Assembly (NCBI GenBank): GCA_052034805.1 | Contig: JBPOID010000005.1 | Location: 50,984-114,983 of the forward strand | Source of the DNA: Candidatus Tayloriibacteriota bacterium | Lineage (GTDB): Bacteria; Patescibacteriota; Minisyncoccia; Phycocordibacterales; PALSA-1337 | Length of the DNA stretch: 64,000 nucleotides | Reading direction: 5' to 3' | In this document: one piece after another, positions 1 to 64,000 of the stretch | Layout: each line of letters opens with the position of its first letter | Position numbering within the stretch: the stretch's first letter is position 1 | The notes under the pieces: model-generated | The model's database searches: none | What the model was told of the DNA's origin: nothing | Seen by the model: the letters and a program-made list of their open reading frames with translations, nothing else | Made by a program: the position numbers and the translations under genes

Positions 1-409
1 CTATCTCTGTAACTATAGGTTTGCCATTTTTATTTGAATTATTTATTTCTTCTATCATTTTATCTACTATGACTTTCTGCATGGGATTTGTATAGAAAAC
101 TACAGAGCGATATTGTGTACCAACATCATTATCTTGACGATTAAGTGAAGTCGGATCATGTGAACTAAAGAATACAGTTAATAAACTCTTATAATCAACC
201 AGATCTGGATTGTATTCTATATATATGACTTCTGCATGACCAGTATTACCGGAACTAACTTCTTCAGAAGTGGGATAAGGCTTGTCTCCGCCTGCATAAC
301 CAGGAGAAACGGATATAACGCCTTTTAACATTTTAAAAACTGCTTCTGTACACCAGAAACATCCTCCACCGAAAACAGCTATTTCTTTTTTATTTATATT
401 TTTATCCAT
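1..409 (-). CDS. msrA: peptide methionine sulfoxide reductase MsrA (3' end runs off the window start)
   Basis: Manual minus-strand translation gives MDKNINKKEIAVFGGGCFWCTEAVF...TGHAEVIYIEYNPDLV...HDPTSLNRQDNDVGTQYRSVVFY. It has the GCFWC active-site motif and the MsrA fold signature throughout. It is absent from the ORF track because it is truncated at the window edge. Confidence 0.8.
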   Translation of the reverse strand, partial: MDKNINKKEIAVFGGGCFWCTEAVFKMLKGVISVSPGYAGGDKPYPTSEEVSSGNTGHAEVIYIEYNPDLVDYKSLLTVFFSSHDPTSLNRQDNDVGTQYRSVVFYTNPMQKVIVDKMIEEINNSNKNGKPIVTEI

Positions 410-449
410 ATAAATATTGAATATATTATATCATTTTATTTAATATAAT

Positions 450-1256
450 TTGCGGAATGTTATGAATTGTTATAGTCTATATGGAATGATAACTATAATA
501 GTTTCTTCTTTTATTATAATACTCGCTTCGCTTGTAGGGATTATATCCAAATGGAAAGCAATCGGTGAAATAATAGAGAAAAATATGCATTATCTCATCA
601 GCTTTTCGGCTGGAGTATTTGTAATTATCTCTATAGATTTATCTATGGAATCCATAGAACATACAGAAAATATTTGGAATGGTTTTCTATGGATTTTATC
701 GGGTATTATTATATTTTCAATATTAATAAAATTAATACCAGATTTTCATAATCATGATGAAGAATGTGTTGGAGAACATTCACATCATTCTCATGGGAAA
801 ATAGATGCGAGAAGAATGATTATAGGAAATGCTATGCATAATATAGGAGATGGAATATTGTTGGCGACTTCTTATTCTATAAATTTCACCTTGGGTATAA
901 TAACTACAGCTAGCATATTCGTACATGAAATAATACAAGGTACTTCAAAATTCTTTATATTGAAATATGCCGGAAATAATATAAAAAAATCTCTTATTAT
1001 AAGTTTTCTTTCTTCATCATCTATTCTTATAGGATCTATTGGTGGATATTTCTTATTAGATAAATTCAAAATAATAGAAGGACCGCTTCTAGGTATTACT
1101 GCTGGAGCATTCTTTATTATAGTTATAAACGATCTTATACCTCATTCTATAAAATCGATAAATAGTAAATCTCATATTGTAAAACATATAGTATGGTTTC
1201 TAATAGGAGCAAGTATTATAACAATAGTTGGTGTCATAATTTCTCATAATAATTAA
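450..1256 (+). CDS. ZIP-family (ZupT-like) divalent metal transporter
   Basis: Multi-TM protein with a His-rich loop (HNHDEECVGEHSHHSHG) and GNAMHNIGDG / HEIIQG motifs typical of ZIP transporters. Confidence 0.6.
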   Translation: MRNVMNCYSLYGMITIIVSSFIIILASLVGIISKWKAIGEIIEKNMHYLISFSAGVFVIISIDLSMESIEHTENIWNGFLWILSGIIIFSILIKLIPDFHNHDEECVGEHSHHSHGKIDARRMIIGNAMHNIGDGILLATSYSINFTLGIITTASIFVHEIIQGTSKFFILKYAGNNIKKSLIISFLSSSSILIGSIGGYFLLDKFKIIEGPLLGITAGAFFIIVINDLIPHSIKSINSKSHIVKHIVWFLIGASIITIVGVIISHNN

Positions 1257-1280
1257 AAGTTTCTCATAATAATTAAAACA

Positions 1281-1309
1281 CCCAGAGCGTACGGCTCTGG
1301 GTTGTTTGC
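1281..1309 (+). terminator. stem-loop cccagagcgtacggctctggg followed by a T-rich run
   Basis: Perfect 8 bp inverted repeat directly after the ZIP gene stop; seen directly in the sequence. Confidence 0.45.
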
Positions 1310-2017
1310 TTCAGATCTTTGGTTGAATTCTTAGAGAAAATCTTCCAAAAGATCTTGTTTTGTAACGATAATTTTCGACCTTCTTCTTTCACTCCTAGGT
1401 AATTGGCTTTTATCACTAGGAATGGTGTTGCGCATAATCGCTTTGCGAGGTGATACGATAGTTTTCTTTTTATTCTGCGGAACTATCGTAGCAAGAACAG
1501 AAGTTTCTACAGGCATAGTATTATTGTTTTTTGTCCATAGAAAACTATATCATAATATTATTAATAATAAAATAAAAAAATAGTCACAAGTTTCCTTGTA
1601 ACTATTTATGTCTCATGGGTTTCATTGCTTTTTACAGTATTTTTTATGTTCGTCGATTGATTTGTACTTTTGTGCTTAATCAATTATTTGAGAACACTGC
1701 TACTGATGAAGGTACATTGCTAACCAGTTTTAAAGTTCTGATTAGAACTGTATCTCGAACCGTATCGAGCTTTCCGAAAATTTTATCTCGGATACGCTCG
1801 TTGCGTAATTTACGCCATGAATCCTTGTTTTTAGGGTTCATAGTATATCCTTGGTTTTTGTTATCTTCCTTTGAAGATTATCCAACACCCATTGGATAAT
1901 GGCCGAAGAACTTTGCTCTGTTTATGATAATAACATAATTATCTTTATTAGTAAAATGATAAAATAACTAGAAATAATCAAAATTAAACTTATTTATAGA
2001 GATTATTATTATCTATA

Positions 2018-3382
2018 CTAGATAATAGCCGGAGCTACAGATATTCTTTTTTCTATTATTTTTATAAAAGAATCAGGGAAATATTTCTTTAATTCATTTT
2101 TCCAATCTGATTTACTAATATCTATATCAGGAGAAACTCCTCTTCCTTCTATGGGCTCATTGTCATCACCTAGAGTTATATTATTCACTAGGAATAATGT
2201 ATATTTTTCATTTGTATCTATAACAGTTTCTAATGGATAAGTATTCTCTATAGTTCCCCAACCGGCAGTCCTTGTACCTATTATTTTTGCAATTTTAAGT
2301 CTTTTGAAAATAGCAGAGGTTAATTCGGCTGTAGATTGAGTTCTATTATCAGTAAAAATTACAATATTTTTGAAACGATTCAATGCATCAAATTTAGCTA
2401 GAGTTGTTCTCTGTGGATCATAATTTTCATTTCTATAAAGATCATAAGCATATTGATTGGCTCCGATGAAAAGTCCAGTAATAGAATTAGCGAAAGAGAG
2501 ATCACCACCGATATTCCCTCTCATATCTATAATCAAACTATCGAGATTAGGAGTACTAGAAGCATTCTCTATAGCTATACCGAATTCTTGTAGAGTTATT
2601 GGGGATATTTTAGAAAAATAAAAATAAAAAGTATTATTCATAATATGACCAGAAACTGTTGGTTCTACTTTCGCGGTATCATATAGCTTTTTTGTATTAT
2701 CATCGGTTAATACTTTCTTTGCATATGAGATTTTCTGTAATTCAGTTTTGGCCTCTGTTGTAGTAGCTTTTTCTAGGACTTTTGCTTTTTCTTCATAGAC
2801 TTTTTCTATTTCTTTTTTTGAAGTATCTTTATTTACACCTAAATCTTTATATAAATCTTTAGAAGGATTTATATTACTTACTTCTTGTCTTAGAGCTACT
2901 CTCTGCTTTTCTGAGAAAAGATTACTTCTCATAAACGGCTTTAGACTATTCGTTACCAATCTCACAGTATCTACTATTATTTGTTTTTTCAATTCACTAC
3001 TAGTAGCATTTCTAAGCATGGTGGATAAAATAAATGCTGTATTATCTCTATCTGTGGCTTCTTTATTTTCTTTATTTATAGTTGGTGACTTATCTGTATT
3101 CATAACTTTCATTATAGAAAGTCTGAATAATTCCCCTAATTCTGGTGAACCATATTTTTTATATGAGCCTAATTTCATCCAAAAGTTTTCTCCGATTTTA
3201 TCATAGGCCTCCATAGCAAATCTGGTATATACATCGGATTCATAAACTGTTTTATATTGTTTATTAGGAATATTTATATCCTTTTTATTATAGAAAATAA
3301 TAGGTAAAGAAATAAATGCTAGAAGTATGATAATCGAAAGCTTTTTATTTTTTAATATATTTTTTAAAAGACGCATAAACAT
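2018..3382 (-). CDS. S41-family C-terminal processing peptidase (tail-specific protease-like), membrane anchored
   Basis: N-terminal TM segment; IIDMRGNIGGDLSFANSITGLFIG resembles the S41 D(L/M)RxNxGG motif region. Confidence 0.6.
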   Translation of the reverse strand: MFMRLLKNILKNKKLSIIILLAFISLPIIFYNKKDINIPNKQYKTVYESDVYTRFAMEAYDKIGENFWMKLGSYKKYGSPELGELFRLSIMKVMNTDKSPTINKENKEATDRDNTAFILSTMLRNATSSELKKQIIVDTVRLVTNSLKPFMRSNLFSEKQRVALRQEVSNINPSKDLYKDLGVNKDTSKKEIEKVYEEKAKVLEKATTTEAKTELQKISYAKKVLTDDNTKKLYDTAKVEPTVSGHIMNNTFYFYFSKISPITLQEFGIAIENASSTPNLDSLIIDMRGNIGGDLSFANSITGLFIGANQYAYDLYRNENYDPQRTTLAKFDALNRFKNIVIFTDNRTQSTAELTSAIFKRLKIAKIIGTRTAGWGTIENTYPLETVIDTNEKYTLFLVNNITLGDDNEPIEGRGVSPDIDISKSDWKNELKKYFPDSFIKIIEKRISVAPAII

Positions 3383-3403
3383 ATTTGATATATTTTATCA
3401 TAT

Positions 3404-3448
3404 AAAAAAATTAAACCCCCAAGTCTTGCGGACTTGAGGGTAAAAGTG
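3404..3448 (-). terminator. intrinsic terminator, copy 1 of an identical 45 bp element
   Basis: Minus-strand stem ccctcaagtc/gacttggggg, loop cgcaa, then TTTAATTTTTT. The sequence is identical to 4479..4523. Confidence 0.65.
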
Positions 3449-4291
3449 TTAATTAGTGAAAACTCTAAAGATTCCGGAGTCTCCACTTGAATCTACGGGA
3501 TACATGGTGATATCCCCGTAGATGAAGAATGGCTTTAAAGCCATTTCATTCCATGTTTTGAAATCGTTAGATTTCTCGACATGGATATGTGTGTATTCCC
3601 ATGGGGAATCTACAAAGAGATAGGTACCGTCCGGAATCCCATCAAGATTTTTTATGACCTTGATCTCAAGTGATGTTTTCTTTGCATAGTCCATCACTGC
3701 AAATTCCTCGAATGTATCTATGATAGTACCAACCTCAAAGGAATCAGACCCTTCACCCCAAGTAATAGAGATCGTGGGGTATCTGGTGCTACCATCATAA
3801 GCAATGAAGACATTGAATGTCTCGCTACCGATCTTAAAGCTTCCATAGCTATAAAGATTTTTCATCAACCCTTCAGGGGTCAATGAATAATCATATACGC
3901 TAGTACGATGATCTTCTGTCTTCAGAGCTGGAGAAAATTTTTCCCCAGTCAACACATCGGTAAAGACAGGTGTTGAAACTATCCCATCTAGACCTGTCGG
4001 TATGGGAGATAGTCTGAGGATTCTTCCTCCTGCAAGGGATTTCGTCTTGATAACGAAATAATCGTAATTCCCCTGCTGGGAAGATGCAGAGTTTGACCAA
4101 TCTCCCTCTGTACTAACCCAATGAAGTGGGTAGTTCTGGCTCTGAGCTATCTCCTTATAGTAAAGGATATTGGTTTTGAACGCCTCGCTTACGCGAGGGA
4201 TCCTCACCACCGGCTCAGATGCCTCCGAGAAGATCTGAAACACGAATGATAAGATAACCGACAGAATGACAATGAACTTTGTTGTTTTCAC
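3449..4291 (-). CDS. secreted hypothetical protein (signal peptide), GC-richer than the housekeeping genes
   Basis: Long ORF with an N-terminal signal-like hydrophobic segment and no motif I recognise; its composition differs from the flanking AT-rich genes. Confidence 0.5.
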   Translation of the reverse strand: MKTTKFIVILSVILSFVFQIFSEASEPVVRIPRVSEAFKTNILYYKEIAQSQNYPLHWVSTEGDWSNSASSQQGNYDYFVIKTKSLAGGRILRLSPIPTGLDGIVSTPVFTDVLTGEKFSPALKTEDHRTSVYDYSLTPEGLMKNLYSYGSFKIGSETFNVFIAYDGSTRYPTISITWGEGSDSFEVGTIIDTFEEFAVMDYAKKTSLEIKVIKNLDGIPDGTYLFVDSPWEYTHIHVEKSNDFKTWNEMALKPFFIYGDITMYPVDSSGDSGIFRVFTN

Positions 4292-4478
4292 TTTCTTTCC
4301 TCTTTCTTGTTTTTGTTGTTGTTTACTTATTCACAAAATCTACTCTATATATAGTATCATAATAAATACTATATGTCAATATGACTATGGGCACATTCAA
4401 CCTCTTGGTGCATTTACTTGCTGAACTAGCCATAATACACTAATAACTTTATATCTATTATGTATAAATTTTATTTAT

Positions 4479-4523
4479 AAAAAATTAAACCCCCAAGTCT
4501 TGCGGACTTGAGGGTAAAAGTGG
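4479..4523 (-). terminator. intrinsic terminator, copy 2 of the identical 45 bp element
   Basis: Exact repeat of 3404..3448, lying immediately 3' of the next minus-strand gene. Confidence 0.65.
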
Positions 4524-4540
4524 TTTTGTGATTGTCTCAA

Positions 4541-5203
4541 TCAATGATTGAAATACAACCACGACCATGTCGTGACCATCCATGTGAGCTCATTGCCCGT
4601 CTCACTGATGAATAGTCCGATGTTCTTCTTCGTCCAGCCATCTTGTTTGGCTGTGACTGCGATCTCTATAGCTCTCACAATAACTGTGATATGCCCAATG
4701 ACAAGAGACATTCCAGCCAACCCATCGTTTCGCCCTGCTTTGAATATGCAGTAAGCGATATAGAGTTGTGGAGTGCTCTTAACAATAATGGACATTAAGC
4801 CTCTATTGATCGGCTCGACGAAAGTTTCCATCACAGAACCTTTTGATCTTACAATCATAAGGACAGTGAGAGATGCGATAACCAGAAGTGTTACCAATGT
4901 ATCACTTTTCGTCCAGTATCCCTTTAGAGAAATAATGACGAACATAGTGGCCCATAGTAACAACCAGTTGGCATATACAAGAGTGACTTGCATAGCCTTT
5001 CGACTGCCTGAATCCCAATAAGCACTGAGAGCCAGGAAGAAATTAATTGTGACGAAGATCGAACAGAGCATAGACCATGTGATGGTCATGCCAGTCGTCG
5101 TTGTGAATGATCTGTGTATCTGCGGGATGCTGAAGCACCACGCCATAATGATCTGGAACCAGAAAAGCAGGTCCCCGATCATATTTTTGTTTTTATTAGA
5201 CAA
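4541..5203 (-). CDS. PQ-loop-repeat-like polytopic membrane protein
   Basis: About 7 TM segments; two PQ motifs (SIPQIHRSF and STPQLYIAY) in positions consistent with the two PQ-loop repeats; GC-richer composition. Confidence 0.4.
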   Translation of the reverse strand: MSNKNKNMIGDLLFWFQIIMAWCFSIPQIHRSFTTTTGMTITWSMLCSIFVTINFFLALSAYWDSGSRKAMQVTLVYANWLLLWATMFVIISLKGYWTKSDTLVTLLVIASLTVLMIVRSKGSVMETFVEPINRGLMSIIVKSTPQLYIAYCIFKAGRNDGLAGMSLVIGHITVIVRAIEIAVTAKQDGWTKKNIGLFISETGNELTWMVTTWSWLYFNH

Positions 5204-5354
5204 GGTAAACCTCCCCTTTTTTATCTTTGTTGTTTTACCGAATCAAAATCTGAAATAATTATATACATAAAATGTAACTATGTCAATAGCCATATTTAAT
5301 GCGCATATATTTGTGAATATATTTTATATTTTTTATTAGAGAATTAGAGAATAT

Positions 5355-5771
5355 TTACCAACAAGCTATTATCGTACCCATAAGAGTCATGACTACTAGT
5401 GATGATACGCATTCGAAAAGCCATAATGATAATTTCCTTCCCATCCATATCACCTCTATAGAAGAAGATGCCACGATAAATCCCCATGCGAGTAATGCAC
5501 ATAATACGCCACCTAGAGATCCCATCTCTGCTATTTTTGTAGAATTCAAAGCTATTGTGTATAGAGCAGACAAGAGAATTGCTGTTACTATATTTGTTAC
5601 TAGATTCCATACAAGTTGAGGAAGCATATCGCTTAATTTCTCATTTCCAGTTGGATGTATATCTGCAAGTTTCATCCATAATTTCCCGAATACAGGACCA
5701 TGGAATAAAAATCCCACAATAAAAGCTACAAAAGCCGCTACCAAAACTGCTACGAAATCTATTGATATCAT
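5355..5771 (-). CDS. small polytopic membrane protein (unknown function)
   Basis: ORF-track ORF 5355..5849. I trimmed it to the internal ATG (MISIDF...), because the longer N-terminus lies in AT-rich spacer. Confidence 0.4.
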   Translation of the reverse strand: MISIDFVAVLVAAFVAFIVGFLFHGPVFGKLWMKLADIHPTGNEKLSDMLPQLVWNLVTNIVTAILLSALYTIALNSTKIAEMGSLGGVLCALLAWGFIVASSSIEVIWMGRKLSLWLFECVSSLVVMTLMGTIIACW

Positions 5772-5858
5772 ATAAAATAAATTATTTTTTAATGATTGTA
5801 TTATAACAGATAAAATAATTAAATTAATATTTAAAAAAGAAAACCGCAAAGCAAAGCC

Positions 5859-6410
5859 TTACGGTTTTTTGAAAAGCACTATTATGAGTAGAATGGTGTT
5901 AAAGAAAATACCATTAACTGCATTGATGATTCCTCCCAAGCTCCAATCTGATCCGATCAATGTGAGTAAACACGATAAAGCACTAAATCCCCAAACAGGC
6001 CAAGTGTCTTTTATCGGATTTCTCCATAAATCGATGAAATTGGGAATACCAGCTATATTCATCGCAGTTATACTACCCATAAGACCTATCAATGCACCAT
6101 ATCTAAACCAAATGTATGCACTGATGATAGCCCCGATGGCACAGATAGTCTCTTTATAAGACCAAATCCATTTCCCTCGTACGAACAATGCAATAGCTAC
6201 AGAAGTAGAACCCAAAACCCAAGCCCCTGGCAGATAACCTGGTTCATTATTCGCTATGGTAGTAGCTAGAAGTAGAGAATCAAGCACCACCCACATTACC
6301 CAAGTCGCTCCCGTAGAAGCATGAGCCTTTCGAGTCCATACATTGTAGGCGTACCATAAAAATACACCCAATGCCATTGCACCTCCTGAATATGTAAAGA
6401 ACGTTTTCAA
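5859..6410 (-). CDS. polytopic membrane protein (unknown function)
   Basis: 183 aa ORF with 5-6 hydrophobic segments and clean coding statistics. Confidence 0.45.
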   Translation of the reverse strand: MKTFFTYSGGAMALGVFLWYAYNVWTRKAHASTGATWVMWVVLDSLLLATTIANNEPGYLPGAWVLGSTSVAIALFVRGKWIWSYKETICAIGAIISAYIWFRYGALIGLMGSITAMNIAGIPNFIDLWRNPIKDTWPVWGFSALSCLLTLIGSDWSLGGIINAVNGIFFNTILLIIVLFKKP

Positions 6411-6577
6411 AATCCACCTCCTTTCTGTTTTTTCTGTAATTTTTCTGTGTTTAGAGTATTGTTTACAGTATTTTTTTCCAGTATTTTTTCTATTCAGACA
6501 ATATCATGTGAAAGTGGTTATGTCAATGGAGTGCTAGATACAACTTCTAGAAGACCTCGGTATGATTCATATGGATG

Positions 6578-6648
6578 CTGGGGGACAGGGACTCGAACCC
6601 CGATACTATGCGCCAAAGGCATATGTCCTACCATTAGACGATCCCCCA
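6578..6648 (-). tRNA. tRNA-Gln (anticodon TTG)
   Basis: Cloverleaf folded by eye: acceptor tggggga/tccccca, D-arm TCGTCTAATGGTAGGAC, anticodon stem tatgc/gcata with loop CTTTGGC, T-arm GGGGTTCGAGTCCC. Confidence 0.8.
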
Positions 6649-6705
6649 ATAAAAACAATACTTCTATAAAATACATTAAAAATAGAGAATATTCAAGCAA
6701 AATGA

Positions 6706-7752
6706 CTAATCATTACATATCCCTATCACCGCCATCTCGAGTGGTAAACTCTCTATATAGGCCTTTCCTACTGCATCATATGCTTTTAATAATTCTATAA
6801 GTGCATTTGAATTTATTCTATTCTTTGAATCGGATGAAATGCTTTGTATTATTTTAAAATCATCTTCACTTAATTCTTCTTTTAATCTATCTATGCTTTT
6901 TTTATCTATTATATTTTTTAAAAGTAGGACAATTCTTACTTTTTCTAATATTAAAGCTGTGAAAGTCTTTATGGAAATATTGCCTTCGCGCGCGAGGGAT
7001 ATTGTATTTAATGCTTTTTCTTTTTCTTTATTTGCTATGGCTAATATGAAATCATTTACTATGCTTCCCTTTGGGGCTCCGGTTATATCTTCTACTTCTT
7101 TTATTGAGACTTTCTTATCTTCATTTGTGCTTAATACTTTCTGTAATATTCCTAAAGTGTCTCTGAATGATCCATCTCCGAGTAAAGATATTAGATCTGC
7201 TACTCCATTCTCTAGACTATAACCTTCTTTCTTTGCTATTTTTATTATTAAAGTTTTTAGTATTTCTCTATTTGGTTTTTTGAAAGAAAAGACTTGGCAA
7301 CGGGATACAACGGTTTCTGGTATTTTCTCTGTTTCTGTTGTGGCGAGTATGAATATTGCATGTGCTGGTGGTTCTTCTAGGGTTTTCAATATTGCATTGA
7401 ATGCTTCTTTTGTAAGCATATGCACTTCATCTATTATATAGACTTTATGAGTTGATTCTAAAGGTAATACATTTACCCCATCTCTTATTTCTCTTATATC
7501 ATCTATTCCTCTATTCGAAGCTGCATCTATTTCATAAATATCATTTGGACTAATCCCTAGAGCATTGGCGAATATGCGAGCTATGGAAGTTTTGCCTGTG
7601 CCACGGCTTCCAGAGAAAAGATAGGCATGGGAAATCTTTTTCAATTTTATTGAATTTTCTAAAACATTCACTATATGATCTTGACCGATAACATCTCCCC
7701 AATCATTCGGTCTATACTTTCTATATAAGACTCCGGAAGAATTCTTTTGCAT
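6706..7752 (-). CDS. dnaX: DNA polymerase III subunit gamma/tau, short form
   Basis: YRKYRP...DVIGQ N-terminus, Walker A GSRGTGKTS, and an IIDEVHML box. Confidence 0.8.
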   Translation of the reverse strand: MQKNSSGVLYRKYRPNDWGDVIGQDHIVNVLENSIKLKKISHAYLFSGSRGTGKTSIARIFANALGISPNDIYEIDAASNRGIDDIREIRDGVNVLPLESTHKVYIIDEVHMLTKEAFNAILKTLEEPPAHAIFILATTETEKIPETVVSRCQVFSFKKPNREILKTLIIKIAKKEGYSLENGVADLISLLGDGSFRDTLGILQKVLSTNEDKKVSIKEVEDITGAPKGSIVNDFILAIANKEKEKALNTISLAREGNISIKTFTALILEKVRIVLLLKNIIDKKSIDRLKEELSEDDFKIIQSISSDSKNRINSNALIELLKAYDAVGKAYIESLPLEMAVIGICND

Positions 7753-7759
7753 AATGGTA

Positions 7760-8758
7760 TTATAGCATTTTGATATAGTCCTTCACTATTTTCTCTACTT
7801 CTTTTAATCCATTACTTTCCATAAGCTTTACTCTCAATTCCTTTGCACCATCGAATTCTGATACATAAGCTTTGAAATGCTTTTTCATTATTGCGAAATT
7901 CTTTATCTTTCCTAAATATTTATTAAAAGCTTTTGCATGTTCGAGCATTACGGTTAAACGTTCTTTTATGGTTATATCCTTTATATTTTTATTAGAGAAA
8001 AACCAAGGATTGCCAAATATTCCTCTACCTATCATCACTCCATCGCAACCGGTTTCTTGTATTTTCTTCTTTGCTTCATCTATACTATTTATATCGCCAT
8101 TACCTATTATCAATGTTTCTTTAGAAATTTCATTTCTCATTTTCACTATAATAGGCATTAATTCCCAATGTGCAGGTACATTCGACATTTCCTTTCTGGT
8201 ACGTAGATGTACAGTTAAAACTGGTAATTTCTGTTCTAATAAAGTTCTTATCCAAGTATCTATTTCTATTTTATTGTAACCTATACGAGTCTTCACAGAG
8301 ACGGGTATATTCTTTGCACCTTCTCTTGCTGATTTTATTATTTCTATTGCATGTTCTGAATCCTTTATATGATGAGCTCCTGAACCTTGCTTTTCTATAG
8401 AACGATCTGGACATCCCATATTGAGATCAAGTCCATCGAAACCTAATTCTTCTACTAGACTTGCTGCGGATTTCATCTTTGAAATATTTGATCCGAATAA
8501 TTGTGCCACTATCGGTCGCTCATTTTCATAAAACTCCAAATCCTTTTCGAGATTCTTTCTCCCTTTGGAACATAGTCCATCCGCCGAGACGAATTCTGTC
8601 CACATAACAGTGGGCTTTCCATATTTCGCAAACATAGATCTGAATGCCACATCAGTGACATTGGCCATAGGCGCCATGACGAAAAGAGGCTTTTTCAACC
8701 CTTGCCAGAAATTAGTTTTATTGCCTTTATTTGCCTTTTTATTGCTTATTTTATTCAC
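7760..8758 (-). CDS. dus: tRNA-dihydrouridine synthase
   Basis: FVMAPMANVTDVAFR start and a TIM-barrel Dus signature throughout. Confidence 0.8.
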   Translation of the reverse strand: MNKISNKKANKGNKTNFWQGLKKPLFVMAPMANVTDVAFRSMFAKYGKPTVMWTEFVSADGLCSKGRKNLEKDLEFYENERPIVAQLFGSNISKMKSAASLVEELGFDGLDLNMGCPDRSIEKQGSGAHHIKDSEHAIEIIKSAREGAKNIPVSVKTRIGYNKIEIDTWIRTLLEQKLPVLTVHLRTRKEMSNVPAHWELMPIIVKMRNEISKETLIIGNGDINSIDEAKKKIQETGCDGVMIGRGIFGNPWFFSNKNIKDITIKERLTVMLEHAKAFNKYLGKIKNFAIMKKHFKAYVSEFDGAKELRVKLMESNGLKEVEKIVKDYIKML

Positions 8759-8783
8759 ATAGACATACTACATTATTTTCAGT

Positions 8784-9740
8784 CTATTTCAATGTATTAT
8801 TCAAAATAGATAAAATATCATTTGCCCTATCCATACTACCGAGAATCACTATAGAATAAAGTTTTTTGGGTGATCCAATATCGAATAATTCCAAACCAGT
8901 TAATCCAGATTCTGGTATATATCCATTTTTTCCACCTCTATATGATGAAATATTTAGAAATCTTATAGGATTAGTCCATGTATGAGTTCTTATTATTTTT
9001 GTTTTAGTATTTGTTATATCAAATATTTCTTTTTGATTATTCTGTATCCATTCTGACATTATGGATATATCTCTTGCAGTAGAAACATTCTTTGGAGAAA
9101 GACCTGTAGGATCATAGAAAAATGTATTCTTTGCACCTATTGATTTTGCCCAATCATTCATCTTTTTTATAAATGCCTTCCTACCGTATTCACGCGCGAG
9201 GGCTTCGGCGGAATCATTGCTAGAAGTCATAAGTAATGGATATAATAATTCATCTCTAGTGAATTTCTCCCATAGGAATAATCCTCCAGTATCGCCTTGT
9301 GTCTTCAGCACATCTTCGGTAATCTCTATTTTTTTATCTTTATCTATAAGTCTTTCCGCTATAACAGCAGTAGCGAGTTTAGTGATGGAGGCGATTGGCA
9401 AAACTTTATTTGCATTCTTTGAAGCTATTATTTTCCTATTATCCATATCATATAAAAGATATGAAATAGCAGAAATCTCTGAAGAAGGTTTGATTATAAA
9501 ATAATTAGAAGAATTATCTTTTATACCATTATCGATTTTATCTTTTGATGAATATATCAATACTCTAGAAAAAGCAGAAATAAATGTATTATCCAATTCT
9601 TCGCCTTCTTCATCTTTGAATATAACTTTTTTATCTATAGATGAAGCATTGGTTTTATCTATAATAAAAATAGCAAATAAAATACCTACGAATACAGCAG
9701 ATGCAATAGATAAAAAGAATTTTCCCTTGATTTTCGGCAT
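8784..9740 (-). CDS. serine-type D-Ala-D-Ala carboxypeptidase (PBP5/S11-like), membrane anchored
   Basis: SxxK motif ASITKLATAV, N-terminal TM segment, and a YGRKAF region. Confidence 0.65.
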   Translation of the reverse strand: MPKIKGKFFLSIASAVFVGILFAIFIIDKTNASSIDKKVIFKDEEGEELDNTFISAFSRVLIYSSKDKIDNGIKDNSSNYFIIKPSSEISAISYLLYDMDNRKIIASKNANKVLPIASITKLATAVIAERLIDKDKKIEITEDVLKTQGDTGGLFLWEKFTRDELLYPLLMTSSNDSAEALAREYGRKAFIKKMNDWAKSIGAKNTFFYDPTGLSPKNVSTARDISIMSEWIQNNQKEIFDITNTKTKIIRTHTWTNPIRFLNISSYRGGKNGYIPESGLTGLELFDIGSPKKLYSIVILGSMDRANDILSILNNTLK

Positions 9741-9746
9741 ATTGGA

Positions 9747-10631
9747 TTATTGATTCTGTTTTGAAAAATATACAGTATTACCAAAATGTAAATTTATGGA
9801 ATCAAATATAGGTGCATTGGCGCTTTTTGCTTTTATTAAAGCATCTTTCCAGAAAACTAATAGATTGGATAATGTATCCTTTAAAGATTTTTTATCATCG
9901 AAATATACAGTTATATCGTCCGTAGATGATGCGTTTTTAGAAAATACATTTTTCAAATACATTTCATATTCTCCATTATCACCGATAAGCATACCGAGAG
10001 GTACTAGACCATTGCTTATAGATACAGAGAGAAAATTCTGCAAATCATCGAATTTATTTTTATCTATAAAATAAGATCCAGTAGAAATATCTTCCTTACT
10101 ATTCGGATAATAATATGTATTGTATGAATTATCATTTACATCACTTGTACTAGCTTTATCATATATATAACCTTTATTATCAGATAAGAAACAATTATCA
10201 ACTATATCATCACCACGGAATCCATCGCAGACAATAGCGCTAGGCATTCTTTCTTCTATATTTATAATTATTTTAGAAATACCTGATCTCTTTACTGAAA
10301 TATCATTTATTATTTTATATTTGGAAATGAGATCATTCATTATATATTTCTTCGGAAAGAAAATAATATTCGAACGAGGAATTATTCCAAAATAATTCCC
10401 TTCTAGATCGGACCAAATAACTTCTTTTATATTATCTGTTAATGAATTATTTGTACCTATCACATCTATATCAGATATTTGGAAAACAGATAATCTAGAT
10501 AAAAGTAAAATATTTATAATAATCAATAATGTACAAAAAATAGAGAGCACAGTAGAAGCAATCAATATCTTTCTTCTTTTCTGTACAAATTTTGAAGACT
10601 TTAAAGCATTTTTATGCCTAGAAAAATACAT
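9747..10631 (-). CDS. ftsQ: FtsQ/DivIB-like cell division protein (TM plus POTRA)
   Basis: A cytoplasmic basic N-terminus, one TM segment, then a POTRA-like segment (VFQISDIDVIGTNNSL...). Confidence 0.5.
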   Translation of the reverse strand: MYFSRHKNALKSSKFVQKRRKILIASTVLSIFCTLLIIINILLLSRLSVFQISDIDVIGTNNSLTDNIKEVIWSDLEGNYFGIIPRSNIIFFPKKYIMNDLISKYKIINDISVKRSGISKIIINIEERMPSAIVCDGFRGDDIVDNCFLSDNKGYIYDKASTSDVNDNSYNTYYYPNSKEDISTGSYFIDKNKFDDLQNFLSVSISNGLVPLGMLIGDNGEYEMYLKNVFSKNASSTDDITVYFDDKKSLKDTLSNLLVFWKDALIKAKSANAPIFDSINLHFGNTVYFSKQNQ

Positions 10632-10637
10632 AATTTA

Positions 10638-11903
10638 CTATGATAAAGAAATTTTATCCTTACCCATATATTTTCTCAATACTTCTGGAATAGTTATGGA
10701 ACCATCTGCATTCTGATAATTTTCTATAAGAGATACTAGAATTCTAGGAGTAGGAATAGCTGTAGAGTTTAGAGAGTGGGCATAACGAAGTTTGCCTTCA
10801 TTATCACGATAACGAATATTCAAGCGACGAGTTTGGAAATCATGAAAATATGATGCTGAGGATATTTCGCGGTATTTGTATTCTTTTGGTACCCATAATT
10901 CTATATCGTATTTCTTTACTTGACCCAATCCTAGATCTGCACCGCAGTTTATAACTGTTCTATATGGAATCATAAGTGACTCTATGAATTCTTCTGTATT
11001 TCTATTTATTTCTTCATGCAAAGCGACTGAGGCTTCATGACTGGCTTCACATAGTATCAACTGTTCAAATTTATAAAATTCATGAACACGAATAAGACCC
11101 TTTACATCTCTACTATGAGATCCAGCCTCGCGACGATAACAAGGAGAAAATCCTAAATAACGTTTAGGTAATTCTTTAATATCTAAAACTTCTTCACTAT
11201 GAAATGACATAAGTGGAACTTCTGCTGTTCCTGCTAGAACATCATTGTCTTGTGTCATATAGAAATCTTCTACATCTCCGGGCAAATGTGCTGTACCGTA
11301 TAATGCAATCTTTCTAACAATAGTCGGAGCTATAACTGGCATTAAATTCTTTTTACTGAAAAATTCTAAAGCATATTGCCAAATAGCAAAAGTTAATCTT
11401 GCTCCATCTCCAGTCAGGAAATATCCTCTGAATCCATGCACCTTGGCTCCACGTTCGAAATCAACCATTTTGAGCTTTGTCATAAGCTCTATATGATCCT
11501 TTGCTTCAAAATCAAAATTAGTTTTCTCTCCCCAAGCTTTTATTTCTTTATTGAAATCCTCATTTTCGCCTTCTGGTACAGATATATCTGGAATATTCGG
11601 CACACGCAACATCATATCCTGCCATTTCTTCATTATATCTTTCAATTTCTCTTCTTCATCTTCTAGACCAGCTTTCAAATGCTTCATGGATTCTATAAGC
11701 TTTTCGCGATCTTCTCCATTTGCTCTTATTATTTTCTGACTTGCTAGATTCTGTTCTGTTCTTTTCTTTTCTATAGAAGAAATCAATGCACGACGTTTGT
11801 CATCGAGTTCTATAAGCTCAGCAATGTCTATTTTTACATGCTTTTTCTTTGCACCTAATTCAACTATATCTTTATTTTCCCTTATGAATTTGATATCTAA
11901 CAT
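10638..11903 (-). CDS. serS: seryl-tRNA synthetase
   Basis: Canonical MLDIKFIREN start, a coiled-coil arm and class II motifs. Confidence 0.9.
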   Translation of the reverse strand: MLDIKFIRENKDIVELGAKKKHVKIDIAELIELDDKRRALISSIEKKRTEQNLASQKIIRANGEDREKLIESMKHLKAGLEDEEEKLKDIMKKWQDMMLRVPNIPDISVPEGENEDFNKEIKAWGEKTNFDFEAKDHIELMTKLKMVDFERGAKVHGFRGYFLTGDGARLTFAIWQYALEFFSKKNLMPVIAPTIVRKIALYGTAHLPGDVEDFYMTQDNDVLAGTAEVPLMSFHSEEVLDIKELPKRYLGFSPCYRREAGSHSRDVKGLIRVHEFYKFEQLILCEASHEASVALHEEINRNTEEFIESLMIPYRTVINCGADLGLGQVKKYDIELWVPKEYKYREISSASYFHDFQTRRLNIRYRDNEGKLRYAHSLNSTAIPTPRILVSLIENYQNADGSITIPEVLRKYMGKDKISLS

Positions 11904-11987
11904 GGTTAAATCATAACATATAATGCTATAATTAATCCAGATTTTGCTCTAGCACATAATGTTGGTAAACATAAACCAAATAAAACA

Positions 11988-12653
11988 ATGAAAGATGTGA
12001 TACCCATTGTAATCACGGTTACTGTATTCTTTCTTGCTACAGTGGTGTACTGCTCATTCTTTGAATGGAATTTGCACAAACACTGGATGCATAAACCTTG
12101 GAAAATACCTTTCACAAAATGGAAGGTAGAATATCCCTTCAAAGCACATGCTCTGACTCATCATGTGATCTTTAGAGCAGATGAAACATATCATCTCATA
12201 AAAGATGAAGACAAATGGACTATACCTATGGCCTGGTGGAATGGACCGGTGCTCGTTGCCGTATCCTCCACACCATGGATCATTCCATCTATCATAGTGC
12301 ATTCTGTATTCTCTATATCATTTTGGGTGCCTTATACGGCTTCTACCGTTACCATAGCACTCTATTATGTTATATATGAATACATTCATTGGTGCATGCA
12401 TTTGCCACAACCCAAACATCAGAGACTTTTGGAACGTTCTAGTTTGTTCAGAAAGCTGAACGGCCATCATCTCTTGCATCACTTTTGTCAGCACAAGAAT
12501 TTCAATGTGGTTTTTCCACTTGCTGATTTCTTCATGGGTACCTTGATCACGGTTTCCAAATTTCGTTTCAATCAGCCGGAAGGACCGAGCGTACCCAATG
12601 TTCAACCTGACGGAATATCATTGCCTGATAAGAAATTAGTAGGCAATACTTAA
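11988..12653 (+). CDS. fatty acid hydroxylase / sterol desaturase superfamily membrane protein
   Basis: Three His boxes (HKHWMH, HWCMH, HHLLHH) in TM-flanking positions. GC content is above the housekeeping background. Confidence 0.6.
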   Translation: MKDVIPIVITVTVFFLATVVYCSFFEWNLHKHWMHKPWKIPFTKWKVEYPFKAHALTHHVIFRADETYHLIKDEDKWTIPMAWWNGPVLVAVSSTPWIIPSIIVHSVFSISFWVPYTASTVTIALYYVIYEYIHWCMHLPQPKHQRLLERSSLFRKLNGHHLLHHFCQHKNFNVVFPLADFFMGTLITVSKFRFNQPEGPSVPNVQPDGISLPDKKLVGNT

Positions 12654-12710
12654 TTAAGCCCCCTCGAGAGAAGCCTCTCGTGGGGCTTCTTCTTATTTGG
12701 ATTATCTTTA

Positions 12711-13025
12711 TAGAGAAAATCGGTTCACTGATTATAAAATTGGACTTTATGTATAAGAAAATTGGACTTCATGTCATAGAAAATTGGACTTGGCTACTAA
12801 GAAAATCGGTTCGCCGATCTTGCGGTCGGAAGCTCTTTTTCTTTACTCCGTACACTCGCAAAGAAAAAGACTTCCTCCCCGTCGGCTCACACGATTTTCT
12901 AATACGTAATCTAGAAAATTGAGACTTGGCACGGTGCGGGAGCCTTTCCGTAACGGAAGTGGAGGAAAGGTCTCACGCACGCAAGATGCCAAGTCCAATT
13001 TTCTTAGTTTAGTTAATTTTCTTAT
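12711..13025 (+). repeat. copy 1 of a ~290 bp nested-palindromic repeat family
   Basis: Shares a >200 bp near-identical core with 58796..59090 and 60041..60315. Has terminal inverted motifs gaaaattggacttggc / gccaagtccaattttc and extra tandem aaaattggactt units at its left end. Confidence 0.85.
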
Positions 13026-13084
13026 ATATAAAAATCCACACATAAAAATATATTAAAATAAATAAAAAAACATGTAAGAAAAGT

Positions 13085-13118
13085 AAAGCAAAATAAAAAG
13101 CGGCGCAACATATGTTGC
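13085..13118 (-). terminator. intrinsic terminator on the minus strand
   Basis: Minus strand reads aagcggtgcaacatatgttgcgccgctt (12 bp stem, one G.U pair) followed by TTTTATTTT. Confidence 0.6.
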
Positions 13119-13400
13119 ACCGCTTCGGCCTAAGCCTTATGGTATCACTCGCGCATGCGAGTACGACCGCTACGGTCGCATTTGACCCGATCCTGAAGCT
13201 TCAGATGTTGTCCAGTATTCGCAGGAATGGCAAACCGGTTGAAAAAATCAATCCCCTCTCCAGCCCTACTCTCTTCCTCGTTACCCCTCCTTGCTTGACG
13301 GGCACTGTGTACTGCGATTTGTCCGCCAGTAGTCAGGACGTTCTGATCATTAACTTTACTCAGGTCTTTCGCCATAGTATTGTAGACTCCGATTTTTTAA
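13119..13400 (-). ncRNA. GC-rich (~50%) transcribed element ending at the terminator: candidate structured ncRNA, or a foreign 76 aa ORF
   Basis: Local GC far above the flanks; several local hairpins (ctgaagcttcag, cgaccgtagcggtcg, ctcgcatgcgcgag). It also carries a GGAG-preceded 76 aa ORF (13145..13375). I cannot tell from sequence alone whether it is coding or structural. Confidence 0.3.
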
Positions 13401-13510
13401 CTACCATTTTTACCAGTATATCCACAACAGATATACTACTCCAACAAAGAATAGTACAAGAACGAATAACAAATGTCAAATGAATTATCAACAAAAATAA
13501 TAAATAGAAT

Positions 13511-14398
13511 ATGTATAAAATAATAAATAAAAAAGATAAAGAATTTCCCCCATTATTACTCGAAATAAATGATACACCAGAAAGACTTTTCTATATTGGA
13601 AATATTTCTAAATTACAAGATAAAGAAATGAAAATACTCTGTATAGTAGGATCTAGGAAGTATTCTAATTATGGAAAAGAAGTTACAGAAAAATTAATTT
13701 CAGAAATCAAAGGATACAATATATGTATAGTATCTGGACTTGCTCTCGGTATAGATAGTATTGCACATAGAAGCGCTATAGATAATGGACTCTATACTAT
13801 AGCCTTCCCTGGATCAGGACTTCATAGAGAAGTTATGTATCCCACGACACATAGACAATTAGCAGATGAAATAATAGAGAAAGGAGGAGCATTATTCTCT
13901 GAATTTGAATTAAAACAAAAAGCTCAAGAATGGACTTTTCCACAGAGAAATAGACTTATGGCTGGTATATCTCATGCAACTCTTATAATAGAAGCCGGTG
14001 TGAAAAGTGGCACAATGATCACAGCCAGACGCGCTATGGAATACAATCGCGATGTAGCGATAATACCAGGTGAAATATTTGATCCATTGAGAGAGGGTCC
14101 ACATAGTCTAATGCGTGACGGTGCTGTACCTATAACATGTAGTGATGATTTATTGGAATTATTGGGTTTTAGCAGACGAGAAGGTCAAAGTAGTCTTAAT
14201 TTCAAAGATAATAATATTCTAGAAAATCTAAATGAAAATGAGAGAAAAATATTAGGAATATTACAAATAGAATCTTGTAATAAAAATACATTAATAAATA
14301 GATTAGGAATGGATACAAAAGTTGCAAATATAATTATATCTTCTATGGAATTAGAAGGACTTATAGAGGATATAGATGGGAGAATTAAAATAAAATAA
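13511..14398 (+). CDS. dprA: DNA processing protein DprA/Smf
   Basis: Rossmann-like core GSRKYSNYG...VSGLALGIDSIAHR...TIAFPGSGL and a C-terminal wHTH. Confidence 0.8.
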   Translation: MYKIINKKDKEFPPLLLEINDTPERLFYIGNISKLQDKEMKILCIVGSRKYSNYGKEVTEKLISEIKGYNICIVSGLALGIDSIAHRSAIDNGLYTIAFPGSGLHREVMYPTTHRQLADEIIEKGGALFSEFELKQKAQEWTFPQRNRLMAGISHATLIIEAGVKSGTMITARRAMEYNRDVAIIPGEIFDPLREGPHSLMRDGAVPITCSDDLLELLGFSRREGQSSLNFKDNNILENLNENERKILGILQIESCNKNTLINRLGMDTKVANIIISSMELEGLIEDIDGRIKIK

Positions 14399-14482
14399 TT
14401 TGCAAAAAAAATCATTTCCATGTAATACTTAACCTATTACAAAAAGAGAAAACCTAATTCAAAGCATTTTGTAAATTTAAAA

Positions 14483-16762
14483 ATGAAACTACTAATTGTA
14501 GAATCTCCAGCAAAAGCAAAAACCATTTCCAAATATCTAGATGGAAAATATACTGTAAAAGCTTCTGTTGGACATATAAGAGATTTGCCTAAAAGCAATA
14601 AGAAAGCTATTGATATTCCAAATGGCTTTATTCCGCATTATGAAATATCTCCAGGTAAAGAAAAAGTAGTAGAAGAAATAAAACAATTAGCAAATAAAGC
14701 TGATGAAGTAATACTTGCAACAGATCCAGACCGTGAAGGAGAAGCTATAGCTTGGCATATAGCTGAAGCCGTAGGATTAAAGAAACCGAAGCGTGTAGTA
14801 TTCCACGAAATTACAAAAGAAGCCATACAAGAAGCGATAAAGGAACCCAGAGAAATAGATGAGAATCTACGCACAGCCCAAGAAGCACGTAGAGTTCTAG
14901 ATCGTTTAGTGGGTTATGATCTATCAGGACTTATATGGAAAAAAGTTCGTTATGGATTATCTGCTGGTCGTGTACAATCCCCCGCTCTACGCATCGTGGT
15001 AGAGCGTGAACGCGAAATACGCGCCTTCAAACCAGAAAAGTTTTGGGTCATAACCGCATTGGTCACTACACATTTAGATAAAAAAGGAATACCTCTATTA
15101 CTCACATGTACGAAAGAACCAAGAGATGAAAAAGAAGTAAAAGATATATTAAAGAAAGGAAAAGAAGCCCAAGAAAGAGGTGAATGGGAAATAGTAAGTG
15201 TAGACGAAACAACAGTAAATCGCTCCCCTCGTGCACCTTTTATAACTTCTACCCTACAACAAACAGCGAGTTCAAGATTGGGATTTGCACCTAGTCGTAC
15301 TATGTCTATAGCACAGAAATTATACGAAGCAGGACATATAACATATATGAGAACAGATAGTACAAATCTATCAAAAGTAGCATTAGGCCAAATAGCAGGA
15401 TTAATAGAAAAAGATTATGGAAAGAAATACCTACAATTTCGTACATATTCAGCAAAGAGTAAAAATGCCCAAGAAGCACATGAAGCAATACGTCCAACAC
15501 ATATAAATGTAGAAAAAGCAGGAATGAATGATGAACAGAAAAAACTATATAGATTGATATGGCAAAGAACAATAGCTTCACAAATGGCCGATGCAGAAAT
15601 GCTTCGTACAAAGATAATCGCAAATATTTCTCTAAAAGATAATATTCCAGATTTTTATGCAAATGGTTCGAGACTTCTATTCCCAGGTTGGCTTGCTGTA
15701 GACAAAGAAGCGCGTGGTGAAGATGTAGAATTACCAAAATTAGAAAAAGGTAATAGTCTAGATTTAAAAGAAATAAAAAGTGAAGAAAAAGAAACCGAAC
15801 CACCTAGTAGATATAGTGAAGCAGGACTTGTAAAAGAATTAGAGAAAAGAGGAATAGGTCGTCCTTCAACATATGCATCTATAATAAAGACAATAGAAGA
15901 ACGTGGTTATGTAGAGAAATATCCACCACCAAGCGGAAAAGCATTGAAACCTACAGATACAGGAGAGGTTGTTTCTACATTTCTTGAAGATAATTTCATG
16001 CATTATATAAATGATTCCTTTACAGCAGAGATGGAAGATTCTCTGGATGATATCGCTTTGGGTAAAAAAGAATATGGAAATACATTAAAGAAATTCTATA
16101 TACCTTTCGCAAAAGAAATAAAAGAAAAAGAAAAAACAGCAAAGATAACAACATTAGGCGATGCAGATAGCAGATTCAAATGTCCAAAATGTGGTAGCGA
16201 TATGGTTATTAAGCTTGGTCGTGGTGGCAAATTCATTTCTTGTTCTCGTTATCCAGACTGTGATGGAGCTCTTATGATAGATGGTACAGAAATAAAGAAA
16301 GATGAACCAATAGGAAATGATCCCGAAACTGGATTACCTATATATGTATTAGTAGGAAGATTCGGACCTTATGTGCAATTAGGTGAAAAGGTTATGAAAG
16401 CCAAGAAAACAAGAACAAAGAAAATAAAAAAGAATGAAGAAGGAATAGTAAAAGGAGAAGTAAAAAAAGTTAAACCAAAAATGGCTTCTATACCAAAGGG
16501 TGTAGACATAAGCAAGGTTACAATAAAAGACGCTTTGAAATATCTAAGCTTACCTAGAATATTAGGACTCGATCCGAAAACCGGTAAAGAAATAAAAGCA
16601 AATATAGGAAGATTCGGACCTTATATTATGCTTGATGGAGATTTCCGCTCAATAAAGGAAAAAGATGGTGATAATCCTTATGAAATAACTTTAGAGAGAG
16701 CTTTAGAAATACTTTCAAAGCCTAAAGCCATAAGAAAAGGAAGATTCGCTAAAACGAAATAA
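14483..16762 (+). CDS. topA: DNA topoisomerase I
   Basis: MKLLIVESPAKAKTISKYL start, Toprim and topo IA domains, and a C-terminal Zn ribbon CPKCGSDM...CSRYPDC. Confidence 0.95.
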   Translation: MKLLIVESPAKAKTISKYLDGKYTVKASVGHIRDLPKSNKKAIDIPNGFIPHYEISPGKEKVVEEIKQLANKADEVILATDPDREGEAIAWHIAEAVGLKKPKRVVFHEITKEAIQEAIKEPREIDENLRTAQEARRVLDRLVGYDLSGLIWKKVRYGLSAGRVQSPALRIVVEREREIRAFKPEKFWVITALVTTHLDKKGIPLLLTCTKEPRDEKEVKDILKKGKEAQERGEWEIVSVDETTVNRSPRAPFITSTLQQTASSRLGFAPSRTMSIAQKLYEAGHITYMRTDSTNLSKVALGQIAGLIEKDYGKKYLQFRTYSAKSKNAQEAHEAIRPTHINVEKAGMNDEQKKLYRLIWQRTIASQMADAEMLRTKIIANISLKDNIPDFYANGSRLLFPGWLAVDKEARGEDVELPKLEKGNSLDLKEIKSEEKETEPPSRYSEAGLVKELEKRGIGRPSTYASIIKTIEERGYVEKYPPPSGKALKPTDTGEVVSTFLEDNFMHYINDSFTAEMEDSLDDIALGKKEYGNTLKKFYIPFAKEIKEKEKTAKITTLGDADSRFKCPKCGSDMVIKLGRGGKFISCSRYPDCDGALMIDGTEIKKDEPIGNDPETGLPIYVLVGRFGPYVQLGEKVMKAKKTRTKKIKKNEEGIVKGEVKKVKPKMASIPKGVDISKVTIKDALKYLSLPRILGLDPKTGKEIKANIGRFGPYIMLDGDFRSIKEKDGDNPYEITLERALEILSKPKAIRKGRFAKTK

Positions 16763-16763
16763 A

Positions 16764-17837
16764 CTAAATAGAAAAATCTTTCAAAGAATATATTTCTTGA
16801 TTTTCTTCTTCTTTGACTTCTTCTCTTGATCTATCGTCAACAGGTTTATCGTCTTTTGATTCTCCATTTACAATATCTAATGGTGTAGATTTTGATATTG
16901 AAGATATATTTTCTTGAACATATTGTTCTCTTTCTTTTATATGTAATGCATCTATTTCATCTGCACTCATTGCACTGTTTGTATTGTTTGAATTATTAGA
17001 AACTCTATCAGAAATCTTATCTATTATCTTGTGAACATCACTTGCAGTATAGAAATCAATAGTTATACGTCCACCACGGCCGAGTTTGTTTATACTTACT
17101 TTTGTACCAAGCATTTCTTTGAATTTATTTTCAAGCTCAAGCATATCTGGTTCATTTGACCAATCCTTCTTTCTAACTCTATCTTGGGCTGTACGACGAG
17201 CAATAGACTCTGCTTCGCGTACGCTTATCTTTCTAAACATTATTTCTTTAAAGAGAGTCATTTGCTCTTCTTTATGATCTGTAAGCATAAGCAATGGTCT
17301 AGTATGACCTTCTGCTATTTTGCCTTCAGAAAGAGCATTCAATATTTCTTCTGGCAAAGCGAGAATTCTCATAGTATTGGAAACATATTCCCTACTTTTA
17401 CCAACTTTCTCGGCTACTTGTGCGTGCTTTAGATTGAATTCTTTCACAAGGCGATCGAAAGCACGTGCACGATCCACTGCATTTATATCTTCTCTTTGTA
17501 AGTTTTCTATTATGGCTAATTCTAGTTTTATCCTAGGATCATTTTCTCCACTTCGGATAAGCGCTGGCACCTGAGCAAGTCCCGCTACTTTTGAAGCGCG
17601 TAAACGACGTTCTCCAGATATGAGTTCATATTCAACAGCCATACCACCATCAGGCTTTTCATATTCATGACGAGTAACTATAAGAGGTTGTAGAATACCG
17701 TACATTCTTATAGACTCAGCCAAATCTCTGATTTTATCATCATCGAATTCTCTTCTAGGCTGATATGGGTTTGGTTTTATTTTTTCTATTTCAATCCAAA
17801 AGACTGAATCACCAAAATATTGTGATGTATTAGGCAT
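16764..17837 (-). CDS. parB: chromosome partitioning protein ParB/Spo0J
   Basis: IEKIKPNPYQPRREF N-terminal box, HTH core, and a C-terminal acidic tail. Confidence 0.85.
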   Translation of the reverse strand: MPNTSQYFGDSVFWIEIEKIKPNPYQPRREFDDDKIRDLAESIRMYGILQPLIVTRHEYEKPDGGMAVEYELISGERRLRASKVAGLAQVPALIRSGENDPRIKLELAIIENLQREDINAVDRARAFDRLVKEFNLKHAQVAEKVGKSREYVSNTMRILALPEEILNALSEGKIAEGHTRPLLMLTDHKEEQMTLFKEIMFRKISVREAESIARRTAQDRVRKKDWSNEPDMLELENKFKEMLGTKVSINKLGRGGRITIDFYTASDVHKIIDKISDRVSNNSNNTNSAMSADEIDALHIKEREQYVQENISSISKSTPLDIVNGESKDDKPVDDRSREEVKEEENQEIYSLKDFSI

Positions 17838-17937
17838 GGATATATTTTAACATAGAATCATAACATGCAAAATTTTATTTTAAATAAAATTAATAAAATT
17901 GATTTTTACAAAAATATTGGGTATTCTTGTAGAAGAT

Positions 17938-18018
17938 GCCAGAGTGATGAAATAGAAAACATACTCGACTCAAAATCGAGCGCCGTAAGGCTTGTGGGTG
18001 CAAGTCCCACCTCTGGCA
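17938..18018 (+). tRNA. degenerate class-II tRNA-like sequence (tRNA-Leu CAA-like; probable pseudo-tRNA)
   Basis: 7 bp acceptor gccagag/ctctggc, anticodon stem ctcga/tcgag with loop CTCAAAA, a long variable arm, and a T-stem gtggg/cccac. However the D-loop lacks G18G19 and the T-loop reads TGCAAGT, so U55 is replaced by G. Confidence 0.4.
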
Positions 18019-18193
18019 CAGAATACTATAGGAAATATATAGACCTGAGTCTCACCATGCCCACTATTGACAAATCTATATATGTATATTAATATTTTTA
18101 TAGATTGGATAGTTCCAGTTCTACTGCATAGCTTGTCCATTTATAAAAGGATGCAAAGCAGTAAAAACAAAACAACAAAATAAAGAGGTACGT

Positions 18194-19279
18194 ATGAACC
18201 TAAAACTGATGAGGCCAAGTCTCGATGCTATCACCGTGATAGACAAAGACGGTAAACCCCAAGAAAGATTGGTTTTCCGGGGTGTTATCGATGCAAGTAC
18301 GATTGATTCCATCAAAACAGCTGAATACCAGAGGGAAATTCTCTCTGGAGTAAAGGCTAGCTCACTTACTGTGGCGGCCAAGAATTCTACCCTGCCGGAT
18401 ATTGAGCTCGGTATGCGCGGAGACAGATATCAAACAAGGATAGATAAAGACAGGAATGAAGAATTCTTTATCTTACTTGATGATATCTATGTCATCGACG
18501 GCCTACAGAGAATCAACGCTATCAGAACAGTGATGGCGAGTAAGCCTGAGAATCTTCCGAGGATCGGGGCAATGATTCACACTGATACCGATTTTGATTG
18601 GGAGCGAGAGAGATTTCGTACACTCAATCAAGAAAGATCAAGACTTTCACCAAGCATTCTGCTTAGGAACGCAAGAAAAGATCATCCCGGTCTCGAATTG
18701 CTCTATAACCTGAGCACGACCGACTCCAGCTTTATCTTGAATGGTAAAGTGTCATGGGAACAAAGGCAAAAGAAAACTGAGCTCATACCAGCAATGCGCT
18801 TTTGTCGAACCGTGAGTTATCTGCATTCAAGGTTTATCCCTGGTGGTAGATCAGATGATGTTAGAGAACTCATACCATCTCTTGATAAAAAAAGAGATCT
18901 GGTTGGTCCTAATATCATGAGAGATAATATCAAAGCATTCTTTGACCTCATCGATGAATGCTGGAATATCAGACACATTGTCTACAGAGAGCAACAACCT
19001 CAGATCAAGGCGACATTCCTTGAAGTGGTTGCCGACTTTTTGACGAGACATGAGATTTTCTGGAGTGACAAGCGACTGTTCGTGAAAGCTGATCACAAGA
19101 AAAAGCTTTCGAAATTCGCCATAACCGATCCAGAGGTATCCAGACTCTGCGGTTCTGGTGGACAAGCAAGAAATATTCTGTTCCAAATGCTGATTGAACA
19201 CTTTAACAGTGGCAAAAGGCATGGAAGAATCGGAGTAGAACACACGAATGGAAACAGCGAGGAGAATGGGCATGAATAG
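18194..19279 (+). CDS. DGQHR/DndB-like (ParB-Srx nuclease superfamily, DUF262-like) protein; GC-richer foreign-looking gene
   Basis: YVIDGLQRINAI matches the DG(Q)xR box of the DndB / DUF262 / ParB N-terminal domain. Length is 361 aa. An RBS aaagagg precedes the ATG. GC is about 45% by eye. Confidence 0.5.
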   Translation: MNLKLMRPSLDAITVIDKDGKPQERLVFRGVIDASTIDSIKTAEYQREILSGVKASSLTVAAKNSTLPDIELGMRGDRYQTRIDKDRNEEFFILLDDIYVIDGLQRINAIRTVMASKPENLPRIGAMIHTDTDFDWERERFRTLNQERSRLSPSILLRNARKDHPGLELLYNLSTTDSSFILNGKVSWEQRQKKTELIPAMRFCRTVSYLHSRFIPGGRSDDVRELIPSLDKKRDLVGPNIMRDNIKAFFDLIDECWNIRHIVYREQQPQIKATFLEVVADFLTRHEIFWSDKRLFVKADHKKKLSKFAITDPEVSRLCGSGGQARNILFQMLIEHFNSGKRHGRIGVEHTNGNSEENGHE

Positions 19280-19307
19280 TATCCTCTGTTTCAACTAAAT
19301 ACTATCA

Positions 19308-19340
19308 ACCAGCACCCCTTAAAAGGTGCTGGCTTTTTTA
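19308..19340 (+). terminator. intrinsic terminator
   Basis: Stem ccagcacc/ggtgctgg, loop ccttaaaa, then CTTTTTTAT. Confidence 0.65.
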
Positions 19341-19364
19341 TACAAAAAGCATAATATATTATAA

Positions 19365-20219
19365 ATGAAAACTGAAATCGTAATCATACTCGGCCCAACA
19401 GCTGTAGGAAAAAGTGATTTCGCAGTAGAATACGCCATAAAAAATAATGGTGAAATAATATCTGCAGATTCTAGACAGGTATATAAGAAACTAGATATAG
19501 GTACAGGAAAAATAACAAAAGAAGAAATGAAGGGTATACCCCATTATCTTTTAGATATAGTAGATGCAAAAGAACAATTCAATGTAGATAAATGGAAAAC
19601 ATTAGCAGAAAAAGCTATTGTTGATATTTCGAATAGAGGAAAATTACCCATAATATGTGGCGGTACAGGTTTCTATATAGATGCATTAGTAAATGATATT
19701 TCTTATCCAGATATACCACACAATGAAAAGTTGCGTGAAGAGTTGAAAGATAAAGATAAAAAAGAAATATTAAATATATTAGAAAAATTAGACAAAGATT
19801 ATGTTAATAGATTAAATAATTCAGAAAAAAATAATAAACAAAGATTAATACGAGCCATAGAAATAGTACAATCAAAAGGCAAAATGCAAGAAATTATCCA
19901 TAAAAAAGATAATGATAAATACGATGTAACATGGATCGGACTTAATTGTGATATAGAAATATTGAAAGAAAGAATACATAATCGCCTAATAAAGCGCATA
20001 GAAAAAGGTATGATAGAGGAAGTAGAAGATCTATATAAACAAGGTCTTTCTTGGAATAGAATGGAAGAATTGGGACTTGAATATAGATATATATCTAGAT
20101 ATTTGAGAGGAATGATTACAAAAGAAGAAATGATAAAACAATTAGAATTAGAAATAAATCATTATGCAAAAAGACAAATGGTATGGTTCAAGAGAAATAA
20201 AAAGATAGAATGGGTGTAA
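19365..20219 (+). CDS. miaA: tRNA dimethylallyltransferase
   Basis: P-loop GPTAVGKS near the N-terminus and IPHYLLDI; typical MiaA length. Confidence 0.9.
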   Translation: MKTEIVIILGPTAVGKSDFAVEYAIKNNGEIISADSRQVYKKLDIGTGKITKEEMKGIPHYLLDIVDAKEQFNVDKWKTLAEKAIVDISNRGKLPIICGGTGFYIDALVNDISYPDIPHNEKLREELKDKDKKEILNILEKLDKDYVNRLNNSEKNNKQRLIRAIEIVQSKGKMQEIIHKKDNDKYDVTWIGLNCDIEILKERIHNRLIKRIEKGMIEEVEDLYKQGLSWNRMEELGLEYRYISRYLRGMITKEEMIKQLELEINHYAKRQMVWFKRNKKIEWV

Positions 20220-20287
20220 AGAATGGGTGTAAAAAAGAACCACGCGCTTGCGCACGTGGTTTTGGAAAACTAAAATTCAAGAATTGA

Positions 20288-21220
20288 CTAGAATTGCTTT
20301 GGCAGGAATCCAGATGCAGCACCATAGCCCGCAGAAACACTATAAACATTACTAGCATCAAAAGATAGCATCCCATTCTCTTCATCGAATTCAAAGCAGG
20401 GCGACCTAGAGAAGTTGCCTTCCTCATCAGAGAACCATTCGTCGCCTGCACAATCAATCCACAAATCATCGTAATCTTGAATACGATCAGGATGTGTGAG
20501 AAGCATCGAACCTACAGCGAATACACCAAGGCCGAATTCATATTCCATATCTTCCATGATGACTCTCGAACGATTGGTAGAACGACCACGATGACGAAGG
20601 CCGAACTGAGCAGGAATGATGAGAATATTAGCATCACCTTGTGTTCTAGCTATCTCATTCCAGAATTGCTCGGAACGACTAGACTGACGCAAATACTTAT
20701 CATTCATTTCATCAGCAAGTGACCTGTAGTTACGTATACTCTTGATAGTAGAGATGATTCTCTTTACCGCCTCACAATAGGTAGAACCGAAAACTTCAGG
20801 ATTCTTCTTCCAGTTAGGAATAGCGAACCAACCTTCTGCAAATCTTGGTAGTCCAGCCGAACGAATACTATTAGTATTGACGAGTATTGTCCGACTGCTT
20901 ACAAAGATCTCTGGAAACAATCCACATAGAAGACTTATCTGATGAGATAAATCCAGAAGTTTGTAACCCGATGGATAACCAGATATGGATTCAATCTCTT
21001 GTTCAGCATACTCATCTACATTTTCAAACTTAGCAATCTGACGAGCAACAAGTGACTGAATGGACGTCACGAATTCAGGATTACCTTTGACGCGTTCCGC
21101 ACTCTTCTCGTTCAAAGCATCAAGTGCATTTTGCACAGGATCAGAATCTGCAACATCACTGATCATACGGATAAGTTGCTTCCTTTGATCATCACTTATC
21201 CCTTCTTGAGTAAGTGCCAT
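20288..21220 (-). CDS. hypothetical cytoplasmic protein, GC-richer (foreign-looking)
   Basis: 310 aa ORF with clean coding statistics and no motif I recognise. It lies between miaA and tRNA-Trp. Confidence 0.5.
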   Translation of the reverse strand: MALTQEGISDDQRKQLIRMISDVADSDPVQNALDALNEKSAERVKGNPEFVTSIQSLVARQIAKFENVDEYAEQEIESISGYPSGYKLLDLSHQISLLCGLFPEIFVSSRTILVNTNSIRSAGLPRFAEGWFAIPNWKKNPEVFGSTYCEAVKRIISTIKSIRNYRSLADEMNDKYLRQSSRSEQFWNEIARTQGDANILIIPAQFGLRHRGRSTNRSRVIMEDMEYEFGLGVFAVGSMLLTHPDRIQDYDDLWIDCAGDEWFSDEEGNFSRSPCFEFDEENGMLSFDASNVYSVSAGYGAASGFLPKQF

Positions 21221-21355
21221 AGACGTTAGCTCCTTTCATGTATGCCGGATTCGCCCCAGCGATTGCGGGTAATTTTTGATGTTTCCATGTCAAATTTCCA
21301 GAGAAAACTATACAATATAGTACAGTATAATGCAATGATTTTAAAAACAAAGTTG

Positions 21356-21426
21356 CGGGCGATCGAGGAATCGAACCCCGGACAACGGTTTTGGAGACCG
21401 TAGTTATACCACTTAACTAATCGCCC
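21356..21426 (-). tRNA. tRNA-Trp (anticodon CCA)
   Basis: Acceptor gggcgat/atcgccc, anticodon stem acggt/accgt with loop CTCCAAA, and T-loop TTCGATT. Confidence 0.8.
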
Positions 21427-21448
21427 TAATATACTTTGACAGTATATC

Positions 21449-21604
21449 TTATTTCTTAGCTTCTTTGAAGACTATGTGTTTACGTAGAGATTTACTATAT
21501 TTCTTTAATTCTATTTTCTTCTCTACTGTTTTTCTGTTTTTACGAGTAATATAGATTTCTCCTGTCTCTTTATTACGAAGTGTTATTAGTTTATCTTGTG
21601 ACAT
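21449..21604 (-). CDS. rpmG: 50S ribosomal protein L33
   Basis: Manual translation gives MSQDKLITLRNKETGEIYITRKNRKTVEKKIELKKYSKSLRKHIVFKEAKK (51 aa). This matches the L33 pattern YxTxKNxR...KLELKKY...RKHVxxKE. It is below the ORF-track length cutoff. Confidence 0.75.
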   Translation of the reverse strand: MSQDKLITLRNKETGEIYITRKNRKTVEKKIELKKYSKSLRKHIVFKEAKK

Positions 21605-21773
21605 ATTGTATAAAAATCTTAAATATTGTTTACATACATTAACCTATATTGTATAAAAAAGCAAATGGGTCTTTTTTTATATAAAAAGAAAACCGCCTCA
21701 TGCGAAAGCATAAAGCGGTCTTTTGAAACCAATGTTGAGAGTGTATCTTGTGATCACTCTCGGCTAGTTTGGT

Positions 21774-22829
21774 CTAGCCTTTGCCACCATCGGACGGACC
21801 AGTATAAAGTTTTCCGGGCTTTTGAAAATCAACCCAGTCAAACTTTACACGATATGTTCCATCTGCTGGAAACACAACAGTATATTCACTGTTAAATTTA
21901 CCAGCACCGGTCCAAGGTCCACCGACCTGACTGAAACTAAGAGCAAAAGGATGTTCAATATTAACTTCGGCGCCATCCTGAACTAAACCACTAATGTCAA
22001 ACCTGATGACTTGACCTTTGGTAACTGTGATCAGGACCGTGGGTTTATTGTAAACTTCCACGATTTTCACCAGCGCTACATCCTTCGGTGAAAGTTCGAA
22101 AACATAGTGACCTTCGATCTTCCAAGATCCATTTCTCTCATTGGTGGCGCCAGGGGTATTACCCTTAGCATCCCAAAGATTATAGGTCATAACATTTCCA
22201 TCAGTGAATCTGATAGAGAGAATACCATTAGGTACACCCGCCATCCAAGTATCAAACAAGACTCTATTATTATTCACTGACACGCTCTCTTTCCGAACAG
22301 TGTTACCATCATCGCCGATAACAAGGATTTCGGCTGATTGAACCTGATCCCCAATCGCAACTCTTTGAATCCAGATATTGTACTGAGGAGGTCCATACTT
22401 TCCGATCTCTGAAACGAGATAGGAAGCGTAGCCGTAGAAAACAAGGTTATTGTCCTTGTCGTAAAGCCACACATGACCCTCGATTTTGTCGAGAGGATTT
22501 GCGACTTTGTACTTGAACTCAACAGCGAAAAGCTGATTGAGTACATCTTCTGCTCCGTTACCAGTCTTACTGGCATAGATGACAGAATTGTCATCATAAA
22601 CCATACTCGATGAAGATACCGACCTCGCCCCACGGACAACTTGTCCGAGAGCATAATTCCTGATCGTATCTTTGGACTGAATCGGCATGTCTACCGCCAG
22701 AGCTTTCGTGCTGAAACTGAAACCGATCACCATCATCAAGATAGCAACGATACTACGAATCATGATTTTCATTGTCTTTGTTTCCTTCTTTGGTTTTTCC
22801 TGTGTTTTGTTTTTTGTTGATACTAACAC
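21774..22829 (-). CDS. secreted hypothetical protein (signal peptide, beta-rich), GC-richer
   Basis: Basic N-terminus plus a hydrophobic segment, then a long domain with no motif I recognise. A terminator-like compound hairpin lies at about 21690..21730. Confidence 0.5.
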   Translation of the reverse strand: MLVSTKNKTQEKPKKETKTMKIMIRSIVAILMMVIGFSFSTKALAVDMPIQSKDTIRNYALGQVVRGARSVSSSSMVYDDNSVIYASKTGNGAEDVLNQLFAVEFKYKVANPLDKIEGHVWLYDKDNNLVFYGYASYLVSEIGKYGPPQYNIWIQRVAIGDQVQSAEILVIGDDGNTVRKESVSVNNNRVLFDTWMAGVPNGILSIRFTDGNVMTYNLWDAKGNTPGATNERNGSWKIEGHYVFELSPKDVALVKIVEVYNKPTVLITVTKGQVIRFDISGLVQDGAEVNIEHPFALSFSQVGGPWTGAGKFNSEYTVVFPADGTYRVKFDWVDFQKPGKLYTGPSDGGKG

Positions 22830-22861
22830 CGAAATTGCTTGTTCAATTCATTCTGTCGTTA

Positions 22862-23233
22862 CTACTTCTGTGCCTCTCTCGCAATCTTTTGACGAGCGAG
22901 AATTTCACTTTCGGCCATTGGAATTGGCTGATTTGATGAAGCACCGATCATATTGAAAGATGCACCCTTATCAACCACCTCAATGACTTCCTGCTCCTGA
23001 CCAGCTCGCTTCGCCATGATCTCTGCTTTGGCATCATGACTGCGATTGTTTGCCGGTACTGCATTCTGCAGAACCGGTGTGGTGTCTTTCTTGAACATAG
23101 GCACCATAACGATGGAGACCATGACGAGAATGAGACCCAAACAGAAGAGAACCACAGGGGTTCTCACGACTTTGTTGTCTCGCCTATCGACGATACGATG
23201 ATTGGTTGCCAGAAACTTATGTCCCATAATCAA
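22862..23233 (-). CDS. small membrane-anchored protein co-oriented with 21774..22829
   Basis: One TM segment (VVLFCLGLILVMVSIVMV) and a hydrophilic C-terminus; GC-richer composition. Confidence 0.45.
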   Translation of the reverse strand: MIMGHKFLATNHRIVDRRDNKVVRTPVVLFCLGLILVMVSIVMVPMFKKDTTPVLQNAVPANNRSHDAKAEIMAKRAGQEQEVIEVVDKGASFNMIGASSNQPIPMAESEILARQKIAREAQK

Positions 23234-23422
23234 GTCCTTTCAGAAAATCCGCTCTTCATATAACCAAATCCTCTCACACGAGAGAATCCTTTTTACATTG
23301 GTTTGACAAAGAACAGATTAGGCCTTTACTAGGCCATAATTCGATTTACTGTCAAATATAGTATCATAAAATAGGCGTAGAGTCAATGGGTATAATTAGC
23401 ATAAAAAAGTTACAATATCCCA

Positions 23423-24565
23423 ATGAAAACAAAGATAAAAGATGCATTAAGAAAGATAATAAAGAAAGAAACCTATACACCATCACTTATAAACCTTTAT
23501 ATAAATAAGAAAGCACTTATACATAATCTAAACCAATTCAAGAATATTGCAGGAGACAGAGAAATAGCCCCAGTATTAAAAGGCAATGCTTATGGTCATG
23601 GATTAAAAGAAATAGGAGAAATATTAAAAGATCAAAAAGTTCCCTTCTTTATTATTGATTCATATTTTGAAGCAAAAGCCCTAAGAAATGAAGGAATAAA
23701 GACCCCATTACTCATAATAGGATATTCAAGTACAGATTCTATTATAAAAAATTCATTAAAAAATATAAGTTTTACAATAACTAGCATAGAAGCATTGAGA
23801 GATTTATCTAGGAAAATAAATAAAAAAATATCTATACATATAAAAATAGATACCGGAATGAGAAGACAAGGAATTTTATTAGAAGAAATAAGAGAAGCAA
23901 TAGAAATAATAAAATTCAATCCAAATATCTATCTCGAAGGTGTCTGTTCACATTTCTCTAGTGCAGACGATAATAAAGATTCTTTCACAGAAAGACAAAT
24001 GTATGATTGGAATAATTCCATAAAAATCTTTAAAGATTCAATACAGAATATAAAATATTTCCATATAAGCGCAACGGCAGGATCTGTATATAGAGAAGCC
24101 AATGCAAATATGATAAGACTAGGTATAGGACTTTATGGACTTATGGATATAGAAGGATTAAATCTTATACCAATACTTGAAATGAAAACGATAATATCTG
24201 GAATAAAGAAAATAAAAAAAGGAGAATCAGTAGGATATAGCGGTACATACATAGCTCCAAAAGATATGACAATAGCAACAATACCTGTCGGATATTATGA
24301 GGGCATAGATAGAAGACTTTCCAATAAAGGTTTTGTTAAAATAAAAAATATATTTTGCCCAATAATAGGTAAAGTTAGTATGAATATAACTGTTATAGAT
24401 ATTTCAAGAATTGAAAGTCTAAAAATCGGAGATGAAGTAATAGTTATAAGTAATAAAAAAGAAGATAAAAATTCTATAGAAAATATAGCTCGTGATTGTG
24501 AGACTATCTCATACGAAATAGCTGCAGTGCATATCGGTACACATTTGAAAAGGAATGTGGTTTAG
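23423..24565 (+). CDS. alr: alanine racemase
   Basis: PLP-binding PVLKGNAYGHG motif and a C-terminal beta domain. Confidence 0.85.
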   Translation: MKTKIKDALRKIIKKETYTPSLINLYINKKALIHNLNQFKNIAGDREIAPVLKGNAYGHGLKEIGEILKDQKVPFFIIDSYFEAKALRNEGIKTPLLIIGYSSTDSIIKNSLKNISFTITSIEALRDLSRKINKKISIHIKIDTGMRRQGILLEEIREAIEIIKFNPNIYLEGVCSHFSSADDNKDSFTERQMYDWNNSIKIFKDSIQNIKYFHISATAGSVYREANANMIRLGIGLYGLMDIEGLNLIPILEMKTIISGIKKIKKGESVGYSGTYIAPKDMTIATIPVGYYEGIDRRLSNKGFVKIKNIFCPIIGKVSMNITVIDISRIESLKIGDEVIVISNKKEDKNSIENIARDCETISYEIAAVHIGTHLKRNVV

Positions 24566-24671
24566 GGATAATTGTGATTAAGATCTTTTTAAATAAGAAT
24601 ATCTCCAAATAAAAACAACACCCATTTGAGTGTTGTTTTTATTATTTTATATTTAATACTAAATAAATATA

Positions 24672-25511
24672 TTATTCGGCATAAACTACAGCTGTATTTG
24701 TATAACCTGTATTAGCTGAACCCTTATAAGATCTTACTCTATAATAAGCTGTATTCGGCATATTATAATCTGTATAACTTGTAATATTTGAACTAGCAGT
24801 TCCAATTTGACTGAAAGTTACATTATTTGAACTCCTTTCAATTTTGAAACCATCTTCATTTGAAGAATTATCATTCCATCTCAATATAACTGATGTTGTA
24901 GTAGCTGTTGATGTAGATACTGCTGTTAGATTTGATGGTGCAGGTGTATATGTTATAGATGTATTAATATTACTCATCTTTACACCACCTCCACCGCTTG
25001 TATAAACAGCGCCTATTTCAAGTGTAGATGTAGAAGTTTTTATAAATGTTAAACCACTAAATGTAGTTGTTGATAGTGTAGTAGGAACTGTTCCACTAAG
25101 TTTATAATCACCACTATCAGCACTATTATTTCCAGAAAAACGATAGAAAACATTCATAGTTGTTGTTCCACCAGTTGTATTTATACGAGAAGCACAAGGA
25201 GTTATACTAATATCAGTAATTACTGAACTTGTTGAAATATTAGATAAATTTATCTTGTATGAATCTCTTGAGGTTGTTGCTGAAGTATAGACGTAATCAG
25301 TATTACCATTACATGGAGTTTCGTCAACCATTGTGTAATGTAACGTACTTGTACTCACTGACCAACTCTGATATGTTCCATCTTCAATAGGGACAAGAAC
25401 TGATGTTATATTAGCCAATGCAACAAACTTAAAAAGAAGAATGCCGGCTAACACAAAAAAACCGAATGACAAAAAATACTTATACTTAGAAATACGATCG
25501 ATATATGACAT
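24672..25511 (-). CDS. Ser/Thr-rich surface protein with a C-terminal fibronectin type III-like domain
   Basis: N-terminal TM or signal segment, a T/S-rich low-complexity region, and an FN3-like LRWNDNSSNEDGFKIERS motif. Confidence 0.5.
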   Translation of the reverse strand: MSYIDRISKYKYFLSFGFFVLAGILLFKFVALANITSVLVPIEDGTYQSWSVSTSTLHYTMVDETPCNGNTDYVYTSATTSRDSYKINLSNISTSSVITDISITPCASRINTTGGTTTMNVFYRFSGNNSADSGDYKLSGTVPTTLSTTTFSGLTFIKTSTSTLEIGAVYTSGGGGVKMSNINTSITYTPAPSNLTAVSTSTATTTSVILRWNDNSSNEDGFKIERSSNNVTFSQIGTASSNITSYTDYNMPNTAYYRVRSYKGSANTGYTNTAVVYAE

Positions 25512-25611
25512 ATTATCTTTATTAATTATTAATAACAGTATAAATTATAACATCTTATGGGTATTAATAAAAAAATAAAAAAGTGGGTATATGATTATTT
25601 ATTTATAAAAA

Positions 25612-25697
25612 TGGTGCGCCGGGCTGGACTCGAACCAGCGATGGCCAATGGCCGCTTGATTTACAGTCAAGTGTAATAGCCGCTATACGACCGGCGC
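25612..25697 (-). tRNA. tRNA-Tyr (anticodon GTA), CCA encoded
   Basis: Acceptor gcgccgg/ccggcgc, anticodon loop CTGTAAA, a long variable arm, T-loop TTCGAGT, and a 3' ACCA. Confidence 0.8.
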
Positions 25698-26314
25698 AAA
25701 TATTTACTCCTATATGAGTCTATCATCTTTTTTATTTCTAGCAAGAGTTTCTTATCATGATAACGTATATGTATTAACCCATACTTCATTTTTCTTCCAT
25801 CAGTTTTATAATCTTTTCTTACATATGGTTTAATAAATTGTTTATATGAAATATTTGTACACTTACTCCAAAAATCAATCAATTTATTTATATTCTGATC
25901 AGAATAACAATACAATAATACACGAAATTTACTTTCGTCTAATATGTAATTATTTCTCAAGAATCTAAGAAATAATAAAATCATATCGACATCACTATTA
26001 GCAAAATCAATTAATTTAGCGGGATTTTTATTATCACCTTTATAACCTTCTCCCCAATAAAGCATAGCACCTATAGCTGAAAGTTCATTTGAATTTTTAT
26101 TTAATTTTCTTATAGAAAATGATGGCTTCTTATTCTCAAATCTCATTTTCTGTTCTTCTTTTAATGTTCTTCTAGATAAATTATTCTTTCTCATAAAGTA
26201 TGCAACACAATCTAGAGAAACCTTCAATTCTTTAGCAATAGATTTCATACTATATTTTTTTATATAGTAAAGTTTTTTAACTAACTCAAGTTTTGATTGA
26301 GAAATTTTAGCCAT
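25667..26314 (-). CDS. HTH-containing protein with a LAGLIDADG-like box (homing-endonuclease-like?); paralog of 63583..64000
   Basis: N-terminal HTH-like segment (SMKSIAKELKVSLDCV) and a GAMLYWGEGYKGD box. The last 10 codons are read from the 5' part of tRNA-Tyr. Confidence 0.4.
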   Translation of the reverse strand: MAKISQSKLELVKKLYYIKKYSMKSIAKELKVSLDCVAYFMRKNNLSRRTLKEEQKMRFENKKPSFSIRKLNKNSNELSAIGAMLYWGEGYKGDNKNPAKLIDFANSDVDMILLFLRFLRNNYILDESKFRVLLYCYSDQNINKLIDFWSKCTNISYKQFIKPYVRKDYKTDGRKMKYGLIHIRYHDKKLLLEIKKMIDSYRSKYLRRSYSGYYT

Positions 26315-26392
26315 ATAATAATTATATATACCAAATAATACAAGTCAAAGGACACTGTACAGAAAACACAGTCAATTTACTAAATAACAATT

Positions 26393-29104
26393 CTATTTTT
26401 GTACTTCTATTTCTTTTATGATTATAGGGCTTTCGCTTTTCTTTTTATTCTTTACATCAAATGAGAATTCATCTGTACTACCCTTTTTCATACTAACGAT
26501 TATAGTACCGCCCTTCGATATTCCTTGGGATATCATAAGTCCCGCAACTGGTGTAAGTATTTTGTTCTGTATAAGTCTCTTTAGAGGTCTAGCTCCATAA
26601 TGCGGATTGTATCCTTCTTTAGCGAGATAGGCCATAATATCATTATTTACTATTAGATTTATTTCTTTATCTTTTAATCTTTCTATTACAGTATTCACTT
26701 GTATCTTTACTATTTTTTCTATAGAAGACATATCTAGAATATCGAAAAGTATAATATCATCTAGACGATTTAGAAATTCTGGACGGAAATAATCCTTTAG
26801 AGAATTCATAACCTTTACCTTTGTTTCAGCATAATTCACCTTTTCAACTGTATTTGCATTTGAATTTGTATTTGAATCTATAGCGAAACCTATTTTTTCC
26901 ATTTTCTCTATGAACTGTGCACCGATATTCGAAGTCATTATTATTACTGTATTTTTGAAATTCACTACACGTCCCTTTGAATCTGTTAATCTTCCATTAT
27001 CTAATACTTGCAAAAGTATATTGAACACTTCAGGATGTGCCTTTTCTATTTCATCGAATAGTATTACAGAATATGGTCTATGACGAACAAGCTCTGTTAG
27101 ATTTCCTCCTTCATCATGACCTATATATCCTGGAGGTGCACCTATGAGTTTGGATACTGAATGTTTCTCCATGAACTCTGACATATCTACACGTATAAGA
27201 GCTTTTTCATCATTGAATAGGAATTCAGCAAGAGCTTTCGTAAGTTCTGTTTTTCCAACTCCTGTAGGACCAAGGAAAATAAAAGAACCGATAGGACGAG
27301 ATGGATCTGCTATACCTGCTCTTGAACGTTTTATGGTGTCTGAGATTTTCTTTACTGCTTCGTCTTGGCCTATTATTCTATTCTTTATTTCTTCTTCCAT
27401 ACGAGAAAGCTTTATAGCTTCTTCTTCAAGCATTCTATTTACTGGTATACCAGTCCAACGTGATACTACATCAGCTATATCTTGTTCGGTTATTTCTTCT
27501 TTTAATATTCTTCTTGAACTTTGTAATTTCTTTAATCTTTTATTTTTATTTTCCAAATCTTTCTCTAAAGCAGGGATTTTGCCATAGCGTATCTCTGCCG
27601 CTTTTGCTAGATCAGCTCTGGCTTCTACAGCTTCGGCTTCTATTCTTAGACTTTCTAAATCTTTCTTTATTTTCTTTATATCGGTAATAGTTTCTTTTTC
27701 ATTTTTCCATTTTAATTCTAATTCTGATGTACTTTCTCGAAGATCAGCTATTTCCTTTTCTATTTTCTGAGTACGAGCTTTTGCATTTTTATCTTTTTCA
27801 TTTTCTTTCTTTAATGCTTCTCTTTCTATTTCTAAACGCATTATTTTCCTACGAGTTTCTTCTAATTGCGGTGGCATATTCTCTAGAGAAATCTTTAGGG
27901 CGGAAGCGGCTTCGTCTATAAGATCTACAGTTTTGTCTGGTAAAAATCTATCAGAAATATATCTACTTGATAGATTCACAGCAGAGACTATAGCATCATC
28001 TGTAATTCTTACACCATGATATAGTTCGTATTTTTCTTTCAAACCGCGAAGTATAGCTATAGCATCTTCTATATTTGGTTCCGCCACATATACAGGCTGA
28101 AAACGACGAGTAAGCGCTGGGTCTTTCTCTATATGCTTCTGATATTCTTTGAGTGTCGTTGCTCCTATAGCGCGCAGTTCCCCTCGAGCAAGTGCTGGCT
28201 TTAACATATTGCTTGCGTCCATAGAACCCTCGGATGCTCCAGCTCCTACTAATGTATGTATTTCATCTATAAATAATATTATCTTTCCTTCTGATCTTTC
28301 TATTTCTCTCAAAATATTTTTTAATCTTTCTTCGAATTCTCCACGATATTTAGTACCCGCGATGAGAGATCCCAGATCAAGAGATACTAATTCTTTATCC
28401 TTCAATGATTCTGGCACATCACCTTGCGCCATACGTATAGCCAATCCTTCAACTATAGCAGTTTTACCAACTCCAGCTTCACCTATAAGTATTGGATTAT
28501 TCTTTGTTCTACGAGAAAGTATTTGTATTATACGGAGTATTTCATTATCACGGCCTATAACAGGATCTAATTTATTTTCTTTTGCAAGCTTTGTGAGACT
28601 TCTAGCATATTTCGATAGAGTTCTCATTTTCTTTGGCTTATCGTCTTCACCTTCTTTAGAATCTTTTAATTCCTGTATTATACTCATTACATTTTGTCTA
28701 TCTATTTTGAATCTAAGAAGAATATCTCTAGCTTGATTCTGTATATCGAAACATCCAACGAATAGATGTTCTGTAGAAATAAATTCATCCTTTAGAGATT
28801 GTGCCACCTTGCCCGCATGTTCTATTATCGATGCGAGTTCCGGTGTTAGATATATTTGGTATGAAGGAGAAAGTGTTCTTCCTGATTCTGGTGCTTCTAT
28901 ATTTTCTAATATTACATCAGTAAGAAGCATAGTATCTATTTCCATTTTATCTAGAATAGATGCAACCATACTCTCTTCTTGTAGAATAAGAGCACATAAT
29001 AAATGTACAGGATTAACATGATTCTGGCCTCTTTCTATAGCCAATTCATGTGATCTTCTCAAAGCTTCTTTCGCTTTTGTTGTGAAATTTGTTAATGGTG
29101 GCAT
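26393..29104 (-). CDS. clpB: AAA+ chaperone ClpB
   Basis: Clp N domain, two AAA modules (GEAGVGKT and GPTGVGKT), and a long coiled-coil middle domain. Confidence 0.9.
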
Positions 29105-29155
29105 ATATAATATGAATATGGCTTATAATAATGACAAAAACCAAATATGTCAACG

Positions 29156-29977
29156 TTATCTTGATATAATTGGTATACTAGGTTTCAAAGCATTTATAGG
29201 ATAGAAAATGCTTTTATCTTTTTCTTTATTCTCTTTGAATGTCTTTGTTTCTATTCCTATAATTTCTCCAGAAATAGTAAAGAGTGGACTACCAATATCT
29301 ATATTAGAAGAATCAATAGAAGTAAATATAGGACTAACCAAGGTCAATGCATTATAAGAATTGTTTGATTCATTTACTGTTTTTATTATTCCCTGTTCCA
29401 AAGAGTTTATATTCTTACCATGAAGAGAGAATACTGATTGACCAAGCTTAACAGATGAAGCGAATTTCATAGAACTCAAATGAATAGAATCTTTCTTTTC
29501 TTTTGGAATATCCATAATAGCAAATACAATATCTCCATCTATCTGAGATTGGATAATATGAATAGATAATTCCGTACCATCATATAATCTAGCTACTGGA
29601 TCAGTGATACTATCTATAGAAGATCTATCAGCAAGTATTACACCATCGGAAGAAACTATAATACCTAAACCAGTTATAGAATCAGCATTACTGTCTTTTG
29701 GTTTTATTCTGACTATACTTTCTCCGACAACTTCTGCATTTATTGCTATTTGATCTTTATAATCCAGAACATTGGCAGTATTATCTGTATTTTTAGGATT
29801 TGAATTATCAGAAACAACCCTTTCTATTGTTCTCTCTACAACATTATTTATAGTTTGAGTTACTCCTGTAGGACTTTGATCCATAAGAGATACTGTAACT
29901 ATACCCGTAGCCATAGAAGTTACAAAACTTGTGAAAAGAGTTAGGAGTACTATTTGTTGTTTAGTTAAATGCTCCAT
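29156..29977 (-). CDS. trypsin-like (HtrA-like) protease-fold protein, possibly inactive
   Basis: GLGIIVSSDGVILAD and DIGSPLFTISGEIIGIE resemble the HtrA His- and Ser-containing boxes, but an Arg sits where the catalytic His is expected. It is membrane anchored. Confidence 0.45.
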   Translation of the reverse strand: MEHLTKQQIVLLTLFTSFVTSMATGIVTVSLMDQSPTGVTQTINNVVERTIERVVSDNSNPKNTDNTANVLDYKDQIAINAEVVGESIVRIKPKDSNADSITGLGIIVSSDGVILADRSSIDSITDPVARLYDGTELSIHIIQSQIDGDIVFAIMDIPKEKKDSIHLSSMKFASSVKLGQSVFSLHGKNINSLEQGIIKTVNESNNSYNALTLVSPIFTSIDSSNIDIGSPLFTISGEIIGIETKTFKENKEKDKSIFYPINALKPSIPIISR

Positions 29978-30044
29978 ATATACATATTATATATGTTAGC
30001 AACTACTCTCGCAAATTATACATATATATTTTATAATCATACCT

Positions 30045-30527
30045 ATGAACTTTGCTCTTGGCCCAATAGAGATAGTGATAATAGTACTATTTGTAATAGT
30101 TATAGTACTTTCCTTTTGCCTTGCAAATCTATATTCAAAATTAAAAAAATTACTATTAGGAAATAAAACAGAAAATATAGGTGATTCTATAGAATCAATG
30201 AATAAATCTATAAATGAATTAGGAATATTCCGTAAAGAATTAGAAAGTTATCTTACATTAGTAGAAAAAAGATTAAGAAAAAGCACTCAAGCAATACACA
30301 CCGTTAGATTCAATCCATTCAAAGGCACAGGAAATGGTGGAAATCAGAGTTTCGCCACAGCTTTTATAAATGAAGATGGAGATGGAGTAGTAGTATCTAG
30401 TCTATATTCTCGTGAACATGTAAGTATATTTTCAAAACCAATTAAAAAAGGTAATTCCGAATACGAACTAACCGAAGAAGAAAGAAAAGCAATAGATGAA
30501 GCGGTAAAAATAGTAAAAGTGAATTGA
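30045..30527 (+). CDS. DUF4446-like membrane-anchored protein
   Basis: TM segment, a coiled region, and RFNPFKGTGNGGNQSF, which I recall as the DUF4446 signature. Confidence 0.45.
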   Translation: MNFALGPIEIVIIVLFVIVIVLSFCLANLYSKLKKLLLGNKTENIGDSIESMNKSINELGIFRKELESYLTLVEKRLRKSTQAIHTVRFNPFKGTGNGGNQSFATAFINEDGDGVVVSSLYSREHVSIFSKPIKKGNSEYELTEEERKAIDEAVKIVKVN

Positions 30528-30619
30528 AAATTAATTTTTAATAATTTAATTTAATAAAGAAACCATTAAATAAACGCCCTAGTCAATGGTCGTTTTTTCT
30601 GATACAGTATACTATCAAT

Positions 30620-32137
30620 ATGGAGAAAAAGACCTTAAATACAAATATGACAAAAAGACCCCCCGTTATAGTAGTAATGGGCCATATTGATCATGGAAAA
30701 AGTACTCTTTTGGATTATATAAGAAAATCAAATATAGTAGCCAAAGAAGCCGGTGGTATAACACAACATCTAGGTGCTTATGAATTAAACCATACAACTT
30801 CTGACGGCAAGACAAGTGCCATGACTTTCCTCGACACTCCTGGTCATGAAGCATTCTGTTCCATAAGAGAACGTGGTGCCTCTGCCGCTGATGTAGCCAT
30901 ACTAGTAGTATCAGCAGAAGATGGAGTAAAACCCCAAACAGTAGAAGCATTGAAATGTATAAGAAAAGAAGAAATACCTTTTATAGTTGCAATAAATAAA
31001 ATAGACAAACAAGGTGCAAATATAGAATTAACAAAACAAAGTCTAGCAGAAAATGAAATATATGTAGAAGGATACGGTGGTGATATACCGGTTGTTCCAA
31101 TATCAGCCCTAAATGGTAAAGGCATATCAGAACTATTAGATATGATTACTCTCATCACAGATATGGAAGACTTGAAAGCCAATAAAGGAAATAAAGCAAA
31201 AGGCATAATAGCAGAAGCAACTCTAGATAATAAAAAAGGCATTTCTTCTACAATAATAATAAAAGACGGAACACTAGAAAGCGGAATGTATATAGTTTCA
31301 GGAAATGCATATTCACCAATACGCATAATGGAAGATTGTCATGGCAAATCCATAAAATCTGCAACTTTCTCAAGCCCCGTAAAGGTTATAGGTTGGAATA
31401 AAGTACCAACCGTGGGAGCAGACTTTATATCTCTAGATGATAAAAAAGAAGCAGAATTATTAGCTTCTCAATACAAAGAAGAATTAGATGATGAAATAAT
31501 AAATATAAAAGAAAGCGAAAACTCTGTAATAATTCCTCTTATAATCAAAGCCGATACAACAGGAAGTCTAGATGGTATAAAGCATGAATTAGGCAAAATA
31601 AAGAATGAGAAAGTAAAGATAAAAATAATAAGCGAAGGAATAGGAAATATAAATGAAAGCGATGTAAAGAAAGCTCAAAGTAATGACAAAATCATTATAC
31701 TATCATTCAATGCAAAGCCAGATGCAAAAGCAAAAAGTATATTAGAAAGAGGCACAATACAGATGAAATCATTCGATATTATCTATAACCTTACAGAATT
31801 CGTAAAAAATCTAGTATTATCAAATATACCAAAAGAATATATAGACGAGATAAGCGGTACAGCAAAAATATTAATGGTATTTAGTAAAAATAAAGACAAA
31901 CAAATACTCGGAGGAAAGGTAGAAAAAGGAAGTATACTCATAGGAAGTGAAGTAAAGATATTAAGACGCGAAGGAGAAATAGGCCTAGGCAGAATAAAAG
32001 AATTACAACAACAAAAAGTCAAAGCAAGTGAAGTAAATGAAGGCTATGAATTCGGAGCTCTTATAGAATCAAAAATAGAAATAGCCAAAGGAGATAGAAT
32101 ACAATGTTTCAAAGTAGTAGAAAAGAAAATAATATAA
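30620..32137 (+). CDS. infB: translation initiation factor IF-2 (short form lacking the N-terminal extension)
   Basis: G domain VIVVMGHIDHGKSTLLD...DTPGHEAF...NKID, followed by beta-barrel domains. Confidence 0.85.
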   Translation: MEKKTLNTNMTKRPPVIVVMGHIDHGKSTLLDYIRKSNIVAKEAGGITQHLGAYELNHTTSDGKTSAMTFLDTPGHEAFCSIRERGASAADVAILVVSAEDGVKPQTVEALKCIRKEEIPFIVAINKIDKQGANIELTKQSLAENEIYVEGYGGDIPVVPISALNGKGISELLDMITLITDMEDLKANKGNKAKGIIAEATLDNKKGISSTIIIKDGTLESGMYIVSGNAYSPIRIMEDCHGKSIKSATFSSPVKVIGWNKVPTVGADFISLDDKKEAELLASQYKEELDDEIINIKESENSVIIPLIIKADTTGSLDGIKHELGKIKNEKVKIKIISEGIGNINESDVKKAQSNDKIIILSFNAKPDAKAKSILERGTIQMKSFDIIYNLTEFVKNLVLSNIPKEYIDEISGTAKILMVFSKNKDKQILGGKVEKGSILIGSEVKILRREGEIGLGRIKELQQQKVKASEVNEGYEFGALIESKIEIAKGDRIQCFKVVEKKII

Positions 32138-32141
32138 ACCC

Positions 32142-32465
32142 ATGTCACAGAAAGATGAAATATTAAAAGAATTAATCAGAAAAGCTGCTGGAGAATTCAT
32201 ACAAAAAGAATCAAATTACACTTCTCTTATAACCATAACTGACGTAGCCTTGGCCGAAAGAGGAAAGCGTTCAAAGATATTCTTTACAGTATTACCAGAA
32301 GAAAAAGAAAAAGCCGTATCAGATTTCCTAAAAAGAAAAAGAAGTGAATTCAGAGAATTTTTCAAAGATAAAGCTCGTATGAGAGCTCTTCCCTTTTTTG
32401 ATTTCGAAATAGATAAAGGAGAAAAAAATCGTCAGCATATAGACGAAATCGCTAGGAGTCTGTAG
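32142..32465 (+). CDS. rbfA: ribosome-binding factor A
   Basis: 107 aa KH-like protein; the ITITDVALAERGKRSKIFFTV region is RbfA-like; sits directly downstream of infB, as is commonly conserved. Confidence 0.7.
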   Translation: MSQKDEILKELIRKAAGEFIQKESNYTSLITITDVALAERGKRSKIFFTVLPEEKEKAVSDFLKRKRSEFREFFKDKARMRALPFFDFEIDKGEKNRQHIDEIARSL

Positions 32466-32510
32466 AATGAATATAGAATAAAGTATTATATAAATCAATT
32501 GAAATCAAAT

Positions 32511-32584
32511 GGCGTAGTGGCGAAGTTGGTCAACGCGACAGTCTGCAAAACTGTTATGCGCCGGTTCGATCCCGGCCTACGCCT
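32511..32584 (+). tRNA. tRNA-Cys (anticodon GCA)
   Basis: Acceptor ggcgtag/ctacgcc, anticodon stem acagt/actgt with loop CTGCAAA, and T-loop TTCGATC. Confidence 0.8.
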
Positions 32585-32663
32585 CAAAATAAAGATAATA
32601 ATTCAATAGATTTTACATTTTCTATATATACGTGATAACATGATATAAATAAGAAATATTAAT

Positions 32664-32747
32664 GCCCGGGTGGCGTAATTGGTAGCCGCAGTAGACTTAA
32701 AATCTGCCGACCGTAAGGTCATGTGGGTTCGATTCCCACCCCGGGCA
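32664..32747 (+). tRNA. tRNA-Leu (anticodon TAA)
   Basis: Acceptor gcccggg/cccgggc, anticodon loop CTTAAAA, a long variable arm, and T-loop TTCGATT. Confidence 0.8.
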
Positions 32748-32815
32748 CATTTGATTAGTGTTATATAGAATACCTAACATCCCCCCAACAATCCAAAAGA
32801 TGTTAGAATATAGGC

Positions 32816-33535
32816 ATGTATAGAATAGTACATGGTTTCAGAATAACTAAAAAAAGAAAACATAAGAAAATATTAGGTACACTTTTATTATTATTTATAA
32901 TACTAATATCCAGTATAATATTCTTCTCATCAGGCGATTCTGCAAATATATTATTATCTAATCTATTACTATCATTATTTAGACTTGTTATAGCTTATTT
33001 TATATCTCTAACTTTAGCTATATTGATAGCCATACCGGTAAGCAATACTAGATTTGGAGATTTTATGATACCTGTTTTTGATCTATTACAGAATCTTCCT
33101 TCATTCGCATTAATTCCTATTTTTATATCTTGGCTTGGATATACAAATATTATGACAATAGTATTCGCCGCCACCTCCATCCTTTGGCCAATATTATTTT
33201 ATATATTACATGCCTTAAAGACAGCATCGAAGGATCAAGAAAATGCAGCGAGAATATTCGGTGCAAAAGGTATAAAGAAAGTATTATTTTTTTCTTTACC
33301 TGTATCCTTCCCTGCTATCATCACAGGTTCAATAGTCGGTTTCAGTATTGGCTGGGAAGCTATAATAGGAGTTGAGATTATAGGATTAACGAATGGCATA
33401 GGTTCATTTATAAATAATCCATCACATAATAACAATCTAGTGCTAGGTATATCTGCTTTACTTGTCATAGTATTTCTAATAAACAGATTGGTATGGATGC
33501 CATTATTAAAGAAATCACAATTATATGCAGAATAA
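32816..33535 (+). CDS. ABC transporter permease (SsuC/TauC-like BPD inner membrane component)
   Basis: 6-TM permease with an EAA-like loop; overlaps the downstream ATPase gene. Confidence 0.7.
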   Translation: MYRIVHGFRITKKRKHKKILGTLLLLFIILISSIIFFSSGDSANILLSNLLLSLFRLVIAYFISLTLAILIAIPVSNTRFGDFMIPVFDLLQNLPSFALIPIFISWLGYTNIMTIVFAATSILWPILFYILHALKTASKDQENAARIFGAKGIKKVLFFSLPVSFPAIITGSIVGFSIGWEAIIGVEIIGLTNGIGSFINNPSHNNNLVLGISALLVIVFLINRLVWMPLLKKSQLYAE

Positions 33536-34259
33536 AAATATAGCCGAAATAAAAGATCTTTCTTATTCATATATAAATGAAGAGACTAATGAACATATAA
33601 ATGTAATAAAGGATATATCTTTCCATATAAAAAGTGGAGAATTCTTGTCTATAGTTGGACCATCAGGTTGTGGCAAATCTACATTATTAGAAATAATTGC
33701 AGGATTAATAAAAGCAAAGCATGGAAATATAATTTTGAATACAGATAGAATATCATTTGTATTCCAGAATTTTGCCTTATTCCCTTGGCTTACTGTTAGA
33801 GAAAATATTGAATTTGGTTTAAAGATGAAAAATATTCCAAAAGCAGAGAGAAAAAAGATATCAGAAGAAAAAATAGAAGAAATCGGTTTAAAAGGTTTTG
33901 AAAATAAATATCCAATAGAATTATCAGGAGGAATGAAACAAAGAGTAGGTATTGCAAGAGCATTAGCTATAAATCCAGAATTATTACTTATGGATGAGCC
34001 CTTCTCAAGTCTCGATGTAATCACAGCAGAAAAATTGAGAGCAGAATTACTTGAAATATGGAAAAAATACAAAATGACAATTGTTATGGTTACACATCTA
34101 GTAGATGAGGCGGTAGAATTATCTGATAGAGTATTGATATTCGGTAAAAGACCTACATATATAAAGGAAACTATAACAATAGATTCTGTTAAACCTAGAG
34201 ACAAAAGATCTCATGAGTATTACAAGATAATAGACGATATAACAAATAAAATAGAATAA
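33525..34259 (+). CDS. ABC transporter ATP-binding protein (SsuB/TauB-like)
   Basis: Walker A GPSGCGKST, signature LSGGMKQR, and Walker B LLLMDEP. Confidence 0.85.
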   Translation: MQNKNIAEIKDLSYSYINEETNEHINVIKDISFHIKSGEFLSIVGPSGCGKSTLLEIIAGLIKAKHGNIILNTDRISFVFQNFALFPWLTVRENIEFGLKMKNIPKAERKKISEEKIEEIGLKGFENKYPIELSGGMKQRVGIARALAINPELLLMDEPFSSLDVITAEKLRAELLEIWKKYKMTIVMVTHLVDEAVELSDRVLIFGKRPTYIKETITIDSVKPRDKRSHEYYKIIDDITNKIE

Positions 34260-34367
34260 AGAAGGTGAATAAATGATCACACTTTAAAACTAAATTAAAA
34301 AGTATATACGCCCATAGTCGTCATTGCTAATTATCATTATTTCTGTTATATTTTTTCATGTATCTTT

Positions 34368-34440
34368 GTTTGTAAATGTAATAATGTAAATATGCGCCCA
34401 TAGCTGTTTTGGTAGTTAAAGACAGGATGAGGTGATATGA
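34368..34440 (+). repeat. first unit of a 73 bp tandem duplication carrying the tRNA-Lys upstream region plus a decayed copy of the tRNA 5' half
   Basis: gtttgtaaatgtaataatgtaaatatgcgcccatagct occurs at 34368 and again at 34441. The first copy continues as gttttggtagttaaagacagg, a degenerate version of the D-arm cagttggtagagcagatccc. Confidence 0.75.
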
Positions 34441-34466
34441 GTTTGTAAATGTAATAATGTAAATAT

Positions 34467-34539
34467 GCGCCCATAGCTCAGTTGGTAGAGCAGATCCCTC
34501 TTAAGGATAAGGTCGTAGGTTCGACCCCTACTGGGCGCA
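34467..34539 (+). tRNA. tRNA-Lys (anticodon CTT)
   Basis: Acceptor gcgccca/tgggcgc, D-arm TAGCTCAGTTGGTAGAGC, anticodon loop CTCTTAA, and T-loop TTCGACC. Confidence 0.85.
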
Positions 34540-34594
34540 CAAGTTTCAATAAAATTGAAACGAATATATAATATAATTCAGTTATATATTATAT

Positions 34595-34675
34595 GCCGAG
34601 GTGGCGAAATTGGCAGACGCACTTGCCTTAGGAGCAAGCGGGGTGACCCATGGAGGTTCAAGTCCTCTCCTCGGC
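34595..34675 (+). tRNA. tRNA-Leu (anticodon TAG)
   Basis: Acceptor gccgagg/cctcggc, anticodon loop CTTAGGA, a long variable arm, and T-loop TTCAAGT. Confidence 0.8.
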
Positions 34676-34819
34676 ACAATCTGATATAAAACCCATATAA
34701 ATACCCATTGACAAAAGGGTTATTTGATGTATAATTATATAAGAACAGGCATTTAAACCGAAGCTAAAGCTTAGGTTGAAAGTTGAAATAACAATCAAAA
34801 TAAGGGGAAAGAAAAGTTT

Positions 34820-35989
34820 ATGATTCGATCATGGATGGCTGAAGATGGGAGAACGATCTGGGCGGAAGCTCCGGATAAATACCCTCAATGGATGGTTGGT
34901 GTGGCCAAAATTGGGTTTCTAAATTACCTGAATCCCTTCGGAGAAAGGGTTATGTCAGAGAAAGAAGAGCTGAAGCCCGTCTCCAAGGGAGACAAGGACG
35001 GCGAAGACAATATCGCCAAAGCCGGTAACGTTTGGTACAAGCTCGAGGTCAGCAAGAAACTAGCCCTTAAGAAGGGTAAAAAATATATGGTAGAAATCAT
35101 GCCATATGAGATGCCCCCCGTCCCTGGACCAGGAACTACATCACCCACTCCAGTCCCAACAAAAGACTTGTACAGAGTGGACCTCTCGAGGGTGAACAAG
35201 GGAAAGAAAGGGTTTTGGCTTTTTCTATTCATTCTTGCAACCATCATTGTACTCGGAACAATCGGCTACAAGACCTTTCAGTGGTATAAAAACCACAAAA
35301 AAGAATCCGTGCCGATCATGGGTACAAACAGTGTAGGAAATGGCGTAGAACAATTGATCCAGAAAAACCTGGAAATGTCGGGAAAGATTGAGGAGTTGGA
35401 GAAGAAATTGGAAGAGCAAAGGAAGAAAAGCTCTACCAACTCATCGACTTCTTCTATTTATCCCACCCCACCGACGAATTCGACACCAACGAATCTGCCC
35501 ACGAGTGTTTCCCTCACCCACACTACAAATCAAATTGTAGTGACCAATATCAGTCAGGAAAGAGAAAGTCGGGAAAGGATTGATTCTGGCGGGCAAGTTG
35601 TTGTAGTGAACGGAGGTGGAAATAAATTCACCTTCCATAACTATAACGGTAGAAGTAACGGGGACACATACAACACATCACCAAAAGTGATGTGGCCGGA
35701 CGATAGCAGGCCAAATCGTCACTACCCTATTATGGGCGAAAAGGTGGATTTGCCACCTGGTGAAGATTACTGCTATTGTTACCCTACTACTGGAAAGTGG
35801 AGGGTGGACGTATATACTGATGCGGAATCAGTGAAAAGTGCCTACAATGTAGGCACCGAGCAAGAACCTAAATGGGTTCTAACGCGGGATTTCAATCCCA
35901 CTCAAACAGCAGTTGGGCTCAGACTCAAAAATCTGAGTCAAACAAAGATAAGTGTCACATTTGTTCTTACAAGGAAAGCAGGTCCTTGA
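34820..35989 (+). CDS. single-pass membrane protein with a coiled-coil and a Pro/Thr-rich linker (unknown function), GC-rich
   Basis: Central TM segment (FWLFLFILATIIVLGTIGY), then an EELEKKLEEQRKK coiled region and a low-complexity TPPTNSTPTN linker; about 48% GC by eye. Confidence 0.5.
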   Translation: MIRSWMAEDGRTIWAEAPDKYPQWMVGVAKIGFLNYLNPFGERVMSEKEELKPVSKGDKDGEDNIAKAGNVWYKLEVSKKLALKKGKKYMVEIMPYEMPPVPGPGTTSPTPVPTKDLYRVDLSRVNKGKKGFWLFLFILATIIVLGTIGYKTFQWYKNHKKESVPIMGTNSVGNGVEQLIQKNLEMSGKIEELEKKLEEQRKKSSTNSSTSSIYPTPPTNSTPTNLPTSVSLTHTTNQIVVTNISQERESRERIDSGGQVVVVNGGGNKFTFHNYNGRSNGDTYNTSPKVMWPDDSRPNRHYPIMGEKVDLPPGEDYCYCYPTTGKWRVDVYTDAESVKSAYNVGTEQEPKWVLTRDFNPTQTAVGLRLKNLSQTKISVTFVLTRKAGP

Positions 35990-36015
35990 GGAGCGAACTA
36001 CACTAGGGCATGGCG

Positions 36016-36049
36016 CAAGCCATGCCCTTTATTATTTTTATATATGATA
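36016..36049 (+). terminator. intrinsic terminator
   Basis: gggcatggcgcaagccatgccc followed by TTTATTATTTTT. Confidence 0.65.
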
Positions 36050-36201
36050 CTCCAAGCATTAAAAACGCCATTTTAGCTAATAATTTAAGGATATAAATGA
36101 TATTGACTTTATGTCTTATTTATGTTAATATAATAAGAGAAACAAAGAGATCGGTGTTAATAAACAAAAACACTTTTGACAACAAAAAACAGGAGACAAA
36201 A

Positions 36202-37161
36202 ATGAAAATGGTAGAAGAAAATAAGGTACCGAATGGACCGATGGTCCTCGGTATCACAGTGTTTCTGGCTATAATAAGCCTGACACTATTTGTAACAGGG
36301 GTACTCATAGAGATTCCTATGGAATTCTCTATCCCCCTTTCACTAGCCCTTGCAAGTAGCATCTTTTACAAAAAAGTGCTCGGCAATTTCCTAGTCATCG
36401 TACCGGAAAACAAAGCATGGATCATATCCAATGCTTTCAAAGACGAAGAAGTTTCTGAAAATAGTCTCACAGAGACTGGCTATAGAAATATCAAGGCTCA
36501 GAGAGAACTTCAAGCGGGAATACATTTCATATACCCTTGGGAAAGTAAAGCTGAGGAAATCGATATGAAATGGTTCAATTCCATCGGTTCCAAAGAAGAA
36601 GATGGTGGAAACTCTTACACTCTCAAGAACGGACGCACTGTAAAAATTGCGTGGCAAGTCAGAGTAGTACCACTTCCAGGGTTCTTGGTCAACTTCAATC
36701 GAAGCGACAAGAAAGACATCGAGAGAAAGGTAAGAGCTCGAGCCGAAGCCTTCTTCCAAGGATATATCGGTAATCTAGAACTTGTTCAATTTGGAAATGA
36801 ACAAAAGAAAGACATCGAAAAAGCCTTCGAAAATCTATGGGGTGGAGAATCTACTAAAGACGATCAAGAAAAAGAGCTTGGAGTCTGGACTGGTACACCC
36901 GAAGTATTTGATATCAGCAATCCTAAAGATGTTGAGATTCAAATGAACTGGGAAGCCATAATGTTGTCTACCACAACAATTGCAAAGAGAATGGTAGAGG
37001 AATCTGGAAACAAGATGTCCTTCCAAGATGCTATGAGATTGGCTCTAATAGGCCAAGGCAAAGCAAAAATGGAAATGGTGGATGTTGTGGGCCTCCTCGG
37101 AGGAGGAGGTAAAAAAGATCAACAGCAACAACAAAGACAGCCTAAAAAAGGAGGTAAGTGA
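36202..37161 (+). CDS. SPFH/Band-7 (stomatin/HflK-like) domain membrane protein
   Basis: Start moved to the ATG preceded by aggaga (MKMVEEN...). N-terminal TM, then IVPENKAWIISNAF...AGIHFIYPW...RVVPLPGFLVNF, resembling the SPFH core, and a C-terminal coiled/Gly-Gln-rich tail. Confidence 0.45.
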   Translation: MKMVEENKVPNGPMVLGITVFLAIISLTLFVTGVLIEIPMEFSIPLSLALASSIFYKKVLGNFLVIVPENKAWIISNAFKDEEVSENSLTETGYRNIKAQRELQAGIHFIYPWESKAEEIDMKWFNSIGSKEEDGGNSYTLKNGRTVKIAWQVRVVPLPGFLVNFNRSDKKDIERKVRARAEAFFQGYIGNLELVQFGNEQKKDIEKAFENLWGGESTKDDQEKELGVWTGTPEVFDISNPKDVEIQMNWEAIMLSTTTIAKRMVEESGNKMSFQDAMRLALIGQGKAKMEMVDVVGLLGGGGKKDQQQQQRQPKKGGK

Positions 37162-37574
37162 TGGGTACAACAACAAAAGAAGGTGTAATAAAGACCCTGT
37201 CTTTCATTACACTAATTCTCATCATAATAGGGACTGCAACCTATTTTAAATTCAAATACCACTCTAGCGGTGGCATCATGCAGTACATCGTCGGAGATGA
37301 TACGAAACCTCGTCATTCTCTAGTCATCACCGAAGATTGGTCCAAGTCAATCCCCATCAACGTCAACAGTTACCTAAGGGAAGACGAAACCTGGGTAGAA
37401 GTATGCGTGGTGGGAGGCGGTACAAACGGTGACTTCATCTATGATGTTCCTCCGAAAAGCATGAGGGGGAACGACTGGAGGCCACCAGAGCTCAAAGGTA
37501 TATCTCTACGATACCGACTGGCTCCTGGAAAGAACAAAGTTAAGTCAGCAGAAATATTCTATGTTATGAAGTAG
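37158..37574 (+). CDS. small membrane-anchored protein, possibly the NfeD-like partner of the SPFH protein
   Basis: Overlaps the SPFH gene stop (ATGA), has an N-terminal TM and a beta-rich C-terminal domain. The pairing with SPFH is an inference from the known SPFH-NfeD operon arrangement. Confidence 0.3.
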   Translation: MMGTTTKEGVIKTLSFITLILIIIGTATYFKFKYHSSGGIMQYIVGDDTKPRHSLVITEDWSKSIPINVNSYLREDETWVEVCVVGGGTNGDFIYDVPPKSMRGNDWRPPELKGISLRYRLAPGKNKVKSAEIFYVMK

Positions 37575-37591
37575 GGAAACATAGAATGCAA

Positions 37592-37629
37592 AAAGGGCGC
37601 CACATTAGTGAACGCCCTTTCTTTTTATC
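37592..37629 (+). terminator. intrinsic terminator
   Basis: aagggcgccacattagtgaacgccctt followed by TCTTTTTAT. Confidence 0.6.
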
Positions 37630-37640
37630 TATAAAATATT

Positions 37641-37958
37641 CTAGAAAAATGGATCTGGTACTCCTATAGTATTTGCTATAACTCTTATTATTCCATAAGC
37701 ACATACCATAATAAACATACCGACAACACCCCATAATATATGCTTTTGACCTTCTTGTCTTGCACTAGGATCATCACCGCTTCTTATGAGTTTGAATACT
37801 CCTAAAATAAACATAAATACAGTAAATACAAATAAAAGAGTAATAAGAGGTAATACTATAACATTTACTATGTTTGTTATAAGAGGTCCAGCTACAGGAT
37901 TATTTGCGACTTTAGAGAAAGTCTGTGCATAAGCTATATTTGCCATTAAAGCTAACAT
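37641..37958 (-). CDS. small TM-loop-TM protein, VirB2/TrbC-pilin-like architecture (paralog 4, short pre-sequence)
   Basis: AYA|QTF junction, then two hydrophobic helices separated by a charged loop (RSGDDPSARQEGQKHILW). Paralogous to the next three genes. Confidence 0.45.
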   Translation of the reverse strand: MLALMANIAYAQTFSKVANNPVAGPLITNIVNVIVLPLITLLFVFTVFMFILGVFKLIRSGDDPSARQEGQKHILWGVVGMFIMVCAYGIIRVIANTIGVPDPFF

Positions 37959-37967
37959 AGTTATGTA

Positions 37968-38333
37968 TTATATTCCTACTGGATTTGGAAGAGTTGCTGT
38001 TTCGTTTATTTTCTGTGTAGGTGTACGATCTTGTGTTGCAAATGAAGTCTTTAATATATTTACAAGTCCCCAAATAGATAATATAAGGAAAAGTCCTAAT
38101 ACTCCGTAGAATACTGCCCAACCTCCCTTCTTTCTATCGTCTTCGCCACCAGCTATAAGATATCTAACAATACTTATAATAATCCATAGAACAGCAAGAG
38201 ATATGGCTAAAGCAATTATAAGATTTCCTATATTTGTACCCTTTTGTGCTACATCATTTATATTATTTAATTGACTCTGAGCAAAGGCCAAAGATGGCAT
38301 AAAAGCTAAAACAAATGCAATGATTTTTTTCAT
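37968..38333 (-). CDS. small secreted TM-loop-TM protein, VirB2/TrbC-pilin-like architecture (paralog 3)
   Basis: Signal peptide ending AFA|QSQ, then TM1, loop AGGEDDRKKGGW, and TM2. Confidence 0.5.
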   Translation of the reverse strand: MKKIIAFVLAFMPSLAFAQSQLNNINDVAQKGTNIGNLIIALAISLAVLWIIISIVRYLIAGGEDDRKKGGWAVFYGVLGLFLILSIWGLVNILKTSFATQDRTPTQKINETATLPNPVGI

Positions 38334-38420
38334 AAAATAAAAAATAATTAATAAACTTTTCTATATTGTATCAATATACTATGTATAATACAAATACTAT
38401 TGTGGATACAAATGACGATA

Positions 38421-38837
38421 TTATGGCGTACTAGCACTAGGTATAACATTACCTGGATTCAAACTACTATTATTCGATGAACTACCATTAAAAGGCCATG
38501 ATGGTCTACTATTAGGCAAATTAAGAGAATTACCCAGTAAAGCTACCAATCCCCAGAAAGATAATATAACGAAAAATCCTATAGTACTGTATAGAACATA
38601 CATACCAGCTTCCTTTTTATCCTTTTCTGTAAAGAAATATCTATATACATTCCAAATAAAAGTAACTATTGCAAAAGATATAATAAGTTTTATACCTATG
38701 GTCAAATATTCAGTAACCAAAACAGCCACGCATTTCAATGTATAAGGTGTACATGAACTAGATGTTTGCGCTTCACTTATAAATGGCAATGCTAATAATA
38801 GTGATAATAATGCTATTTTGATTATATTCTTTTTCAT
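38421..38837 (-). CDS. small secreted TM-loop-TM protein, VirB2/TrbC-pilin-like architecture (paralog 2)
   Basis: Signal peptide ending SEA|QTSS, then TM1, loop TEKDKKEAGMY, TM2, and a Ser/Asn-rich tail. Confidence 0.5.
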   Translation of the reverse strand: MKKNIIKIALLSLLLALPFISEAQTSSSCTPYTLKCVAVLVTEYLTIGIKLIISFAIVTFIWNVYRYFFTEKDKKEAGMYVLYSTIGFFVILSFWGLVALLGNSLNLPNSRPSWPFNGSSSNNSSLNPGNVIPSASTP

Positions 38838-38854
38838 ATTTTTTATATTATAAT

Positions 38855-39301
38855 TTATTTCTTAAGCAAACTCTCATTTACCAAACCACTAGAAGTAAGA
38901 GTATTCTGTACAACAGAGACTATCAATTTTGCACTTATAAGCACTGCAGTACCTATAACTGCATATAGAAACCATGATTTGGCTTCACTCAATGCTTTAT
39001 CATTACCTTGAGCCATAACGAATTTGAAACCAATCCATATAAACATAAGTACAGCCACTATCATACCGATAAACATAGCCATATCTACTACAGAGAATAA
39101 TAATTCAGTCACACTATTGGCTTTAAGAGGATTACTAAGTGTTGGAAAAACAGAATTATTTATAGGTGAAGTATTATTCAATGATTGTTTAGAACTTGTA
39201 TCATTCAAAGGTTGTTGACTTCCAGATTGAGCAAATACAGGAACAGAACTTATTATGAATAATGTAATTATGATTAATGAGGAAATTAGAAATTTTTTCA
39301 T
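38855..39301 (-). CDS. small secreted TM-loop-TM protein, VirB2/TrbC-pilin-like architecture (paralog 1)
   Basis: Signal peptide ending VFA|QSGS, then TM1, loop AQGNDKALSEAKSW, and TM2. Confidence 0.5.
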   Translation of the reverse strand: MKKFLISSLIIITLFIISSVPVFAQSGSQQPLNDTSSKQSLNNTSPINNSVFPTLSNPLKANSVTELLFSVVDMAMFIGMIVAVLMFIWIGFKFVMAQGNDKALSEAKSWFLYAVIGTAVLISAKLIVSVVQNTLTSSGLVNESLLKK

Positions 39302-39306
39302 ATTTT

Positions 39307-40989
39307 TTATTTTATAAAGGTAGTTACTCCAGAATCACTTTTTGCAATATAATCTACTATAGTTCTCACTCCTATCCACGCTACAAGCATTATTATAAAC
39401 CCAATTGCCGTAGTTACAAATATGGATTTAGCTTTTGATATATTTTTTGATATACCTGTCATATATAGAAGTCCAGCCCAAGCAAACATAGCAGTAGCAA
39501 TAGGAATAGATATTAGGAACATCCATGTTATAAGACCTAATATTGTATCTATAAGAGCTTTGAAATCGCATACTTTATCTCTATATGTCTCTCCCTTTTT
39601 CAATACTCCATCGCATTTTACGAAACCACTATAGTCCAATACAGAAGCCATCATATTGCTTATTGCTGAATGTTTCTTTATCTCTACAGATAAAGGATTT
39701 TGTAATGATAGATCTAATTCCCCACTTGCAGTTTGTATAGCATCATAAACATTAGTTCTACCACTTGTTATTGATTCGATCATTTTCTGGAATATTTGAT
39801 TTGTTCTAGAAGAATTCATATCTAACCAAGATTTAGATATTAGAGCAGCATCATAGAAAATAGATTGATAAGGATCGGATGAACCAGTAGCTATCATATC
39901 TCTTCTTACTGGTGGCAAATATGTGATTTGATTCAAAGATGCCAAAGCACTTGGATCCGTAAGTATTTTGAATATTGTATATACAGAACTTTGATTCTTT
40001 GAAGCTTTCACTATTGATAATCCATACATAGAACCATAATTAACGGAATTTTTTGCATCTCTTATTTGTGGTAATGTTGTTACATCGAAACTAATATTCA
40101 CATTTTTTTGTTTTATATCAAAAAGTTCTGAAGCAAAGCCGAAATAAGTAGCTAATGAGCCAGACAAAAATGCACTTTTTGAATTCGGCAATGATCTATT
40201 CCATGAATAATCTGCATTATTAGGATCAGAAAACTTTGTGAATAATTCTACAGCAGAAGTAGTCAATCTCGAACCAGAATATTGACCATCGCCTAGAGAA
40301 CTTACTAATGCATCACCTTTATTTGAAACAACAGGATTTCCGTATTGAAGAATAAGAGAACCTAATATTTCTTTTGCATTATTTATATTTGCAAATTCAC
40401 CCATAGCTATCGCTGTTCTACGTATATTAGAATTAGAATCTTTTGTATTTATTTTTGATATTAAATTATCAAATTCATCCCAATATTTCGGAGGAAGGGC
40501 TATCCTTGCATTTGTAAATATATCTTTATTCCAATACATTACTAGAGGATCAATAGTAAAAGGTATAGCCAAAGCTCCATCATTCGATAAATAAAGTTCG
40601 GCTTGAGCTATATATGTATTTTTGAAATCTCTTTCGGAGAGAATACTATAAGGTATAGGTAAAACCTTATCTCTATGTCTCAATATCATATTCTGAGGTA
40701 TAAGTATTGCATCAGGACCAGCACCACGAGCCAAAGCTTCTATAAAATCTTGATCGAATTTATCTTTTGATTTCTGTGTATAGTTTATAGATATTTGGAA
40801 ATTACTTGTGCTGTTTATTTTCTGCATTAGATTATTCACCGATTCAGCTGGAAAAGTTCCCCATATCGATATAACTGGTAATTCTGTATTTGTACTTTCT
40901 GATTTGTAAGTAGCGAAAAGCGCAACACCAACTATTATACAAATAACGAAAATTGCTATTGTTATGATTTGAAATTTACTAGTATTCAT
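39307..40989 (-). CDS. membrane-tethered extracellular solute-binding-protein-like domain fused to a C-terminal TM-loop-TM module homologous to the four small proteins
   Basis: N-terminal TM; a large domain with SBP family-1-like AIPFTIDPLVMYWNKDIF; C-terminus MFAWAGLLYMTGISKNISKAKSIFVTTAIGFIIMLVAWIG aligns with MFIWIGFKFVMAQGNDKALSEAKSWFLYAVIGTAVLISAKLIV of ORF 38855..39301. Confidence 0.55.
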   Translation of the reverse strand: MNTSKFQIITIAIFVICIIVGVALFATYKSESTNTELPVISIWGTFPAESVNNLMQKINSTSNFQISINYTQKSKDKFDQDFIEALARGAGPDAILIPQNMILRHRDKVLPIPYSILSERDFKNTYIAQAELYLSNDGALAIPFTIDPLVMYWNKDIFTNARIALPPKYWDEFDNLISKINTKDSNSNIRRTAIAMGEFANINNAKEILGSLILQYGNPVVSNKGDALVSSLGDGQYSGSRLTTSAVELFTKFSDPNNADYSWNRSLPNSKSAFLSGSLATYFGFASELFDIKQKNVNISFDVTTLPQIRDAKNSVNYGSMYGLSIVKASKNQSSVYTIFKILTDPSALASLNQITYLPPVRRDMIATGSSDPYQSIFYDAALISKSWLDMNSSRTNQIFQKMIESITSGRTNVYDAIQTASGELDLSLQNPLSVEIKKHSAISNMMASVLDYSGFVKCDGVLKKGETYRDKVCDFKALIDTILGLITWMFLISIPIATAMFAWAGLLYMTGISKNISKAKSIFVTTAIGFIIMLVAWIGVRTIVDYIAKSDSGVTTFIK

Positions 40990-41510
40990 GATTTTTTAAA
41001 AATAATACCATAATGATGATCACCTGCATCGAATTTCTTTTCAATAGAAAATCCTGCTTTTTCGAATATTCCTTCGGCAAACATTTGGGGTACTAGAGAT
41101 TTCGGACTCAAAGGACTACCAGAATCCCAATCTATGACCAATAATTTTCCTCCTGGTTTTATTATTCTTTTTATTTCTAAAGCGAGATTATCTCTATTTT
41201 CTGGAGATATTTGGAATAGAATATTAGAAAGTATAACCCTATCAGCTATAGCTTCACGAACCTTTGTGCCTCCTATTTTCTCTATATTCCCCCAGATAAT
41301 CTCTATATTATATAAATTAAGATTATTTGCTGTTCTTTTTATTTTATCTAGTAATTCTTGTTGAACATCTATAGCATAAACTCTGCCACTAGGGCCAACA
41401 GCCTTGGCGACTTCTATAGTATAAAATCCAGATCCAGCACCGAGATCAACAACTTTCATACCAGGCATAAGTCCCAGTTCTAAAATATTCTTTTTTGGAT
41501 CAGAGAACAT
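40986..41510 (-). CDS. class I SAM-dependent methyltransferase
   Basis: Motif I VVDLGAGSGFYT and motif II-like VYAIDV. Its stop overlaps the start of the downstream SBP-fusion gene (ATGA). Confidence 0.75.
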   Translation of the reverse strand: MFSDPKKNILELGLMPGMKVVDLGAGSGFYTIEVAKAVGPSGRVYAIDVQQELLDKIKRTANNLNLYNIEIIWGNIEKIGGTKVREAIADRVILSNILFQISPENRDNLALEIKRIIKPGGKLLVIDWDSGSPLSPKSLVPQMFAEGIFEKAGFSIEKKFDAGDHHYGIIFKKS

Positions 41511-41601
41511 GAGTTTATTATACCCTTTTGTGTATTATTGAGCTATAAAGATTTGTGTATAAACTTGAACAATATCTCTTTTTAGGGTATTTTAATAGTA
41601 T

Positions 41602-41672
41602 TGCCGGCTCGTCTAATGGTAGGACACATCCCTCTGGAGGATGTTATTGGGGTTCGAGTCCCTGGCCGGCAG
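41602..41672 (+). tRNA. tRNA-Gln (anticodon CTG)
   Basis: Acceptor tgccggc/gccggca, D-arm TCGTCTAATGGTAGGAC, anticodon stem catcc/ggatg with loop CTCTGGA, and T-loop TTCGAGT. Confidence 0.8.
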
Positions 41673-41746
41673 CAATGGAAATTTGGAACGACTAACGAAA
41701 GAGCGAGAGACGATTATATATGATATAATTTAATCTATAAATATAT

Positions 41747-42307
41747 ATGAACAAAAAAATAATTTGGGGGATTATTATTGTGGTTATATTAATTCTAGGA
41801 ATAGTGACGGTGCAGAGAGGATATTTGAAACACTTAAATCGCCCAGACTTGGATAATAAGACTGTAACCGCTCCAGTAAGTAACTGGAAAATTTATTCAT
41901 ACCCTAATAAATACCAATTTAGCTATCCTGCAAATACACAGATTGAAGAAACGAAAGAGAGTGGGATTTCAGAAATCACTGTAATATTTACTGAAGACTG
42001 GATGAATTCATTCGATGTCACAATTCCACCTGAAGTTGCGTATTGTTCCTCCAATCCTTATAAAAATTATATAACCTTAAAAGGTTCGACTGTTACAGAA
42101 AATAAAGTGACTATTAATGGAAACGAGTATCGACACTTGCAACATGTTGATACATCGCTTAAAACGGTCACTTATAACGAAGATAAATATTATCTAGTTA
42201 AAGATAATACCTGTTATATGCTTACTGTTAAGACCAATAATAAAGTCGACCCCATCATCAAAACAAATATTGAAAAAATACTTTCGACATTTACATTAGT
42301 GAATTAG
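41747..42307 (+). CDS. membrane-anchored hypothetical protein
   Basis: N-terminal TM followed by a beta-rich domain; no motif I recognise. Confidence 0.45.
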   Translation: MNKKIIWGIIIVVILILGIVTVQRGYLKHLNRPDLDNKTVTAPVSNWKIYSYPNKYQFSYPANTQIEETKESGISEITVIFTEDWMNSFDVTIPPEVAYCSSNPYKNYITLKGSTVTENKVTINGNEYRHLQHVDTSLKTVTYNEDKYYLVKDNTCYMLTVKTNNKVDPIIKTNIEKILSTFTLVN

Positions 42308-42316
42308 AAAAAATCA

Positions 42317-42745
42317 ATGAATAAAGGCATCAACATAGGGATCGTATTTTTTTCAGTCGGAATCTTATTGACGTCCTACATCCTAATCAAAAATATTCCT
42401 TTGAGTAAAAATGGAGTTGTCACTGAGGGAACAGTTATTCAGCTTATTACAAAAAGAAATCCCAATTATCGTAACACTCGCTGGATTACCCAGAATATAC
42501 CCATTATTAGCTTCAGGACTGCGGATAATCATGAATTTAGGACTCAAGGATGTTCTGATTGTTATTATATAGGCGAGAAAGTGTCTATTGTTTATGATCC
42601 AAAAAATCCTACAAATGCAGAGGTTAACTCGAAGCGGTTATTTATTGAGTCGATTTATTATTTAGTGGGTTTTATTATTTTCCTTATTATTTTTATAAGG
42701 CTAAAAACCAAAATACGCCACAACCCAAAATATTCTATAATATAA
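42317..42745 (+). CDS. DUF3592-like protein (TM, small beta domain, TM)
   Basis: Architecture and the GTVIQL...KVSIVYDPKNP segment resemble DUF3592. Confidence 0.45.
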   Translation: MNKGINIGIVFFSVGILLTSYILIKNIPLSKNGVVTEGTVIQLITKRNPNYRNTRWITQNIPIISFRTADNHEFRTQGCSDCYYIGEKVSIVYDPKNPTNAEVNSKRLFIESIYYLVGFIIFLIIFIRLKTKIRHNPKYSII

Positions 42746-42748
42746 CCC

Positions 42749-43195
42749 ATGAAAGAAATCACTCTTCACAATCAATGGATTATCGAAGCTCCTATAGATA
42801 ATGTATTCAAAATAATGACTGATTTTGAAAAATTCCCAGAACATTTTCCTAAAGTAGCTGAATCAATACGTATAGAAAAACGTGATGAGAATTATCTAGA
42901 AATAGAAGCAATTGCGAAATCATTTGGTAAGAAATTCAAAGTAAAAATGAAAACCCAAATTCTTCCTAATAGAGGTTTTATATCAGATAATAATAGCCAT
43001 GAATTCGGAACTTCTGGACATGAGGAATTATTACTTTCTCCACATGAAAAAGGAACTCTAATAGACTATACATATAAAGTTACAATTCATAAAAGATGGT
43101 TAAGTATTTTAGCTACACCACTTATACGTTGGTATTCTATGAAATATTGGGAGAAAGCAGTTATTGATGAGTTGAAGAAAATTTTGAAGAAATAA
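42749..43195 (+). CDS. SRPBCC (START/Bet v1-like, polyketide cyclase-like) family protein
   Basis: 148 aa with the alternating beta pattern and a C-terminal helix typical of SRPBCC (...WIIEAPIDNVFKIMTDFEKFPEHFP...). Confidence 0.5.
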   Translation: MKEITLHNQWIIEAPIDNVFKIMTDFEKFPEHFPKVAESIRIEKRDENYLEIEAIAKSFGKKFKVKMKTQILPNRGFISDNNSHEFGTSGHEELLLSPHEKGTLIDYTYKVTIHKRWLSILATPLIRWYSMKYWEKAVIDELKKILKK

Positions 43196-43241
43196 TACTT
43201 ACCCACAATGCACAATATATAACATACTATATAATATACTG

Positions 43242-44129
43242 ATGAATTTTAGAGGGTTACATTTTCACCACTTAAAAGATAAGAACTTTCATAGATTATT
43301 ATTTATAACTATTGCTATTCTAGGTTCTATAAATATTTATTATACATATAACTATGTTGTCTATGATCCACTACGAGAAGATTTTAATAAAAATATAGGT
43401 AAGAAATATAATTTAGAATTAGATTTACAGAAAAAAGAAGAGGAGGTAAAAACTGGGTCCATAAAGATACCCATACTTATATATCATAGTGTTAGAGATC
43501 ATATAAATGGTGAAGATAATATGCTCAAATATTATACAGTTTCGCCAGAATCCTTTACCAAGCAAATGCAATATCTAAAAGATAATAATTATTCTGTATT
43601 AAGTTTGGATTTTATAGCTGATGCATTAGAAGAAAATATACCAGTTCCAGAAAAAAGTGTTGCTATAACATTTGATGATGGATGGAGAAATCAATACGTG
43701 AACGCATATCCTATACTTAGAAGATTCGGCTATACAGCTACTTTCTTTATAATCACTAATACTATAGACAAACCCCATTTCTTCTCTTGGGATCAAGTTA
43801 GACTGATGAATAATAACGGAATGACAATAGGTAGCCATACTGTATTTCATCCTTTCTTACCAGAAATAGAAAATCCAAAAGAATTACAAAAAGAATTAGT
43901 AAATAGTAAAAAAGTTATAGAAGAAAAACTAGGACATACTGTAGATATATTCGCATATCCTTATGGACATTATAATGATGAAGTGGTAAATGCAGTAAAA
44001 TCTGCCGGATACAAACTAGCTCGTTCTACACATAAAGGTATATATCATACAAAATCAGATCTATTCACAATGAAAGGTATAGAAGTTACAGATGATATGA
44101 AAAGATTTGCGATTGATATAAATAATTAG
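43242..44129 (+). CDS. polysaccharide deacetylase (NodB homology domain), membrane anchored
   Basis: TFDDGW motif, a HTVFHP His box and the following NodB motifs. Confidence 0.8.
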   Translation: MNFRGLHFHHLKDKNFHRLLFITIAILGSINIYYTYNYVVYDPLREDFNKNIGKKYNLELDLQKKEEEVKTGSIKIPILIYHSVRDHINGEDNMLKYYTVSPESFTKQMQYLKDNNYSVLSLDFIADALEENIPVPEKSVAITFDDGWRNQYVNAYPILRRFGYTATFFIITNTIDKPHFFSWDQVRLMNNNGMTIGSHTVFHPFLPEIENPKELQKELVNSKKVIEEKLGHTVDIFAYPYGHYNDEVVNAVKSAGYKLARSTHKGIYHTKSDLFTMKGIEVTDDMKRFAIDINN

Positions 44130-44164
44130 ATTGATAAAAATAATTAGAAAATCAAGACGATATA

Positions 44165-44836
44165 CTAAGATGAAACTGATATTTCATAATCTCTATGGAA
44201 AATTATTTGGGATATTCTGTATATTCCATGAACAATAAAGAATGCAGACAGAACATCTATAGTGTAATGCACATGTGCTAATAGAACTACTATTCCGAAC
44301 ATTATAGATAATAATATAAAAATAGTTCTTATCCATTTTTTATCCCAATACAGAAGCGCCATGAGAAATGGCAATCCAGTATGACCAGAGAAAAATGAAT
44401 CATTACCCAAAAACAATGATTCATATAGATTAGTACCTATAATATCTTGTATGAAATTCTGTGAACTAGGATTGATTATCATATGTTCAGGGAAAGCTCC
44501 TATATGTGTAAGAACTATAAATAAAGATCTTATAATAATGAAAAGTGCTATTGTCTTTACGGTGAAAGGAATCCTTTTTGGATCATATAGACAAACAAAA
44601 GCAATAAATAAAGTCATGAGCATTGCCCCATTTACGAATATCCCATCCACATCATAAACTCTTATATTACTTAGAATAAGATCAGTTACAGGACTACTAG
44701 CGCTTCTGGTAGCGTATTCTACTGCATAGATATTTATTATAAAACCAGCAGCTAATATAACGAGAGATATTATTAGAGATAATAAATAATGTTTATCTTT
44801 AAAGTGTATTTTATATTGTCTTATAGAGTTCTTCAT
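44165..44836 (-). CDS. PAP2-like (acid phosphatase/phosphotransferase superfamily) membrane protein
   Basis: Trimmed to the ATG preceded by gaagagg (MKNSIRQY...). FSGHTGL (PSGH-like) and LLAHVHYTIDV (H...D box) motifs on a polytopic scaffold. Confidence 0.45.
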   Translation of the reverse strand: MKNSIRQYKIHFKDKHYLLSLIISLVILAAGFIINIYAVEYATRSASSPVTDLILSNIRVYDVDGIFVNGAMLMTLFIAFVCLYDPKRIPFTVKTIALFIIIRSLFIVLTHIGAFPEHMIINPSSQNFIQDIIGTNLYESLFLGNDSFFSGHTGLPFLMALLYWDKKWIRTIFILLSIMFGIVVLLAHVHYTIDVLSAFFIVHGIYRISQIIFHRDYEISVSS

Positions 44837-44895
44837 TGCCTCTTCGTTTACAATAAAAGATTGACCTATTATATAATAAAAGATACAATTATTCA

Positions 44896-45480
44896 ATGTT
44901 ATCTTGGTTTATTTCTCTTATACTGACTTACAAATATCCATTACTTTTGATTATTGCTATACCAGAAGGTCCAGTTATAATGCTTTTATCTGGAGCATTG
45001 CTCAAACTTGGTTTTCTTTCTTTTTGGCCAGCATATATTTGTTTAATGATCGGCGATATGATAGCCGATATTATGTGGTATTGGATAGGATACTTCGGTG
45101 GAATGAAATTCGTTGATAGATTCGGTAAATATTTTGGAATAACTAGACATAGAATAGAAATCGTCAGTTTGTTCTATCACAAATATCATGAAAGAATATT
45201 ATTTATATCAAAGATAACTACAGGTTTCGGTTTTGCACTTATCACTCTTATTACAGCTGGATTGGTAAAGATACCATTCAAGAAATATTTTATATTGAAT
45301 TTCCTAGGTGGATTTATATGGGCAGGATTGCTCATGTCTCTGGGTTATACTTTCCAACATCTTTATGTGACTATAGACAATATACTAGGACGTATTACTA
45401 TTATAGGTGTAAGTGCCTTACTTATTATCTTGATAATAAATATTGGAATTAGAATACGTAATAAAATAGAGAAAACATAA
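44896..45480 (+). CDS. DedA/VTT-domain membrane protein
   Basis: PEGPVIMLLSGALL...GDMIADIMWYWIGYFGG is characteristic of the DedA family. Confidence 0.7.
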   Translation: MLSWFISLILTYKYPLLLIIAIPEGPVIMLLSGALLKLGFLSFWPAYICLMIGDMIADIMWYWIGYFGGMKFVDRFGKYFGITRHRIEIVSLFYHKYHERILFISKITTGFGFALITLITAGLVKIPFKKYFILNFLGGFIWAGLLMSLGYTFQHLYVTIDNILGRITIIGVSALLIILIINIGIRIRNKIEKT

Positions 45481-45493
45481 TAAAATAAAAAAT

Positions 45494-46210
45494 ATGAAAA
45501 AAGTAAGTGTGATAATACCAGCTCATAATGAAGAAAATGATATAGGAAAAACATTAGAAGCTTTGCTTGTTCAAGATTATAAAGATATAGAAATAATAGT
45601 AATAGATAATGCTAGTACAGACAAAACTTCTGAAGTAGCTAGAAGATATAAAAGTGTAACTGTTCTAAACGAAAGCAGAAAGGGTACTAATTTTGCCCTA
45701 GAATGTGGAAGAAAGCAGACAACTGGAGAAATAATAGCTAGACTAGATGCGGATTGTCTACCAGAGAAGAATTGGATAAGTCAGGGTGTCAAAAACTTTG
45801 AAGATAACAATGTCGTCGGACTTACTGGACCTTATGATTATTATGATGCTGATAATTTCTTTAGATATACTTCCCTATTTTTCCAAAAATATATATACAG
45901 ATTCACAAGTTGGCTATTCCAATTGCTTCATATAGGAGCAATAATGACTGGTGGTAATAGTATGATGAAAGCCAAAGAATTAGATCTTATGGGTGGCTTT
46001 GATACATCTTTTACATTTTATGGAGATGATACAGATGTTGCAAAAAGATTGTCGAAATATGGACGTGTAGCATTTGACCCTAATTTCGTATTGAAAACTT
46101 CAGCCAGAAGATTCAAAAAACAAGGTGAATTCAAGATATTCTTCCTTTATTTCTATTATTTCTTAAAAACAACATTCTATAGACCCAAGAAAAATCTAAA
46201 AAATAATTAG
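45494..46210 (+). CDS. family 2 glycosyltransferase
   Basis: VSVIIPAHNEE...IIVIDNASTDKT and a DAD/DxD box. Confidence 0.8.
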   Translation: MKKVSVIIPAHNEENDIGKTLEALLVQDYKDIEIIVIDNASTDKTSEVARRYKSVTVLNESRKGTNFALECGRKQTTGEIIARLDADCLPEKNWISQGVKNFEDNNVVGLTGPYDYYDADNFFRYTSLFFQKYIYRFTSWLFQLLHIGAIMTGGNSMMKAKELDLMGGFDTSFTFYGDDTDVAKRLSKYGRVAFDPNFVLKTSARRFKKQGEFKIFFLYFYYFLKTTFYRPKKNLKNN

Positions 46211-46231
46211 GAGAATAGTTAGAAAAATAAA

Positions 46232-46774
46232 ATGGATGAGATAAAAAACAATACAGCAGAACAATCTCCACATTTGATAAAGTTATTTATAGCAATAGGA
46301 GCTACTCTTTATTTTTTATATTATATTAGAACTTCTACTGATTGGCATTTTATTGATAATGTAAATCTCATAATACATGAAGCCGGACATACTCTATGCT
46401 TTTTCTTTGGTCAATTTATACAAATACTAGCCGGATCAGCATTGCAAATATTATTTCCTACTACATTTTCATTATATTTTTATATAAAAGGAGATTATTA
46501 TTCTAGTTCATTATTACTTTTCTGGATTGGGCAAAATATAATAAATGTATCTATATATGTATCAGATTCTATAATTATGCAATTGCCATTATTAGGTGGT
46601 GACAATGTTATTCATGATTGGAATTATATATTAAGCAGACTTGGAATATTACAATACGCCAATAGTATTGGATCATTTATGTTTCTATTAGGAATTATTA
46701 CTATAATAATAGCTTCTTATTTTTCTATAACTACATCACAGAGAGAAAAAGAAAAAGTTAATAACTTAATATAA
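46232..46774 (+). CDS. small polytopic membrane protein with an HExxH motif (putative membrane metallopeptidase)
   Basis: IIHEAGHTLCF sits within or near a TM segment. Family not recognised. Confidence 0.35.
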   Translation: MDEIKNNTAEQSPHLIKLFIAIGATLYFLYYIRTSTDWHFIDNVNLIIHEAGHTLCFFFGQFIQILAGSALQILFPTTFSLYFYIKGDYYSSSLLLFWIGQNIINVSIYVSDSIIMQLPLLGGDNVIHDWNYILSRLGILQYANSIGSFMFLLGIITIIIASYFSITTSQREKEKVNNLI

Positions 46775-46802
46775 TTTTTATTAATTAGGATGATATAATT
46801 GT

Positions 46803-47246
46803 TTGATTATGAATACACAAAAAACAACATTAAGTATATTACGCTATGCAATGTCATTTATTTTCTTATGGGCATTCATAGATAAATTATTCGGTTTGGG
46901 ATTTGCAACATTGGGTAAAGATGCTTGGATAAATGGTGGTTCTCCAACATATGGTTTCTTGATGTTTGCTACAAAGGGACCTTTGGCCCCATTTTTCAAA
47001 AGTCTAGCAGGCATGCCTGTTATAGATTGGATATTCATGCTTGGACTTCTAGGAATCGGTTTATCTTTATTATTAAATAGAGCTTTAATATGGGGAGCAT
47101 TATCAGCTGTAGTAATGCTTAGTCTTATGTGGTTTGCAGTTTTACCACCAGCAAATAATCCTATAATAGATGAGCATACAATATATATTCTAGTTATGAT
47201 TATTCTAGCTATTTATCATAAAGAAGAGAAAAAATTGGATAAATAA
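46803..47246 (+). CDS. DoxX-family membrane protein
   Basis: About 4 TM segments with a LRYAMSFIFLWAFIDKLFG start, typical of DoxX. Confidence 0.5.
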   Translation: MIMNTQKTTLSILRYAMSFIFLWAFIDKLFGLGFATLGKDAWINGGSPTYGFLMFATKGPLAPFFKSLAGMPVIDWIFMLGLLGIGLSLLLNRALIWGALSAVVMLSLMWFAVLPPANNPIIDEHTIYILVMIILAIYHKEEKKLDK

Positions 47247-47471
47247 TGCATATAGTGTATATTAGATTGATATAAATTATATATAATAAATAAAAAATAT
47301 GGCAAAAAGAGCAAGTGCAAGTACAAATAGAAAAACCTCTCGTTCAAAGAAGACAAAGAAGCGTTTAGCAATAAAATACGCTCGTCTATTGGCAAAGAAG
47401 AAGAGATAAATAGAAGAGATAGAAAAAGTTAATAAAATAAAGAGGAGCTAATAAATAAAAGCTAATGATGT

Positions 47472-47500
47472 AAAACCCCGCAAGAACTGCGGGGTTTTAT
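47472..47500. terminator. bidirectional intrinsic terminator hairpin
   Basis: aaaaccccgcaagaactgcggggtttt, lying between the convergent ends. Confidence 0.6.
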
Positions 47501-47532
47501 AATAAAAGCGTATTCTAACTGAAGAAGACCAA

Positions 47533-48453
47533 TCAAAATACTGAAATCAAATATTCATCTATATTTCTCTGATCAAGATCATAGAAATTTTTGCCTTGAT
47601 TATGCAAATCTGTTGCTAGTTTTACACCGACGAAACGCCAATGCCAAGGTTCAAATACATAGAATTTATTATCTTTAGGATAAGAAAGTATAAAGCCATA
47701 TTTATAAGCATTAGCTAAAAGCCAATTATAAGCTGTGGTTTTGTCGAAGCCATCTAATTCCCCACCAAGTCCTACAGTTATAAAATCTACTGCTGTACCT
47801 AGCTGATGTTCACTGTAACCCTGATCTGCTGAGAATTGATTGGCTGTTCCAGCTCCATATACAACTTTATATTTACTTTTCAAAGCTTGTTGTTCACTGA
47901 ATGATCTATATCCAGATTCTACAAATATAGTTACACCATTTACCCTAGCATCATCTATGAGATGTTTGAGATATGGCCATGTATCTGCTTGTATCTTCAC
48001 AACTTTTGTATCACTGTATTTATAATCAGAAGTAACTTCTTCTAATCTCGCTGGTGCATAATATTCATTCAAGAAAAAGACTTTTGAATATTTCTGTAGA
48101 AGTTGTTTATCTGTTTTACTTAATTTCTGCAAAGTATCTACTGTACCTGTTATGGAACCGACTTGTTGTTCATAAGAACCTATTTTCTGAGCTATAAAAC
48201 CTACATTCTGTCTTTCCTCATTTATAGCATTGGTAAGAGTGTTATGAGTTTTTGCTAAATTTTCTTTTATTATATTTGTTGTAGATGATACATTGCTTTC
48301 AAGTACTACAAGATCTGATGAAAGAGAATCTATTTTATTTGTTAGATTTTTGATTTTATAAGAATCATAAGCAAAAGCGATAAATACTACTATAGTAAAT
48401 ATAGAGATTATCAAATCTTTTTTATCTATAGGTTTTATATCTTTATTTTTCAT
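47533..48453 (-). CDS. M15B/VanY-like D-Ala-D-Ala carboxypeptidase, membrane anchored
   Basis: SGYRSFSEQ, SEHQLGTAVDF and EPWHWRFVG Zn-binding boxes. Confidence 0.75.
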   Translation of the reverse strand: MKNKDIKPIDKKDLIISIFTIVVFIAFAYDSYKIKNLTNKIDSLSSDLVVLESNVSSTTNIIKENLAKTHNTLTNAINEERQNVGFIAQKIGSYEQQVGSITGTVDTLQKLSKTDKQLLQKYSKVFFLNEYYAPARLEEVTSDYKYSDTKVVKIQADTWPYLKHLIDDARVNGVTIFVESGYRSFSEQQALKSKYKVVYGAGTANQFSADQGYSEHQLGTAVDFITVGLGGELDGFDKTTAYNWLLANAYKYGFILSYPKDNKFYVFEPWHWRFVGVKLATDLHNQGKNFYDLDQRNIDEYLISVF

Positions 48454-48487
48454 TTTTATAAATCAAACAATGCGAGAAAAAAGAAAA

Positions 48488-50938
48488 TTATAGACAAATG
48501 AGACTAGCTAGAGTATCTCCATCGCGAAGTTTCATAACACGCACGCCTTGAGTTGATCTTCCTAGAGTAGGTATCTCTTTTATATCTATTCTTATAACCT
48601 GACTTTTCTTTGACATTGCAACTATTTCTTCATCTAGATCTGTAACGACTTTTGCTGCCATCAGTGGACCAGTCTTACTAGTAATATTCATTGTTAATAT
48701 TCCTGAGCCACCACGATTCTGAGTTTTGTATTCTGCTAATTTTGTTTTCTTTCCATAACCATTTGATCCCATTACGAATAGTGTTGGATTCTTTGCATCT
48801 TTTGATACTATATCGGCACTTATAACTTCATCATCTTTACCAAGCTTTATCACTCTAACTCCAGCTGCATTTCTACCCATTTCTCTAACATCACTTTCTT
48901 CGAATCTTATGGATTGTCCATCCTTTGTTGCTATAACGATATCATCACCCTTGGATACGAATGATGCTGACATGAGTTCGTCTTTATCATCTAGAGTAAT
49001 AGCGATAAGTCCTGAACGACGAACATCTTTGAAATGTTCTGCTGAACTTTTCTTTCCTGTACCGCCTTTGGTAACCATCATAAGAGAAAGTCCTGCTGAT
49101 TCCTTTTTATTCTTTGGCATTGGCAAAATAGAAGTAACTTTTTCTCCATCCGAAAGTGAAAGGAAATTCATAATCGACTTTCCTTTTGTGGCACGTCTGC
49201 CTTCTGGTAAATCATACATCTTTATTTGATATGCTTTGCCTTTATCGGTAAAGAATAATAAATCACTATGTGCTGTAGCATATATAAGATGTGATATGAA
49301 GTCTTCTTCTTTTGTATCTAAATCTACAACTCCTATACCACCGCGCTTTTGCTTTCTGTATTCATCAGGATTTGTACGCTTTATATAACCACCCTTGGTC
49401 AATACTAATACACTTTCTTCATCAGGTATTAGATCTTCTGGATTAAAGTCTTTTAGATTATGCTTTATGAGTTTTGTTCTACGTTCATCGCCGTATTTCT
49501 CTTTTATATCAGATAATTCTCTCTTTATTATATCTTTAACCTTTTTCTCACTTGCTAATATTTCTTTTAATTCGGCTATAAGATCTTGAACTTCTTTTAA
49601 TTCATCTAATACTTTCTTTCTTTCAAGTCCTGCAAGTTTCTGCAAACGCATTTCTAGAATAGCAGTAGCTTGTCTATCTGAGAATTTGAATTTCTTCATA
49701 AGATTGGCATGTGCCTCTATTGCATCTTTTGAAGCTCTTATAAGAGTAATGATTTCATCTATATGATCTAGAGCTTTCTTCAAACCGATAAGTATATGCT
49801 CTCTATCCTCTGCTTTATTCAAATCAAACTTTGTTCTTCTTCTTACAACTTCTATACGATGAGAAATGAATTCTTGTAGAATAGACTTTATGGATAGAGT
49901 TTGTGGAACTCCATTTACAAGTGCAACAGAGTTTACATGGAATGTATCTTCGAGTTGAGTATGTTGATATAGGAAATTAAGAACTTTCTCTGGATATGCT
50001 CCTTGTTTCAAATCTATAGCGATACGAAGTTCTTTGTCTGACTCATCACGAAGACCCTTTATACCTTCTAATACTTTGTCTCTGATAAGATCTGCTATAC
50101 GCATTATAAGATCACTCTTATTAACACGATAAGGTATAGAAGTAATGATAATTTGGAATTGGCCTTTTTTATCTTCTACTATTTCTGCTTCACCGCGTAC
50201 CACTATTCCACCGCGACCTGTAGAATACGCATGATGTATATCTTTCTCACCATACATAACAGCACCAGTTGGGAAATCTGGACCCTTTATATAAGTGAAT
50301 AAATCATCCATTGTCGCATCTTTATTATCTATAAGATGTACAGTAGCATCTATAACTTCACCTAGATTATGAGGTGCTATATTTGTTGCCATACCGACAG
50401 CAATACCCAATGTTCCATTAAGTAAAAGATTAGGAACAGCAGTAGGGAGAACTATTGGTTCTTTCCTAGTACCATCATAGTTTGGTCTAAACTCTACAGT
50501 ATCTTTTTCTATATCTCTCAATAATTCAGAAGATAGTCTAGACATCTTCGCCTCTGTATAACGCATAGCTGCGGCACCATCTCCATCTATATTTCCGAAG
50601 TTTCCCTGACCAGTGATGAGAGGATAACGCATCTTGAAATCCTGTGCCATCACAACCATAGAATCATAAACAGCAACATCACCATGTGGATGATAATTAC
50701 CTAGTACATCTCCTACAACAACGGCACTTTTTCTGAATTTGCTAGAGAAAGTTAAATTCTTTTCATGCATAGCATAGAGTATTCTCCTATGCACAGGCTT
50801 CAATCCATCACGAACATCAGGTAAAGCACGTGAAGTAATAACAGACATAGCATAGTCTAGATAAGACTCACGCATTTCTGTAGTTATATTTCTCGCAACA
50901 ATTCCCTTTTGATTTTCTGGTTTTTTATCTTCAGCCAT
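48488..50938 (-). CDS. gyrA: DNA gyrase subunit A
   Basis: YAMSVI...[16 protein letters not shown] active-site region, GyrA-box-like C-terminal beta-pinwheel repeats, 816 aa. Confidence 0.95.
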
Positions 50939-50957
50939 AATTATGTCTTTCTATTTC

Positions 50958-51248
50958 TTATTGTTTTGGTAATGCTTCTATACTATCATCCGCCTTATAA
51001 TCTATTTTATTACCTCCAGTGAAAATGTCTTTAATATATACAAATATATCACCAACACTAGCAGTAAGTGAAGATATAGGTGACTTCGCCTCCTTCGCCA
51101 AATTAATTTTATTATCTGTTGACATTACACCGCGCGAAGTAATCCAAAATACAAAAATAATCACCGTTATCCCCATAGATGTAAAGAAGGCAATATTTTT
51201 CTTTGCACCATCTGATTTAGAACGAAGTTTTTCTAAAAAATCAAGCAT
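50958..51248 (-). CDS. small membrane protein (unknown function)
   Basis: 96 aa with one TM segment; co-oriented and immediately downstream of gyrA. Confidence 0.4.
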   Translation of the reverse strand: MLDFLEKLRSKSDGAKKNIAFFTSMGITVIIFVFWITSRGVMSTDNKINLAKEAKSPISSLTASVGDIFVYIKDIFTGGNKIDYKADDSIEALPKQ

Positions 51249-51288
51249 ATTTTTATATTTTAATAATAATTTTATATTTTAATAACAA

Positions 51289-51915
51289 TTATTCCTTTGA
51301 TGAATCAAGCAATACAATATCACCTTCTTTTCCATCCAAATCTTTTCTCTTTAATGTAAGTTTTGCTTCTGGTTTTGGATTTTCTCCTGCCTCTTTTAAG
51401 AAAGTTTTCAGAACGTCTTTACCTGAGACTTCATTATAATACATAGGTATGATTATTTTTGGTTCTAGTGATACGGCTAATTTATATGCCTTTACAGGAT
51501 CCAATACATTATCACCACCAATAGGTACAAATAGTATATCTATACCATCCAATGCTTCTTCTGCTTCATTGCTTAATTCACCAGTATTTATTGCTCCTAG
51601 GAAACATATATTCATATTTTCTAGAGATACAGTATATATAGTATTTATTCCAAAACCTGACTTTGATGGCAAACCTTTTATAAATACTCCTTTGACTTCG
51701 TATTCTCCAGGACCATTTATAATAAAAGGTTTCTTTTCTCCATGAGTAACTTGATCTATACCATTGAAATCCTGATGATTAGTACTAACGAATACTATAT
51801 CTGCCCCGAAACGACTTGGTTTTAACTTTGAATCCTTGGAAATAGGGTTAAAAGCAAGCGTAATATCGCCGAATTGTACCTTAAAGAATTCTCCTCCAAA
51901 ATATGTAATTATCAT
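51289..51915 (-). CDS. metallo-beta-lactamase-fold hydrolase (UPF0173-like)
   Basis: MBL-like beta-strand/His-Asp pattern (ADIVFVSTNHQDF...ILFVPIGG). Confidence 0.55.
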   Translation of the reverse strand: MIITYFGGEFFKVQFGDITLAFNPISKDSKLKPSRFGADIVFVSTNHQDFNGIDQVTHGEKKPFIINGPGEYEVKGVFIKGLPSKSGFGINTIYTVSLENMNICFLGAINTGELSNEAEEALDGIDILFVPIGGDNVLDPVKAYKLAVSLEPKIIIPMYYNEVSGKDVLKTFLKEAGENPKPEAKLTLKRKDLDGKEGDIVLLDSSKE

Positions 51916-52027
51916 AATAAATTTGCTCTTATTATAGCAAAAATAGACAAAAAGGCAATTTTCCTTTATAGTGGCTAAAGCGTGACAATTCGCAAGTTAT
52001 CATTATTAATTAAAAAGCGAACCATGC

Positions 52028-53113
52028 TTGAATAAAATGTTAAAAGAAGCCTCAGTTTTAATGGAAAAGCTCTTAAATGAGACAAAAAATCCACCAATTA
52101 TAGGGGATTTGGTAGAAGGACCAGTTATAAATATAGAGAAAAGTGCTGTATATGTAGACTTGGCACCATTCGGTACAGGTATTATATATGGTAGAGAGTT
52201 CATAACAGCTCGCGATATTATAAAGAAAATAAATATCGGAGACGTTATAGCAGCCAAGGTTGTAGATACAAATAATAAAGAAGGTTATATAGAACTTTCT
52301 CTAAAGGAAGCTAGACAAGCTCTAATCTGGAGTGAAGCCGAAGAAGCGATAAAGAATAAGACAATATTAGAATTACCTATAATAGAAGCCAATAAAGGTG
52401 GTCTTATAATACAATGGCAAGGCATAGCAGGATTCCTACCAGCTTCTCAATTAAAAACAGAACATTATCCTAGAGTTACAGATGGAGATAAGGATAAAAT
52501 ATTAGAAGAATTAAAGAAATTAGTAGGACAACATATATCTGTTTCTATTATTTCTGTATTACCAAAGGAAGGAAAACTAATATTCTCAGAAAAGAGTCCT
52601 GAACAAAAAGATAAAGAGAAAACAATAGCAAAATACAAAGTAGATGATGAAGTTACAGGAACAGTAACAGGTATAGTAGATTTCGGAATATTCGTAAAGA
52701 TAGAAGAAGGCCTAGAAGGACTAGTACATATATCAGAAATAGATTGGTCTCTAGTAGATGATCCACGTGCATTATTCAAAGTTGGTCAAAAAGTAAAGGT
52801 AAAGATAATAGAAATAAAAGAAGGAAAAATATCTCTATCTATAAAAGCTTTGAAAGAAAATCCTTGGACAGAAGCATCAAAGAAATACAAGAAAGATATG
52901 CAAGTAAAGGGTGTAGTTATAAAATTCAATAAACACGGTGCATTGGCTTCAATAGAAGAAGGCATAGCAGGATTAGTTCATATATCAGAATTCGGTGGAG
53001 AAGAAAAACTACGCAAAACACTAGAACTTGGCAAGAGTTATGATTTCAAAATTACATTATTTGATGTAAAGGAGCAAAAGATGGCATTATCTTTTGTAGG
53101 TGAGAAGAAATAA
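52028..53113 (+). CDS. rpsA: 30S ribosomal protein S1 (four S1 domains)
   Basis: Repeated S1 OB-fold units (GDLVEGPV, GDVIAAKV, GTVTGIVDFGIFV, GVVIKFNKHGALA). Confidence 0.8.
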   Translation: MNKMLKEASVLMEKLLNETKNPPIIGDLVEGPVINIEKSAVYVDLAPFGTGIIYGREFITARDIIKKINIGDVIAAKVVDTNNKEGYIELSLKEARQALIWSEAEEAIKNKTILELPIIEANKGGLIIQWQGIAGFLPASQLKTEHYPRVTDGDKDKILEELKKLVGQHISVSIISVLPKEGKLIFSEKSPEQKDKEKTIAKYKVDDEVTGTVTGIVDFGIFVKIEEGLEGLVHISEIDWSLVDDPRALFKVGQKVKVKIIEIKEGKISLSIKALKENPWTEASKKYKKDMQVKGVVIKFNKHGALASIEEGIAGLVHISEFGGEEKLRKTLELGKSYDFKITLFDVKEQKMALSFVGEKK

Positions 53114-53153
53114 AAAAAGAGAATTTTAAAAGACTGTAAGTGAAAGTAACAGC

Positions 53154-53738
53154 TTATGAAGCATTATATATGCTCATTGCCTTTTCTCTTCCCTCTTTAA
53201 CTATTACTTCTATAGACTCTTTAACGATTTTGGAGATTTTCTTTATTATCTTCATTTCATCGTCTTTATATTTTCCTAAAATAAATTTCTCTATTTTATC
53301 CTCACCATGAGGAACTTTTGCATTGCCTTTTGCATTCTCAGGGGCTACACCTATTCTTATACGTATAAAGGCTTCTGTTTTTATTGATTTTATAATTGAT
53401 TCTAAACCATTATGTCCTCCGGAGCTTCTATTATATGAAATTCTTATCTTTCCTAATGGCAAATTGAAATCATCGTATATTACTATCAATTTTTCTGCTG
53501 ATTTTATATTCTTTACTATTTGAGAAATAGATTTACCAGAATTATTCATAAAAGTTTCTGGTTCTATTAGTTTTATTTTCTCTTTTCCTATTTTTAATTC
53601 AGATATTCTAGCATTTATTTTTTTATCAAAAGAAAATTCATCATCTGTTAATGATTCTAATACTATTCTTCCAGTATTGTGACGAGTATTCACATATTCT
53701 TCACCTGGATTTCCTAAACCTGCTATTATATATGGCAT
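53154..53738 (-). CDS. pth: peptidyl-tRNA hydrolase
   Basis: MPYIIAGLGNPGEEYVNTRHNTG N-terminus. Confidence 0.9.
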   Translation of the reverse strand: MPYIIAGLGNPGEEYVNTRHNTGRIVLESLTDDEFSFDKKINARISELKIGKEKIKLIEPETFMNNSGKSISQIVKNIKSAEKLIVIYDDFNLPLGKIRISYNRSSGGHNGLESIIKSIKTEAFIRIRIGVAPENAKGNAKVPHGEDKIEKFILGKYKDDEMKIIKKISKIVKESIEVIVKEGREKAMSIYNAS

Positions 53739-53797
53739 AACAGTAGTATATTATATTAAATAGAAGTTGCAAAAGCTCTGCAACACAGAAGAAAATC

Positions 53798-54418
53798 TTG
53801 TGTCAAACGATTAATCATAATACAATTGGCATAATGGACCCTGAAATTTTACCTAAAACAAAAAAAGAAAATTATTTTAAAGAATTTTTTAAAATCGCAA
53901 TCATTGCGATTGTGATAGTGATTCCATTCAGAATGTTTATCGCTGAACCATTCATGGTAAATGGTGAATCCATGGATCCAACATTTGATTCTGGACATTA
54001 TCTCATAGTAGATAGAATCACATATCGTTTCAAAGCCCCAGAAAGATTGGATATAATAGTATTCGATTATCCAAAAGAAGCTGTGAAATACACCGAGAAT
54101 ACAAATATATATCTCATAAAACGTATAATAGGCTTACCAGGAGAAACATTAAATATAAAGGATGGCAAAGTCACAGTAATAAACAAAGAACATCCAGAAG
54201 GAATAATCATCCCTGATAATTTCGTCATAGATTCACATAGAACCAATGAAAATCTAGATATAACTCTAGGTCCAACAGAATATTATGTTATGGGTGATAA
54301 TAGAGCGAATAGTCTTGATTCTAGAAAATGGGGACCTTTGGAAGAAAAATATATAGTAGGTAGACCGATACTGCGCCTACTACCCTTTTCCAAAATAGGC
54401 ATTTTACCAGGAAAATAA
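53798..54418 (+). CDS. lepB: signal peptidase I
   Basis: GESMDPT (box B), GDNRANSLDSRKWG (box E), and an N-terminal TM. Confidence 0.85.
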   Translation: MCQTINHNTIGIMDPEILPKTKKENYFKEFFKIAIIAIVIVIPFRMFIAEPFMVNGESMDPTFDSGHYLIVDRITYRFKAPERLDIIVFDYPKEAVKYTENTNIYLIKRIIGLPGETLNIKDGKVTVINKEHPEGIIIPDNFVIDSHRTNENLDITLGPTEYYVMGDNRANSLDSRKWGPLEEKYIVGRPILRLLPFSKIGILPGK

Positions 54419-54438
54419 AATGAAAAGAAAAATATAAT

Positions 54439-55677
54439 ATGGCAAAAAAAATAAAGAGTGACGGAAAGAGTGAAGCAAAATATATAAATCACAAAAACCT
54501 AGACAGAATAGGTGAAATAGCTGTGTATTATGGATTCACTTCCAAAGAAAGTCCAACAATAAACAAAAATGATATAAATCAAGCAAAAAGTTTATTAGAT
54601 AGTGATTATATAAATAGCGAAGATGATAGCAAGGATCATCTTGCATTACATGTAGAAGAGAAAATCGCCATACTTCGAATGTATCAAGAAGAAAATCTAT
54701 CTTCACAACCACAACCAGTAACTCTATATTTCAAAGAACCCTTTAATGGATCATTAAAAAAGAATGATGACTATAATAGATATTGTGATTTAGAAATAAT
54801 AGGAAATTCTAAAGGTATATCAGAAGCAATCTTAATACAAACAGCGAGAATGATGCTAAAAGAAGAAGGTTATGAGAATGTATGCGTAGAGATAAACAGC
54901 GTAGGTGATAAAGAATCAATGAATAAGTTTACCAAGGAACTTATTAATTACTATAGAAAACATATAGACAGTATGCATGTAGAATGTAGACAATTATTCA
55001 AGAAAGATCCTTTCGAACTCCTACATTGTGAAAATGAAAAATGTAAAAAGATAAATGAAAATGCTCCACATATAATGAATTATCTCGGAGAATCTAGTAG
55101 AAATCATTTCCAAGAAGTATTGGAATACCTCGAGGCATTGGATATACCATACAAAATAAATCATAATCTAATAGGAAATAGAAAATACTGTACAGAAACT
55201 GTATTTGCAATAATAAATCTAGATCATGATAAGAAAAGTAAAGATCATAAAATATTAGCTATGGGTATAAGATATGATGGATTGTCAAAGAAATTAGGAA
55301 TGAAAAAAGAAATTCAAGGAGTCGGAATATCTATACTTATAAAAGGAAGTAAAGCTGAATTAAGAAAAGAAATAAAGAAAACAAAAAGACCTTTTGCTTC
55401 ATTTGTACAATTAGGTTTTGAATCAAAATTACTTTCATTATCTGTTGTAGAAAGTCTCCGAAAAGTCAAAATACCTTTATATTTATCATTAGCAAAGGAT
55501 AGATTAGGAGCTCAAGTCTCTATGGTTGAGAAAAATCATATACCGTATTCTATAATAATGGGTAAAAAAGAAGCCATAGAAAAATCAGTAATAGTTAGAA
55601 ATCTAAATACTCATGCCCAAGACACGGTATCTCTAGATGATTTGCCAAAATATATGAAAAAATTGGAGCCAAAATAG
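54439..55677 (+). CDS. histidyl-tRNA synthetase-like protein with degenerate class II motifs 1 and 2 but retained motif 3 and anticodon-binding domain
   Basis: GIRYDGL aligns with the HisRS motif 3 GGRYDGL. The C-terminal alpha/beta anticodon-binding-like domain is present. The motif 2 region reads LYFKEPFNGSLKKNDDYNRYCD where FRYERPQxGRxRQF is expected. Confidence 0.55.
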   Translation: MAKKIKSDGKSEAKYINHKNLDRIGEIAVYYGFTSKESPTINKNDINQAKSLLDSDYINSEDDSKDHLALHVEEKIAILRMYQEENLSSQPQPVTLYFKEPFNGSLKKNDDYNRYCDLEIIGNSKGISEAILIQTARMMLKEEGYENVCVEINSVGDKESMNKFTKELINYYRKHIDSMHVECRQLFKKDPFELLHCENEKCKKINENAPHIMNYLGESSRNHFQEVLEYLEALDIPYKINHNLIGNRKYCTETVFAIINLDHDKKSKDHKILAMGIRYDGLSKKLGMKKEIQGVGISILIKGSKAELRKEIKKTKRPFASFVQLGFESKLLSLSVVESLRKVKIPLYLSLAKDRLGAQVSMVEKNHIPYSIIMGKKEAIEKSVIVRNLNTHAQDTVSLDDLPKYMKKLEPK

Positions 55678-55720
55678 AAGAGCTTGCTCATATAGACCTT
55701 TTGTGATAATATCCTCCCAT

Positions 55721-55966
55721 ATGATAAATGTAGAAGTTACAAAACACGGCACAGAAAATAGCTTGGGTGTGCTTCGTCGTTTTACAAAGAAAGTCCAAGG
55801 ATCAGGTGTGCTACCTCGCGTTAGAAGCAAGAGATACAATGAACGCTCTCTATCTTCATACAAAACAAAGATGAAGACATTGAAATCTATAAAGAGAAAA
55901 GCAGAAATACAAGAACTTATAAAAATGGGTAAAATGCCAGAAAAGACATCTCGTTTTTCAAGATAA
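55721..55966 (+). CDS. rpsU: 30S ribosomal protein S21
   Basis: MINVEVTKHGTENSLGVLRRFTKKVQGSGVL matches the S21 N-terminal pattern. The ORF track starts at an upstream GTG; I chose the ATG. Confidence 0.8.
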   Translation: MINVEVTKHGTENSLGVLRRFTKKVQGSGVLPRVRSKRYNERSLSSYKTKMKTLKSIKRKAEIQELIKMGKMPEKTSRFSR

Positions 55967-55995
55967 TCTCTGTATTATTCTCTGTATTTTAGATA

Positions 55996-56331
55996 ATGCA
56001 TCAAATAGAATCTATTAAAAATGAAATTCTAGGAAAAGATTATGATCTTTCCTTTTCTTTCATTACTCCAAAAGAAATTCAGAGACTAAATAAGCAATAT
56101 AGAAACATAGACAAGCCAACAGATATACTTTCTTTCCCATTAAGTGATAAAGAAGGAGAAATTTTTATTTGTAAAAGTGAAGCAAGGAAAGAATCAAAAA
56201 AATTTGATAGAGATTATGAAAATTTTCTAAATTTTCTACTTATACACGGCATGGTGCATTTGAAAGGATTCGATCATAGTAGTACAATGGAGAGTATAGA
56301 ATCAAAATTCAGAAAGAAATTTGGTGTCTAA
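55996..56331 (+). CDS. ybeY: rRNA maturation endoribonuclease YbeY
   Basis: TDILSFP and HGMVHLKGFDH metal-binding motifs. Confidence 0.8.
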   Translation: MHQIESIKNEILGKDYDLSFSFITPKEIQRLNKQYRNIDKPTDILSFPLSDKEGEIFICKSEARKESKKFDRDYENFLNFLLIHGMVHLKGFDHSSTMESIESKFRKKFGV

Positions 56332-56343
56332 ATCTTTCTCCAC

Positions 56344-57528
56344 ATGTCGCGTTCAACAATAACTGGTATTGATATTGGAACATACCACGTAAAGGTGGTT
56401 ATTACTCATGGAACAGAAGTAAATGAAAAAGGATTTCCGAAAATACTCGGAACAGGTATAGCAGATTCTAGAGGATTGAGACATGGATATATAGTAAATC
56501 CAAATGATATATCACAAAGTATAAAAAAGGCATTAAGTGATGCAGAAAAAAGAGCAGGAATAAAAGTCAAAAAAGCTTTTGTATCAATAGGTGGTATAGG
56601 ATTGGGTAGTGTAGTATCTAGTAGTTCAATAATAATATCAAAAGCAGATCTAGAAATAACAAATCTAGATATAAAGAAAATACAAGAACAATGCGAGAAA
56701 GATATTCCATCTGGACTTATTTTGAATAAAAAAATAATAAATAGCATTCCCCTTCAATACAAAATAGATGGAAAAGTAATACTAGGAAAGCCAGAAGGCA
56801 TGAAAGGCAGTAAATTCGAAATAAAGACTTTGTATATAACATGCCTAGAACATCATCTAAATGACATTATTCAGTCCGTAGAAGAAGCTGGAGTGAGTGT
56901 AGAGGATGTAGTGGCCTCACCTATCGCTGCAAGCCTTATAACCCTCACCAAGGCACAGAAAATAGCAGGATGCGTACTTGCAAATATCGGTGCCGAAACT
57001 GTATCAATAGCTGTATTTGAGAATAATATGCCAGTATCCCTAGAAATATTCCCCATAGGTTCTACAGATATTACAAATGATATTGCTTTAGGATTAAAAG
57101 TTCCACTAGAAGAAGCCGAGCAGATTAAAATAGGTGCAATAACAGGTAGTTCATATCCTAGGAAAAAGCTAGAGGAAATAATATTCGCTAGACTTTCTGA
57201 TATTTTTGAATTGATAGAATCTCATTTAAAGAAAATAGGTAGAAATGGATTATTACCTGCTGGAATAGTTATAACAGGTGGAGGATCAGGACTTTCTAAT
57301 ATAGAAGAAATGGCAAAGGCTTATCTTAGACTGCCTTCACGTATTGGCTTTATAAATATAGGTAATGGAGAAAAACAGAATTTCAGAGATTCTACATGGG
57401 CTGTGGCTTATGGATTATGTATCCTAGGCACTCATTCTGATGAAGAAGAAGTAATAAATACCAATAGTCAATTCTTGGTAAAAATATGGAAAGGTATAGT
57501 TTCTTGGTTAAAACAATTTCTACCATAA
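56344..57528 (+). CDS. ftsA: cell division protein FtsA
   Basis: Actin-like ATPase (ITGIDIGTYHVKVV) located upstream of ftsZ. Confidence 0.85.
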   Translation: MSRSTITGIDIGTYHVKVVITHGTEVNEKGFPKILGTGIADSRGLRHGYIVNPNDISQSIKKALSDAEKRAGIKVKKAFVSIGGIGLGSVVSSSSIIISKADLEITNLDIKKIQEQCEKDIPSGLILNKKIINSIPLQYKIDGKVILGKPEGMKGSKFEIKTLYITCLEHHLNDIIQSVEEAGVSVEDVVASPIAASLITLTKAQKIAGCVLANIGAETVSIAVFENNMPVSLEIFPIGSTDITNDIALGLKVPLEEAEQIKIGAITGSSYPRKKLEEIIFARLSDIFELIESHLKKIGRNGLLPAGIVITGGGSGLSNIEEMAKAYLRLPSRIGFINIGNGEKQNFRDSTWAVAYGLCILGTHSDEEEVINTNSQFLVKIWKGIVSWLKQFLP

Positions 57529-57606
57529 TTTAAAGAAAACTAGAAGTTGCACGCTAAAATGAGGGTGGTATGATGTAGATACTATCCCTTTTTTAATACA
57601 CTATTC

Positions 57607-58791
57607 ATGCCAAACATAACACCAGATATAGAAGCATTCGCTAGAATAAAAGTTATCGGAGTTGGAGGTTCAGGAAAGAACGCTGTGAATCATATGATCA
57701 ATTCCAAAGTAAAAGGTGTTGATTTTATCGCGGTAAACACTGATGCTCAAGACTTGCATCATTCATTAGCAAAAAAGCGTATTCATATAGGGAAAAATCT
57801 AACAAGAGGTCTGGGTACAGGCATGAATCCAGAAATGGGTAAAAGAGCAGTAGAAGAAAGCAAAGAAGAAGTACAAGAAGCTATAAAGGGTGCGGATATG
57901 GTATTTGTGGCTGGAGGATTGGGCGGAGGCACATGTAGTGGAGCAAGTCCTGTTATAGCGAGAACAGCCAAGGAACTCGGTGCTCTTACAGTAGCTGTTG
58001 TAACTAGACCATTTTTCTTCGAAGGACAACAAAGATCAAAAATAGCAGAATCAGCATTAGAAGATTTAAGAAAAGAAGTTGACGCTATTATAGTTATACC
58101 TAATGATAGACTTCTATCTACAATAGACAAAAACACTACAGTAAAGAATGCTTTCGCAATATGTGATGAAATATTACGCCAAGCAGTAGAAGGCATATCT
58201 GATCTTATAACAACTCCTGGAATCATAAATATAGACTTTGCAGATATAAGAACTGTTATGGAAAATGCTGGTTCAGCTCTCATGGGTATAGGTTCAGCAT
58301 CAGGAGAAAATCGTGCAATAGAGGCAGCAAAGCTCGCTATAAACTCCCCATTATTAGATATATCTATACATGGAGCAAAAGGAGTTCTATTCTCAATAGC
58401 TGGTGGTGAAGATCTAACAATGTTCGAAATACAAGACGCAGCGAAAGTTATTACAGAATCCATAGATCCTCAAGCAAAAGTTATATTCGGTACAGTTAGA
58501 GATGATAAGCTAAAGAAAAATGAAGTAAAAGTAACCGTTATAGCTGCGGGTTTCCTAGGTAATACAAAAGAAGGCGTTACAAAAGAATCACCAAATACAA
58601 AGATAGAAAATATATCAATACAAGCAGATATTACAGCAAAAGAAGAAAAGAAAGGTAAAATCTTTAATAACATATCAACACCAATAAAAGAGAAAGTATT
58701 GGTTGAAGAAAAGAAAGAAATCAAAAATAGTGATGATGACGATGATTGGGGTGCGGTACCGGCTTTCTTGAGGAGATCAAAATTGAAATAA
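57607..58791 (+). CDS. ftsZ: cell division GTPase FtsZ
   Basis: GVGGSGKNAVNHM, tubulin signature GGGTCSGASPVIA, and an acidic C-terminal tail. Confidence 0.95.
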   Translation: MPNITPDIEAFARIKVIGVGGSGKNAVNHMINSKVKGVDFIAVNTDAQDLHHSLAKKRIHIGKNLTRGLGTGMNPEMGKRAVEESKEEVQEAIKGADMVFVAGGLGGGTCSGASPVIARTAKELGALTVAVVTRPFFFEGQQRSKIAESALEDLRKEVDAIIVIPNDRLLSTIDKNTTVKNAFAICDEILRQAVEGISDLITTPGIINIDFADIRTVMENAGSALMGIGSASGENRAIEAAKLAINSPLLDISIHGAKGVLFSIAGGEDLTMFEIQDAAKVITESIDPQAKVIFGTVRDDKLKKNEVKVTVIAAGFLGNTKEGVTKESPNTKIENISIQADITAKEEKKGKIFNNISTPIKEKVLVEEKKEIKNSDDDDDWGAVPAFLRRSKLK

Positions 58792-58795
58792 TCTT

Positions 58796-59090
58796 TAGAA
58801 AATTGGACTTGGCATACAAGAAAATCGGTTCGCCGATCTTGCGGTCGGAAGCTCTTTTTCTTTACTCCGTACACTCGTAAAGAAAAAGACTTCCTCCCCG
58901 TCGGCTCACACGATTTTCTAGTTTACAATATTACATACTAGAAAATTGAGACTTGGCACGGTGCGCAGAACTTTCTTTTTAGTCGCTTGTCGATAAAAAG
59001 AAAGTTTACTGCGCACGCAAGTAGCCAAGTCCAATTTTCTCGTATACGAACCGATTTTCTTAGATACGGACCAATTTTCTACAGACTATG
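58796..59090 (+). repeat. copy 2 of the ~290 bp nested-palindromic repeat family (variant central hairpin)
   Basis: Shares left and right arms with copies 1 and 3. The centre is cagaactttctttttagtcgcttgtcgataaaaagaaagtttactg, itself a palindrome. Confidence 0.85.
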
Positions 59091-59106
59091 CTAAAATACT
59101 ATCATT

Positions 59107-60030
59107 ATGATATATGATCTTATAATAATAGGTGGCGGACCAGCAGGAGTTGGAGCAGGTGTATACGCCGCTAGAAAGGAATTAAAAACTTTATTTATAA
59201 CAAAGGATTGGAATAGCCAAAGTACAGTTTCAACTGGAATAGAAAATTGGATAGGAACCATAAAGATATCCGGAGAAGATTTCGCAAAAAGCCTAGAAAA
59301 TCATCTAAGAGCTTATGCAAAAGAATTCGTAGATATACATACAGGTGAAAGCTGTGAAAATATAGAAAGAAACGATAATTTATTTAATATAAAAACATCC
59401 AAAGGCAATTATTCAGCAAAAACAGTACTAATAACCATAGGAAGCTTCCGTAAGAAATTAGAAATAAAAGGAGCAGATGTATTCGAACATAAAGGACTTA
59501 CATATTGCGCATCATGTGATGGACCATTATTCAGAGATCAAGATGTAATAGTAGTAGGTGGCGGTAATGCAGCATTCGAAAGTGCATCTCAACTATTAGC
59601 ATATTGCAAAAGCGTGACTCTGATAAATCGTAGTGACAAATTCCGTGCAGATCCCATAACCATAGATACCGTTTCGAAAAATTCTCATTTCAAAATAATT
59701 ACAAATGCAATACCGAAAGAAGTTAAGGGTGACAAATTCGTAAAGTCTTTTGTATATACAGATTCAAGTAATGGTAAGGATGTAGAAATACCAGCTACAG
59801 GCATTTTCGTAGAAATAGGTTCATTACCTACAACATATTTCGCAAAAGATTTGGTAAAACTAGATCAATGGAATCATATAGTAGTGGATCCTAGGGATCA
59901 GAGAACATCTGTAGAAGGTATATGGTCTGCTGGAGATTGTACTGATGGTCTTTATCATCAGAATAATATAGCTACAGGAGATGGTGTAAAAGCTCTAGAG
60001 GATATATATCTTTTCTTAAAAACAAAGTAA
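59107..60030 (+). CDS. trxB: thioredoxin-disulfide reductase-like flavoprotein
   Basis: FAD motif IIGGGPAGVGAG, redox CASCDG, and NAD(P)H motif VVGGGNAAFE. Confidence 0.8.
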   Translation: MIYDLIIIGGGPAGVGAGVYAARKELKTLFITKDWNSQSTVSTGIENWIGTIKISGEDFAKSLENHLRAYAKEFVDIHTGESCENIERNDNLFNIKTSKGNYSAKTVLITIGSFRKKLEIKGADVFEHKGLTYCASCDGPLFRDQDVIVVGGGNAAFESASQLLAYCKSVTLINRSDKFRADPITIDTVSKNSHFKIITNAIPKEVKGDKFVKSFVYTDSSNGKDVEIPATGIFVEIGSLPTTYFAKDLVKLDQWNHIVVDPRDQRTSVEGIWSAGDCTDGLYHQNNIATGDGVKALEDIYLFLKTK

Positions 60031-60040
60031 TTTGTTAGAA

Positions 60041-60315
60041 AATTGGTTCGCCTATTAGAAAATTGGACTTGGTATACAAGAAAATCGGCTCGCCGATCTT
60101 GCGGTCGGAAGCTCTTTTTCTTTACTCCGTACACTCGTAAAGAAAAAGACTTCCTCCCCGTCGGCTCACACAATTTTCTAGTTTGTAATATTCCATACTA
60201 GAAAATTGAGACTTAGCACGGTGCGGGAGCCTTTCCGTAACGGAAGTGGAGGAAAGGTCTCACGCACGCAAGATGCCAAGTTCAATTTTCTAATAGGCGA
60301 ACCGATTTTCTATTT
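60041..60315 (+). repeat. copy 3 of the ~290 bp nested-palindromic repeat family
   Basis: Near-identical to copy 1, including the central ggagcctttccgtaacggaagtggaggaaaggtctc hairpin. It is in the same orientation as copy 2, on the other side of trxB. Confidence 0.85.
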
Positions 60316-60334
60316 TACAATATAGGAAAATTTA

Positions 60335-60904
60335 TTAAATGCACTTCTTCCACAGTCCTTTCTTTGTCTTTTTTGCTATTGCTTCTGCTTCTTTGAATTC
60401 TTTTTGATATTTATATTTTTCTTTATTGAAAGTATATTCATAAGCAAAGCCATTTTCTATCATATATTGATTATAGAATAATCCATTAGACAATCTCGCA
60501 TAGGCCAATACTCTTCCATATTTATCATAATCTCCGGAAGTATTACTTTTATTTATATCTCTTTCTAGGAAGACATAATTATGCAAAAGAATGCTTTTTG
60601 CTTTATCTGAAGCTTCCCTACCATAACATTGAACTGTCTTTCTGGGATCTAAAGTTTCTGGAGTATCTATACCTAAAAGTCTTATAGTAATATCTTTATT
60701 ATCTATATTAATAACAAATGTATCACCGTCTAATACTTCTTTAATATTATATGATTTATCTTTATCTATAAAATTAGCTTTATTATGTGATTTATTATAA
60801 TTAGATTTTTCAAAGAATAGGATAATGAAAATTATTAGAAAAATAAAAAAAGCCAATAAAATATATCCTATAAATAATTTTATTTTCTCTATATTTATAT
60901 TCAT
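60335..60904 (-). CDS. thermonuclease (staphylococcal nuclease, SNase-like), membrane anchored
   Basis: Trimmed to the internal ATG (MNINIEKIK...). DGDTFVINI...IRLLGIDTPE...GRVLAYA is an SNase signature. Confidence 0.75.
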   Translation of the reverse strand: MNINIEKIKLFIGYILLAFFIFLIIFIILFFEKSNYNKSHNKANFIDKDKSYNIKEVLDGDTFVINIDNKDITIRLLGIDTPETLDPRKTVQCYGREASDKAKSILLHNYVFLERDINKSNTSGDYDKYGRVLAYARLSNGLFYNQYMIENGFAYEYTFNKEKYKYQKEFKEAEAIAKKTKKGLWKKCI

Positions 60905-61210
60905 AAAAAATAGTAAATAAAAATAATAATGAATAAAAAAACCGGCTAGGACATTGTCCAAACCAGTTATGTAATAGAGGGGAACGCATCGCACGAGCAA
61001 AGAAGGTGCAATCGACTAGGATTATCCAGCAACAATCTGGATAGATCTGCCAGAGTAGCAGATCATCACCACTTTCAGTGGGAAAGAGGAAACAAAACCC
61101 ACATAATTAAGACGTACAATGCGCCCCCTCTCCTATAATAATAACAAGAATACAATATAGGGAGCAATGAAAAGATATCCCCATTTATTCCACAAGTTAT
61201 TAGATTTCGC
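60905..61210 (-). promoter_or_regulatory. GC-richer structured 5' leader with a terminator-like hairpin immediately upstream of the nuclease start (candidate riboswitch/attenuator or sRNA)
   Basis: No ORF of 60 aa or more on either strand. Minus-strand hairpin aactggtttggacaatgtcctagccggtt followed by TTTTTTTATT ends about 25 nt before the ATG. Internal hairpins include atccagattgttgctggat. Confidence 0.3.
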
Positions 61211-61660
61211 CTATTGACTATCTACCTTTGAAAGAATACCTATTTTTAGACTTGAAAGCTCATTTGCTGGTCTTCTCTCCCCACCATGTTGATCTCCAAA
61301 GAGTGTTGAACCATCTATTCCACATACCTTTACTATATTATCTACACCACCGGGATGTTTGTTAACGAAAGATGTCAAATCATATACCCCACCATTAACA
61401 GTAGTCCAACAATCGGAAGAAGTTTTGTGTTTCGCTATATCTGCTAAAGTATATTTCTTCTCTGTTGTTGATGTATTATTTGTTGTGGAAGTATCATTCT
61501 TTGTATCAGAAGGATTTGTAGAAACTGAACTATTATCAGTTGAAGTATTTGTATTATCTATTACTTTATTCTCTGTTGATGAAGAATTCTTCATTCCTAT
61601 AACTAAAGCTCCAATAACTATTAATATAATTAATACTATCCAAATTATTTTTTTATTCAT
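61211..61660 (-). CDS. membrane-anchored cytochrome b5-like heme-binding domain protein
   Basis: N-terminal TM, a Ser/Thr/Asn-rich linker, then YTLADIAKHKTSSDCWTTVNGGVYDLTSFVNKHPGG, a cyt b5 HPGG signature. Confidence 0.6.
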   Translation of the reverse strand: MNKKIIWIVLIILIVIGALVIGMKNSSSTENKVIDNTNTSTDNSSVSTNPSDTKNDTSTTNNTSTTEKKYTLADIAKHKTSSDCWTTVNGGVYDLTSFVNKHPGGVDNIVKVCGIDGSTLFGDQHGGERRPANELSSLKIGILSKVDSQ

Positions 61661-61724
61661 ATGGAAAGTATTATATCACAATCATTTTTTATTTTACTAA
61701 AAAGTTTTACTATAAAAAGAGTAG

Positions 61725-62876
61725 TTATTTTGAAAGGATTTTCTTTAGACTGAGTATTCTATAAACGCTATTATTTATATTATCCATAGAAATCTGGCCA
61801 TTATTCACTGAATCTATAATCTCATTATATGCTTCATTTATTATCTTTTCATTTGCAACATAGAGTAATATATCATTGCCCGCGAGAACAGCTTGTTTCG
61901 CGGCTTCCTTTATTCCAAATTTTGTAGTTATAGCACCCATATTCATATCATCAGTGATAATAACACCATTATAAAGAAGATCATTTCTCAATACACTGAT
62001 TATCTTTGGCGATAGAGTTGCTGGGTATTTTGCATCTATTTTAGGAAATAAAACATGACTAGTCATAACCATATATGGTTTAGACTCTTTTATAACATTT
62101 CTAAAAACTTCTATGTATTCCAATAAATCATTTTCTTTAATAGAAGATACCGGTAGAGATCTATGAGAATCAACAGAATTATTATCATGACCAGGGAAAT
62201 GTTTAACCGTAGCAGATATGCCATTATCTTGATAACCCTTTACCATAGCTATACCGAGAGATGAAACTTGTTCTTTTGTACCACGAAAAACTCTATTATA
62301 TAGAAAAGAAGATGGATTATTAATATAATCCAAAACCGGAGAAAAGTTTACATTTATACCCAATAAAGATAATTCTTTGGCTCTCTTGGAAGAAACTTCA
62401 TAAGCTTGATTATAGTCCTTTATTTTTGTCTGTGATGTCAGATCGAGATTCGGATTATTTATCCTAGAAACAATACCACCTTCCTGATCTATAGTTATAA
62501 GCAAATTCTGCTGAGAAGAACTAGTGGCTAATCCTTGCAATGAATTTATCAGAGCATGAACATCTTTCCCTTTTATATTTGAATTCATTAAAATAATAGA
62601 ACCAATTTTCTTTTCTTTTATCAATTTCTTCAATACTTCATCACTATCATTTGTATATATACCAGCAAGAAACATTTGACCAACCTTTTCTTCTAGGGAC
62701 ATTTTATCCAAAATAATACGTATATTATCTATAGGTTTTTCTATAATTTTATCTTGAACAATAGATTCTTTAGATATATATTCTGTTTTATTATTTGGAG
62801 AAAACTTTATAAATAAAAAACAAGACAGAAGGATTATCGGTATAGAAATATATAGTATTATCTTAGATAAGGGCAT
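61725..62876 (-). CDS. nagZ: glycoside hydrolase family 3 beta-N-acetylhexosaminidase (NagZ-like), membrane anchored
   Basis: KVGQMFLAGI and a KHFPGHG catalytic region. Confidence 0.8.
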   Translation of the reverse strand: MPLSKIILYISIPIILLSCFLFIKFSPNNKTEYISKESIVQDKIIEKPIDNIRIILDKMSLEEKVGQMFLAGIYTNDSDEVLKKLIKEKKIGSIILMNSNIKGKDVHALINSLQGLATSSSQQNLLITIDQEGGIVSRINNPNLDLTSQTKIKDYNQAYEVSSKRAKELSLLGINVNFSPVLDYINNPSSFLYNRVFRGTKEQVSSLGIAMVKGYQDNGISATVKHFPGHDNNSVDSHRSLPVSSIKENDLLEYIEVFRNVIKESKPYMVMTSHVLFPKIDAKYPATLSPKIISVLRNDLLYNGVIITDDMNMGAITTKFGIKEAAKQAVLAGNDILLYVANEKIINEAYNEIIDSVNNGQISMDNINNSVYRILSLKKILSK

Positions 62877-62885
62877 GTAAATATA

Positions 62886-63425
62886 CTAGTTACATTTTAT
62901 ATCTTCAACATTTTGACTTTCTATTGAAGCAAACTCATCTGGTTTGTTACTAAGATTAATAATACCTTTAGTTTCAACTAATGAACAAGTATTATTATAA
63001 TTCTTATAAGAATACTTAAAATTATATGGATATTTTATAGATTTATTTGGAGTAATCCTTTCATCATAATCCAAAGAGATATTACTTTGCATTCCAGGAC
63101 CAAATATCATATTCAGATAAGGTTTTTGAGTATCAATAGGTATATTATTTATATAGAAATCTTTAATAGTAAAATCTTTAGCTGGTGTTTGTCCACTATT
63201 CTTAATATTTATATAAAATAAAACTCTATCTTTAATTACCACACCCTCCATTCTTCCTATGTATAAATAAGCTCTCAATCTAATAAATTCTTCACTTCTT
63301 TGTTGATTAATGATTGAGTAAGTTTGGCATATTGCTATTATCGCAAAGATAGCCATCACAATTGAAACAAATAGTTGAATTAACTCAATTGGAAGTTTTT
63401 TTGAAAAATCAATAAAAGCATTCAT
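62886..63425 (-). CDS. membrane-anchored hypothetical protein
   Basis: The ORF-track N-terminus overlaps tRNA-Glu, so I trimmed it to the internal ATG (MNAFIDFSKK...). One TM, then a beta-rich domain. Confidence 0.4.
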   Translation of the reverse strand: MNAFIDFSKKLPIELIQLFVSIVMAIFAIIAICQTYSIINQQRSEEFIRLRAYLYIGRMEGVVIKDRVLFYINIKNSGQTPAKDFTIKDFYINNIPIDTQKPYLNMIFGPGMQSNISLDYDERITPNKSIKYPYNFKYSYKNYNNTCSLVETKGIINLSNKPDEFASIESQNVEDIKCN

Positions 63426-63428
63426 TTG

Positions 63429-63500
63429 TGACCCTACAGAGAATCGAACTCTGATTAATTGATTGAAAACCAATTGTCCTAACCATTAGACGATAGGGCC
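63429..63500 (-). tRNA. tRNA-Glu (anticodon TTC)
   Basis: Acceptor ggcccta/tagggtc (one G.U pair), D-arm TCGTCTAATGGTTAGGAC, anticodon loop TTTTCAA, and T-loop TTCGATT. Confidence 0.75.
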
Positions 63501-63582
63501 TCAGTAAATACTATAGCATTCCTTATTAAAAAAATAAAGTCTCTATATTGAACCTAATATATTAATAGTGTACCATATACCT

Positions 63583-64000
63583 ATGGGTTCAAATATACAC
63601 TTAAAAAAGAAAGCTATATCTCTACGTAAGAAAGGTATGAGTTATAATAATATAAGAAAATCCTTAGGAATAAAATCAAAAGGCACTCTTAGTTATTGGT
63701 TTAAAAATATAGAATTTTCTAAGAAAACTAAAGAATTATTAGAAAAGAATAATAGAATCGCACATGAGAAGGGTTTGTTTAATGCTAATAGAGATAGAAA
63801 AATAAAAATAGATAGAGAGAATAATGATGCATATATTAATGGGATAAAACTTATAAATTCAATCTCTAAAAATGAATTACTCTTAATAGGTACATCATTA
63901 TATTGGGCAGAAGGAACAAAATCAGAAAAAATTAATCCGGCACTTAATTTCAGTAATTCTGATCCATTAATGGTTTCAGTGTATATGAAATTTTTACGTG
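63583..64000 (+). CDS. HTH/LAGLIDADG-like protein, paralog of 25667..26314 (3' end runs off the window)
   Basis: Manual translation gives MGSNIHLKKKAISLRKKGMSYNNIRKSLGIKSKGTLSYWFKN...LIGTSLYWAEGTKSEKINPALNFSNSDPLMVSVYMKFLR. This parallels ...AMLYWGEGYKGDNKNPAKLIDFANSDVDMILLFLRFLR of the paralog. Confidence 0.4.
   Translation, partial: MGSNIHLKKKAISLRKKGMSYNNIRKSLGIKSKGTLSYWFKNIEFSKKTKELLEKNNRIAHEKGLFNANRDRKIKIDRENNDAYINGIKLINSISKNELLLIGTSLYWAEGTKSEKINPALNFSNSDPLMVSVYMKFLR

Follow-up and report, generated by a model that had tools for sequence, protein, structure and literature searches.

The DNA analysed here is a stretch of 64,000 nt (the window), with an overall G+C content of 33%, whose nuclease and FtsZ are most closely related to proteins from genomes labelled Candidatus Paceibacterota/Parcubacteria. 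On the minus strand, a GH3 hydrolase gene (61725-62876) is followed by a cytochrome b5-like gene (cyt-b5), a non-coding stretch of 306 nt and an SNase-family nuclease gene. A thioredoxin-reductase-like gene (trxB) is convergent with this cluster, and ftsA-ftsZ lie beyond it. The two flanking genes had already been named as cytochrome b5-like and nuclease in an earlier reading made from the letters of the DNA (the sequence-only reading), and Pfam matches to Cyt-b5 and SNase confirmed both assignments (Table 1). Formally, the nuclease ORF reaches 61000 through a TTG-started frame; this longer version was discarded, since homologues begin at the ATG at 60904, which aligns with their start codons.

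Table 1. Coordinates of the features at the cyt-b5-nuclease locus (window numbering).
Feature	Position	Strand	Remarks
Cyt-b5-like protein, membrane-anchored, upstream gene	61211-61660	minus	Pfam PF00173, E = 4e-15
Conserved unstructured spacer, putative RNA promoter	61136-61210	minus	About 91% identity between two species
Structured RNA core, 156 nt	60976-61131	minus	Same architecture in MFE of both species
P1	61131-61113 with 60995-60976	minus	19 bp, one bulged U; closes the molecule
P2 (GUGGG/CCCAC)	61102-61098 with 61082-61078	minus	Pyrimidine-rich loop, 14-15 nt
P3	61075-61067 with 61008-60999	minus	Closes four-way junction (P3a, P3b, P3c)
P3a	61064-61058 with 61050-61044	minus	Loop variable in length and sequence
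P3b	61043-61037 with 61029-61023	minus	7-bp stem; invariant loop AUUGUUG 61036-61030
P3c	61022-61020 with 61013-61011	minus	Four-way junction hairpin
P1-terminator linker, A/C/U-rich, variable	60969-60975	minus	AUUACAU here, ACUCAA in sister species (alignment)
Rho-independent terminator, bulged 12-bp hairpin + U7	60935-60968	minus	AACUGGUUUGGACAAUGUCCUAGCCGGUU + U7; dG about -13.8
AT-rich 30-nt spacer, window-lineage-specific	60905-60934	minus	Local tandem duplication; possible -10 TACTAT
SNase-family nuclease, N-terminal membrane anchor, downstream gene	60335-60904	minus	Pfam PF00565, E = 2e-24

Two MITE-like elements of about 290 nt each, richer in G+C, flank trxB at 58795-59089 and 60036-60323; they are 96% identical over 171 nt and carry terminal inverted repeats of about 40 nt each. 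As the sister species described below has gaps of just 74 and 125 nt at these sites, the two elements look like recent insertions. In addition, the cyt-b5 coding sequence carries 14 nucleotide differences from the otherwise near-identical strain variants L018-L021, as compared to only 0-3 in its flanks of about 1 kb, which suggests a recombined or fast-evolving segment.

The sequence-only reading had described the non-coding stretch as a G+C-richer region with several stable hairpins, and both properties were recovered. Specifically, the G+C content reaches 42-46% in 100-nt windows across 60950-61149, compared to 33% for the whole window, and the minus-strand sequence 61215-60930 has a minimum free energy (MFE) of -92 kcal/mol, compared to -67 +/- 4.6 for dinucleotide shuffles (z = -5.5), none of 200 shuffles being as stable as the native fold. 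The structured portion is confined to the 156-nt core and does not extend over all 306 nt. It is closed by P1, and a P1/P2 junction (J1/2) of 10-12 nt contains the motif CUUAAUU, which, together with the AUUGUUG of the P3b loop, is invariant and unpaired. On the sense strand the MFE is -92 versus -70 on the antisense strand in the window, and -106 versus -76 in the sister species; the covariance model (CM) scores are 185 bits for the sense strand and 24 bits for the antisense strand. G.U pairs, fold energies and CM scores all favour the minus strand, which is therefore assigned as the RNA strand. A coding reading was rejected because four 1-nt indels separate the species and because, in the ATG frame, the stop is not conserved and there are radical substitutions. 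In 60800-61300, ARAGORN detected neither a tRNA nor a tmRNA gene, and no tandem repeats were detected within the RNA by TRF.

Orthologous copies, found by protein-guided look-ups with nuclease, FtsZ and cyt-b5 homologues, show that one congeneric species and several strain variants carry the element at the equivalent position, in the order GH3, cyt-b5, RNA, SNase. The copies of this second, sister species are L001 (GCA_964507375.1) and, reached via the cyt-b5 gene, L023 and L022; in the window-species strains L018-L021, also reached in this way, the RNA core is identical or near-identical. The two species share 96% amino-acid identity in FtsZ and 69% in the nuclease. Their RNA cores are 85% identical, as compared to 60-70% (about 64%) at the fourfold sites of five flanking genes, and since both the core and the 75-nt spacer upstream of it exceed fourfold-site identity, both are considered to be under constraint. 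Among strains, the RNA shows 0-1 differences versus 3.4% in the nuclease coding sequence, which is suggestive of constraint on the RNA, though the comparison is confounded by mosaic divergence.

For the sister copy the predicted architecture is the same, and its fold is likewise significant (z = -7.1). When pairing was scored in four distinct sequences, 98.9% of the pair cells were formed, compared to 43-53% in slid-partner controls; the only two exceptions are each confined to one strain variant, L022 having an unpaired cell in P1 and L020 one at the P3b base. Between species, about eight pairs show one-sided changes to or from G.U and no substitution breaks a pair. The check on conservation and covariation proposed in the sequence-only reading showed a shared fold and four double compensatory pairs between the two species (three in P1, one in P3b), which are consistent with the fold but, coming from two independent lineages across which P2 and P3 are invariant, are without statistical power.

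Searches of Rfam 15 gave no match in the region at the gathering score. At E <= 10 no aptamer emerged, the output being snoRNA and miRNA noise on the other strand or elsewhere, and the sister copy gave the same result; the earlier failure to match known riboswitch cores was thus reproduced even at a permissive threshold. A covariance model, R1, was built in this analysis from the element: neither blastn nor R1 with filters off detected a second copy in the 64-kb window. Outside the window, a P3b-based pattern run on GTDB species representatives gave 3 chance matches and a looser pattern run on IMG/VR viral contigs gave 12, all rejected by CM; two independent patterns had no match in JGI metagenome contigs, and blastn against phage and plasmid records returned noise only (E about 0.9). 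A synteny-guided search of ten or more related lineages recovered the RNA in the window species and in one sister species only, and no R1 match was found in the fetched loci of more distant relatives. In the literature we found no description of a CPR RNA of this kind. All together, the element is real, conserved and unclassified, with a narrow distribution of two species.

In lineages whose FtsZ is 81-89% identical to that of the window, the nuclease gene is preceded by another gene, with a spacer of at most about 100 nt. The arrangement cyt-b5-doxX-SNase was found in L006, L024, L038 and a JGI contig of P0243, while mscL precedes SNase in L002-L005 and L011-L012, and a bPH_2 gene does so in L039. 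Judging from gene order, the RNA is in the doxX slot in one genus only. A degenerate doxX pseudogene was considered and rejected, as tblastn and blastn comparisons with DoxX of L006 and L024 gave noise (best E = 0.16). About 2 kb beyond the nuclease/trxB cluster, L038 carries a bAvd-like gene beside a reverse transcriptase gene (RVT_1) at 5772-6558, a pair that could represent a diversity-generating retroelement.

An element placed where relatives have a gene might be the relic of a small MITE-like mobile element that replaced doxX, with P1 as its terminal inverted repeats, being now kept for its promoter and terminator or non-functional as RNA. Correia/MITE-type small elements donate promoters and terminators, and the present case resembles them in being a lineage-specific insertion of about 200 nt with long terminal complementarity and transcription signals beside a gene; in addition, two clear MITE-like insertions with 40-nt inverted ends lie by trxB in the same window. 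However, only one copy was detected in the 64 kb, also when filters were off, and it does not resemble the MITE-like elements nearby. Moreover, it occupies an orthologous site in two species with 85% identity versus about 64% neutral, it has an elaborate internal junction, and its compensatory changes, together with the three G.U pairs of P1, speak for selection at the level of RNA pairing. A small mobile element with dispersed copies was rejected on copy number within the 64-kb window (blastn, CM), and a relic origin appears very improbable.

Downstream of the core, a stable G+C hairpin followed by a U-run on the transcribed strand, the hallmark of a Rho-independent terminator, was found at 60968-60935, and it corresponds to the hairpin and U7 quoted in the sequence-only reading. 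It was missed by a generic terminator scan because it is bulged, and was recovered by a purpose-made hairpin scan. Its ensemble pairing probability is 0.97-0.99. At six other places in the window, a stop codon is immediately followed by a hairpin with U6-7 (dG -13.6 to -17.4); as the hairpin before the nuclease gene belongs to the same class, we conclude that this genome uses canonical intrinsic terminators, this one included. The sister species preserves this shape, although the inner stem differs in sequence (GGAC/GUCC versus CUAGA/UCUAG) and the outer stem has a C-G in place of U.G.

The terminator does lie directly before the nuclease start, as claimed earlier, but the U-run ends 30 nt upstream of the ATG and not about 25 nt. 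In the sister species this gap measures 7 nt, and its lengthening in the window lineage is due to an AT-rich tandem duplication (60905-60941; period 16, 2.3 copies by TRF). Because a gap of 7 nt leaves no room for a promoter, transcription of the sister-species nuclease gene must pass the terminator. In the window, the sequence TACTAT at 60915-60910, 5 nt before the nuclease ATG, which is degraded to AACTAT in the strain variant L020, is a possible leaderless-type -10 element for the nuclease gene. Accordingly, the scenario that the sequence-only reading had set against itself, namely a cyt-b5 3' UTR followed by an unrelated nuclease promoter, is in keeping with the position of TACTAT in the window, while in the sister species it is contradicted by the 7-nt gap.

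On the upstream side, no supported fold was detected in the 75-nt spacer (consensus -9.6 kcal/mol, no covariation, pairs broken in L022), and a structured 5' domain within it was rejected on these grounds. The spacer harbours a conserved block, TCTAATAACYTGTGGAATAAATGGGGATATCTTTT, upstream of a putative promoter composed of a -35 element TTGCTC (61167-61162), an 18-nt spacer, a TG (61146-61145) and a -10 element TATTAT (61143-61138). All four variants have identical TG and -10 sequences, and the -35 element reads TTGCT[C/A]. Promoters of a similar form, TTGnnn-N16-17-TAnnnT, lie in front of tRNA genes in the window. Transcription is predicted to begin about 7 nt past the -10 element, at the first base of P1 (about 61131), which would give an RNA of about 195 nt up to the U-run; it is from these signals that we infer promoter use and the transcript ends. 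Between the strains L022 (5418-5504) and L023 (686-772), 11 of 87 positions differ just after the cyt-b5 stop, versus 1 of about 200 in the RNA plus terminator, and the cyt-b5 proteins are identical.

Were the element to have no promoter of its own, the cyt-b5 mRNA would carry it as a long structured 3' UTR, which might be cut out via the P1 stem as a 3'-UTR-derived RNA, and the hairpin would be the cyt-b5 terminator. Indeed, no terminator separates the cyt-b5 stop codon from the RNA in the window, relatives have a tight operon of cyt-b5, doxX and SNase, and a 19-bp stem resembles a processing stalk. Against this, the conserved TTGCTC-N18-TGnTATTAT would set the +1 position at the first base of P1, and a spacer conserved in the face of no supported RNA fold is a better fit to DNA-level signals. 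A cyt-b5 3' UTR with no promoter of its own is therefore considered improbable; an own promoter and cyt-b5 3'-UTR transcription are, on the other hand, compatible and can hold at once.

As regards translation and transcription starts in general, a Shine-Dalgarno-like motif precedes just 11 of the 55 long ORFs in the window. By comparison, -10-like hexamers of the form TAnn[AT]T peak sharply at a position ending 6 nt before start codons, in 12 of the 55 genes, over a background of about 2 per position. Considering the few Shine-Dalgarno sites and the -10-like peak near starts, leaderless transcription appears to be common in this genome, and the sequence data suggest widespread leaderless mRNAs in this member of the Paceibacteria.

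The sequence-only reading had proposed three options for the locus, i.e. a riboswitch, an attenuator expression platform or a separately terminated sRNA. The locus does have a structured, conserved RNA that ends in an intrinsic terminator just before the nuclease gene, and no specific riboswitch signature was found. Mutually exclusive pairings, which had been suggested as a check, did not emerge: searching for partners of the 5' half of the terminator gave no terminator/antiterminator alternative in either species. Specifically, the best competing duplexes have energies of -8.5 (window) and -9.1 kcal/mol (sister species) and lie at non-homologous positions, the terminators in the same comparison being worth -13.9 and -10.7 kcal/mol, respectively. 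When the P1 5' strand was barred from pairing, the terminator was still part of the MFE structure in both species. With no antiterminator and a terminator unaffected by the P1 block, the feature that defines an expression platform is lacking. In addition, the 19-bp closing helix is far more stable than the usual ligand-gated P1; it contributes about -25 kcal/mol, and would consequently form in its ligand-free state.

These data bear on the hypothesis of a cis-regulatory leader, in which the folded core would act as a riboswitch of a new class, or as an attenuator responding to a protein or an RNA, and so tune read-through into the nuclease gene; for a CPR cell that lives by scavenging, the supply of nucleotides or nucleosides is a plausible signal. 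As in attenuating riboswitch leaders, a promoter, a complex, conserved multi-helix fold closed by P1, an intrinsic terminator and an ORF follow one another on one strand, and the downstream gene here encodes a nucleic-acid scavenging enzyme. Some nucleoside-sensing riboswitch classes, such as 2'-dG-II, precede nuclease genes. Furthermore, the element is found solely in front of this nuclease gene, the sister-species nuclease must rely on read-through, and the two invariant unpaired motifs, in the P3b loop and in J1/2, would suit a sensing role. Compared to such leaders, however, there is no Rfam aptamer match even at the permissive threshold, no antiterminator in either species and a P1 of 19 bp, and the distribution is limited to two species. 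The P1-terminator linker is variable, the orthologous nucleases of neighbouring genera have no leader at all, and in the window lineage a promoter past the terminator may bypass the element. A cis-regulatory leader is thus a possible but unlikely explanation. In a narrower form, a new and very rare riboswitch or protein-responsive attenuator acting through a tertiary or pseudoknot contact and tuning a scavenging nuclease in a nucleotide-auxotrophic CPR bacterium seems rather improbable.

The separately terminated sRNA fits the data better than a riboswitch does, in that the conserved, putative extended -10 promoter would put the start at the first base of P1. We tentatively favour, as the best single explanation, a discrete gene for a structured RNA, specific to the genus and equipped with a promoter of its own and a strong terminator, which insulates the nuclease gene or attenuates transcription into it. 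According to this model, RNA polymerase would start at the TTGCTC-N18-TGnTATTAT promoter, at about 61131, and would produce an RNA of about 195 nt with its 5' and 3' parts locked in the 19-bp P1, enclosing the P2 hairpin with its pyrimidine-rich loop and the four-way junction of P3, P3a, P3b and P3c. Most transcripts would end at the hairpin and U7 at 60968-60935, and as the element sits before the nuclease gene, in the slot of doxX or of another gene, the terminator would also insulate or attenuate in a fixed manner. Nuclease mRNA would then arise as a minor product of read-through, obligatorily so in the sister species; in the window, a weak leaderless promoter may contribute as well.

A role in trans might involve protein binding, or base pairing via the AUUGUUG loop, the CUUAAUU junction or the CU-rich P2 loop. 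When possible targets of the exposed loops were searched, the P2 loop was found to pair with every Shine-Dalgarno-bearing gene, a non-specific result, and the search identified no trans target or partner protein. Both read-through and any trans-acting role are what we infer from the architecture of the locus. An RNA gene always positioned directly 5' of the same gene also makes a pattern that a cis-regulator would show.

Two known systems combine a structured RNA with a downstream protein gene in a manner comparable to the RNA gene that we favour. In E. coli, ssrS, which encodes 6S RNA, is a stable RNA gene co-transcribed with the downstream ORF ygfA. The likeness lies in a structured RNA with paired 5' and 3' ends, followed by a same-strand protein gene that is at least partly dependent on read-through; in contrast, the element described here has no 6S-like central bubble or long terminal stem, does not match the Rfam 6S models and is restricted to one genus. 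Type III toxin-antitoxin loci (ToxIN-like) consist of a promoter, a non-coding RNA, a Rho-independent terminator and a promoterless nuclease gene, the terminator setting the RNA:mRNA ratio; their antitoxin RNA is composed of tandem direct repeats, and the toxin is a cytoplasmic endoribonuclease. The promoter-RNA-terminator-nuclease architecture is the same here, but the RNA has no tandem repeats (TRF), the downstream protein is an SNase (PF00565) with an N-terminal membrane anchor, and there are orthologues of the nuclease that have no RNA partner; a type III toxin-antitoxin system was rejected on the first two of these differences.

Few regulatory RNAs have been described from the CPR/Patescibacteria, whose genomes are tiny. 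A conserved, strongly folded RNA belonging to no known family, which replaced a protein gene in an envelope/nuclease cluster, would add to the few lineage-specific structured RNAs of the CPR, and would show an RNA gene and a leaky terminator setting the expression of a scavenging nuclease in a largely leaderless genome. If responsive to a signal, it would link an RNA sensor to nucleic-acid scavenging. The two-species distribution and the uncultured hosts limit this significance.

Other hairpins of the window were recorded along with the terminator of the RNA. Two identical 35-nt terminator hairpins (UUUUACCCUCAAGUCCGCAAGACUUGGGGGUUUAA + U-run) lie on the minus strand at 3445-3404 and 4519-4479, where they follow the neighbouring genes 3449-4291 and 4541-5203, which have strong Shine-Dalgarno sites and no Pfam match. 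Finally, a terminator-like hairpin with U6 (dG -11.1) maps to the plus strand at 57561-57594, within the 78-nt gap between ftsA and ftsZ, and is possibly another intra-cluster attenuator.
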